Made by a program: the position numbers and the translations under genes. This document shows, piece by piece, positions 1-64,000 of a DNA stretch of 64,000 nt. Each line of letters starts with the position of its first letter. The first letter of the stretch is position 1. The notes beneath the pieces were generated by a model. That model saw only the letters and a program-made list of their open reading frames with translations, had not been told where the DNA came from and searched no databases. This DNA is from Trypanosoma brucei (Eukaryota), in assembly GCA_000002445.1 (NCBI GenBank), contig CP000068.1, positions 448,001-512,000 of the forward strand, read 5' to 3'.

Positions 1-9098: not shown

Positions 9099-11383
9099 TT
9101 TGCCTTTGTCTTGGTAGTAATCAGGGAGAAAAAAAAGATGTCATGCACACATTTTCTGACGCATGAGTATATCTGCATCGGAAAATCGATAGATTCCTAT
9201 ACGTTAGTATTAGTATTATTATTATTTTTCAGAAAAAAAATATATATAGTTACGTTCGTGATATGGAGGAGAACAGCGGGAAGGAAACTATAAAGTACCT
9301 CCTTCCATCCAAATGAGGGGAAAAAAGTGCGGGGGCGACAATTTTGTCGCCACTACTTGTGGTTTCTAATTGGTTTCGTTACGTCTAACACTAACTAACT
9401 GATTAACCGTTTGTGCATTAATGCGGTGCCCTTCATATTTAACTTACGTAAGGTCGAACAACACGACATCCACACATATTTGTAAACAATTTAAATATTT
9501 GTTTATATATTCCATCGCTCGCTCACGACTGGCAGTCTGTTTAGTGAACAACTTAAACTCGGTTACCGACCCACTTGTTTCATCTGCCTCTTTTTTGTTT
9601 TTTTTTTTCTCCTTTGGTTACGGTCTCTGCTTCACACTTAGGGATTGGCATGTGGGCGTAAGCGCGTGCATATATTTGGAATAATAAAAAAAAAAAAAAG
9701 ATGGGTCATTGGGTTCCATTAGATGAGACATGCGGCCAAACCAAAACCGAATATTCCCACAAAATATGACACACCGGTGCCAAACATCTCCGCGGCATTT
9801 GTTATTGCGGTCTGTTGTGCATGAAAATCATTGGCTTCGCACATCTGTTGGTTACTTTTCATGTGGCACGAGCGAATTGTGTGTGACAATTAGGGGGAGA
9901 AAAAAAAAAAAGAGAGAACCAAATCTCCAACGCCGTTTAAATTTTTGCCCTGAAAGAAATGGTTCATAAATGTGAAATGGCTAAAAGCAAAACGAGGATT
10001 CCAATTTACGCGGTATATGCTGCACGGAGGAACAAGGAAACAAACCCGCATTAATTTGTGGGTAAGTCGGCGAGCCCTCAGTTTGCAACAATCATGAATT
10101 AAATTGAAGTGAAGTCCAAACATTTGTAGAAGGAAAGAAAATGGAAAAAATTAAAAAAAAAAACACGTCATTACAAGAGACAATGACAGCTGTGACAACA
10201 TAATGCTTTCGATGATACGCCAACTTCTTTCAAAAATAACTATCGAGCTCACTCAATTTCATCCAAATTTTAAATGCCAGAGGTGATACCAACGGCAGCA
10301 CGCACACGCGTAGCTTTCCAACGTGCCCTCCGCGGAATCATTATTTCACGTCGACGATAAACTTTCACATCTGCAATAGTTACGTGGCGCCACAACTTCT
10401 TTTTTTTTAAAAATATAAAAAAACCCAACAACACAACTTTCACTGCAGAGAAGAGGACGATGTCACGTGTTTATCTTTCCCAATGTATTAGATTTAAAGC
10501 GGAAGGAACATATGTGCTGCGCGTTGTAGTGGATACGGTATCATTAAAATAATGAATACAACATTGGATTTGTCTACCTGCATGACGAAGTGGGGAAGGG
10601 GAAGGGAGGGGAGAAAATAAGAAAGCAACAAAATAAAAAGGAGAGAAATATATATTTGCGTGTATGTGTATGTGTGTAGCGGAAACAATCCCCGCAAAGT
10701 AAATGCGCTTGTGCAAACAAAATAGAAGGGACGGTTAGTGACCACACGTGTGTGCGTATGGGGACAATGAATATAAAACACAGGACCGGAGATATACACG
10801 AAAGAAACCAAAGAAACAAACAAACAAACGGGAATTTTAAAAAGAAAAACCAAGAGAACAAATACATGTGAGCCCGCACCCAGGTTAATGAAGAAAGGGT
10901 GGAAGAAAAGAGGGAAGTCAAGAAATAAAAGGGGTAAGGAGCGTATAGCGAAATAAAGAGGGGAGAACATACGTGAAGATTATCATTCGATATATCTACC
11001 CCGTTACACTATGATGCCCGAGCCCGCAAGCGCGCCCCACGGAAACAAAGAGAGAGAAAAGCGCACGATATAAGGCACGGGGTTTGAAACAAATATATAT
11101 ACGAAAAGAAAAAGGGAAAGGGAGATGTGATGCTCTTGTCAACCCCCATCTCCTTACCTTTTGTTGGTTACTGCGTAAAGACGAAGTTTAGTGGGCAAGA
11201 ATAAGATAATATATAATGGTAAAAACACGTTAAACTAAAGGGATGCCATAATGGCTATGGTAACAAAAAATTCGGAGGGTTAGGGTTAGCCGCGCGTACG
11301 GCGGACTCAGGGTTGGGAACAAGCAGGGAACAAATGCAAAGCTTAGCCGAGCAGTGAATAAACCAAATCACCTGTAAACATTG

Positions 11384-14300
11384 TCATAACGTTACCGTAA
11401 AGCCATCAGTATCGCTCAACTGCCCAGTGGCGATACTTGTGCTGCGTCCCGTGGATTGAGAGACCACGGTGTGATCTATGACCTTTCCAACCTTCGCAGC
11501 AACAATATGTATGACTTGCCTACAGTAGTCATCGCTCCATACGAATCCTGCCTCGGGTGGCAACGCAACACGCCACCGTTCGCAAAAGGGCATCAGTGCT
11601 TTCCGTCGTTGTGCGGCTGTAAACGTGCCCAGTAGGGCATTGAGGGAGTCGACAATAGTTTGGGCTGAACGCGTTATTGCATTGCCTGAGAGACCGCGTT
11701 CGCCGCTGGAAATAGAGCCTTCAGAGCTATCCCCGAAGACACAAGTGTCCTTATCGATATCCAGCGCTGCAAAGATCCTTCCCGGCACAGCATTCAGTTG
11801 CCATATTTCCACAGGTGCGTTCACACCGCGAAGTTCAACGGGAGCAAGTGCGGTGACATCAATTTGCTCACGCTCCTCAGCTGAAAGTGACATGTATGTC
11901 GCACGTGTCATTAACACCTGCCCACCATCTGCCACACCTTCCGTCCGCGCTGCCATGTTTGATGTGTGCCCGTAGTAGTCATATCCTTTAGTAACCTCAT
12001 CATTCCGAATTTCGCATAACCCGGTGTGAATCCCAACACGCACACGCAGGCCACTCCACAGCTGGTCGTACACGTTAGGATCCAGATGTGCGGACGGCGG
12101 AGTATACCCCTCTTCTTCTTCAGCTCGCCGCCGCTCCATATCTCGGTAGAGCTCATCGAACGCGGTCGTTCCCCAGTTGTGGTGCAAGAATGTCCGTTGC
12201 AGATCATGTGCAAGCTGTACGGCAGCGAAGGGGTCCTTGCAAGCAATCATGAAGGAGTCTCCAACCGTCTTTACCTCATAACAGTTGTATCGCACAATAA
12301 GTGACCGAATCAAACGGTGGTGCAGGTCAACAGCATCGGGCATCAACTCGGGGTATGCCGACCACTGCGCAGTGCTGCTTTCAATGTCTGTGAAAACAAG
12401 CGTCACAGGATCTGACAGTTCCTTCGGCGCATTCCCGTTGTCACGGGCACTACGCTGTGCGAAGTACAATTGACAAACAACTATCGCCACAAACAGAAAC
12501 ACAGTGAAGAGAGAACCAACGACGATGCCTATGAGCGTTGAGCCTGTAGATCCAGCCGCGTTCGGGTCATGATATTGCATCGACGGCGTGACGGGTAGAG
12601 CGAGAGCGGGTACAGAGGCATTCAACACACGTGCCATCGACCACACGGAGATGCGGGTTGCTCCATAGTTCACAGCACATCCACCATCGCCAAGACCATC
12701 GACATCGTCGTTAACACACTCACCATGGTTGAAAGGGCCATAGTACATATCGCCGGCACTCACACCGATGTTGTTATAGAAAAGATTAATCACCGTCTCC
12801 CCGCTCACCTTTTCTATACGCGGAATGATAGTCCGAACTACTCGTGCGGCGGCGAAACCCACCAATGCCAATGGCGTCCACTGCGCTGGGTCTGGAAGCG
12901 CGGCGTGAAAGCCCTGTACAATTTCGGATGAGCTGTGGACCTCTGCCCAGTGCGGCAGGTTTGTTGCAATTAGCAGTCGGTTGGCGCTTGAGCTACCGTT
13001 GAAAGCTTTCAAAACCTCATCGTATAGAAGCACAACATCGAAGAACGGAACCAGCACATGTACGTCCGGGTTGCGTTCCATGTGTGCCACTACTGAACCA
13101 ACATCGCTGGCAGTGAGACCAATTATGAACACATTGCCGTAAACAGGAAGTGCACCTTCTATTGTTTCATTGACTCGTGCTGTCACCAGAGAATGCGGCG
13201 TCACACCAAATGTCGCGAGCGTCCTTGTCAGTACGTCCCCGATTGCATTAGAGTCCTCCCCCCGAATGACGGCCCGCACGCCGCTGCCGCTGCTGCTCGA
13301 AATGTATGCCGCCAACACGAACAGTTGTTGCTCAAGTGTAGGCGACAAATGGATCACATTCTTCATACGGCGATTTAGCTGTGGGGTGAGGGGCACGGGA
13401 TCAATGAACGCCAAACCCGGCGTCCGCATTATTGTAGGATGCACTACGCCAAATACGGCTGTAACTGTCCTGGTATTCAACTCTTGCTGCAAGCTACCAG
13501 TCAGCCCATCTGAAAGTGCGGGAAGCGTATGCATAAATACCCTATTCGACTGCTCATGATGCCCCCTACTAACGCTGACCGATGCCGCATTGCGCATAAT
13601 TGTCGCCGCCCTTAATGCAATGGGGTCATCTAATGTTAGGATGAAAAGACCGATTAGCGGAGCGTGCAACCCACCGGAATCACTGTAGCACCCTGATACG
13701 TCGCGCGTGATTAGCCCATCCGCCAAGGGCGAAAGGTTACCGTTCTCTTCCAACCTGTTCATGTAAATCACATGCCCACCCTGGTTACAACGGCATGTAG
13801 CGCCCTGAGCAGCTGCGGAGCCTGTGCATTCGCCACCGTAGTCACCAATGACGAGGTCATCAATCACGTACCGGCGCTGATTGTACAGCGATTTTTTAAA
13901 TTCTTCCCTGCTCGTTAGCCACTCGCGATTGCTTAGCGCTTGCAGCAGTGCCTCACCGGCAACCCATCCAAGCACCGCCAGCTTCCCAGTGGTGGCATGC
14001 TTGAGAAAATGGTCTTCACCACCGGGGCTACTTTCGTTCTTTTGCGCCTTTAGATATGACCTCATTTCCTTCTGAAACCGTCGTACGGCATGGTGTTTGA
14101 CGTCGGTTGCGAGCGGGTTTGTTCCCGTGATAATAACTTGACCTGACGCAAAGGCGACCTTTCCACTTCGACGGAGTTCTTCAGCTATGATGCTAATAGC
14201 TGGCTGCAGCGCAGATGGGGCCAGGATGTACATGTCTTTTGTGCGTTCGTCCGAAGGCACCGCCAAAAGAAACTTGAACGTATCTGTGTTGGGAGGCCCT

Positions 14301-15133
14301 AATACAAGCACACCCTGCGGATGCAAGGAAGCGAATCGACTCCACATCGCATTGAAGACTTCACCGCTAGCCGAACCATAATCGGAACTTTCTAGCGCAA
14401 AAACTCCGCAGAGATCACGCCCCATTCTTGACATCAGCCTCATCGTGAGTTCATACTGTACCTCACCATAAGAGGTATTGTGCAAATGCATTAAACCCAA
14501 TCGAAGTGGTCGTAGTTGACTCAGTGCGTAGTAAATGAGGGCGATGAGTTCGGCAACAGGATCGGCTCCAAGGAAGTACAAATGCGGTGTCCACTTGCGG
14601 AGCCCGCTTGACCCAGTAACTGGGGCGAAGGCAATTACATTGTGCTTTTCGAGTAGAGGTGTCACGGCTAAGACATCACGGTCACTCAACGGCCCGAGCA
14701 GCACCAGCAATTCCGATTTGTTTGAAAGTTTCTTGTCAAGCGCATCAATGCTTTGATTACCATAAGATCCCCAGCTTACAGGAACAACGTGCACATTTCG
14801 CGCTGCGGTCCAATTACGTGCAGCGAGCGAGCTGTTGAAACCAGAAATGATGGCATCACCAATTGGTGAGGGAGCACGGAGGCCACGCATAAGGCACAGC
14901 ACAGTCACTGTAACGTTATCTCCCGAATGCACGGAAGCCCGCAGTGGCATCGGAAGCAACATCAACAGCGAAAACATAAACAATGGCACCCACAACCTTG
15001 GGACTCTTGAGTTATCCTTCCCTTCACAGCGAAGGCCAACACCAACACCATTGGCGCTCCCTTTAACGTGGACGGACTTTTCTCCTCCTCTTTTTCTCCA
15101 TTTGTTCCCGAGTAAACTCGTCCTGTCGTTCAT
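11384..15133 (-). CDS. GRESAG4: Receptor-type adenylate cyclase (ESAG4-related, GRESAG4 type), 1249-aa ORF. The true start may be the internal Met at 14975-14977, which precedes a signal peptide.
   Basis: Large N-terminal extracellular domain, single TM (IGIVVGSLFTVFLFVAIVVCQL), then a class III cyclase catalytic domain (VFTDIESSTAQWSAYPELMPDAVDLHHRLIRSLIVRYNCYEVKTVGDSFMIACKDPFAAVQLAHDLQ). A signal-peptide-like MFSLLMLLPMPLRASVHS begins at ORF residue 53. Confidence 0.85.
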   Translation of the reverse strand: MNDRTSLLGNKWRKRGGEKSVHVKGSANGVGVGLRCEGKDNSRVPRLWVPLFMFSLLMLLPMPLRASVHSGDNVTVTVLCLMRGLRAPSPIGDAIISGFNSSLAARNWTAARNVHVVPVSWGSYGNQSIDALDKKLSNKSELLVLLGPLSDRDVLAVTPLLEKHNVIAFAPVTGSSGLRKWTPHLYFLGADPVAELIALIYYALSQLRPLRLGLMHLHNTSYGEVQYELTMRLMSRMGRDLCGVFALESSDYGSASGEVFNAMWSRFASLHPQGVLVLGPPNTDTFKFLLAVPSDERTKDMYILAPSALQPAISIIAEELRRSGKVAFASGQVIITGTNPLATDVKHHAVRRFQKEMRSYLKAQKNESSPGGEDHFLKHATTGKLAVLGWVAGEALLQALSNREWLTSREEFKKSLYNQRRYVIDDLVIGDYGGECTGSAAAQGATCRCNQGGHVIYMNRLEENGNLSPLADGLITRDVSGCYSDSGGLHAPLIGLFILTLDDPIALRAATIMRNAASVSVSRGHHEQSNRVFMHTLPALSDGLTGSLQQELNTRTVTAVFGVVHPTIMRTPGLAFIDPVPLTPQLNRRMKNVIHLSPTLEQQLFVLAAYISSSSGSGVRAVIRGEDSNAIGDVLTRTLATFGVTPHSLVTARVNETIEGALPVYGNVFIIGLTASDVGSVVAHMERNPDVHVLVPFFDVVLLYDEVLKAFNGSSSANRLLIATNLPHWAEVHSSSEIVQGFHAALPDPAQWTPLALVGFAAARVVRTIIPRIEKVSGETVINLFYNNIGVSAGDMYYGPFNHGECVNDDVDGLGDGGCAVNYGATRISVWSMARVLNASVPALALPVTPSMQYHDPNAAGSTGSTLIGIVVGSLFTVFLFVAIVVCQLYFAQRSARDNGNAPKELSDPVTLVFTDIESSTAQWSAYPELMPDAVDLHHRLIRSLIVRYNCYEVKTVGDSFMIACKDPFAAVQLAHDLQRTFLHHNWGTTAFDELYRDMERRRAEEEEGYTPPSAHLDPNVYDQLWSGLRVRVGIHTGLCEIRNDEVTKGYDYYGHTSNMAARTEGVADGGQVLMTRATYMSLSAEEREQIDVTALAPVELRGVNAPVEIWQLNAVPGRIFAALDIDKDTCVFGDSSEGSISSGERGLSGNAITRSAQTIVDSLNALLGTFTAAQRRKALMPFCERWRVALPPEAGFVWSDDYCRQVIHIVAAKVGKVIDHTVVSQSTGRSTSIATGQLSDTDGFTVTL

Positions 15134-16052
15134 AATATCAGCAAATGGCTCAAATGGATCTGCAGTCTAAGTGTAAGCAGAAGGTGGCGGTCTAAGAAAG
15201 TGAACAAAAAAAAAGAAGAAAAAAAAGGGGAAATGGAAATGCGTTGTGACGTTGGGTAGTGAAGTTCAGACATGGGCTGCGACTGTGGGTGAATTCGCGA
15301 CCACATTATTTTCTTCATCCCTCCCCTTCATTGTGGTAAAACCAATGCAAAAAAGGGGGAAAGTGAAGAGTGGAGAAGGAATTCGAGTTAAGGGTATGTG
15401 CGCAATAGGCAAAAATAGCACAAATAACAATAATAAAGCGTGGTGGTCATATACATTTGCACACGACCACGTGCCCCTAAAGTCTCGGCGACTTTCCCCT
15501 GTGATACGTACATGGCATGGTGGTGGTAATGGAAAGGAATAATCAAACGGGGACCGCGTTAGAAGCTTCTCACACACATCGTTTCATTGGTTTCCAAAGG
15601 TGCAAACTGTGTGCGTGACAGCCGATATTATGTGGAAGAACTCTTTGCGTGACTGTCCACATTTCCATAAACTACCTGGTCTGTTGAGCGGTACGACGGG
15701 GAAAAAGATGAAAATTTACCGACCAACGTTACTTTCCTTCATAAGGGCGAAGAGGCGCCTCCTGGCTCCACGCAGCATAGAAATACGCTACCAGGTCAGT
15801 GCACACATATATACACATAAACACGCAAATATTTACTTACCTTCCCCTCACAGATATATGCATATGTATTATATATATATATTCTTTTTCTTAATAATTT
15901 AAAAAAAAAAGGTCTCTCTTCCCCTTCTCCCCAAAAGACATTTAGTAGTGTAAATTTGGCTCTCCGTGTGCCTGTCTGGCTACCTCCCACTTTTCCTTCC
16001 TCTGAACAATGCGGTTGCCGCTTCATTTCATTTGATTTCCCCTTGTTTCCCT

Positions 16053-16072
16053 TTCTCTCTCTCTCTCTCTCT
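16053..16072. repeat. (TC)10 microsatellite in the spacer between the adenylate cyclase and LOG-family genes
   Basis: Read directly from the sequence. Confidence 0.85.
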
Positions 16073-16501
16073 ACACATTATCATGGGAATCGATTTCGTT
16101 CTTTCTGCTAACGAGGAGTGGAAAAGAAAGGACACGCACACACACAGAGGCATCTGCAAAACAATATTAACGAAATCTCCATGGAAAGCTGGGGCCGACG
16201 ATTCCAAACCCCAATACATTCGCACGACGTGAACAACGAAAAATCAAAAAAAATCGAAAAAAAAAGAAGTACGACCATCGCCGGAAAATAGTTGTATGAG
16301 AAACCATTGAGTGAAAAGAGCATGGCTCCGACGCTCAGCAAAGTTTGTCAGTGCCACACCGTTAATGAATTGGAAAGAAGAGGGAAAGAACGTGAGGAAA
16401 ACCCTAACATTCTGCTGTGCTCCCCCCGCACCCGCATCCACTAACCGGAGTGGCTAATGTCAATGGTGGGGTGGGGGAGGGGGGAGTGGGGAAGCTCTAC
16501 C

Positions 16502-17482
16502 TTACGATGCTCCATTCTTTACAAAGAAATTCCGAATGAATGCGACTGCCTCGTCCACAGAGTCGGTGAAGCAAAGCGAGTCAACCTCCTCCTTTGATAT
16601 GGTTCCGAACTCAGCAAGCGCTTCCCAGTTCACCACTGTCTTCCAAAATTTGGTGCAGAAGAGAACAATGGGAAACTCAGGAATCTTCCGCGTCTGCCGC
16701 AGCGTCAACAGTTCGAAAACCTCATCCATCGTTCCGAATCCCCCGGGCGCGATGACGATCGCACGGCAGGAGTACATCATCCAGAACTTGCGAGTGAAGA
16801 AATAATGGAATGTGAATGCCAGACCTGCCGTCACATATCGGTTGAGCCCTGCTTCAAAGGGAAGCGATATGCCCATTCCCATCGTCAGCGCACCCGGAAC
16901 AGAAGATGCGCCCTTGTTTGCAGCCTCCATGAAACCAGGTCCCCCGCCAGTGGTGACTACCAAATCGTGAAACAAATCCGCTTCCGCATCCACGTCAGCT
17001 TCTTTGTTAACTGCGCTCAAACTTGGCCGGAAATAGTCCGGGAGGCGAGAGAAGGAGGCATTAATCAACTCCTTCTCCTTGAGGGAGAACTCGGCAATAC
17101 GTTTCGACAGCTCGGTAACCCTTTCCATCCATTCGCACATCCATTCAATACTTCGCAGGCGCTTCATCTCCGTCTCGATGCGAGTCTTCTCCTGCGGGTC
17201 GGTTGCGGATTTGAGGGCAGTCACACGGCTCTCCATGGCAGCTTTGTGTTCTTCTTTCGTCATGGAGCGCGCACTGCCAAACAACAGGACGGTGGAGCGA
17301 ATGTGATTTTTGCGCAGTCTTGCCGCGGGCTCCTCAAATTCGCACAAGATACGAATAAGGCGACCTTGTGTGCTTCGTAAGAATGCTTCGTTGTTGTACG
17401 ACTTGACAGCGGGGACGAGTGCCCTCTTTTGTGCATCATCAATTTTCTGCACGTAGGGTGCGGATTCGTCGGTACCGGGCAT
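16502..17482 (-). CDS. LOG-family protein (annotated in trypanosomatids as lysine decarboxylase-like), 326 aa
   Basis: LOG/TIGR00730 signature motifs TGGGPGFMEAANKGA and IAPGGFGTMDEVFELLT. ATG confirmed at 17480-17482. Confidence 0.75.
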   Translation of the reverse strand: MPGTDESAPYVQKIDDAQKRALVPAVKSYNNEAFLRSTQGRLIRILCEFEEPAARLRKNHIRSTVLLFGSARSMTKEEHKAAMESRVTALKSATDPQEKTRIETEMKRLRSIEWMCEWMERVTELSKRIAEFSLKEKELINASFSRLPDYFRPSLSAVNKEADVDAEADLFHDLVVTTGGGPGFMEAANKGASSVPGALTMGMGISLPFEAGLNRYVTAGLAFTFHYFFTRKFWMMYSCRAIVIAPGGFGTMDEVFELLTLRQTRKIPEFPIVLFCTKFWKTVVNWEALAEFGTISKEEVDSLCFTDSVDEAVAFIRNFFVKNGAS

Positions 17483-17662
17483 CTGGCGGCGTTAGTTTGT
17501 GTGGCTTCGTCAAAATTAGCTACGGTAGTAAGGTGCAAAATTGGGAGGAAACAGCATAAAAGGAAAGAAAAAAAAAGAGAAAGGAAAAATGATTCAATTA
17601 TGCATGGTGAAGCAGCATGATTAGTGGGGAAGAACAAAGCAGAATATTTACGTGCATTTTTT

Positions 17663-17666
<4 letters not shown>

Positions 17667-17694
<28 letters not shown>
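17667..17694. repeat. (TG)14 microsatellite immediately upstream of the LOG-family gene
   Basis: Read directly from the sequence. Confidence 0.9.
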
Positions 17695-17695
<1 letters not shown>

Positions 17696-18923
17696 ACCCA
17701 TGAAGGAAGACGGGCAATAAGTAAGAGCTCAAATTATTTCTTTGTCCTGCCGCGAACCAGCCGTCTGCTTTTTTTTTTATTTTATTACTGAGCTTCGTAC
17801 TTTCTCAACTCTCTCAACCACCGCCCTCCTCCACAACGTTCCACACGTGTTTTACACCCCCCCCCTTGTCGTTACTCGACCTTCACACTATAATGAAAGT
17901 CATGAGGAAATAAAAAAAAAAAAAAGAAACCTTCATGTCAAAGAATCTCAAAGCAGAATTTCACGGCACCGCAGAGACGGTCTTCACATACTTCTTACAC
18001 GTGCTGCCAAAACCGGTGCAAATAATAAAAAAGAAAACGACAACAATAATAACAACAATAACAAAAATTCAAACATGAGGGTTTCGCTCCCCCGCCCACT
18101 CATACGTAAACGCATAAGAACTATCAGTCCTTATAAACACGCTACTACGACTACGCTTCCGCACTTCCACTTTTTTGTCGTTATAATCAACTACTTTCCA
18201 GTGGGCACGGGAGGAAACAAAGGGGAAAGAAAGGTGTCGCTAACAAAACAACAAAAAAAGAAGAAAAAAAAATGGAACAAATATCGAGCACACACAACAA
18301 AAGGTGATTATTGCCTTTAGATAGATGACTGTCCTCCCCATTTTTTCCCCCCATCCATCCATCCATCCGGCCCTGAGCACGCGCACACACAAAATATTCA
18401 GCAGCATTTCCCTTTTAATTCTTCCGTATGTTAGGCGTTAATTCCTAAACATAAAGATATCCCCCCTCTCCCATTTTACGGTTCCTGGTAACAAAATCAT
18501 AATAATAATAATAATTATTATTAGTATTATAATGTTGCTTACTATAATTAACGGCCTCTACTTGGACCATCCCTCTTTTGTTTCTTCCCACACCAGGAAA
18601 TGTAACCCCGTTTGACACCCGTTCAAACAGAGTACTAACACATAAATCATTCGCTACGTACCATTTACCCCAGTATGGCTCAGTTTCCGAGTGCCTTGAC
18701 AAACATGATATAACTATCCTCTCTTGATCCTCTTCCATCATTATCTTTTAACATTTATCATCAGCATCTTCACTATGGTCGTCGTGCATAACTCATCCCC
18801 TTTCTTGCCTTGCCTTCACTTCACTTCATTTGATTTCTTGTTTTTTTTCTTTCATGAGAGGAGAAAGGAAGCGGCTTCCACGCGCGGAACCGAAAGGGTA
18901 CGCATCATGGGGCTTTTTTTTTT

Positions 18924-19808
18924 TCAGTATTTAAACACCTGCGACTCCGCGTAGCCCATGTCCTTTAAAAGCCCTTTCAGTGGTCCCTGCTCGGGAGCCA
19001 TTCCCTCATTGAAAATCTTTTCACCAGCTATTTCCTTTATTAGTTCTGGAGGTCCCGCCACGAGGATTTTCGTGTAACGCTCCCCAGGTTTCGGCATAAA
19101 GGCACGAATCATTTCTTCATTAATTTCCCCGATACCGCCCAACCAACGATGTGGTACCTCTTGTAATGCAAGATACATGTTGAAGTTGTTGAACGTCGCC
19201 TGCAGGTTCGATAGTTCATTCGCCAAAAGAATGTCACCCCGCTTTTCATTAGCATACACGAGAGACACGTGTGTGTTATCTTTTGGGTTATCTAAAATCT
19301 CTCGTAACATTCTATACATGGGTGCTATACCTGTGCCGCTTGCCAGCATGCCTACACTTTTCCACATGTTTGGTTTGTAAAGAATTTTCACAAATGGACC
19401 CTTCACATGTAACTCCTCCCCGGGCCGTAGTTGAAAGAGTTCGCCACTCATCTTATCCTTCAGCCTCTTCTTGACCAAAATTTCGAAGCGTCCCTTTGTG
19501 TTATTTGGTGTAATGGGTACAAAAGGGTACGTTATTTCACTTCCACTATTATCCTTAATTCGCGCAATGATGCACGCGCCAGGTGGCATATGAAAAGGCG
19601 TTTCTGCTGTTTCCAATCCAAAGCAAAGACGGCGCGTGTCAGGTGATTCATATTGCGCTGATATGAGTTTAAAAGCGGAGAATTTATCCGGACTGAAACT
19701 TGATGGCTGCTTCGTTGCGCAATCCACTGCTATTCCATTAGAGGGACGTGCGGCATAAAAGACACCTGCAGTGAGGGATGCAGCGAAAGATAAGGCGAGT
19801 CGCACCAT
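18924..19808 (-). CDS. NADH-cytochrome b5 reductase (FAD/NAD-binding ferredoxin-reductase fold), 294 aa with N-terminal hydrophobic anchor
   Basis: Strong similarity to CYB5R motifs: FAD-binding RLCFGL...PGACIIARI and NADH-binding GTGIAPMYRMLREILDNPKDNTHVSLVYANEKRGDILLANEL. Confidence 0.85.
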   Translation of the reverse strand: MVRLALSFAASLTAGVFYAARPSNGIAVDCATKQPSSFSPDKFSAFKLISAQYESPDTRRLCFGLETAETPFHMPPGACIIARIKDNSGSEITYPFVPITPNNTKGRFEILVKKRLKDKMSGELFQLRPGEELHVKGPFVKILYKPNMWKSVGMLASGTGIAPMYRMLREILDNPKDNTHVSLVYANEKRGDILLANELSNLQATFNNFNMYLALQEVPHRWLGGIGEINEEMIRAFMPKPGERYTKILVAGPPELIKEIAGEKIFNEGMAPEQGPLKGLLKDMGYAESQVFKY

Positions 19809-21201
19809 TATTACTATTATTTTCTTTCTTTTTTTGTAAAAAAGGGAGGGGGATTCTCACCCGCAGCTGCAACTATTCCTATTCCTACTTTATTATTATT
19901 ATTATTGTTGTTGTTGTTGTTTTCGTTTTTGCATGACGCAACAGTGCAATGAAAACGGGCAAAGGCACAAAACAACGACAACAACACAGGCGGTGCCATT
20001 TTTTTTAAATAAATAAAATTGGAGAGAAGTGGAACATCGGGGTAACCGCAAAGAAATATTAGTTAAAGAGATGAGAGGAAAAAATAATAAACTGAGGGGT
20101 GGGGTGGGGTGGGGAAAAAAGAAAATAAAGGACAAGGAAGGGGGAAAAAAAATCAAAGGAACCAAAGGGACTACCATAAAGGAAAGAAAGAAAAGGAGGC
20201 ATGTGGGTGTGCGGGGGAAAAAACAAAACATGGTATCAAAAACATACGTATCCTTTCGGAGGGAAAATAAATAAATAAAATAAAACAACAACAAATTTAG
20301 TGCGACATATCCGGATCGTAAAAGCGAAGAAAGAAAAAAAAAAGAAAAGGAGAGGAGAGGAGATGGTTGGGATTAGGACCCGGCTTCCCCCCCTTCCCTT
20401 CGGAAGGTGTAGTAAAATGTAAAGATGAGACGCATGGAAGTGGAAGTTCAGATGGTGAGGGCAAAAATAAATAAATAAAAATAAAAATAAAAATATAAAA
20501 TAAAATAAAGCAGTATTCACCACTTCCATCATGGAGCATAAAAACCAATTAGATACATTTAAATAAATCTAAAGTCAGGAGTCAAATTGCACACATTCCA
20601 TCATTTTCTTCTCTGAAGGGAGGAAGGGAAGGGGTTTTCTCCCTTGCATGTGCCGTCGTTGTTCACTCTTAACCGAAGAACGGAAGCAAAACAAACAAAC
20701 AAACACACGCACACACACGCTGAAAACAACAACAACAACTAAAAAAAAAAGTTGACCAAAAATACTACATATTTCACGCTCGAGAGAAGTCCCTGTCCTT
20801 ATTTTATTTTTTATGTTGTTTCATTTCTCTCCTCCCTTCACTTTTTTTTTCTCTTTCCCCCTTCATCACAAAAACGAGGTGAAGGCAAATATCCGTGGGA
20901 ATATAATTTGTACGGGGAGGAGAGGAAAGAAAATGAATTAAAAGTAAAATGGGAAATTTCTGGATGCTCCTGCACACACACGCGCGCAAATGCTTCGGAC
21001 AAACACATACGGAGTTATGCATTTGTACACTTCGTAAACGCTACAAAAATAACAAAAAATGTCAGCAGTAATGATGATAATAATATAATATTATATAAAA
21101 TAATAATGACAACAGTGGGGGAAAATAATGAACGCTATTAGCGTGTTTTTTTTACGGGTGCAAGCTCACAAACACATGGACACAAGCACACACAAATGTA
21201 A

Positions 21202-21224
21202 ATATATATATATATATATATATA
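21202..21224. repeat. (AT)n microsatellite in the 3.2-kb spacer between the cytochrome b5 reductase gene and EIF4G1
   Basis: Read directly from the sequence. Confidence 0.85.
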
Positions 21225-23027
21225 CATGCATAAATAAAGGCATACGGGGAGAGAACCAAAAACCAAACAAATAGTAATACACTCACTGCTTGGTTTCGTA
21301 AATTTGCATTTCCTTAACATCGCGTGCCCGTATACATGTTCATAAATTTGTATTTATAAATGAATAGGTGTTTGTGCATGTTTGTTTGCGCCCGTGTTGC
21401 GTAACGCATTTATTATTTTCATCTTTTCCCGAACTGGATAACATTCATTCAAATATTTCACTGTCCTTACGTAATTAAATGAAAAATTCTTCCTCTCCTT
21501 TCCTTTATTTTCTTTTTCCTGCTTTTCCTTGCGCTTTTCATCTCCTGTTGTGGCTTTGGCCAATGGCGGCCCACCCACACCAGTGACGCAACATTTAAGC
21601 TGCGGCAGAAAAGTCATAAGAAGTGGGAAGAACAAAAACTAAAGAAGCTCCGGGAGAAACCAAAAGTAAACAACAACAACAAAAAAAAAAGAAAAAAGAA
21701 AAAAGGGACCACTTAAAAGGAGTCGCCTCTCTTCTTCTTCTTCTCTCCCTTCTTCATCTTTACAAATAAGATAAGGTAATAAAAATAACAATACTAATCA
21801 AAAGTAGCAGAGAGTTTTTACACAGCAGAGGGAAACAGACAGAGAATGAGGCAATTTCGTTTTTTTTTTAAACTTTCTTTCTCAACATCATCACTTTTCT
21901 GTTTTCCCTTATAAAAGCGGCACAACACGTTTCCCGTGAGACGGAACAGTAACATGTCGTTAAACCGAATACTCAACAATCCCATACGCCAAACCTGCAG
22001 TGCAAGTTCTTTCTTATTATGATCATTTATTATTTTTCTTCCCTGCTTCTTTTCTCTCTTCCAACTTCTTTGAATACTGTCAAATGTCCTCACCAAAACA
22101 ATAATAACAACTACATACGAAAAAAAAATAATAATAATAATAATAGTAATGTAGTAGACAAACAAAAAAAAAAGCGAGTTTAATAATAATAATAATATAA
22201 AGAAGAAACGAAGAGCAAACACGTACACATGAAAGCTTCCTAAATAACTTTTCACGCAACATTCATTCACATGTGCTTCATTCGCTTCATCCATTTGCAT
22301 TCCCCAACCTGCACTCGGTTTAAGCACCTTTTATTTCCGTACCTCATTCAATCTTCAGCACACGCACAAGAAAACCAAAAAAAAAAACCAAAAAAAAAAC
22401 CAAAAAGAAAATAACACACAGGTAATAAAGACGTGGCCACGGAGGGAAAACAACAACAACAACAACGAAAGAGCGTGAAGTGAAAAATAAATGGAAACAA
22501 TGGAGCATATGCACACAGTCAAACCTGAAGAAACGGAAAACAACACACACACAAACATAACATGTCCGAGCAAAATAACTAACAAATACATTGCATATAT
22601 TGCAAGTACATACAAAATTCATTGTAGGGATGAGAAGAATAACAAAACATAAATAAAAACAGAAATAAAAGTAGAACACAAGCGTGGAAATAATAACAAA
22701 ATTCCTCCCCTTCCGTTCACCTCAAAATGTGGAGTAGTGATGCCCAAAAGGGCTGCATATTTTTAAGTGATGTAAAAAGGAGGGAGAAATGAGCAAATGA
22801 AGGAAAAACATGGAAATACGCTGCGTGCACATACGTACACACCCACCCACCCACAGATCTACTTTAGTAGCAGAGCATGATAAAATCTACCAAAAAACAG
22901 TAATGAATAACACGACGACCTAAACAAAAAAAAGGAGGAAAAAAAAACAACAACAACAACAACCAGCAGCAATACGAAAAAAAAAAAACTGCTTAAAAGA
23001 AAAATGATTAAAAAAATTCGAACCATT

Positions 23028-26387
<3,360 letters not shown>

Positions 26388-27299
26388 TTACCGACCACTT
26401 CTCTTACTTTATTATTATTATTATTTTTTTTTTTTACAGACTCACGCCCACACGAGCACTCTTAGGGATTCTCGAATAACCTATCACTCACTTTCTCTAT
26501 ATTTTCTTGACTTTCGTTTCCCAAGCCAGTGTCGATAGGCTTTCCCCTTAGTTCACACCCCTTTTGCTTCGGTTTTTTTCCTGTTCCTTTCCTTCCCACG
26601 AGACGACCTACCTCAGTTGCTGTGTTGTTTTCTTATATCTTTTTTAAAAAAAAATTTAGTGTTCTTTATATTATTTGCGTTATGCGTTACGATTAGTTGC
26701 GGCGACGGCTATTTGCGAATCGGTGAAGTACGGAAGGGGCGGAAGAAATAGAGTAAGAAAGGGAAGGAGGGAGAAACAAATTAAGAGCATGTGTCGATAA
26801 GACTCCGTTTAGCGACTTGGATGAACAGTGGCAATGGTATATCGACTCCTGGAATGGGAAAACAAGGCAATAAAGCGATAGTTAACACCTAGAGAGGAGA
26901 GACAAGCACACTATGAGTAATCGCAACAATACATCCGGGATGTCCAAACACAAAAACATGGATAGTCGAAAAGGCAGGCCGACAACGGCAACGCGCTGAT
27001 ATATATATATATATATATAGTTGCCCCGCGTAGACAGAAATTATTGACTCCCTCCCCCCCAAAAAAAGGGAGTGACTTTGAAAGTAACAAGCACCAACCA
27101 GAACGATGAGTATGGAAGGCTATGGTATGACTTCGTGTGGCCAGAGACATGGGAGGCTACCAGACCCCGTGGTGGGAAACCTGAAACAATTTCCTTTCTT
27201 TATGTGCAACTCTAAGATATTCGTCAGCGCCTTTACGGTGTTATCTTCTTAGACCTCCTTCTCTATACCAATGCCGTCGACTTCCACCCCGCAGAATTA

Positions 27300-28931
27300 C
27301 TACGCACTGGTTGGCGACTGCGGAAACAGGGCTTCTACACGACTTGCTGCAAGTCTCAACTTTTCTTGTAAGTAACTTAAGCCTTCGTCCTGGTTCTGCA
27401 GCGGGCGTTTCTCACCCTTCGCCTGCGCTTTTCTGTTTTCACACTGAGCCTCTTCAAGCAACTGACGAATTATGTCATCACCCAGTGGGGGTGGGACTTC
27501 CTTCGACCACTCTGGCCTCGGAATACCAACAAGATGCTCCACACCCGCTGTGGGGCATAATGCCTCAAGCCTCTGCAGCCGCTGAAGAGCAGAGAGTTCA
27601 GTATTAATGGATTTTAGGCGGACCTGCAGCACTCGTTGGTCACGCGCCTCCCGCATGTAGGAGTTTCCAATTGCCTTCACGGATACCGTCGATGTTGTAT
27701 CCCCTGTACTTGGGCGGCCAAACGGTATATCATCCTCAGTGTCATCACCGTCGAATTCGGCGCTTCCCTTCTGGTAGTTCAAAGGGCCGCGGACCTCACG
27801 AAACCATCTAAGCCGCTCCTCCAGGGCTTCAGCCCGCTCCGTGTCCATGTCATACGGTGACGGCTCATTTGTGAAGTCCGTTTTGAGCAACTCCATTACC
27901 CGACGGTCCTCTTCTGCCGTAAGACCAATTCCACGGACAAACGGTTTAGCAGCTTTTTTGAACCTAACAATACGACCACCCCGGGACCTCGAGGATGCCG
28001 ACTTCTCCGTTGCGCTCGCCGCCCTAACACTCTCGACGGGAGTCCGACCTTGAATTGCCGCACTCTCCTCTCCTCCTTCTTCCTCTTCCTCTTCCTCTTC
28101 CTCTTCCTCGACATCTTCATCACCCCCTTCGTCTTCCGCGTTTACTGGAACAAGCAACTTACCGTCCTTATCCGTGTATATACGGTACTCTACACCATCG
28201 TCGTCCATTACATTCACAAATGGATCTGCGTCACCTCCAACCTTCTCTGCTTCGGTCTTAACCTCCGCATTCTCTTCGCAACCCGCAGCTTTTCCACTAG
28301 GCATGTTCCGTCCCTGTCCTTGTCCGTGCAGGTGCTTGACGAAGGTGGCAGAGTTCGCCTCCAGAAAGTGCAGCAACCGACTGTCACGGAGGCGTTCAAG
28401 GTCCTCTTTGGTAAGTGTGATATGCTGACCACCATTGACAAGCGTGACGCTCTTCTGAAGAAGTTGCTCGGCTCTCGCTAGCGAAGACAACGAAAGCGAC
28501 GGGGCCACTGACACGGTGGTAGCAGTGGTGGTGTTCATGACACTCACAAAATCATCCCCGCTGCTACTGTCACAGGCGGTGAAATCTAACGTTTCAGTAC
28601 CATCACCTTCCATTTGTGTGAGAAGTAGGCGGTTGGTGAGGGCCTGCATAAACACACGGGAGGTCGTCGATCCCCGCTGCAACTCGATGGCATCGTCATC
28701 CTGATCAGATATCGGGCTTTCGACATCCCTAATATCAAAAACATCTCCGCTACTATTGATGGGGCTTTGAATACCGCTGTCACTGCTCCCGCCCCCTCCA
28801 TAATTGTCACTCGAAGAGCGAGATGTGACGCAGCCGGCGTCTGACATAATGCCTTTATGTGATACGGTGGCAGAACAACAAACAGACAAACACACATGCA
28901 CATACATATATAAAAAAAAGATGATTTCCAT
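27300..28931 (-). CDS. Hypothetical protein with a poly-Glu tract (ORF 543 aa). The probable real start is the Met at 28845-28847 (MSDAGCVTS...), because the first 28 codons are low-complexity.
   Basis: Long ORF with coding-like composition and an EEEEEEEEEEEEGGEE acidic run. No recognisable domain. Confidence 0.55.
   Translation of the reverse strand: MEIIFFLYMYVHVCLSVCCSATVSHKGIMSDAGCVTSRSSSDNYGGGGSSDSGIQSPINSSGDVFDIRDVESPISDQDDDAIELQRGSTTSRVFMQALTNRLLLTQMEGDGTETLDFTACDSSSGDDFVSVMNTTTATTVSVAPSLSLSSLARAEQLLQKSVTLVNGGQHITLTKEDLERLRDSRLLHFLEANSATFVKHLHGQGQGRNMPSGKAAGCEENAEVKTEAEKVGGDADPFVNVMDDDGVEYRIYTDKDGKLLVPVNAEDEGGDEDVEEEEEEEEEEEGGEESAAIQGRTPVESVRAASATEKSASSRSRGGRIVRFKKAAKPFVRGIGLTAEEDRRVMELLKTDFTNEPSPYDMDTERAEALEERLRWFREVRGPLNYQKGSAEFDGDDTEDDIPFGRPSTGDTTSTVSVKAIGNSYMREARDQRVLQVRLKSINTELSALQRLQRLEALCPTAGVEHLVGIPRPEWSKEVPPPLGDDIIRQLLEEAQCENRKAQAKGEKRPLQNQDEGLSYLQEKLRLAASRVEALFPQSPTSA
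28063..28109 (-). repeat. Coding hexanucleotide repeat (CTCTTC on plus, GAAGAG on the coding strand) that encodes the poly-Glu run of the 543-aa protein
   Basis: Plus-strand tcctcttcctcttcctcttcctcttcctc at 28081-28109 with imperfect copies upstream. It translates to EEEEEEEEEEEE. Confidence 0.8.
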
Positions 28932-29822
28932 ATGCTTTCGATAACCTGAAGCTGTGGGCAGTGAAGCACATGTGCCCCCACCAACATCCGGTAGGCAATG
29001 AAAATATCCATCAATGGATGGACCAGTACACTTTCAACAGCAAACGAATGTTAATTCGGAGAGTGAAACTCACACAGGAAACATAAATGAGCCAATAAAT
29101 GGCATTACATGAGCACAGGTGCACACACCAAAGCATACAGCACCAACTGGAAAAAAAAGGATAGAAAAAGATGGACGCTAAGTTTTCTATTACGTCCCAT
29201 GTACAGCATGAGGGCTTTTCGTTCCTCACACACGCGCACAGATGCCGCGCTTTCCCAGACAGACAGTCCTCTCCAGCCCACGCTTATGACTGATAGCGGT
29301 TACAGCGTACATTTAGTTAGGTGGGGAAATGCGTAGGGAAAGATCATTTGCATGAAACCCGGGTCAGCGATTTAAAAAAAAAGAAAAAAAAAATAAGGTA
29401 CACGAAAAGGGTTACGCTGCTGGTACGTTACCAGTGACCGCGTTGACACTCAGACACACACGTGTAGAAGCTCCCGATTTGAATCCTGATCCCCATTTTT
29501 ATGAATTGTTTACTCGCAGAACACAAAAATGTGTAAGGCATTTGATGACCTCGCGTACATGCCTCCAATCCATGAAGAGATCAAAATTACATGGACACAC
29601 TGCTACCTACATCAGACCAGACTTTCAAGAAGGTGGGAAACACCCAAGGTAAGGTTCAGCACAAAGGTTAAAGGATAACCAACTTACACAGAAAAATATG
29701 CAATGTAGGTAGAAACGGCGAGAACGTGGGGTAGAAAAAAAATATAAAAGACTGTGCCGGCGGCAAGAATATCACTGCACTCATTTGTTTGCTTTCATCA
29801 AAGCAAATCCATCTCGACTGCA

Positions 29823-30761
29823 TCAGCTCGTTCCACTGTATGTCGGTGATTCCCCCGTATACCAATCAGGGAAGCCTGTCTGATCTTCTGCCTTCTCCCG
29901 CAGCTGCCGTACACTGTCGTTAGCGGTTTCCTTCACCTCCACTTGATACCTCGTCCCTACAGCACTTTGCTCTCCATCCTCCGAGAGCATACTCGCTAAT
30001 GCATCCGCTGACAGCGACTCTTCTTCTGTGTTTGAGCCCACAGCTTCCGAAGTCGCAGGGCTGGACGCCTCCTTATTGACGTGTGGTTGTGTACGAGACA
30101 CAATTGCTGTGAGCTTAGCACCAGACTGCGTGGTTTCTCCCTGTTCCTTTGCAAGGAGCGAGACCTGATGCGGTGTGAGCTGCTCCTTGTGCAACTTAGC
30201 CAACACGCCCAGAACAACTGTGGCCTCGCGCATTGTAATAAAACGGCCCGTTAGCTTTGCTTCCTCTGCTTGTATAGCTGCCACACGTTTCTTCACCGCC
30301 AACCCACTGTAAAACCCCTGTAATACCTTTCTTATAGCTTCGCCGTGGTCAACACCCCTACGTTTAAGTTCATAGTATTCCTTCTCCATTGTGTCCAAAG
30401 GTTTTCGCACCCAGAATATGTTGTAATACCGCATGCCCTCCGACGCGACAAGGCGGCTCTTCCGAGCCAATTCGTCTCGAAGGGCCACACGCTCTGGGCT
30501 AAGTGTGCTTGTGTCGTCTTGTGTCGGTTCACTTGCATTGTGGGGGTTAAGGGTTTTTTCCTGCTGAAAGTTGTGGTTAATGGGTGGGAACATGCGGAAA
30601 TGGTTGTACCATTCGGGTGGAATGTAAAAACCAGTGCCAACGAGGCGCCCCATGCGCTTCATATGTTCCCATGGCTCGTACTTTTCATTCCATGTGTCGA
30701 AACGGGGGGCAACACCCATGTTTTTTGGCATCTTGTACCGCCGCACTACACATTGTCGCAT
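29823..30761 (-). CDS. Hypothetical conserved protein, 312 aa (N-terminal basic, Trp/Tyr-rich region; possibly organellar)
   Basis: ATG confirmed at 30759-30761. No domain recognised by eye. Confidence 0.5.
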   Translation of the reverse strand: MRQCVVRRYKMPKNMGVAPRFDTWNEKYEPWEHMKRMGRLVGTGFYIPPEWYNHFRMFPPINHNFQQEKTLNPHNASEPTQDDTSTLSPERVALRDELARKSRLVASEGMRYYNIFWVRKPLDTMEKEYYELKRRGVDHGEAIRKVLQGFYSGLAVKKRVAAIQAEEAKLTGRFITMREATVVLGVLAKLHKEQLTPHQVSLLAKEQGETTQSGAKLTAIVSRTQPHVNKEASSPATSEAVGSNTEEESLSADALASMLSEDGEQSAVGTRYQVEVKETANDSVRQLREKAEDQTGFPDWYTGESPTYSGTS

Positions 30762-31301
30762 GGATGTAAACCCCTATGTGAATATGCGTTAATGTTACAC
30801 CCAACTGTCCACGGGATTATATACACGTGTCTTCCCTTTGTAGCGAACGAGAGGAAATTAATAATAACGGCGGTGGCAAGGGGAAGAACCTGAGAGGGGA
30901 ACTAGTCGTTTGTGCATGCACTATCACACATACGCGGGCGAGAGGGGGATGTGACAAAACAAGTGTTTATAGTAGGATATAGTGGCGCGCACACAAATAA
31001 GAAAGGTAAGAAGAAAGTGTGTGGCCGAAAAAAAAAATCACTCGCTCGTGCTCAGTCTCTGATTTTCCCTCTTTTGCCTTCTTTGAGGAGAGCATCTCAT
31101 TTTTCGCGCCCCCCTTCTTTCTTGGATCTCTCCATTGTTCCCCCTTTTCGAAAAGTAATGGGAATGAGCGTCACCAGAAATATAATGAATTAGAAAAAAA
31201 ACCTACCGTGAAATAATGCGCAAAACAATAGCCTGAAATTGCCAAGCATCACCGCATAAAACTCTACCGGCGGCACCGGATTGGCGCAACAACTTTCACA
31301 T

Positions 31302-31405
<104 letters not shown>

Positions 31406-32258
31406 GCACTCACTAACACAAAACTACAACAATAGTAAAACAATGGCCAAGGAAGAAAGAGGGTAGTGAGTGCATATAAAAAAAATAATATATATGTACC
31501 GCTTGTGTAAGCGAAGAACCCTCAACATTTCCATGGAAATGAAAATAAGGCAAGAGAGATACGCAAAACGGGGCGGGATGAGTATTCCGAACGCTCTAAA
31601 TGCGGAGCGTTAAAATAATGGAAAAACTGAAACCCCTAACCGGCAACACGATCATCACACCGACAAATGCACACGAATAAGTGTGTAAAATCGCGTACAG
31701 ACGGACTGCGGCCACACTTGTGGATATTTATGGGCCTTTTTTTTGGTGTAAAAATAACAACCTGTAGTGAAGCAACCCACAGGCGAATAAACCCCCTTCC
31801 TTACCACAACACAACTACCCATTGTCCCTGCAATGCTGTCGACATGGATACTTTCGCCTAAGCCAAACCCATTGATATACTTTCCCTCCTTCCGTCGGTG
31901 GTGAACCTGTTCAAACAATATGAGGTTTAAACCGTTGGCAGGCTTGTCCACACAGTGCCGCTCCATTAACATTCATCCCTTTATTTCATACTGCACTGAA
32001 ACGCTCCTGCCCTCCATCACATTCCTCCCACAGATTTGTCTACTCGTAATTTACCCTACGTTATCGCCTTCACTCCTCTAATAAACCTTAGCTTAGAGGA
32101 CACACATATTAGGATGCAGCACGTGTGAATGCGGTCCGATGTGCTGGGTCCAGATTCCGCTGGTTACCACAGCACCACCATTCCTCTAAGAGTGATCACC
32201 CATACCCTTATTTTCTCATTTTCCGCCTTCCGTCGCCATTTCTTCTCTTCGTAGGCGG

Positions 32259-33686
32259 CTAGAGGATGAATTTCTTGATGTCCACCTTCTTCATCATGCT
32301 CTCGACAGAGTTCCTCACGTAAGCCGCATCAATAACAAACGTTTCCCCTTTTCTGTCAGGGCCGTCGAAACTGACTTCCTCCACAACCTTCTCTGTGATG
32401 GTGATAAGACGGCGTGCGCCTATATTCTGCACGGTGGAGTTGATGTGTGCAGCGATAGACGCGATTTCCCATAGCGCATCGTCGGTAAAGACAAGATCAA
32501 CACCTTCCGTTTTCATCATCATGACGTGCTGCTTAATGAGATTGTACCTTGGCTCCGTTATAATGCGATGAAAATCTTCCTTGGTGAGGGGCTTCAACTC
32601 TACACGAATAGGAAGCCGACCCTGCAGCTCCGCCAACATGTCAGACGGTTTCACGCTGTGGAAGGCGCCGCTACAAATGAAGAGAATCTTGTCCGTCTTG
32701 ATCTGCACGTTTCCCTTCGTAGAAACAGTTGTTCCCTCCACTAACGGCAACAGGTCCTGCTGAACACCCTCTGCAGAGGCCTGGTGTCCCTTGTAGCCAC
32801 CGGAAGCTGTTACGATTTTGTCGATCTCATCAATAACCACAATGCCATCCTCCTCACAGGCACGCAGCGCCTCAGCAGAAACATCCTCCGTGTCCACAAT
32901 CTTGTCGAGCTCCTCTTGCAGTACAGCAGGAATGGCGTCCTTTATCTTCATCACCTTCTTCACCGTCTGCGGACGCTGGCCACCGATCGACGAAGGAATT
33001 TCAAGTGAGATGAACACACCTTCATTCGTTCCTGAATTTTTCGGTTTTTCCTTCTTTTCCTGAAGCTCAACTATGACCTCAATATCGTCGAGGGCACCAC
33101 TCCGGAGGTGCTCGCGGAAGCCATCGGAAACGCCGGCGAGGGCCTTCAGAATGCGATTCTCCGCCTTCTGTCGTGCCGTTTCTTCATGCCGTCTCATGAT
33201 ATTTTGTTTTGTTTGCGTGAGCGAGGCCTTGTAGAGGTCTTCGATGATGCTCTCCACATCTCGGCCGTGAAATCCCACTTCGGTGAACTTTGTCGCCTCC
33301 ACCTTAATAAACGGAGCGTCCACCAACTTGGCCAGACGTCGCGCAATCTCTGTTTTCCCAACACCCGTAGGACCTATCATTAATATATTTTTGGGAGAAA
33401 TTTCTTCACGGATCGCCGCGTCCACCTGGTGGCGACGCCAGCGGTTACGCAGCGCCACCGCCACCGCTTTCTTCGCCTCCGTCTGTCCAATAATATAATT
33501 GTCCAGCTCCTGCATCAGTTCACGCGGTTTCATGTTACGGACAAGCGTTTTTCCAGAAGAGGAGTTCGGTGGGATTGCGGGAGACGCTTCAACGGCCGCC
33601 GCTCCCCCACTGAAGCGGACGTTGGGCCCTAAGCTTCTACCAAGCTTCAGTGCCGATGGTAATGAAGAAGTTACTCGCCGCATCAT
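32259..33686 (-). CDS. HslU1: HslU (ClpY) ATP-dependent protease ATPase subunit, mitochondrial, 475 aa
   Basis: Near-textbook HslU N-domain (IIGQTEAKKAVAVALRNRWRRHQV) and Walker A block (NILMIGPTGVGKTEIARRLAKLVDAPFIKVEATKFTEVGFHGRDVESIIEDL). N-terminal Arg/Ser-rich presequence MMRRVTSSLPSALKLGRSL. Paralogue numbering (HslU1 versus HslU2) is inferred from locus context. Confidence 0.85.
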   Translation of the reverse strand: MMRRVTSSLPSALKLGRSLGPNVRFSGGAAAVEASPAIPPNSSSGKTLVRNMKPRELMQELDNYIIGQTEAKKAVAVALRNRWRRHQVDAAIREEISPKNILMIGPTGVGKTEIARRLAKLVDAPFIKVEATKFTEVGFHGRDVESIIEDLYKASLTQTKQNIMRRHEETARQKAENRILKALAGVSDGFREHLRSGALDDIEVIVELQEKKEKPKNSGTNEGVFISLEIPSSIGGQRPQTVKKVMKIKDAIPAVLQEELDKIVDTEDVSAEALRACEEDGIVVIDEIDKIVTASGGYKGHQASAEGVQQDLLPLVEGTTVSTKGNVQIKTDKILFICSGAFHSVKPSDMLAELQGRLPIRVELKPLTKEDFHRIITEPRYNLIKQHVMMMKTEGVDLVFTDDALWEIASIAAHINSTVQNIGARRLITITEKVVEEVSFDGPDRKGETFVIDAAYVRNSVESMMKKVDIKKFIL

Positions 33687-34233
33687 TTATATTACAGGAG
33701 AGCTGTCGGTGCTGCCCGTTTCTACTTATACCTCGCCTTCCCCCCTTTGTTGCTCAGTTATCTTTACGCTGTCTTTATGTTCAGTCGCGCGAGGAGATTA
33801 AAAAAAACCAAGCTGTCGAAAAAGGAGCCAACCAAACGGCACTAAGTAGCGAGTCCACTTGGATGAATACTTACAACCTATATTGTTTACTCCCGCAGCG
33901 CTTCGAAACAAACAACTACGAGGCAACAGTGGGGGTAAAAAAAAAAACAAGCGGGAAAGATAAAGAAACTGAAAAATACAGGGAAAGAAGAGCTTTGTTC
34001 GTCTAAGCAGAAGGCAAGGTAACGAGAGTACGAAGTAAGACAGAACAATTATAGAAAGTGAAGCTGTCTCCAGAACAAGGTAAAGATGGTTGTGATCATC
34101 GAACGCTACGTCACGTCACATGGTTATTTAGCAGTGAGATCAGAACATCGAGGAGGAAGGTGAGATAAGGTAAAGAATATGCAACCGCTCACGAAATAGC
34201 ATATCAAATCATGTATGTATTGTGATGGACTCA

Positions 34234-35850
34234 CTAAACGGTATTGCTGAAAAGGATGTGCTGCTGCTTGCGCTTCAAGGGTGCCAGTGAGCGCGCTTTG
34301 TGCACGAGTCGGAGCAGACCAGTCAGAAGGATCCATTTCTGCCGCTCCATTATGGCCGAGGTGTATGTATCACGTGCGCCGACCTGCAGCTCCTCCTGCA
34401 GCACATTGAAGTAAAGCGCTGAGTACAAACCAAGACCGTACGGGGCGTATAGATTAGCAAGGAGAGGGTAGCGCCGCATTAACTCTTCTTGTCGTGCAAG
34501 TAGACCCGCCGCATCGTTCGGGAGATTTAACCGATGGGTGAAGGCATAAGCAACAAATTTGGATTGTGCCTCAAACAGAAGGAAGGGTGGAAGCAGTTCC
34601 TTTTGCATACCCACAAATCCAATGGACGGATTAGGGGCGAAGAGAGTACCAAGATAGAGACTGCGGTGGTCCACCGCTTTCGTAGCATTTGCAGACGTAT
34701 CATCGGCACATTTGTTACCTTTCTGCGGCAAGAAGCAAGTTGGTTTCTCTAGCACTTCTCTTATATCTTCGTGTAGAAAAGGATACCGCAGATGATAGCC
34801 GGTGGCGCATATTACGGCATCGACGTTATCCATAAAGACACTCTGTGGCAAATCACTATAGCCTGACGCTTTTCCTGCCATCGAACAAGCTCGCATCTCC
34901 TTCAACACTTCCACCTTTCCTAGACACTCGTTAGAAAATAGAATACCTTTTCCCTCGCATCCGATGGGTTGACCAAGGTTGGATAGACGACCCCATATGG
35001 CACCGTTCCGAAAGCGCAGCCAATTCGAGACAACCTTATTGCCCCTGGCAACGTCTTTCCGCCATCCCGGTGTGCGAGAGAGAAGTTGAACAGCAGCGCT
35101 AACTATATCACGCATGTTGGTCCCGTATGAACCTTTTATCAGCCCACTCTCGTCGCAGGAGTCGGAAAAATGTCCCTCATCCGGGAATGAGCATCCACTA
35201 TGATACACATCAGCCCCACAACGCTTTAGGTCCCAGCAGTAATCCCACGCAGTGACGTCATCTCCAACCACTACAACGCGCTTGTTTTTGAATTGCCGGA
35301 AATCCTTTACGTGGAAGGCGTGGTGAAGCTCCCCTCCACTCTCCACGTACGGGACCAAAAGCTCCCTCAATCCTTCCGGATACCGCGGCTCGTGCGCTTG
35401 CCCTGTACAGACACATACCTTATCAAATGCCCACTCAAACACATCGCCGTTGACAACGTTAACTGTAATGATGTGCCACACTGCGCTTGTGGCATCGTAC
35501 CGAACCGACTGCACCTTCGTGTTGAAACGCACAAGCCCCCCAACACCTTTTGATGCAGCGTACCGATCCAAGTACCGCCGAACAGAGGAATGGTGAGGAA
35601 ACTGCGGTACGGTGTAGTCAAAGCGCATGTCGCTGAACGCTAGCAAATCTTTCGGCAGGACACAACGCAGTGTGGGGTGCAATGGCGAAATGAGGCCACG
35701 CGTAGAGAAGGAGCTGCGCGTATCACTATTCCAAACCCCGCCAGGATCTGGGGCAAGCTCAAAGCAGGTCACCAACAATCCACTACGCCGCAATGCCATA
35801 CTTGCCGCCATACCGGCGGCACCACACCCAATCACAGCACAGGACTGCAT
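34234..35850 (-). CDS. FAD-dependent (flavin-containing monooxygenase-like) oxidoreductase, 538 aa
   Basis: N-terminal dinucleotide-binding motif AVIGCGAAGMAASMAL...FELAPDPGGVWN, typical of FMO and Baeyer-Villiger monooxygenases. Confidence 0.6.
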   Translation of the reverse strand: MQSCAVIGCGAAGMAASMALRRSGLLVTCFELAPDPGGVWNSDTRSSFSTRGLISPLHPTLRCVLPKDLLAFSDMRFDYTVPQFPHHSSVRRYLDRYAASKGVGGLVRFNTKVQSVRYDATSAVWHIITVNVVNGDVFEWAFDKVCVCTGQAHEPRYPEGLRELLVPYVESGGELHHAFHVKDFRQFKNKRVVVVGDDVTAWDYCWDLKRCGADVYHSGCSFPDEGHFSDSCDESGLIKGSYGTNMRDIVSAAVQLLSRTPGWRKDVARGNKVVSNWLRFRNGAIWGRLSNLGQPIGCEGKGILFSNECLGKVEVLKEMRACSMAGKASGYSDLPQSVFMDNVDAVICATGYHLRYPFLHEDIREVLEKPTCFLPQKGNKCADDTSANATKAVDHRSLYLGTLFAPNPSIGFVGMQKELLPPFLLFEAQSKFVAYAFTHRLNLPNDAAGLLARQEELMRRYPLLANLYAPYGLGLYSALYFNVLQEELQVGARDTYTSAIMERQKWILLTGLLRLVHKARSLAPLKRKQQHILFSNTV

Positions 35851-36139
35851 TATTACTGTTACTATATTTTTTTTTTCTACGGTGCCTGCTTATCCGCCTA
35901 ACCCGGCACCGCCACAGCGAAATTGGAAAAAAAATGTCTTCCTCTTTCGTGAAGCGTGTTAAAACCTGAAGTGGAAAGACGGAGAGAAGGCAAGGGGGAA
36001 ACAAGGGGGAGAAGAAAGGTGACGCCGTGGATTTACGTAGCCTCAAAGAACAGTCACAGTATGTTTCAACAACTACTGAGAACGGCACGCCGGTGCACGT
36101 GGGTATCAAAAGCATCGCAATTTTTATTTCTTCCTGTTA

Positions 36140-38347
36140 CTATACATTGGGGAATTCTATGTCACCTTCCCTCCCAGTAAAGTGTGAGCCGACAATTGTA
36201 ATGTCTTTGTCGGCAATCGCAGCCGCCTCTTTGTACAACTCTGGTGTCACTCCAATGAGTCGCCTAAATGTTATCTGTTGTTCGTCGTTAAGGTTTGGCT
36301 CCGGTAGGATGAAGTTAACCTTCTTGGACTCTGGAAGAAGTTTCTTTACCTCAATGTTCGTCACGAAAGGTAAGAAAAGCATTTTACCCTTCGAAACACA
36401 TGGGGCCGTTTCACCCTGTGATGGCCCCACAGTGTTCACAAGGGAAAGCGACGAGACCGTTTTCGGCTTATAGCGTGCCGATAGACTTGGAAGCCCCGTT
36501 GTGTTCACGTAGTCATGGTCAGGTGCCGCGTAAAGTATCCATACCTCCGCGTTGTGGTAGCCTGGGAGCGTAACATCACCAGTATAAGCCACATCCTTGG
36601 GAGAGAAATTGAGAAACGAAAGCAGCTCTCGTCTGCCTTCTTCAGGATACAGCAACACCACCGCCACCGCCACGACATTTGCGCAGGATGGCATCACAAT
36701 GAAGCGCGTGAGTCCCTCCTTCACTTGATATCGCAGCGGTTCCAATAATTTGCATATAGATGGACTAAAATACTGGCAAGGTATCTGTGGTGTCGGGTTG
36801 GCAACAAAGGTAACTAAGGCTTGATAAGCAACAACGGGGACAAATGGCTCCTCGGAAATCAGGTCCGAGAAGGGATCTTTTCTAATCGCACGTGCACCAA
36901 TCACCATACAGTAATATCCCGACTCCGGTACCATTAGAGTGAAGGTTTCACTCATTGACGACTCCTCCCGCTGGTGCCATACCCACCTGGGTCCCAGTGC
37001 CGTAGCTGAGCTACAGTTATCTGGGAGTTCCATTAATGTTCCTCTAAAGAGAACACAGCACAACTCGAAATGCTCCGGGTCCTCGTTGAAAAGTTTGATG
37101 TAAAATGGTGTGGACCGCGTGATGCTAGAGCACCGACGCCCAGAAGGGTCCAGGGCCAGGGGAAAACGGAAGAAATCATGTGTCATCAACGGTTCACCTT
37201 CCCACACGGTTTTCCTCTTCGGTGTCTGCAGCAACGAGTGGCGCGCACGTTTGGGGAAATGTGTGCTGAAAAACTTCTCTGGATGTGTGTTAAAGTAGAA
37301 ATCTTCCATACGCTTCACCTGTGAACAAAAGGGGGCTAACAGGGGGCCTTCAAGTATGCTCCGCTGCGGTGTTGCTTGTTGGGCGGGAGCGGCCCTTCCC
37401 TTACGACCCGTGCTTTCACCCTGCTGATTTGGTTTACCTTTTGGAACATCTTCGGCGGCATCCCCCGGCCGATTGACAGATAAACATTGACCTGAATGAG
37501 CGGAGAGCATCACATCCACGAGATACGAAAGCGGCGGGTCGTCATCCACGGGAATTTGAACAAGGTTCCACGCCCATTCAATACTTTTTCCTGGGGGGCG
37601 TCTCCGCAGAAATCCTTCTACCACTTCGCCCTTAATCCCAGCCAACTGAAGGAACTTCTGATATATTTGGGCCATCCCAATGCAGGTAGCACGGCGTTGC
37701 GCCAGCACTTCCTCAAACAAGTCCATGGACCACAGGGATACGACGGTGTGTGATGCCGCCGATGATTTTTTTTTGTGGCTACGCGACGATGCGACACTGT
37801 TCCCTTCTTCCTTTTTGCCAGCACCAGCAGGCGCAGGTACGCTCGCTGCAGCTTCATCCCCCTGTTGTTGGGGAAGTTCAGGGTTAATATTGTTGCAAAG
37901 CCAGCAATACAATGTTCTCGCCTTCTTCAGCGCACACTGTGAAGCGGACTGCCGCCACGTAACCCGTTTGAAGGGTTCAATGAGCCGCGTCACAATTTCA
38001 TGTGGTCTAGTCACTCCTTCTAGTGGCCCGACTTCGCGTGCCCATGCGTCAGCTTCCTCTCGTTCTTCTTTCCCAATACCCCACTGGGCACCAGGCAGAA
38101 GTTCCACTGACCGCGCAGGTGCGCGCCGGCCTCCGATCCGTGGGGCCTCTCTCAAGTGCTTGGTTTCCCTCTCAATGGAGAAGCCAAAGTGGTGAAGATA
38201 ATCAGCGTAGTGCCGCAACTGTAGATCAAAGATGGACGGCTTTACCGTCTCGGTGTATATTTCAAAAACTTTACGTCCAAAGGACTCAACTCGTGCCTCC
38301 TCAGACTCCGCCCCCGCTGCAGAGTGCGGATTCGGCTTCTTACTCAT
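36140..38347 (-). CDS. Hypothetical protein with a transglutaminase-like (papain-fold) core, 735 aa
   Basis: ATCIGMAQIYQKFLQLAGIKGEVVEGF...SIEWAWNLVQI...YLVDV resembles the Transglut_core pattern (G.C..[FY]A...GIP.R.V.G / HAW.EV / D). Confidence 0.5.
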   Translation of the reverse strand: MSKKPNPHSAAGAESEEARVESFGRKVFEIYTETVKPSIFDLQLRHYADYLHHFGFSIERETKHLREAPRIGGRRAPARSVELLPGAQWGIGKEEREEADAWAREVGPLEGVTRPHEIVTRLIEPFKRVTWRQSASQCALKKARTLYCWLCNNINPELPQQQGDEAAASVPAPAGAGKKEEGNSVASSRSHKKKSSAASHTVVSLWSMDLFEEVLAQRRATCIGMAQIYQKFLQLAGIKGEVVEGFLRRRPPGKSIEWAWNLVQIPVDDDPPLSYLVDVMLSAHSGQCLSVNRPGDAAEDVPKGKPNQQGESTGRKGRAAPAQQATPQRSILEGPLLAPFCSQVKRMEDFYFNTHPEKFFSTHFPKRARHSLLQTPKRKTVWEGEPLMTHDFFRFPLALDPSGRRCSSITRSTPFYIKLFNEDPEHFELCCVLFRGTLMELPDNCSSATALGPRWVWHQREESSMSETFTLMVPESGYYCMVIGARAIRKDPFSDLISEEPFVPVVAYQALVTFVANPTPQIPCQYFSPSICKLLEPLRYQVKEGLTRFIVMPSCANVVAVAVVLLYPEEGRRELLSFLNFSPKDVAYTGDVTLPGYHNAEVWILYAAPDHDYVNTTGLPSLSARYKPKTVSSLSLVNTVGPSQGETAPCVSKGKMLFLPFVTNIEVKKLLPESKKVNFILPEPNLNDEQQITFRRLIGVTPELYKEAAAIADKDITIVGSHFTGREGDIEFPNV

Positions 38348-38407
38348 CCTTCTGAGGAGCCACTTCTAAGCTTCAGAATACAGAAAGCGGGGTAGAAAAG
38401 CACATAT

Positions 38408-38428
38408 GTATATATATATATATATATA
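38408..38428. repeat. (TA)n microsatellite in the spacer upstream of the 735-aa gene
   Basis: Read directly from the sequence. Confidence 0.85.
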
Positions 38429-39662
38429 AGTGTGTGTGTGTGTTTGCTCCGGAAGAATGGCACAGTGCGGCTGCATGGGTAAGAAAAAATCCCTCTGACA
38501 GTAAAGGGACACCAGAAACGACATCTTACTTGCGCAATATGAAAACAGTGTCGCAAGGGATATGCTGGCAATAATTTGGCATCCAGTGCATGATGTAGCG
38601 TAAACGGGAGCCAAAGGTAAGAGCTAAAATTACGACTCACCGTGTTTCACGAGAATCCCATCATCCTTCTATACTTAGTGCGCTCGATCCTTAAACACTT
38701 TGAGCGACAAAAAAAAAAAAAGAAATCAACCAGGGATTGACTGGTCATTTATTTGTTTTGTTTTTTGTCTCCATTACGCGTTCTCACACATGCCTTGTCC
38801 CTGCTTTTCTCGCCTTCACATACCGTCTCTTTCCTCCGCTGGATAAAATTATTTTTAAAAAGTTGGCTACCTTTCCCTACACTTTTTTTTTGATTTTTCC
38901 CTTGTCTCTTTCCGTTCCCTCTTCGCATAAGAAGGAACTAGCACCCACTCTACACCACAAACACTTCACGCTGTAGAATCGCGTACATTCGCTTCTGCTT
39001 CCCTCTCAAAATCTATGAATCACCCCACGTTGCCACATTTTTTTTCTTTTTGCGAAACCTTCAACCACCCAGTATCTAAAAATAGTGGACAACAGAAATG
39101 CGCAGCATAAACCACAACACAAAACAAAGATGCGCCGCAACGAATCTAAAAATAAAAAAATAATACGGGAGAGGGATGTAGTAGGTTAGCGGCGGCACAG
39201 TGCAGCAGACACACAATTAGAATTAGAGATTTCCTCGTTTAGAGTGTGCTACTGATATTTGTGAGGTGTAGGGGGGGGGAAAAAAAAAGCTGAAACCATC
39301 TAGAAAAATGAGGAGGGATAAGATACATAGGGATGAGGCACGAGAAAACGCCCTGTTATGTGGCAACTGCATACGTTGCAGACAACGTATGCAATTTAAA
39401 GGAAGGACGTCCCACGCCAAAACAAAGTGGCGCGCTCATCGCTGCATTTTCATAGCGTCAGCGCGAGAACGCTTCCTTTAGTGGGTGTAGCACCGACCGA
39501 AGGTGCAACACAAACAAAAAAAAACAAGCGAAAGAAAAAAAAAGGAGCCCCTGTGATTCACCCGTCCCGTTGAGTCCCTGATGGACCATAGAGGCGAGTG
39601 TTACGTAGTTTTTAATGCTTTTGCTTTCAGGTTCTCTCCTTTTTTCTATGAAAGCTCCTGCA

Positions 39663-40595
39663 TTATGCGGGAGCGCAAGAAACAACGGGACGTTGGACAG
39701 TGCTGAAGTAAATGAACATGGCCAGTTCAAAAGAATATATCTGTACAGCCTTACTTAGCGTGCTCCGTAACAGCTGCGGCGCAAGCCCCTTGTAAAAACC
39801 GGGTATGCCGTCTTGGTAATAAATGTGTCGTATTGTTGGCATAATGCGCTCATACTCGGGTTTCCCTGTCACGTAGCTGACGCTGCGCATGTGATTCATA
39901 ACGACGTTGTAAGGATAAGAGACGGTGGTGGCGGCAATCTTCGCCACGGCCGAAAGCGATGCTACCGCGACAGATGTCAGAAAAAAGTTGCTGGAACCCT
40001 TGAAACTTGCTTCGTTTGACAACCGCTTAAGAAGTTCATAGATGCTCCAGAAGAGGCCCTCTTCGACGAACCGACCCACAATATTGGTCATGGTCCCGCG
40101 GTAGAAACCACTGAAGCCTTCGTGCTTCAGCACATCTCTAAACGTTTGCCGCACAGTTAGTTTTTCGTTAACTTGCACGCGAGTCCGCACCAGAAATATC
40201 GGCCCTAGGATCGTGTTTGTCACACACACGGCACCACAAGCCGCAATGGCAGGTTGAACATTCTGGTTGACTCCGGCAGAGGAAAGTTGGTCCTTAATGC
40301 AGCGGTATGTAGGAAGATAAATACCATTGGAGGGAAGCGAGGCCATTAGATTTGCCGAGAGACCACGCGAAAAGGCGTGGACAATGCCTCCCTCGAAGAG
40401 GTCCCTAACAGTGTACAAGAGGCTCCTGTGTGCCTTTCCAGTGGCACTTCGGCTTACAGAGAGGCGCACACGGACGGTATCCAATGGGTTTATGACGCAG
40501 GTGGAGCAGACACCGGCAACACAACCAGACAAACAGGATGCAAGGTATTCTTGTCTTTTGGGGGTTTGAACCACATGCGATGTCGGGAGTGCCAT
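39663..40595 (-). CDS. Mitochondrial carrier family protein (SLC25-like), 310 aa
   Basis: Three-fold repeat architecture with the carrier signature P-x-D-x-x-[RK] (PLDTVRVRLS) and six predicted TM segments. Confidence 0.75.
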   Translation of the reverse strand: MALPTSHVVQTPKRQEYLASCLSGCVAGVCSTCVINPLDTVRVRLSVSRSATGKAHRSLLYTVRDLFEGGIVHAFSRGLSANLMASLPSNGIYLPTYRCIKDQLSSAGVNQNVQPAIAACGAVCVTNTILGPIFLVRTRVQVNEKLTVRQTFRDVLKHEGFSGFYRGTMTNIVGRFVEEGLFWSIYELLKRLSNEASFKGSSNFFLTSVAVASLSAVAKIAATTVSYPYNVVMNHMRSVSYVTGKPEYERIMPTIRHIYYQDGIPGFYKGLAPQLLRSTLSKAVQIYSFELAMFIYFSTVQRPVVSCAPA

Positions 40596-41102
40596 TTTTT
40601 TTTTCCCTCCCTACTCTTATCTAAAATTTCTAGTGCCCTTTTGTTTCCTTACACAATAGCAAGGTTGTGGATAATGGCCGTGCCTCTAACAAAGCTACAG
40701 AGCACACCGGGTGCACTTGCGTGCGTGCGTGAATTGAAAGAAAAATTGCGGAAACAGAGAATACTTGAAGGTAGAGGGGCCACAACAGGGGCTGAAATAA
40801 ACTAGCGGATCAGCGAGGGCGACAGCATCCAGAAATACGCAGCCCTCTTTAAGTAATAAGTGACTGGTAGGCAACTCTGTGTGTTAAACGAACCTTTAAA
40901 ACATCGGTAACATTACTTAAACGCGTAGTGGGTGGCTTTTTTACCTAAACGCGGGAACGTCCCTGCTTGTGGCGCGCCCTCCTCGTATTTCGCGGGCCGA
41001 CACCCATATGCACGCACGGACATCCCTGCTCCGGTTTCGGGAACGACTTCACTCCTTTCCCCAACTTTTTTCAGCCATCCCACACCCAACATTTGTGCTA
41101 CT

Positions 41103-43364
41103 TTAATGCCTCGACATGCGCCTTTTATGGCGCGACTTCTTCATACTTTTCACGCCACCGCGATGCTTATAGGCGGGCTTCCCATTCTTTTCCCTACTTT
41201 CTGCCCGCCTTGTCTTCCTCGCATCACGTATCTTTTTCTTCTTCAGCTTCTTCACTATACCCGCCTGTAACTTGTTTTGTGATTTGCGCTGCAGTTCACG
41301 TGCGGCGTTTTTCGCCCTTTCATTGGCACGGGCCTTCGTTTCGCGCTGCGCCCGCCGCTCATTACGCTGCTTTTTCAAAAACTTGTTTTCCTCACGATCC
41401 CAATTTGCCAACTCCTGCTGAAATTGGTTGACAGTAACCTCCGCTTCAGTTTCATACACCCGCCGGGCCTCCTCCTCACGTTTCTTTTGTTCCGTGTGGC
41501 TCAGGCACCAGACCCTCCGCGGGCGCACGGCGGCGCTTTCAGTAAGAATTTTCTCTCCTGCCTCTCGGCCGTACCGGCGTTCCGCACGTTCAATTTTCGT
41601 GTGCAGTTCCTCCGCTGCAAGTTCGGCCCGCACTTGGGGAAACGCGGCGTCGATCTTTTTAATGGCCTCCTGCAGCAGCTCCTCTGGGACATCGCGACGC
41701 CGTACGGTGGCCGCTTGATGATTGCTCACCACACCGCTTACCGCCAGTATCTTTCGCATAATATCCGAGTCCCTGCTCTCATCAACCAGCGAGACCGCGG
41801 TCCCACTACCGCCGATGCGGGCGGTACGGCCCACTCGGTGAATGTATGCAGTGAGTGTTGGTGGGAGATCGAAGTTTATGACTGTCGAAACGTCTTTTAT
41901 GTCTAATCCACGCGAGGCGACATCAGTGGAGAAGAGGTAGTTTACTTCACCAGACGCGAACTTCTCTAAAGAGGCGAAGCGCTCCTCTTGGAGCTGATTA
42001 CCCTGTAGCTCTACGCTGGGAAAACCAATCACGTTGAAGAGGAGACGTAATCGGTGTGCAGTGGTGCGGTAGCGAGTGAATATCAACGTTTTCTCTCGGA
42101 AATAACCTGTGCATAGCGCCACCAAGTAACGTGACTTGACCTTCGTCATGTGTTCCGCCTCGCTTTCAGATTCCTCCGAGTGATTCTGACGCCCTTCGCT
42201 CTGCGGTTTATCATGCGAGCGTTTAGAGCGGGTCTTCTTTTGACACCCCTCCGCAGAAGGGGCTACGTCACCGCGATTTTCCTCAGTAGGTTGCAGGGAT
42301 GTATCAGCATGCAGACGAACGCGAACAAACTGCTGACGCAGTTTGGCCTGAAGAGCAACATGGCCGATGTCCACATTCTTTGGTTTAAATAGATGTTCTT
42401 TCGCAAACTCATCTACTTCTGTCGTCATTGTTGCAGAAAACATCAATACCTGACGCGTTTCCTCCGGCACGCGTTTGAGAATGTCCACCACCTGGTCCCG
42501 GAGCACAACAGTTAACATCTTGTCGCACTCGTCAAGCACAACTACTTCGACCCCCGTTATATCGACAGCACTTTGTGCACCCTTGTGGTTGTGGATCAAA
42601 TCAACTAACCGACCAGGTGTTGCAACAAGAATATCTGGACAAGCCTCAAGGGCAGCCAGCTGGGCAGAGGGTGATACGCCTCCAATTGCCAGTGACACTT
42701 GCAAACCCGTGGTGAATGCCAAAAATTGTTGTAGAACCTGCTGGCATTGCATACCCAATTCCCGTGTGGGAACCAAAACAATGGCCCGGATGTAGCGACG
42801 CTTGCTGTTCATACGCGTCTGCTTCATGGGAGCTCTCGTGAGGAGGAGATGCAACAACGGTAGCAGGAAGGCGGCTGTCTTGCCAGACCCAGTTACCGCC
42901 CGCGCGCAGACGTCGGTCCCACTAAGGATAGCCGGTATAGCTTGTGCCTGTACGGGTGTGGGTGAAATGTACCCTATGTGACTAATGGCGCGGACAAGGG
43001 CCTTGCAGAGACCCAACTCAATCCACATCACCTTGTCTTGTGTCTGCTGACCCGAGCGTTTGTGGCTGTTACCCCCCGTGGAGATTGTCTCACCAGGCAT
43101 CAACTGAGCATAGTCCTGGTCTCCGGATAGCTGGTGGGACATGGGAACACTTCTAACGCCGGTAATACCCTGGAAAAACGACGGTGTATCCTCCAACATA
43201 ACTTCGGTAGCCACGGACGGAGCAGTAAGATCATTTCCTTGGCTACTTTTACCCGAACGGACACCTATGCGTCTACTGCTTGTCGCGGCGGTGTTACCAC
43301 AGCGCAGTGAGCCCCGCCGGGGTTCCGCGGAGGTCGCTCTCCGCCGCAACGGGGTCGGTGGCAT
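41103..43364 (-). CDS. DEAD-box (DECD variant) ATP-dependent RNA helicase, 753 aa, with a basic, Lys/Arg-rich C-terminal tail
   Basis: Motif I AVTGSGKT, Ia PTRELGMQ, Ib TPGRL, II DECD, III SAT, VI HRVGRTAR. Confidence 0.85.
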   Translation of the reverse strand: MPPTPLRRRATSAEPRRGSLRCGNTAATSSRRIGVRSGKSSQGNDLTAPSVATEVMLEDTPSFFQGITGVRSVPMSHQLSGDQDYAQLMPGETISTGGNSHKRSGQQTQDKVMWIELGLCKALVRAISHIGYISPTPVQAQAIPAILSGTDVCARAVTGSGKTAAFLLPLLHLLLTRAPMKQTRMNSKRRYIRAIVLVPTRELGMQCQQVLQQFLAFTTGLQVSLAIGGVSPSAQLAALEACPDILVATPGRLVDLIHNHKGAQSAVDITGVEVVVLDECDKMLTVVLRDQVVDILKRVPEETRQVLMFSATMTTEVDEFAKEHLFKPKNVDIGHVALQAKLRQQFVRVRLHADTSLQPTEENRGDVAPSAEGCQKKTRSKRSHDKPQSEGRQNHSEESESEAEHMTKVKSRYLVALCTGYFREKTLIFTRYRTTAHRLRLLFNVIGFPSVELQGNQLQEERFASLEKFASGEVNYLFSTDVASRGLDIKDVSTVINFDLPPTLTAYIHRVGRTARIGGSGTAVSLVDESRDSDIMRKILAVSGVVSNHQAATVRRRDVPEELLQEAIKKIDAAFPQVRAELAAEELHTKIERAERRYGREAGEKILTESAAVRPRRVWCLSHTEQKKREEEARRVYETEAEVTVNQFQQELANWDREENKFLKKQRNERRAQRETKARANERAKNAARELQRKSQNKLQAGIVKKLKKKKIRDARKTRRAESREKNGKPAYKHRGGVKSMKKSRHKRRMSRH

Positions 43365-46300
43365 CCCGTTCGACTTCTCCCCTCTTTCGTATTACACGTC
43401 ACGGTGCCTTGACTTACACGCGGGGGCTTCCTTCAGCGCCTTTTCTCCCTTTACAGGTAGTAACTGCCGTCACTGGTAAAAATATCCAACAGACGCCCAC
43501 GGTGTGAACTCATTGAGATACAAAGACGGAAAAGGAAAGCGATGTAAGGGGAGGTGGATGGTGGAAAACATGTAGAGAGTTCAGGAAGAAAAACGGACAC
43601 CTTCGAAGCAGTTAAAACAAAAAAAAAGGAGATGAAACAAAAAGAAAAAGCGTCACGTCCCCCCTTGCTACAGGCTTAGATAAATAAAATTTCAACTCAA
43701 TGTTCTTAGGGGAGCGTAAAAAATTATTATTATTTTTTTTTGCCAAATCTTGGCCAGGAAAAGAGTAGAGTTACTTTTGAGGGCAGCAGCGCAAACAATG
43801 TGGCCAAGAAAACGTGGAATACCTTGTTTCACACTTTATTCTCACCTCACTCTCTTCTTTCAATTAAAAAAAAAGTATGCGCGTACACCATTTTTGAGTG
43901 AGAACAAAAAAATCGCACGCCCTTTCCCCATTACTCTTGTATCCGCGCGAGAGCAAACGGGTGTTACCGAGTGGAAGTGAGAAAAGCAGCCGTCACAAAA
44001 AAGGAAGGAGGGGGAGGGGAAACGTACGCAGTAGAACAGATAAGAAAAGAAGAGAAATGGTGGAATAAGGATTGGGAAGGAGCCAGGCGCATGCGCGCGC
44101 ACACACACATACACGTGGTTGTGCACTTTCATACCCCTTTTCACGACCTTAAACGTGCATATCACACCATTCCTATCTCATCTTCCTGCTCTTGTGTATA
44201 CGGTTCCTTCAAAATGCATCAACTTAAGCGGTGCCTCCTTCTGTGACACTTCGTTTTATCACCGATGAGTGCACCCAAAAAGAAAAACAGGGAAGCGGCT
44301 GAAAACAACAAGGGGGGAAGGCGAGAGCAACGTGTAGTGGTAGCGCTTACAAAGTACACATGTGCGTAATGCAGGTGGAGACTCGTTCAGCACCGACGTC
44401 AACGCCATCATCCTGAACAGCGTGGTTCCAACTCCACACACGCGTCTGTAACTGCGTTGATATTTCTACGCCCCCTCAGATATTGCATCCCTTGGCACAC
44501 CACGTGGTCGTGAAGATAGAACATTTGGGCTTAGTTTCTTTTCTCTTCTCTTTGTCCCCTTCACAAACCACTTTGGGGCCGCTTTACACTTAAGGACGTT
44601 GCTCTTCTTTCCTTCCCTGTCGTTTTCCAATGACCTTTGCCACCTCCGTAAAGAAATCGGCACTGTTCTTAAGGTGCGCGAAAGTAAACAAACTGAAAGA
44701 TTTGTCACGCCACCATGAGCGTGGCCCAGCAGACCAGTGTTGTTAGTGGGATTGTTCAGCGTGCCATGTGGGAGGTGGGAAAAATATGTGTTCATTCGTG
44801 ATAATAATGGAGATCACCCAAGGAAGGAAGTGTGGTAGGAAGTGGAGATTAAAACGTAGTTTCGTCCGCACTTACCCTCATGGGCGCAGCGCAAAACTAC
44901 CTTACAACGGAGACGCAGATCCCACTTCTCTTTCTTTTCTCTTACTTTCTTTCCCTCTTTCGTTTTTCACATTATTCATCTTACCATTTCAATATACTGC
45001 GAGTGGAAGGGTGAGAAAATGAGGGGTCAAGAAACGAGGAAGAAAAGCAGAAAAAACGGGCCCACTGTTCAGTGGGCAAAGCCATAACTTGGGACGTCGC
45101 CCCACTGCCCCTCATCCATTTCATTCACAACCCCTACATAACGCCATGCACACACTGCCCATGACAGTCAGTTTTCACTTTGCTCTCCACAGCATCCAGC
45201 CGGTAGAACAGAATATATGCCCGCTTCGGCGACCGTAGTCCAAGTGTCCACTTCCCTATAGCGACAACTTCATCATGTTCTATTAAAACGTGCACCCACC
45301 AGGTGACAGCAGCACCATAAAGTGGAGAATGGGTCACTAGAGAAAAAGTGGTAAAAACAGTGACCCATTCCCACAACACACAGTGTTCCTCTTCCTATGG
45401 TTCTTTCACATTCATCAAATCGATTAATTTCCTATTTCCACCCTTTTCTTGCCCACCATCACCGCAGCTCCAGCGCGAATGTCGCCACATTAACAGCAAA
45501 CCCCCAAAATCAGCAGGATAAAAAAAAAAAAATGTGCCCACCCCCTCCAAGTACATTTTGCATTACTGTCCCTACTACCCCCAAGCACATCTCATGCATT
45601 TTTGGGTATTAACTCCTGCATGCAGAGCGCATTGGACATACACACACACACACACACAGACACACATATATATATATGGTTTTCCCGTGTGTATGTACGA
45701 TGAGGAGAGGACACCCTCAACCCTCCTGCACTTTGCTTTACCTCTAAAATGAGAAAAAGAATTGTTCTGAGCGCCGATTGGGGCTCCCTGTCGTTAATGA
45801 TCCTCGAAAAACTAATTACCCTTCCCAACTCCCTTTCTTACTCTCCCTCTCTGTTTGTTTTCAGGTGTAGAGTCACTCCAGATTCTTGTAGGTCGTAAAC
45901 AACCTTATGCGCACACACACGCATTCGCACAGCTCTACCTTGCAGTGATGGGACACCGAACCGCCGCGGTGAAAAACTTTCACAATAGAAAAGCAAAAAC
46001 AACCTACGTAGGAGGCCCCCCCCCCCAGCCATACCATCAGTGTTAAACAGGGTCTTTAAAAAAAAAAAAGCACACACACACACACACACAAACGAAAAAA
46101 GAAGAAAAGAAAAAAAGAAAATTAATGGGGATGAGTACCCAAAACAAGTTATTGTATTATTTTTTCTTCCTATTTCTACTTGAAGGGTGGCTTGCCGGTG
46201 ATAAAAATACAGGAAGCGGCTCTGCACATATGTGTCGTTCATCTTCCTTCAATAAAACGTTTTATTTTTATTTTTTTGCAGAAATGAGTGAAGAACACCC

Positions 46301-46454
46301 CCACCACCCCCGTCCCTTCACGCGATAAATACCATATGCATACACACGCATATATATATATATCATGGTAGCAGCAATCGCGAAGCGGCTAAAATGTATC
46401 GGCTGCCGCGTCGCTATTCTTTTGCCAAGGGCGTTTGAATCACACGTTCCATTG

Positions 46455-46958
46455 CTAGAAAACATAAAGGCCGTAGGGGTTGTGTCGGTACCTCATTGGA
46501 TTTTCCGTTGAGCAGCTTGCCGAGAATTCGCTACGGCACTTTGGGTGTGGGGGTTCTTTATCCGAGTCTGACGACTCAGTGATGGAATTGTACACTTGCT
46601 TGCTTCCCCCCTCACTCCCCTCACCTCCTTGGGTGGCATCTTTCTCTGCAGTCAGCTGAGACGGGAGAGAAATAAAAGTGGGTTGTCGTCGCATCGTGGG
46701 TGTGAGGACGAGGGATGGGCTGTCAGATGGCATCCCGCGGGTTGGCGTCTTCACGGGTAACGCAACGCCATCCAAACGTCGGAGACCGGTTTCTCGGAGA
46801 AGCTTCATATTCTGTTCTTCGGTATGCAGTTGGTGTTCACCGTGCGCGAACGCACAACGGTCCCCGTACGGACATTGCCCATCTCGCTGATAGTGTTCAC
46901 ACAGTGTCGTTCTGTACTTGGACGGTTTCACCTCCACGTGCTTGTTCTTCTTTGCCAT
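46455..46958 (-). CDS. ZC3H12: CCCH zinc-finger protein, small paralogue (167 aa, single C-x8-C-x5-C-x3-H finger near the N-terminus)
   Basis: KYRTTLCEHYQRDGQCPYGDRCAFAHGEHQL. The symbol is from the remembered adjacent ZC3H12/ZC3H13 pair on T. brucei chromosome 5. Confidence 0.7.
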   Translation of the reverse strand: MAKKNKHVEVKPSKYRTTLCEHYQRDGQCPYGDRCAFAHGEHQLHTEEQNMKLLRETGLRRLDGVALPVKTPTRGMPSDSPSLVLTPTMRRQPTFISLPSQLTAEKDATQGGEGSEGGSKQVYNSITESSDSDKEPPHPKCRSEFSASCSTENPMRYRHNPYGLYVF

Positions 46959-48640
46959 TCGAGTAGAAGTGTCCTTTTCTGTAGTTTATGATCTCTTTTT
47001 GCCTTCCGTCCTGGGTACAAACGTTCTTTTGAGTGTTTTATCTTGAAACCTATAAACGATGCTTGTCTGCGAAGTAAGGGAAACGAAGATGATGAGGGAG
47101 CTAAATACAATGGAAATAGCTACTGTCACACCGCTATTCTACCGAATGAGGTCAGCGTCGTTATGATCTGGTTGGTGGGCTACAGAAAAGGATGTTATAG
47201 ATATATATTTTAAAAGGGTTAGCAAAAACCCACCGGAGTTCAACGGCGCGCACCAGCACCCCCCCCCCACAGGGTTTACACCAGTCACAACTTCGCCGCA
47301 CCCGGTACGAGCAGGGTGGTGGGGAATCAGTTGTTGAAGCACCGGTAGGAAGAAGCCGCATCGCACCTTGCTGTTTACGGCAAAAAACAAACAAACATGC
47401 AATCGACACCAAGACAAGCGGTGGCGATCCGCCCTTATCGTACACGGGAAGGTTCAGGAGGCAAGTTACGCGAGTTCGTATTCCTAAGAAAGTGACGGAA
47501 CCACGTCGTGAACCCCAGTTTTGATAGAATAACGTGTTTTGGTAGACGTGCCGTCAATAATTCTCTAACCAGCTTGAAAGTACAAAGACCTTCCATAACG
47601 CGACAAAACCAACGTTCCCTCTTCAGGACATATTAGTGCAGCAACTCCAGAGGAGGGATGAGCAGAAAATGAACAATTCTGAACACCGTAAGTACGTTAT
47701 CTCATTAACAAAAAAAATGTGGAAACATCAACCAACAGCACAGCTCCTTAAACATCTTATCAGGTAGGTGGTCAGCGCATACAGAGTAAACAGCACCCCA
47801 TTGTGCAAAAAAAAAAAAGGCAAACCTGTATACTTTTGACCCCTGGACACACCCTTCAACATCATCCCAGTCATCCACCACAGTAACGTGGCTGGAGCAA
47901 CTTCCTGCCAAGCGGTTTAAATCCAAAGTGAAAGATTCTCTCAAACCAAACTAGAAAAAAAAAGGACGCAGAAAAAAGATTCGCCCACTTAATGTACCGA
48001 AGAATGGGCCCTCTTGTTGCCCTGTTTACTCGTCGTCTTTCCCGTTTGATGTATTATGTCGCTGCTCACCGAAGAAAGAGACACTGGTTGTGTGCCCTTC
48101 TCATCTCGGTAGAACGTGAGAACCAAAAGCACAGAAAGATAAACAACACAAATTGATGACCACGGTTGAGACACCTGCAAAAATATTCGAAGCTAAAAGG
48201 AGATACAACACAAAACGAGTTGCCCTAGCAACTCATGTCGGTCTTTCAGGTTTAAATTATCAAAGTATTTACGCATATTATGACATAAAACGCATCGTGC
48301 ACAGTAACAACATCGACTAGGCACATCTGCAGGCAATATATGGTAGTTCCCCTGGAATGAAGTTTTGAACAGGGAGGATACCACGACGATCGCAAACTTC
48401 GTATAAGGGGGAGATAACTGCTTCAGCGGAATAAACGATGTACATATCAGTATGTGCGAAGCGGTGCTGCCCTTCCCCACACTTAATCAGAGCAAACGAA
48501 GGGGAAAATCAGAAACAGACAGTACCTGCAGCGCCCGCTCATCTGTATTGGTCACCGAAGCAATTGCAGGCGCATTGGGAAGTGTCACCACTCGGCACCA
48601 AACACCCTCCAAACCTTTAATAACTCACCGCACTTTCTAC

Positions 48641-50341
48641 TCACAGAGGGTACACGGGCACACATTTATCGGATTCTGCACATGACGACTGAAAGTAGTT
48701 AGCGACAACAGGGCGGGGTCGTTGAGCTGGTGGTATCGCACGATGTTGTTCACTTGGACACACAACCTGCGACGTGGCTTCACCAACTTTTCTCGCACCA
48801 CTTCCACCAGCTGCGGAGAAATCTTCCCCTCTTTCAACTGCTCTTGACGTCCATTCTTTGCCCGAGGATACTTCCGCTTGATCCCTTTGGATCTCACTGC
48901 CACCAAGTGCAGCATGTGCAAATATGTTCACATCACAGCCACGAAGGATACTAGTGAAGTCAACATTTCTGTTGTGCTCTTCAACGCTACCTCCTGCTCC
49001 CACACCACCATCACTCTGTTCAGAAGCTACTGGCCGATGAGATCCTCTATCAGCTCGAATTTCGTATAGCTGAGTCAGTCCTGCAGCGGTACATTGCCTA
49101 TAGATACTACCATTTTTCTCATCTCTTGGGTCAGTACCCGCATTCTTGTCCGCGAGAGACTCGCTGATGAGCCGTGAATCAAGTAGGGACCTAAAGTCGG
49201 ATATCTCCTTGGACTTTGTCGAAGGAGGTTCCTTCACTTTGGGGTTTCCGAATTCACCGACGTCGTAGCTGGAGGCATCGTTGTCCTTTCGAAGAGTCGA
49301 ACTCCCTATCCCTTCGGTACATGACGCACTGGACCACGTGGTAGGTTGGTGGGGCAGCGAAGTCTTCATTGATGTTTCGTACACACCCCCCAGGTGCGTA
49401 GACGGGTCCAAAGAAGGCAATACTTCTCCCGCACTTTGTGGAGTCAATCTATTTCCACTACTCCCGCTATTTACGGGAATATTGCCAACAGTATCAAATG
49501 CACGAAAGGCTAAATCCGTGGCACAGTTGGCATTTTCAACCTCCGTTGTCCTTGTTGTGACGAAAGAATTCACCATGTGACCATTAGAAATCCACGCTAC
49601 ACCATCACCAAACGCTGCCTCACTTGGTATTCCCACGCTTGGGATAAAAGGGCCAACATATGGTGGAGGAGCTCCCGGAAAGGGGAAAAGGAAAGCACCC
49701 GGGGCGAGTTGCACGAGTTGTCCTGAGGTGTCAGCCAAGTTCACAACACTAAGATAAACATTATTGCCGCTGGTAGGGTAATGTACACTCGTAGGTTGAA
49801 TTGTACTTTTGGCTTCGACACCCCTCGCTTTGTTTGTAAATACGCTCATATTCGCACGATTTTGCCTTGACAACTTACCTTTCGTTATTTTTGGCGGTGG
49901 TTTAACTCCCTTTAATTCAGTATCTTCCGTAAATGGCACGGTAGCCTCGGAGTTGCTCAGATGATGGGGTGATCCGACACTGCTTCCCCCTTTTGGAGAG
50001 AGAAGCTCAGCTTCATGCCATGAACAGTATGTTACTCTTCCACTAGCACCAGCCGTTGTCTCGTTTGCAGTGCTTTCCATTCCGCTCTCAAAACTGGCAC
50101 ACGGCAAGACAGACCTTTGCTCAGCATTACTACCTCCCTGGGCGCTTTCCACATTAGTGTCGCCACGTTCTCTGCTGTCTCGACTCTTTGGTCCTTCTTC
50201 CTCATGCCGCAACTCATCCTCCCCGTGCGCGAATGCACATCGATCACCAAACTGACACTCACCATTTTCCATGAAGTAGGTGCAAAGAGAAGTTTTGTAT
50301 TTTGACGCCTTCACGATATCATGTTTCCGGTTTCTCGCCAT
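48641..50341 (-). CDS. ZC3H13: CCCH zinc-finger protein, large paralogue (566 aa from the ATG at 50339-50341; the 586-aa ORF in the track starts at a TTG)
   Basis: KYKTSLCTYFMENGECQFGDRCAFAHGEDELR finger, with the same N-terminal layout as ZC3H12 (basic leader KxNKH..VKxSKY then finger). Long Ser/Thr/Pro-rich C-terminal region. The ATG was verified, and the upstream in-frame codon at 50399-50401 is complement caa, i.e. TTG. Confidence 0.7.
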   Translation of the reverse strand: MARNRKHDIVKASKYKTSLCTYFMENGECQFGDRCAFAHGEDELRHEEEGPKSRDSRERGDTNVESAQGGSNAEQRSVLPCASFESGMESTANETTAGASGRVTYCSWHEAELLSPKGGSSVGSPHHLSNSEATVPFTEDTELKGVKPPPKITKGKLSRQNRANMSVFTNKARGVEAKSTIQPTSVHYPTSGNNVYLSVVNLADTSGQLVQLAPGAFLFPFPGAPPPYVGPFIPSVGIPSEAAFGDGVAWISNGHMVNSFVTTRTTEVENANCATDLAFRAFDTVGNIPVNSGSSGNRLTPQSAGEVLPSLDPSTHLGGVYETSMKTSLPHQPTTWSSASCTEGIGSSTLRKDNDASSYDVGEFGNPKVKEPPSTKSKEISDFRSLLDSRLISESLADKNAGTDPRDEKNGSIYRQCTAAGLTQLYEIRADRGSHRPVASEQSDGGVGAGGSVEEHNRNVDFTSILRGCDVNIFAHAALGGSEIQRDQAEVSSGKEWTSRAVERGEDFSAAGGSGARKVGEATSQVVCPSEQHRAIPPAQRPRPVVANYFQSSCAESDKCVPVYPL

Positions 50342-53300
50342 ATTACCGGCTATATAAGGGTCCCAGTATATATATATTTGACACCTCTCTACAGGCAACA
50401 ACTGTGGTTATATCCCTCCTATATTCGGACCTTCCAGTCGGCGACCTGTAGGAATTGCTATGGGAACGAAAAGCACTCCTAACCTCCAGAATCTCTTATG
50501 TGCTCTTTCTCGAGGAAAAAAAGAAATTACGAAAAAAAGCTCCAACGGCAGTAAGAAGGTAAGGCAGGGAACACAGTTGTATTCGGTACCCCAAATCGGT
50601 ACTACAAGAAACAAAGCCGATAATGTCATATGAAACAAACAACAAAAAGGGGAAAACATTTCAATAAGGGACAGCCTTCGGCTGCAGAGTTTTCCTTTCC
50701 CGTACTCACGTCTCAGTTGGTGTTTCAGTAAAAAAGGGTTCTTCCACATGCATGCGGATTACTACAGAGAGAACACAACCAGAAATCAATCACCACCGTT
50801 CAACGATGCATCTCAAACAATAAACATCAATGACCTGCTTTTCCCCGAGTGAGGGAATAGAATGAAGAGCAATTACATTTCAAACGACAAAATATCAATA
50901 GCAATTTAGAAATACTATAAGAGAACACATCACCGTACTATTTGAGCCGAAAGACATCAGGTGTGTATGACATCCCGTTTTAAGCAAGGAACAGACACTT
51001 AAAAAGTACTCAAAATTGTAAAGCAGCGATGCCGCCGTTACGTAAAGCAATATCACACGGGAAATACAAGGCTTCGCGTACCGAGGTAGTGGTTCAACAA
51101 CTGTACAAATACCGGTAAGATATCAAACAAGTTGACTGAGTATGCTGGAGGAAGTTACCAACTACACAACAAATACTTTGTTCTCAACCGTATACAAGAG
51201 TTTTTAAAAAGGATATGATCTAAGGTATTTCATGCATCTGCTTGCCATTTGAACAAATAATTAAAATGCACCCCGCGTTCTACAACGAGCGGCTAAATAA
51301 TAACAACAATAATACAACGATGATGAATTAAAGTAAAAAAAAAATGATGATCTACACGCAAACGCGGTTGACACCCCGCAGCGTAAAAAGAACAAACGAA
51401 CACTCAAAACTGTGAGGGTAGAAACAATGGAAGCAGTACGTCAATGAGTAAAACAAGCCCTTGCTTTGGGGGGAGGTAAATAATACGAAGCATCGAAATT
51501 CACGCTACTTTAAAGTAAATTCCTCTCGCGAACTTCAACCGTTAGTTTGAATTACACACACCACTGGATTAATTCCCTCTCTTCAGAGCCGTGTCAAATA
51601 CTTCCCATCCGAAACATCGGCAAACATGCAGGGATGACAGCGAATGCTTGTCACACCTCAATATATACAATCCATAAAACACAAGACAATACCAGGTTCT
51701 GTACACATCAGTCAGTTACGAAAGCCGTAACACGGTAATTGGTTAAATACAAACGTAAGCATGCGGATGTTAGTGCATGTATCCCGCCACAGCAAGGGGA
51801 TCCGGAAAAAGAAACACCAAAATGAAGCCAGCAACGTCTAAAAGTAGCGCAATCGATCAGACAGATGCGAAGACACACGATGCAGACATTTTTTTTAAAT
51901 GCAGCAGCAGTTCTCCACCGACAAATATTACAACGAAAACAGAATATTCCACGACACTAATCCCACTAAACGGAAAAAATGGGTCAGAACATCCACCAGC
52001 CGCACACTTATGTTAGAAAGCAACGCCACTCCATCCCGCACAAACATCCAATGCCCTCTCTGAAGGTTACAACTGCCCTGCATCTGCGTTGAAACAGACT
52101 AACAAAAAATAAAATAAAATAACCGCCTCTGCCTTCAAAGGGGGTGGGGGCTGCACTCGCCTGCGGCAGCTCTCTTAAAAAACGGCCGCGCTTACTGTTG
52201 TGCCTCCGCTGACGTTGACATTTGGCCAGAAGAGGTGAAGGGCTACTGCTCACAGAAGGAGACGCCGCACGAAAAGCTGCGAGGATAGCACACGGCCATG
52301 TACATGCCGGAGAGGGGCCGCGGCTTCAACTGGCATTGGTGCAAGTGCGCTCAACAATGGTGCGTAAAGTACTCACCGCGGTCCCATTAGCAGCCACCGG
52401 GGCGGTACATTTCAAGCCACAGGCTGCAGGTGGTGAGGTGCACCAATCCGCTTGCCGCGTCGCCACTTCCGCCGGTTATCAATACCAAGTGGTAATTAGG
52501 GCGGGGCCCCCGCAAGAAAAAAAAAACGAAACAGCCACCAAGGAGCAAACGGTTGAAAGGGGCAAAAAAAAAAAAATAACGGCAAAGAAGCGCGAGGCGC
52601 CCGCCGACCTAACGACATTGGCAGGGTTGCTTTAAACGGCACCGCCAAAGCGAGAAACAACACCCCCACTTGAAAGGGCCGCGCGGACGTCGACCGGGCT
52701 TCATTAGCGGTGGGAATCTCTGAAAACATCAGGCACGCAAATACCCGGGCGCGGCCTGCACACCATACCGGTTGTTCCTTGTTTCTGGAGGCTGTCGCGT
52801 GTCATCAAGACGGTACCTACTGTAGTGTGCCTTGTGGAACGTCCATCGATGACAGATACGGGCGAGAGTGGAGACGGTCCCTCATTTCTTGAGGAAAAGG
52901 CAACCCCCCCCCCCCAAAAAAAAAAATAATAATAATGAAAAATGCAGGTAATAGTATTCGCCGGCGCACCTCCCCTTTAATTTCGTTTGGAACGTTTCCT
53001 GCAAGATTAAGGAGGGGATTATGCGTCGCACACGGAAGGGCATGATAGAACTAACCCGAAGAAAAGTAACGACAACCTTCCTATTCGTGCTTTCTCACCG
53101 TTGGATAAAGGGTAATGGTCAAACGGGCAGAAGAACCGACTTCACGCTACAACAATGCTCGGTGGGGTGGGTGGTAGTCAACGCAGCCGCGTTGAAATTT
53201 GAAAAGAGAAGAGCGGTGAAATACAAACTTGAGAACAACCAAAACGATAAAACATGTAGATGTGAGCTTTTGCGGAAAACTCGCCTTGCCGGAAGAGATT

Positions 53301-56300
53301 GCTTCCTTCGTCGAGTCACAGACATCTGCGCAGTGCGGCGTACCGGACAATGGCGCCGCGGCTTGGCAGGTGGCCGCACAACTGGGTGCATCAGCTGAAA
53401 GTAAACGAAGCGTCGGAAATACACCGGAAAGGAGCCAGAGTGGCGACGGTATTAAGGGTAGAATTGCTGTCACCACGTCTACAGTAAAAACTTTGGATAG
53501 AGGCGATCGTTGTGGAAGCACCCGCCGAAACACGTTTCAAATAAATCTGCAACCGTGCTCCCAAGGGAAAAGGCAAAGAAAAAAAAAGGGAAGCAGCGAC
53601 GGAGGGGAGACGTTGAGAGGTTGCTCTTTTCTCAGGTACGCTAGCGGATGGAGTGTTTTTAAAAAATATTCGCCCGTTGTCCCAGTGGCAGAAAGAGGAG
53701 GGGAGGCATTTGGGGAAGTGGTCGTAGAATAGTTAACATGCACATAAAGAAAGGAATTGCCTAACAGAGTTTTCGTATTTTGGACAACAGAGGTTGCTGG
53801 GGGATCATGAGCGTGGGAGCCTTAAGCCTCCAGCGGTTCCCGGTCGTGAGCCCCTTCAAAAAGCAGCTGAGTAGCTGTTGAGTCTACAACGATAGATTTG
53901 AGAGAGAGATAGAGGAGGGTAATTAGCGGACCCAACTTATTCTGTGCCTGTGGCCCCGCAATTATAAGAGGGTTTCATTTCTTGACAGTTGAGGCTCTTG
54001 CTGCGGTAGACTGGTCTTGAGTTTTTTTTTCCAAGCACAGCCCAAACTGACAGGAGCGGCGACTGACTCAAACACCTTTATCAATTTTGCTACGATCGCA
54101 TCACTATTTCCGTCCCATGTCATTGTAGTATAAACTGGTAGTCGCTTCTTGCTCCATTCAAACGGTGGGGAATCTCTGAGGCAGCGGTCTCCTCCGCTTC
54201 TCAAGGCAGTTCACATGCATAACTTATCTTGCAGAGGTGCTGTTGTGGCTGGTGATGAGCAATTTGACATTCATTAATTGGTAAGTAGTTTAGAGGAGCT
54301 CAAAGGCGTTATTTGATACGGCAGTTGGTTGTTTTGTTTGGAAACAAATTGGGGTCATATTGGTTCTAACTGTCCGTAATAGGGCGGCTCGGACAATCCG
54401 AGGGAGTTTTTCCCCTTTCAATTACTATTCATCACGGGATTTTCAATAATTTTATTGTTCATACTTTTTTTCGTTTATTGTAATTTATCATGAAAATGCG
54501 TGTGCCAATAATTTTTTAAATTATAATTTCTATTTGTCATTTCGTTTTTTTCTCTAAATTTCTTTTTACAATGTTTTTTATTTTCATCGAGATGAAACTG
54601 GATTTTCGGTGTATGAGGTTTTAAATTGAATATTAGTGGGTTATTGTAGCTATTTGTTGAAGGAACATCTTGTTTATTTTACTCTGTTGTTTTATATTGA
54701 GGTCTCCCCTATGTTTTCACTGATGGTTGGGGTTTTGTGTGGATTATTCTCATTTCGTTTTTTCTTTTTGGCGCCACGACCGATCGCTGATGTGTCTGGT
54801 TATTCGATGTGCGTTAAAAAAATTTAAATGGTCGTGCGGACATTCTTTGGCAGTTGTGTGTCAATGGAGACGTGCACGTGAATCGCCACTTTGTTTCAAG
54901 TAGACATGTTTTAATTTTTTAAACCTAAACCTAGCTCTCTTGAAGCGTTGCACAGTCTGGTCGGTGAAGTTGCAGTTGGTGCAATTTTTTGCTCTGTGGG
55001 ATCAATGCTTGCTCTGCTTGTACATCCCGATATGTAGGCCCTGATATGGGTTCTAAATAATGTTGTTTGGGTAATTAATAGTGTTTGATGACGTGTTTGC
55101 TGGTGTTTTCATATCGAACCTACTTGTTGTTTGCAATGCCGTGTGACATATCTTCCCTTTCGTGGAGCATTTTTTTTTAAATAGAAAAAAGTTTCTTGTG
55201 GCGCTTTTTATCTTTTATATTTTAGGGAGATTAAAATTTGATTTTCAACCGTTAAAAAGTTCTTGTTATTTATTTTCTTTCCCACTTTACCTTGAGATTA
55301 ATGTTGTTGATGCTAGGTAGTTTATGTTCCGACGTAGTGATTAATTGTTTAGTTTGTATTGTATGCTTGTCCATAGTTCGTTTATTCTTACGGATGCCTT
55401 AGTGGTGCAGATACATGGGAGTCGTGCTGTGAATAGACAAAAAGAATAACTATATACTTTGAAGATTAACAGATTGCACCTCTCCGGGGGAGGGTATACC
55501 ATTTTTGTTGTTGATTTCACGTATTTTGCGGATTGACCAGTTTACCACTTCAGGCCCAGTAACAGTTGTTCTAAGATCATTGATGTACTTTTTATTTGGG
55601 TATCCTGTATATTTTTATCAAAAGGTTATTTTCTATTACACGCAAAGTTTCTCGTACCTGTAGAAATGCTCTTGGGTTAACTGCACTCTTTACTTACATT
55701 GTGCTAATGAGTGATATGGACGTATGTGTCCAGTTGAATATTATTTTTCTCGCGTATTATGTGTTTAATGTTTTTCAATTGCTCCCCTTTCCTCATCTCC
55801 GTCATTTGTCCTCTTATCTTTGCTAGACAATAATGGTAAATGCATCCGATAGTAAACAGCACTTGCCTAAAAAAAATTATACTTCATACGGTGCTATTAT
55901 TATTTGTAGGCAAGTGCTGTTTATCACTGTTATTATTATCATTAATGTTATCTTTTGTGAATCTTGTGGCTGGCTTTATCTTTTTTACTTTGTTGTTACT
56001 TTCCCCTATTCTGCTGTTACTGAAACATGTTTCGTCGACTATGTGATACACAATTTTGTTATAACGTATGTGTTTGAGTTAATAGATGTAGATAAAAGAT
56101 GCCACTCCATAATGCATTTTTATTGGTTCATTTCTCTTCCGGAGGAAGATGCTTCCATTTTTTTATTTTTTAGAAATTTAAATGGGTTTATTTAATTATG
56201 ATTGTGTACGGCACATTTTAAACCAGATTTCGCTCTGTTTTGTTAATGTACTTATGCCAAAATGCGGGGTATTTTGTTTTATAAAGTGTTAAATTTATTT

Positions 56301-57211
56301 TCTGATCTTTGTGGTGCGTAACGAAAATTTAACACCAACGATCACCCTCGGACAAACCACTTTAGATATTAAATAACCGGAACTACTATGATCCTAACAA
56401 TATATAAGAATATACAAACATCTGTAAAGTTTTAAAATTTGTATATACTTATAATTTAAGCGCCTGAGCAATGGCCAACTGCATCGTTTAATATCACTTT
56501 CATTTTTCATTTTTTTTTAAAAAACGATGTCTGTGTTGTTATTGATCGGAGAAAAATTAGGAGGTTGCGTGTTATTCTATTTACCCTCCTAACAGTCACT
56601 TTCTTTTTTTTTCACGACGATTTCATCTCACTTTGAACCCAACGAGTTGTGTGATTTTATTGCCAGAATATGCGCTGTTACCTCTTTGAAAATTCATAGT
56701 TCATGCTTTTTGAATTCAACGCTTGAGTTTTATCGAAAAGAAGCGAATGAAGTCTTTTCCCTTTTCATCGTTGTGTTGCGGCACCGATGCTTTTTTTTTT
56801 CTGGCTCCACTTACGAACAGTTGGAAAAAATATTTTTCCTAGTGCGAGTGCAGAGCAACTGGTCAGCTTTAAAAAGTTTTTTTTAGAATGCTAAACTTTA
56901 AAAAATAATATCGTGTTGTCATCCAGATACATTTTAGAAAATGGTTAGCAACTGGGATTGCAAGTCATATATTCTGGCACACGTTGATGTTTGGTTTGAT
57001 ACATATTTTATTGTGTTATATTTTTGCTATTATTTTATTGGGGAATTTATCTTCGATATGCGCTCATAAGCACCGACTTCTTTTTATATTTGTACTACTA
57101 CTGCAACCTGACCACCGTTCATATGTGTATATATATTAACTACAGTTTCTTGCTCGAAGGGTCCGGCACCTTAAGGTACATTAGCGTAGTAAGGTTGTTG
57201 GATTTACCGCG
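50342..57211. other. Divergent strand-switch region between the leftward and rightward polycistronic units. Putative RNA polymerase II transcription start region.
   Basis: All supported genes left of it are minus-strand and all to the right are plus-strand. It contains no long coding-like ORF. Composition is strand-mirrored: 50.4-52.1 kb is A/C-rich on plus (GT-rich on minus), and 54.3-57.0 kb is GT-rich on plus. Between them lies a GC-rich 52.1-54.2 kb island with a C13A11 run at 52905-52929. Confidence 0.75.
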
Positions 57212-57976
57212 ATGGTGATAAAGAAGGATGTTCCTTTCAAGTACACGCTACATCAAGGACTATGTGAGCGGGATCCAGTTTTGAGCACCCCTTTGATAAT
57301 TACGGCGGGAGTAGATGGCAATGAATTGCAGTACCGTCTTGACATGCAAGTTCCATCGCATTCAGCTATTGAAGGCATGGAGGTTACTAACGTGGAGTTC
57401 CTCTTTACAAGTAGCAAATGTAACGCGGGTAAATCAAATCAACATCTTTCTAAGTGTAGCATGTTAGTGTACTTGTACATGCAACTGCTTGATGGTGTAG
57501 GCAGACCCACGAGTCCACCGTTTCCTATATCATGTTGCAACACCCATACTGGGAAAGGCATTTTTTCGTGCGTAAAGCTGCCCCTTCAGGTTAATCAACA
57601 GTGCAGATTCTATTTGGTTCGAAGAAGTTGTACAGATAGTGCTTCCCAGAGTGCTATGGAACTTAAGGGTGTGCGCTTTACCAGTAAGTTGTACCTTTTG
57701 TATCGTTCACCGCTGAATTCTGCAAAAGTTCGGAGTCAGATGGACGTACTCACAGGTGGCGATCTAAAATTTACGGCAGATACCGAAGTAATGACTTCTA
57801 CCGGTGCGAAACGCAGTCGTGAGGAATTAGAGCGATTCGGATCTGAAAATTCTGATCGCAAGGGGAAAAAAGCAAAGAGGGAAAGGGAAACGGCGACCAC
57901 GATGGATAGGGCTTCCGATGATGAACCCCCAAACCTTATTTATGCCTTCGTGTCAGGAGGAGACAATGAGAGTTAA
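57212..57976 (+). CDS. Hypothetical protein, 254 aa, first gene of the rightward unit. Has a basic, NLS-like C-terminal region.
   Basis: ATG-initiated ORF (atg gtg ata aag) with coding-like, non-repetitive composition. C-terminal KRSREELERFGSENSDRKGKKAKRERE. Confidence 0.45.
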   Translation: MVIKKDVPFKYTLHQGLCERDPVLSTPLIITAGVDGNELQYRLDMQVPSHSAIEGMEVTNVEFLFTSSKCNAGKSNQHLSKCSMLVYLYMQLLDGVGRPTSPPFPISCCNTHTGKGIFSCVKLPLQVNQQCRFYLVRRSCTDSASQSAMELKGVRFTSKLYLLYRSPLNSAKVRSQMDVLTGGDLKFTADTEVMTSTGAKRSREELERFGSENSDRKGKKAKRERETATTMDRASDDEPPNLIYAFVSGGDNES

Positions 57977-59905
57977 TAATTGTGCGCATATTAAGTTCGC
58001 CATCCCCCCCCCCCCGAGGCATGCTGTCAATATTTTTGACCGTCGCATTATCACATTGCGGCATTTTTTTGCCTGTAGTTCCGTTTTTTCTTGGTGATTT
58101 TTGTCGGTTTTACCTTTTCGATTTATACATATCTACATTGCCACGATTAAGATCCGCTTTCTTCATGTTAATGAAAACAAGCATCATTACTTTTCTCCTC
58201 TGTGACATGTAAATTCGCAAAAAAAAAAACTCTTTCCCCACATTTTCTTAGTTTTAATGTAGTACATACGGTGGTTCATAATTTAGATGGCTGCTATTTT
58301 CTAATGCTTAGATTCACAAAATACTTTAAATAAGTAAAGTGAAATTGGCTATGCATTTTTGGACAAGTGTTTAAGGCCTTGTGTGAATAACATTACTTAA
58401 CTTTCTGGATTGCTGTATAAATGGTTGAGATGACACTACTTTTTTGTTTTTTTTAATTTTAAAGATGAGCAAGAGGGTGTTTGTGGTTTTCTATGTACCT
58501 CATTAATTTCATACAGCGATAAATTTCTATCATTCTGGAAGTGGGTTTCATTTGCGAGGGAATCAATTGAGATGTTGGTTTTTCAACGTTGCGAGAGAAT
58601 CTCTTGGACTGCTGCAATGACACAGGAAGTTACAACATTGATGTCACTACATTTTTATTGGCAAAGGCGATCGTAAGAGTGCGCGGTATATATTCCCCAA
58701 CGTGAAGGGGGAAATGCGTAAAATATGCATGTGTGTGAGCTTGGCCCTTTACAAAATATAAAATATAACAGCAGAGTAGTAGCATTCTACGGTTTCTGTT
58801 AGACTTTCCATCTTCTTACTGCAATGATGTGAGTTCCTTTGTTACGTGTTTCTTTTGTTTTTGCAGTGTGACTCAATTGGAGATATCCGGGCGTCTGTAC
58901 CGGGGTACGCGCAACTAATGAAGGAAATACTTTAGTATCAACTATTTTTCTTTACCTTTTGCGGAACATTTTTAAAAATTATTATTATTTTGACCGTTGT
59001 TATGTGATATTAAAAAGTTGATAGTGTTCATTTGTTTTGGTTTTATTACACCGAAGACTCGCTATCGGTGTTTTTAGTGTATTTTCTCAGTTATCGTTTT
59101 GCTTTCCTTAGCAGCACGTGGTCAAGGGTTCGATTTTTTTCCCCCTTTGCCATTTGCAGGTGTTTTTGCTGCGACACGGTAAATGGGGATGCCAGCAACT
59201 GAGTTGTCCTGGTAGCTTGGGCAGATATGTCATTTTTCAATTCTACCCAACATCTACAGTTGTTTGATTCATTTCTCTCTTATTTTTATTTTTTACTTTG
59301 GTTTTTTTAAACATTTGGAAGATGACATCCTGAAGGATCGGGGTGATATACCTTCTAAAACGATAAATGGCACGGGGCTGCAATTTAACAGCAAGTTACT
59401 ACCTCAGGAATTACTGGTGATGAACTAAGGTAGTGAAGACCATGCGCGCAGTCCTGTTCGCTGCCGTACCGTCCGTGTGCGGTTTGTAAACAGCTGCAAA
59501 CTTACTTTCTTTTATCGATCGATTTGTTTTTTTAAAGATAAACTTTTTGCAAGGGATTTTGATGTACTCAATTATTTTTGTAAATATACGTGGTTTCGTC
59601 ATTCGAAAAATCTTTGAACACGCGGCAATTCTTTAGGTAACTGTGGGATCGCGTCTTCTTTTTATGCGACGGCATTTAAACGTAGGAGCTGCTGTTCTGT
59701 GAGGTTGCTGTGACTTACTCTGCACCATGGTTGTTCACTGCTCCCTTAATGCTTCTATTTTTTGAAATGTTTAAATCTATATCCCATCGTGTTTAACGCA
59801 CTTGTAGGAAAACCCGCGGAGAACAACATTTATTTTTGTCATCATTAATGCTATTATTACCCTTTTTTTTTGCAATCTCTTAATAGGGTTTACGTGGTCA
59901 TTTGA

Positions 59906-61762
59906 ATGAGTGAACCATTGATGGCTAGGTGTGCATCTCTGCTGGACATCTTGGTTCCCCGTAGTGTTGAATGCTTAAGCAATGCGAAGGTACAGAACGA
60001 ATCGTGCTGCGCTATACAGTACGACCGAATTTTGCGTGTCCCGGTTCTGATTATGAAAGGAGACATCTCGAATGCCCGTGTTCAGATACCGCGTGATGGC
60101 AAATCACTTCCTGTAGTTCCGCTGCCGTGCACTCTCGTAGCTCTCCAGGCGTACATTGGATCTTTTGACACCTTTGCGTTGGAGGTGTCAGTGAGCACTA
60201 AGACTTCTCTTCGCGTGAAGCTGATTATTGGGACTCACTTTAACAAGACGTCGTTGGAGGACACCGGTAGCAGTCTGATTCTCTTTAGGATGCCCTTGAT
60301 CATACCGCGAAACAGATGGGTTCAAATAGTATTTCACATTTCAGGAATCGTAACGCATCTTCTTGAACTGCCGCCAATTAAATTCATCGACGCAATATCA
60401 TTGAGTGGCACATGTAAGGCTTCGCGCTTGATGGCATCCAATAGTGAGGAGGTTGTAGTGAACGCAACACCCAGTGACATGACTCTCTTTGCTGTTCCGG
60501 CGTATGCGCCCCCGATTTGGCAGACCGTTGCGGCCTCTCCACCCCCGAACGGGACCTGCAGTGACAATAATAAAAAAATTAGTGGTCGCTCTCCACAGAA
60601 AGTTGCTAAAGACCGCTTACCCGTTGTAGTGAAGTCGCCATTAAGAAGGGACGATGATACTGCCAATGAGGGTGAAAACGACTCACCAAAGCATAATGTG
60701 GTGCGAACAGCTGCTACAAGTGCTTCTAACGGCACACCATCGCCCCCGTACAAACAAATAGGGCGCGAGGTTTCGGCTATTGAGAGTACATCAAGCGCCA
60801 ACTCCTTTGATGTGCCGCCGGAAGGTCGGGCGCCAAGTTTGCCAGGTGACTTTACAGATGCCCGCCGAGTCAAGCAGATGCCTAAGCAACAGGTCGGTCA
60901 GCCCGCTGCGAGGTGCGGATCTGCCGCTTACATACGGCTGGTAAGCGGAGCGAACTTTCCGCCACGTAGCAGCAGTAACCCGACTGTGAAACCGCGTCCG
61001 CTTCACTTAGGGGCAAAGGAACAGAGTCCTAGTGCGGTTACAACTCCCCCGCCACCCCCTGTCGAAACATACCCGGGTGTATGCGATCTTTTGTTTGATG
61101 CCTCGTATGGCATCACAGGTTGGGGGGAAACCGCCTGTCGTGCAAGTACTGCTGCTTCAGCCTCTCCTCCTCGTGCCGGAAGCGATGTAAAGTGCAGGTC
61201 GGCGCCAACTGCGGCAGTACCAACCAACCGAATATCTGGTGGTGCAGTGAGTGAGTGTAAAACGAACGGATTAGCGGAGCAGGTTTCCCCGAAAGCGAAA
61301 CGGTTGAAAAGGGTTATAGAAATAAGGCGGCGGTCATTCGTCCCCCCCACTAGGCGCCGGAAGCCGTGCGGTGGTGATGGTCAAAACGGTGAAGGCAACG
61401 AAACAGGGGCGGCCGCGGGCGGTACGTCCAGGAGGTCTGCTGTTAGTGTGAGGCGGCTTTACATGCGAAAGAGGATCAGGAAACTAAAGGAAGCACAGAA
61501 CAGCGCACGTCGCATGCAAGAAATGAAAAGACTTCCAGCGTCTGAACTACCCATAGACCCTCAGGACGAGGCACTTATGATGGTTGGTGAAGAGACAATG
61601 AATGTCACGCGTGAGCCACGTTGTGGTTACGGTTTTGGTTATCTTGGTGTCCTTCATGAGAGTGGCGGATTTGAGGCGGATGAGAATGCTGACACGGAGT
61701 TGAAGGGCGCTCTCACGCTGGAGCTTTCCGAATTATCCGATGGTGAGGAAAATGAAGAATAG
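59906..61762 (+). CDS. Hypothetical protein, 618 aa. Structured N-terminal roughly 200 aa, then a Ser/Pro/Ala/Thr-rich disordered region and an acidic C-terminal tail.
   Basis: ATG-initiated long ORF (atg agt gaa cca ttg). No domain recognised by eye. Confidence 0.5.
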   Translation: MSEPLMARCASLLDILVPRSVECLSNAKVQNESCCAIQYDRILRVPVLIMKGDISNARVQIPRDGKSLPVVPLPCTLVALQAYIGSFDTFALEVSVSTKTSLRVKLIIGTHFNKTSLEDTGSSLILFRMPLIIPRNRWVQIVFHISGIVTHLLELPPIKFIDAISLSGTCKASRLMASNSEEVVVNATPSDMTLFAVPAYAPPIWQTVAASPPPNGTCSDNNKKISGRSPQKVAKDRLPVVVKSPLRRDDDTANEGENDSPKHNVVRTAATSASNGTPSPPYKQIGREVSAIESTSSANSFDVPPEGRAPSLPGDFTDARRVKQMPKQQVGQPAARCGSAAYIRLVSGANFPPRSSSNPTVKPRPLHLGAKEQSPSAVTTPPPPPVETYPGVCDLLFDASYGITGWGETACRASTAASASPPRAGSDVKCRSAPTAAVPTNRISGGAVSECKTNGLAEQVSPKAKRLKRVIEIRRRSFVPPTRRRKPCGGDGQNGEGNETGAAAGGTSRRSAVSVRRLYMRKRIRKLKEAQNSARRMQEMKRLPASELPIDPQDEALMMVGEETMNVTREPRCGYGFGYLGVLHESGGFEADENADTELKGALTLELSELSDGEENEE

Positions 61763-63077
61763 GTTGTTTAGGCCTTGTGACGTCTGTGACAATATATCTT
61801 TCCGATTCTTGTGGACTTTTTTGTGGCATTTCAGTGGTGTATGTAAGAGTTTTTGCGTTACAAAAGTGCGTGTGTACAAATCGTGCGTTGAAAGGCAGGA
61901 GACACTCCTTCGCCGCGCTTGCGGCGGCAGGGGTGATTTTTTTTTTCTTGGAAGGGAGTCGTATCCGTGTGCGTGTGCTTCTTCGTAAGTTGTTGCGCAC
62001 AAAACCTTGCCTGCTGAAATGCGCGTCTCATATACATATACATATATATATATATATATATCTTCCCATCATTATCACTCCCCATCTGGTCTTTTTTTCT
62101 TTTGTGTTCAGCTGGGTGATGCCCTTTTCGTTTCCTCGTTCCAACCTTTTGTATGTCTGGTTATATTTCACTCCCCTTTACGTTTAGTGTGCCCCCTAAC
62201 TCTTCCACTCGCTTATCATGGAAGCGTTCTTGCCAGAAAGATGATTTGTCTTCAACCGGAGTTCGTTTTTTTTTCCTAAGGCAAGAGTGAACTCATGCAC
62301 ACAGGCTCGGGTCAATATTAACGACACGCCAAGCGGCTGGGTGAGCAGTGAGAGCATTTACCCTATTTTCTCCCTTCTTCGTTTGTTTTCTATCTTCTTC
62401 ACTGTATTCCCCCCTTTTTGTTCGACAGTTGTTGATGTTAATTGACTGCTTGTACCTTTTTTTTGTCATTTTTCTTTTTTCTTCTTTTCTCATTTCCATT
62501 CCACTTTCTTTTTGTTTTCGTCCTTTTTTTTTCTTTTTAGCCCTGTACGTGCTTGCAGCAGATAAGGCTGCCGTCATTACGATTCCAGTGTGTTACGTCT
62601 ATGGTGAAGGGGAAATTTCGTGTGGATGTGAGGTAAATAAAACAAAACCAAGTTGAGCGAGAGCAGACGGGCATACAGTCGAAGGAACGGGATAAAACTA
62701 AATTAAAAAAAAGATCCGAACTGCTGGAAACCCTGAATAACACCATGGATATGCACCCATCCTTTCCACTTGGTCAATCGCGATTCCCACCATCTTCTTT
62801 TGTGTTTTGTGGAGTAAAAATGTGTGAGGGGAGGGTATGGGAAGGGAGTTTACATGCTGTAGTTTCGCATATTGTTACATGTCGTCGTCTTTTTTGACCT
62901 TTCTTCTTAAAGAAAGGCCAATATCGCCTCCTCTTTTTTTTTTTTACAATCCTACACTGCCCTTCATCTCGTCAATTTTTCTTTGTTTTCAATTCTTTTA
63001 TCTGTCAAACACTACACCATTTCCTCGCCGTGTCGCTTTCTTGTTTTGTTGAACACAGAAGAGAGTAAGCTCCCGGA

Positions 63078-63746
63078 ATGGTTTTACCAAGCCGCAGGTC
63101 GCTGAATCGCAGCTCCCGCAAGGGCTTCAAGAAGCACCGTCCTGACATTATTGTTATTGACCTGAAGGACCATGTATTGGGTCGTGCGGCCGCCATCGTC
63201 GCCAAGCAGCTGCTGCTCGGAAAGAAGATAACTGTGGTCCGTTGTGAGAAATTAACAATTGCAGGATCGGAGATTCGCAACAAGATCAAGTACCTGCAGT
63301 TCCTTCGCAAGCGGAAGCTGTCAAACCCGAAACTTGGACCATTCCATCATCGCAGTCCCTCTGATGTGTTTATCCGCACAGTTCGCTCCATGCTGCCGCG
63401 TTACACAAAGCGAGGCCAGCGCGCGCTCCGCCAGCTCGTTGCTTACGAGGGCGTACCCGTCAACGTCGTGCGTACCGGCGGTCGTGTGGTGATTCCCAAG
63501 GCGCAGCGTCACAACTGCTACCGTAACGAGCGCCGCTTCACGGTGTTGGGTAACATGTGCAAACACGTTGGATGGAAGTACAGCGACGTTGTGGAGAAAC
63601 TTGAGGCAGCCCGTATTGAAAAGTCCGGGCGTCACCACAAGAAGATGGAAAAGGTTCGCGTCGCTTGGAAGAATGCCCGCAAGGAGGCCCTCAAGAAGAT
63701 GCCCCAGAAGAATGTGGAGGTTCTCAAGAAGTTTGGTCTTGCGTAA
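63078..63746 (+). CDS. RPL13A: 60S ribosomal protein L13a (uL13), 222 aa
   Basis: VVIDLKDHVLGRAAAIVAKQLLLGKKITVVRCEKLTIAGSEIRNKIKYLQFLRKR is the canonical L13a/uL13 core. Highly basic composition. Confidence 0.85.
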   Translation: MVLPSRRSLNRSSRKGFKKHRPDIIVIDLKDHVLGRAAAIVAKQLLLGKKITVVRCEKLTIAGSEIRNKIKYLQFLRKRKLSNPKLGPFHHRSPSDVFIRTVRSMLPRYTKRGQRALRQLVAYEGVPVNVVRTGGRVVIPKAQRHNCYRNERRFTVLGNMCKHVGWKYSDVVEKLEAARIEKSGRHHKKMEKVRVAWKNARKEALKKMPQKNVEVLKKFGLA

Positions 63747-64000
63747 TTCACATGGGATTCACCGAGAAGTCTCTGCCGTAGAAGCGTGGCTGAGGTGCCG
63801 TCTGAAAGGTCTAATCTCTCTCTAATTTTGTTCATTTACTACTCATTTCTTGTTTCAAAAAGAAAAAAAAAGAGACGATATTTTTGCTTGTACGGTTGCT
63901 TCACCCAGCAACTGTGGCACCATCGTTGGTTGCGGGTCCTGCACTGATGATTTGCTGCGTGTCGTATCTGGATTTTCTTTCTTCTCACTCTTCTCGTCTA

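What the first reader, a model, noticed from the sequence alone, without database searches (positions are those of the whole stretch)
50342..57211. Divergent strand-switch region with mirrored GT-rich tracts feeding both transcription units
Gene orientation flips here, from the minus-strand ZC3H13 start at 50341 to the plus-strand start at 57212, so the two units are transcribed away from this 6.9-kb gap. In kinetoplastids such a gap is a polymerase II initiation zone. The composition is strikingly organised. The left arm (50.4-52.1 kb) is A/C-rich on the plus strand, i.e. GT-rich on the strand transcribed leftward. The right arm (54.3-57.0 kb, about 2.7 kb with no credible ORF) is G/T-rich on the plus strand, the strand transcribed rightward. 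Each divergent unit is therefore preceded by a long GT-rich tract on its own coding strand. This is the arrangement reported to promote H2A.Z deposition and initiation at T. brucei start sites. A C13-A11 run at 52905-52929 and a C13 run at 57996-58008 sit at the edges.
Basis: partly seen in the sequence, partly recalled or inferred. Interest (0 to 1): 0.55.

Follow-up and report, generated by a model that had tools for sequence, protein, structure and literature searches.

The report
Known trypanosome divergent transcription start region
This 6.9-kb gene-free gap is the already catalogued divergent strand-switch region between Tb927.5.1580 (ZC3H13) and Tb927.5.1590 on Trypanosoma brucei chromosome 5; its mirrored GT-richness is real, but it is the ordinary coding-strand skew of trypanosome non-coding DNA, so the finding is correct but ordinary.

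Summary
The window is T. brucei TREU927 chromosome 5, Tb927_05_v4:448,001-512,000. The arms are skewed as described: 59.6% A+C on the left and 59.5% G+T on the right.

Kolev et al. 2010 (Table S14) already list both flanking units as 'Divergent' putative Pol II transcription units. The initiation-zone reading is therefore supported, and it is already known.

The skew is not special to this gap. Twenty ordinary intergenic regions in the window have coding-strand G+T of 0.50-0.59 (pooled 0.552), and same-size windows reach 0.60-0.66. After de-clustering, the published TSR-enriched 10-mers (Wedel 2017) are no denser or more strand-biased in the gap than in ordinary intergenic DNA (16:4 vs 85:38, p=0.43).

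The runs are C12-A11 at 52904-52926 and C12 at 58004-58015, not C13. The first lies mid-gap and the second lies outside the gap.

I found no tRNA, Rfam RNA, repeat element, conserved ORF or cross-species sequence conservation.

Two new minor points emerged:
- A GC/CpG-rich island at the skew switch is the most GC-rich non-coding 300 bp in each locus, in four Trypanosoma species.
- T. brucei lacks a Kelch-repeat gene that sits beside this switch region in T. cruzi, T. rangeli and T. theileri.

The parts
48641..50341 (-). ZC3H13 (Tb927.5.1580) coding sequence, the first gene of the leftward polycistronic unit
   Evidence: The 566-aa product from the ATG at 50341 is an exact match to AAZ11273/XP_844832. 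Tb927.5.1580 is named ZC3H13 in PMC4055773. Kolev Table S14 lists it as the first ORF of a 'Divergent' minus-strand unit.
50342..50504 (-). 5'UTR of ZC3H13, with the major spliced-leader acceptor site at 50504
   Evidence: Kolev Table S12 gives the primary splice site at chr5 498,504 and a 5'UTR of 163 nt. The window offset is 448,000, which is consistent for five genes.
50505..52100 (-). Left arm: non-coding leader of the leftward unit, T- and G-rich on the minus strand
   Evidence: Minus-strand composition is G 0.226, T 0.375, A 0.213, C 0.185, giving G+T 0.60. Codon log-likelihood is negative in all six frames. The arm holds only 2 hits to the published TSR 10-mers. No spliced transcript is listed here.
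52101..52930 (-). GC/CpG-rich island carrying minus-strand T and G runs; the predicted 5' end of the leftward start region
   Evidence: The 300-bp window at 52176-52475 has GC 0.60, the highest of 1,024 non-coding windows in the 64 kb. Twenty minus-strand hits to Wedel's TSR 10-mers fall at 52,104-52,919. The plus strand carries A10, A13 and C12A11 runs.
52904..52926 (-). T11-G12 on the minus strand (C12-A11 on the plus strand)
   Evidence: The run matches GGGGGGGGGG, TTTGGGGGGG, TTTTGGGGGG and TTTTTTTGGG. G10 is the most enriched coding-strand 10-mer at the 5' ends of TSRs (132 vs 17). Its length varies between strains: C12, C10 and C8 in TREU927, T. equiperdum and T. b. gambiense.
52931..54299 (.). 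Core between the two outward-facing GT-rich clusters, where the strand skew changes sign
   Evidence: Cumulative GT-AC is flat from 53,000 to 53,750, with the global minimum at 53,600. GC skew turns positive near 52.8 kb and AT skew turns negative near 53.9 kb. The 53.5-54.5 kb stretch has the highest brucei-gambiense divergence in the gap, 2.0-2.4%. The ORFs have no Pfam match and no homologue.
54300..57145 (+). Right arm: T-rich non-coding leader of the rightward unit
   Evidence: Composition over 54300-57000 is G 0.187, T 0.408, A 0.249, C 0.156, giving G+T 0.595. Plus-strand TSR 10-mer hits cluster at 54,329-54,763. Codon log-likelihood is -0.13 to -0.50. No spliced transcript is listed before the 57146 acceptor.
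57146..57211 (+). 5'UTR of Tb927.5.1590, with the major spliced-leader acceptor site at 57146
   Evidence: Kolev Table S12 gives the primary splice site at chr5 505,146 and a 5'UTR of 66 nt.
57212..57976 (+). Tb927.5.1590, a 254-aa conserved hypothetical protein and the first gene of the rightward unit
   Evidence: It is an exact match to AAZ11274/XP_844833. Orthologues at 41-43% identity occur in T. cruzi, T. rangeli, T. grayi and T. theileri. Kolev Table S14 lists it as the first ORF of a 'Divergent' plus-strand unit.

Best explanation
The interval is the divergent strand-switch region, i.e. the paired transcription start regions, between two RNA polymerase II polycistronic units on T. brucei chromosome 5. 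The units are Tb927.5.1580->1390 leftward and Tb927.5.1590->2010 rightward, and the gap is Tb927_05_v4:498,342-505,211.

Polymerase II starts in both outward directions from the middle of the gap. Each primary transcript begins with a long non-coding leader. That leader is discarded when the first gene is trans-spliced, at 50,504 on the minus strand and 57,146 on the plus strand.

The mirrored composition is the general excess of T (and G) on the transcribed-sense strand. All non-coding DNA in these units shows it. It therefore reports the direction of transcription and locates the switch at about 53.0-53.75 kb. It is not a promoter signature peculiar to the arms.

The elements most like published GT-rich start-region sequences sit at the inner edges. 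T/G runs lie on the minus strand at 52.10-52.93 kb, topped by T11G12. T-rich 10-mers lie on the plus strand at 54.33-54.76 kb. I infer that leftward initiation is concentrated near 52.1-52.9 kb and rightward initiation near 54.3 kb, on either side of a roughly 1.4-kb core next to a GC-rich island.

Shown here: gene orientation, composition, splice sites, and published start-region status. Inferred: the exact initiation positions, and any causal role of the T/G runs at this locus.
For: - Identity and coordinates: exact protein matches to TREU927. Five genes fit a single offset of 448,000 to Kolev's splice-site table.
- Published initiation status: both flanking units are 'Divergent' putative Pol II units, and 5'-triphosphate reads are reported enriched at every divergent transcription unit.
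- No spliced transcript lies between the two first-gene acceptors.
- No tRNA and no Rfam family at gathering threshold. The ORFs in the gap have no Pfam match. The 167-aa ORF has no real homologue among 1.84 billion representatives.
- The skew is generic: 20 ordinary intergenic regions have coding-strand G+T of 0.502-0.586. The pooled value is 0.552, against 0.595-0.602 for the arms, and same-size ordinary windows reach 0.596-0.658.
- The skew switch is inside the gap.
- TSR 10-mers cluster at the inner edges, and they come from Wedel's Dataset EV1.
- The divergent arrangement is conserved in T. theileri (ZC3H13-like gene on one side, Kelch then the 254-aa orthologue on the other). It is also conserved in T. 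cruzi and T. rangeli (CCCH gene on one side, Kelch then the orthologue on the other).
Against: - No initiation or chromatin data could be overlaid here, so start-site status rests on a published table and not on signal I inspected.
- The inferred initiation positions rest on 10-mer clusters that are not statistically distinguishable from ordinary intergenic DNA once de-clustered (16:4 vs 85:38, p=0.43).
- The rightward unit has no G run of 7 or more on its coding strand in the gap.
- The centre (52.1-54.3 kb) has a plus-strand composition almost identical to pooled coding sequence. It also has two stretches with coding-like codon scores, 0.18 and 0.26, above all 127 ordinary intergenic windows. 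A purely non-coding reading does not explain this.
Confidence: 0.85

Rival explanations
1. The two long arms (50.4-52.1 kb and 54.3-57.0 kb) are themselves dispersed GT-rich promoters in the sense of Wedel et al. 2017. Their GT-richness would actively drive directional initiation and H2A.Z deposition for each unit.
For: Each arm is about 60% G+T on its own coding strand. That is at the top of the local range and 4-5 points above pooled intergenic DNA. Wedel et al. showed that synthetic GT-rich elements drive directional transcription and H2A.Z deposition. The right arm carries a cluster of the published 10-mers at its inner end.
Against: - The left arm proper has only 2 hits to the published 10-mers.
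- Density and strand bias of de-clustered hits in the gap equal those of ordinary intergenic DNA.
- The ordinary intergenic region 19809-23027 is more GT-rich (1-kb maximum 0.658) and has 42 hits, yet no internal start is listed there.
- Wedel et al. place initiation and the 10-mer enrichment at the 5' end of each start region, not along its length.
- The richness is mostly T, as in every intergenic region.
Confidence: 0.3
2. The centre of the gap (about 52.1-54.3 kb) is the fossil of a plus-strand gene lost in the T. brucei lineage, most plausibly the Kelch-repeat gene that sits beside this switch region in other trypanosomes. On this view the ancestral switch region corresponds only to about 50.5-52.1 kb, and the gap is large because of gene decay.
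For: - T. cruzi, T. rangeli and T. theileri all have a Kelch-repeat gene of about 600 aa between the switch region and the 254-aa orthologue, and gaps of only 1.9-4.1 kb. No such gene is in the window.
- The plus-strand composition of the centre (G .276, T .211, A .281, C .232) nearly equals pooled coding sequence (.278/.228/.267/.226).
- Frame-specific codon scores of 0.18 (52351-52650) and 0.26 (53251-53550) exceed all 127 ordinary intergenic windows, whose maximum is 0.075.
- The distance from the ZC3H13 ATG to 52.1 kb (1.76 kb) resembles the whole gap in T. theileri (1.9 kb).
Against: - tblastn and a three-species profile HMM of the Kelch protein find nothing in the gap (best E above 1).
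- Pfam finds no Kelch or other domain in the three plus-strand frame translations of 51,990-54,389. The minus frames were not scanned.
- The 167-aa ORF has no ATG and no real homologue.
- Long ORFs inflate codon scores by construction.
- GC-rich islands also occur at the same switch region in species that still have the Kelch gene, so GC-richness need not mean a fossil.
- The centre shows the highest, not the lowest, brucei-gambiense divergence in the gap. That fits absence of constraint but is uninformative about origin.
Confidence: 0.2
3. The region's main sequence-specified role is as an ORC1/CDC6 binding site or early replication origin. The compositional switch would then reflect replication-associated as well as transcription-associated asymmetry.
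For: Tiengwe et al. 2012 (PMC3607257) report that ORC1/CDC6 sites and origins lie at transcription-unit boundaries. Nineteen of 42 early origins centre on divergent strand-switch regions.
Against: I found no locus-specific statement for this position in the text passages searched, and a query for origin names on chromosome 5 was rejected as malformed. About 80% of ORC1/CDC6 sites are not active origins. The skew follows transcription direction in every intergenic region of the window, far from any switch. That is what transcription or RNA processing predicts, not replication.
Confidence: 0.15

Closest known systems
Divergent strand-switch regions / transcription start regions of T. brucei Pol II polycistronic units (Siegel et al. 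2009; Kolev et al. 2010, PMC2936537)
   Same: Flanking genes are divergent. The gene-free gap of several kb matches the '5-10 kb' described for such regions. The coding-strand G/T skew changes sign inside the gap. This very pair of units is listed as 'Divergent' in Kolev Table S14.
   Different: Nothing of substance. It is one of the 71 divergent start-region pairs analysed in Wedel et al.. It has no neighbouring tRNA or snRNA gene.
GT-rich dispersed promoter elements (Wedel et al. 2017, PMC5579346)
   Same: T and G homopolymer-rich 10-mers lie on the coding strand. These include T11G12 at 52904-52926, which contains the top-ranked G10 motif, and they sit towards the 5' end of each outward unit.
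   Different: Hit density and strand bias do not exceed ordinary intergenic DNA in the same window. The rightward unit lacks a G run. Activity and H2A.Z deposition are untested here.
Sequence-specific 75-bp Pol II core promoters in T. brucei start regions (Cordon-Obras et al. 2022, Cell Rep 38:110221; cited in PMC11796357 and bioRxiv 10.1101/2024.04.16.589700)
   Same: Two oppositely oriented promoters are expected within a divergent switch region of 5-10 kb. The two inward clusters found here fit that layout.
   Different: The paper is not held in the library, so its promoter sequence could not be compared with this locus.
Leishmania major chromosome 1 strand-switch region with poly(dG:dC) tracts at the start sites (Martinez-Calvillo et al. 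2003; from my own knowledge, not checked here)
   Same: A C/G homopolymer tract sits in the core of a divergent switch region, with outward transcription.
   Different: The Leishmania region is under 1 kb, whereas this gap is 6.9 kb. Only one long tract is present here, and its length varies between strains.
CpG-island-type dispersed promoters of metazoa (Deaton & Bird 2011, as cited by Wedel et al.)
   Same: A GC/CpG-rich island (GC 0.60, 25 CpG per 300 bp) lies at the centre of a broad, motif-poor, divergent initiation zone.
   Different: There is no evidence here on methylation, factor binding or nucleosome depletion. The resemblance is compositional only.

Membership tests
Kinetoplastid divergent strand-switch region / Pol II transcription start region | Flanking protein-coding genes point away from each other, and all genes on each side share one strand | tested here: met
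   Non-overlapped ORFs of at least 180 aa are '-' up to 50341 and '+' from 57212. They match TREU927 proteins exactly. Kolev's unit table agrees.
Kinetoplastid divergent strand-switch region / Pol II transcription start region | No gene of either strand inside the gap | tested here: met
   There is no tRNA and no Rfam family at gathering threshold. The ORFs have no Pfam match, and the 167-aa ORF has no real homologue. No spliced transcript is listed between the two acceptors. TREU927 and T. equiperdum annotate nothing here. T. b. gambiense annotates three ORFs of 113-120 aa without Pfam hits.
Kinetoplastid divergent strand-switch region / Pol II transcription start region | Enrichment of 5'-triphosphate (primary) transcripts and RNA Pol II | not testable with these tools
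   No read data are available here. Published result: Kolev et al. report enrichment at every divergent transcription unit and list these two units in Table S14.
Kinetoplastid divergent strand-switch region / Pol II transcription start region | H2A.Z/H2B.V, H4K10ac, H3K4me3 and BDF3 enrichment | not testable with these tools
   No ChIP tracks are available. Kolev et al. state that their sites coincide with all sites marked by modified and variant histones in Siegel et al. 2009.
Kinetoplastid divergent strand-switch region / Pol II transcription start region | G>C and T>A skew on the coding strand, changing sign within the region | tested here: met
   The global minimum of cumulative GT-AC for the whole window is at 53,600.
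GT-rich promoter element (Wedel et al. 2017) | [quoted passage not shown] | tested here: not met
   Raw hits are strongly biased: 22:1 left of 53 kb and 18:2 right of it. After merging overlapping hits the ratio is 16:4 in the gap against 85:38 in ordinary intergenic DNA (Fisher p=0.43). Density is 2.3-2.4 sites/kb, against 2.8/kb in the plus-unit body.
GT-rich promoter element (Wedel et al. 2017) | Long G run on the coding strand at the 5' end of the start region (G10 is the top motif, 132 vs 17) | tested here: inconclusive
   The feature is met for the leftward unit, with G12 on the minus strand at 52904-52915. It is not met for the rightward unit, which has no plus-strand G run of 7 or more in the gap. 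Plus-strand C runs of 9-11 (G runs on the minus, coding strand) also occur inside the leftward unit at 17857, 46016 and 47259.
GT-rich promoter element (Wedel et al. 2017) | Orientation-dependent reporter activity and induced H2A.Z deposition | not testable with these tools
   This requires transfection and ChIP.
Sequence-specific 75-bp core promoter (Cordon-Obras et al. 2022) | Match to the published core promoter sequence | not tested

The most novel reading that the evidence does not exclude
The discriminating sequence feature of this start region may be the short GC/CpG-rich island at the skew switch (52.1-52.8 kb) and not the GT-rich arms. This island is the most GC-rich non-coding 300 bp in the whole locus in T. 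brucei, T. cruzi, T. rangeli and T. theileri, and it is conserved in composition but not in sequence. It could be the nucleosome-excluding or factor-binding core that fixes where divergent Pol II initiation (or ORC binding) occurs across the genus. The T/G-rich arms would then be passive transcribed leaders.
Probability: 0.2. Interest if true: 0.4.

Novelty: already known. Interest (0 to 1): 0.15.

Why it matters
Strand-switch regions are where trypanosomes start nearly all of their protein-coding transcription, and how the start sites are specified remains only partly understood. This locus adds no new kind of element, because it is one of the catalogued divergent start regions.

Its practical value is as a caution. 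Within one 64-kb window, GT-richness and the published GT-rich 10-mers do not separate a real start region from ordinary intergenic DNA. Sequence-only calls of 'GT-rich promoters' therefore have little specificity.

The compositionally conserved GC island would be a more useful sequence marker if it proves general across divergent switch regions. The lineage-specific loss of a flanking Kelch gene explains why the T. brucei gap is two to three times longer than in other trypanosomes.

Tried and rejected
- **RNA genes in the gap.** ARAGORN found no tRNA. Rfam at gathering threshold found none. At E<=1 the only matches were plant-miRNA models hitting a hairpin at 55853-55923, which I judge to be chance.
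- **Tandem repeats.** Only trivial A/T-rich units were found.
- **Inverted-repeat relationship between the arms.** Only A/T-run matches were found.
- **Repeat element shared with the rest of the window.** blastn found none.
- **Canonical G-quadruplex motifs in the gap.** None were found.
- **Coding potential of gap ORFs.** No Pfam hits appeared, including on the three plus-strand frame translations of 51,990-54,389 with stops masked. The minus frames were not scanned. The 167-aa ORF gave one hit among 1.84 billion representatives. That hit comes from summed weak matches to an internally repetitive protein and is not homology.
- **Relic of the Kelch gene.** tblastn and a three-species profile HMM against six-frame pieces found nothing.
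- **Relic of the metallophosphatase gene in 57977-59905.** One weak tblastn hit appeared at 58980-59138 (E=0.12). The profile search and a restricted tblastn gave only short, non-collinear matches, so I rejected it as unproven.
- **Retroelement relic.** T. vivax reverse-transcriptase and endonuclease fragments gave no hit in the gap.
- **Cross-species DNA conservation of the switch region.** Only low-complexity matches were found among T. brucei, T. cruzi, T. rangeli, T. theileri and T. vivax.
- **Selective constraint from brucei-gambiense divergence.** No segment is convincingly conserved. The centre is the most divergent part of the gap.
- **T. brucei Kelch orthologue elsewhere.** None was retrieved. 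The known T. theileri orthologue was also missed, so this is inconclusive.
- **Start-region coordinates in the Wedel 2017 supplements.** None are held.
- **Cordon-Obras 2022.** The paper is not held.
- **Origin names for chromosome 5 in Tiengwe 2012.** The query was malformed and I did not pursue it.
- **T. theileri composition.** The values for L011 8095-8695 are distorted by an assembly gap of Ns and should be ignored.


Full report
**Where the window comes from.** Five proteins encoded around the finding are exact matches to Trypanosoma brucei brucei TREU927 entries. They are ZC3H12 (AAZ11272), ZC3H13 (AAZ11273), a 254-aa conserved hypothetical (AAZ11274), a CFA20-domain protein (AAZ11275) and ribosomal protein L13a. 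Tb927.5.1580 is ZC3H13 (PMC4055773). The splice-site table of Kolev et al. 2010 (PMC2936537, Table S12) gives primary spliced-leader acceptor sites and 5'UTR lengths for Tb927.5.1570.1580.1590.1600 and .1610. All five fit the window's start codons with a single offset of 448,000. The window is therefore Tb927_05_v4:448,001-512,000, and the gap is chr5 498,342-505,211. The first acceptor sites on either side are at window 50,504 (-) and 57,146 (+).

**Checking the observation: orientation and skew.** Orientation flips exactly as stated. Every ORF of at least 180 aa not overlapped by a longer opposite-strand ORF is on the minus strand up to 50341 and on the plus strand from 57212. The one exception is a TTG-start ORF at 17742-18320 (+) without a Pfam match. 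The left arm (50400-52100) is 59.6% A+C on the plus strand. The right arm (54300-57000) is 59.5% G+T and mostly T (40.8%). The window mean G+T is 48.6%. The cumulative (G+T)-(A+C) curve for the entire 64 kb has its global minimum in the gap, at 53,600, and is flat between 53,000 and 53,750. GC skew changes sign near 52.8 kb and AT skew near 53.9 kb.

**Checking the observation: the homopolymer runs.** The details are slightly off. The runs are C12-A11 at 52904-52926 and C12 at 58004-58015, not C13. The first lies in the middle of the gap. The second lies outside it, in the 3' flank of the 254-aa gene, and is a C run on that unit's coding strand. Both runs vary in length among TREU927, T. equiperdum and T. 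b. gambiense: C12/C10/C8 and C12/C11/C7.

**Is the skew more than background?** Against a uniform background it clearly is. Against the right control it is not. The 20 ordinary intergenic regions of the same window, all lying within unidirectional gene arrays, have coding-strand G+T of 0.502-0.586. Pooled, they are G 0.217, T 0.335, A 0.253, C 0.195, giving G+T 0.552. The arms are 0.595-0.602. Ordinary windows of the same size reach 0.596 (2.7 kb), 0.609 (1.7 kb) and 0.658 (1 kb). The mirrored pattern is thus the general T>A, G>C excess on the sense strand of trypanosome non-coding DNA, slightly accentuated. This skew was reported long ago (McDonagh 2000 and Siegel 2009, as cited by Wedel et al.). 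It marks the direction of transcription and so locates the switch, but it does not single out the arms as promoters.

**Comparison with the published GT-rich promoter signature.** Wedel et al. 2017 (PMC5579346) defined GT-rich elements as 10-mers at least six-fold enriched on the coding strand of 199 start regions. The enrichment is concentrated in the 5'-most fifth of each region, and G10 is by far the strongest motif at 132 vs 17. Initiation and Pol II map to the 5' end of the H2A.Z domain. I scanned the window with all 157 listed 10-mers.
- In the gap, minus-strand hits cluster at 52,104-52,919. There are 20 hits, eight of them from the T11G12 run.
- Plus-strand hits cluster at 54,329-54,763.
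- Raw counts look sharply strand-specific, but overlapping 10-mers from single homopolymers inflate them.
- After merging hits within 15 nt, the gap has 16 coding-strand and 4 non-coding-strand sites, against 85 and 38 in ordinary intergenic DNA (Fisher p=0.43). The density of 2.3-2.4 sites/kb is no higher than in the plus-unit body.
- The ordinary intergenic region 19809-23027 has 42 raw hits and the most GT-rich kilobase in the window. Even so, Kolev et al. list Tb927.5.1580->1390 as one uninterrupted unit.

On sequence alone, therefore, this start region cannot be told apart from ordinary intergenic DNA by GT content.

**Direct evidence on function.** Kolev et al. sequenced a 5'-triphosphate-enriched library. 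[quoted passage not shown] Their Table S14 lists 'Tb927.5.1580 -> Tb927.5.1390, -, Divergent' and 'Tb927.5.1590 -> Tb927.5.2010, +, Divergent'. Their transcript tables list no trans-spliced transcript between the two first-gene acceptor sites. The initiation-zone interpretation is thus supported by published experiment, and for the same reason it is not new.

**What else is in the gap.** I found no tRNA and no Rfam family at gathering threshold. There were no significant tandem repeats, no element shared with the rest of the window and no canonical G4 motif. T. b. gambiense annotates three ORFs of 113-120 aa here, while TREU927 and T. equiperdum annotate none. None of the gap ORFs has a Pfam match.

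The centre (52.1-54.3 kb) is compositionally odd.
- Its GC is 51%.
- Its plus-strand base composition is nearly identical to pooled coding sequence.
- Two frame-specific stretches have codon scores of 0.18 and 0.26, above all 127 ordinary intergenic windows.

Against a coding reading, the 167-aa ORF has no ATG. Its only hit among 1.84 billion representative proteins is an artefact of an internally repetitive protein. The centre is also the most divergent part of the gap between T. b. brucei and T. b. gambiense, at 2.0-2.4%.

**Comparative context.** The same divergent junction exists in other trypanosomes, but with different neighbours.
- T. theileri has a ZC3H13-like gene on one side. On the other side are a Kelch-repeat gene, the 254-aa orthologue, a metallophosphatase gene, CFA20 and L13a.
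- T. cruzi and T. rangeli have a CCCH gene on one side, and Kelch followed by the 254-aa orthologue on the other.
- The gaps in these three species are 1.9-4.1 kb.
- T. brucei lacks both the Kelch and the metallophosphatase genes at these positions. No relic is detectable by tblastn, profile HMM or Pfam.
- In T. vivax, retroelement fragments abut the ZC3H13 orthologue and synteny is broken.
- There is no DNA sequence conservation between the switch regions of any pair of species.

One compositional feature is shared. In each of the four species, the most GC-rich non-coding 300-bp window of the whole locus lies in this switch region.

| Species | Top GC in the switch region | Best non-coding window elsewhere in the locus |
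|---|---|---|
| T. brucei | 0.60 | 0.55 |
| T. cruzi | 0.66 | 0.45 |
| T. rangeli | 0.59 | 0.54 |
| T. theileri | 0.63 | 0.41 |

I found no description of such an island in the papers I searched. It is one locus, however, and needs a genome-wide test.

**Most likely mechanism.** Pol II initiates outward from the central part of the gap. The leftward primary transcript runs through 52.9->50.5 kb and the rightward one through 54.3->57.1 kb. Both leaders are removed when the first genes are trans-spliced. Kolev et al. describe polyadenylated, SL-less leader remnants at such sites. The T/G runs at the inner edges, above all T11G12, are the best candidates for the directional, nucleosome-excluding elements described by Wedel et al.. 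That assignment, and the exact start positions, are inferences.

**Rivals.** I considered three.
- The arms themselves are the promoters (0.3).
- The centre is a fossil plus-strand gene, so the true ancestral switch region is only 50.5-52.1 kb (0.2).
- The region's main role is as a replication origin or ORC site (0.15).

**Verdict.** The feature is a real, already catalogued divergent transcription start region. Its 'mirrored GT-rich tracts' are the ordinary strand skew of the genome. Interest is low.

Noticed in passing
window 52101-52800 (peak 52176-52475); L007 7026-7325; L008 7126-7425; L011 8726-9025: A GC/CpG-rich island sits at the skew switch. In each of four Trypanosoma species it is the most GC-rich non-coding 300-bp window of the whole locus. 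Values are 0.60, 0.66, 0.59 and 0.63, against 0.55, 0.45, 0.54 and 0.41 for the best window elsewhere. The islands share no detectable sequence similarity.
   Followed up: partly
window 55853-55923 (+): A strong hairpin lies inside the T-rich right arm. It has 29-nt arms that are 90% complementary and a 16-bp perfect core. The RNA fold energy is -30.1 kcal/mol, z = -6.06 against shuffles. The hairpin is identical in T. b. gambiense and T. equiperdum. Its only Rfam matches are sub-threshold plant miRNA models.
   Followed up: partly
window 50342-57211 and 57977-59905; L006/L007, L008, L011: T. cruzi, T. rangeli and T. theileri carry a Kelch-repeat gene of about 600 aa between the switch region and the 254-aa orthologue. 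They also carry a 400-aa metallophosphatase gene between that orthologue and the CFA20 gene. Both genes are absent from T. brucei here, and no relic is recognisable.
   Followed up: yes
window 58252-59773 (+): Kolev's novel trans-spliced, polyadenylated transcript Tb5.NT.42 (chr5 506,252-507,773) fills the slot where other trypanosomes have the metallophosphatase gene. This interval has the highest T. b. brucei vs T. b. gambiense divergence in the aligned 16 kb, at 2.6-3.6%.
   Followed up: partly
window 19809-23027 (-): This ordinary 3.2-kb intergenic region is as GT-rich as the switch-region arms or more so. Its coding-strand G+T is 0.586 overall, with a 1-kb maximum of 0.658. It carries 42 hits to the published start-region 10-mers, yet no internal start site is listed for this unit.
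   Followed up: partly
window 52904-52915 and 58004-58015: Both long C runs differ in length between close relatives: C12/C10/C8 and C12/C11/C7 in TREU927, T. equiperdum and T. b. gambiense. This reflects either real polymorphism or homopolymer sequencing error.
   Followed up: yes
L009 2989-5307 (T. vivax): Retroelement fragments lie directly upstream of the T. vivax ZC3H13 orthologue, on the opposite strand. They are an RVT_1 reverse-transcriptase piece and an endonuclease-like 298-aa ORF. The 254-aa gene is not within 10 kb, so synteny is broken at this switch region.
   Followed up: partly
chr5 477,621-506,252 (window 29621-58252): Kolev's novel-transcript numbering jumps from Tb5.NT.39 to Tb5.NT.42. 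The two dropped entries would fall in the interval that contains this switch region. They may be the SL-less leader transcripts that the authors excluded, but that is speculation.
   Followed up: no
window 564-9098 (-): A tandem array alternates three ISG65/75-family genes of 434-435 aa (Pfam PF11727) with two 210-aa leucine-rich-repeat ORFs and ends with a 302-aa leucine-rich-repeat ORF. The repeat period is about 2.94 kb, and an identical G4-type motif recurs at 414, 3344 and 6283.
   Followed up: partly
window 31305-31404: A perfect (CA)50 dinucleotide repeat, (TG)50 on the coding strand, lies in an ordinary intergenic region. Shorter TG/CA repeats occur at 17667-17694, 45640-45657 and 46071-46090.
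   Followed up: no
L011 about 8290-8600 (T. theileri): An assembly gap of Ns lies inside the T. theileri switch region. It distorts the composition values for those windows, and the true length of that gap in the genome is uncertain.
   Followed up: yes
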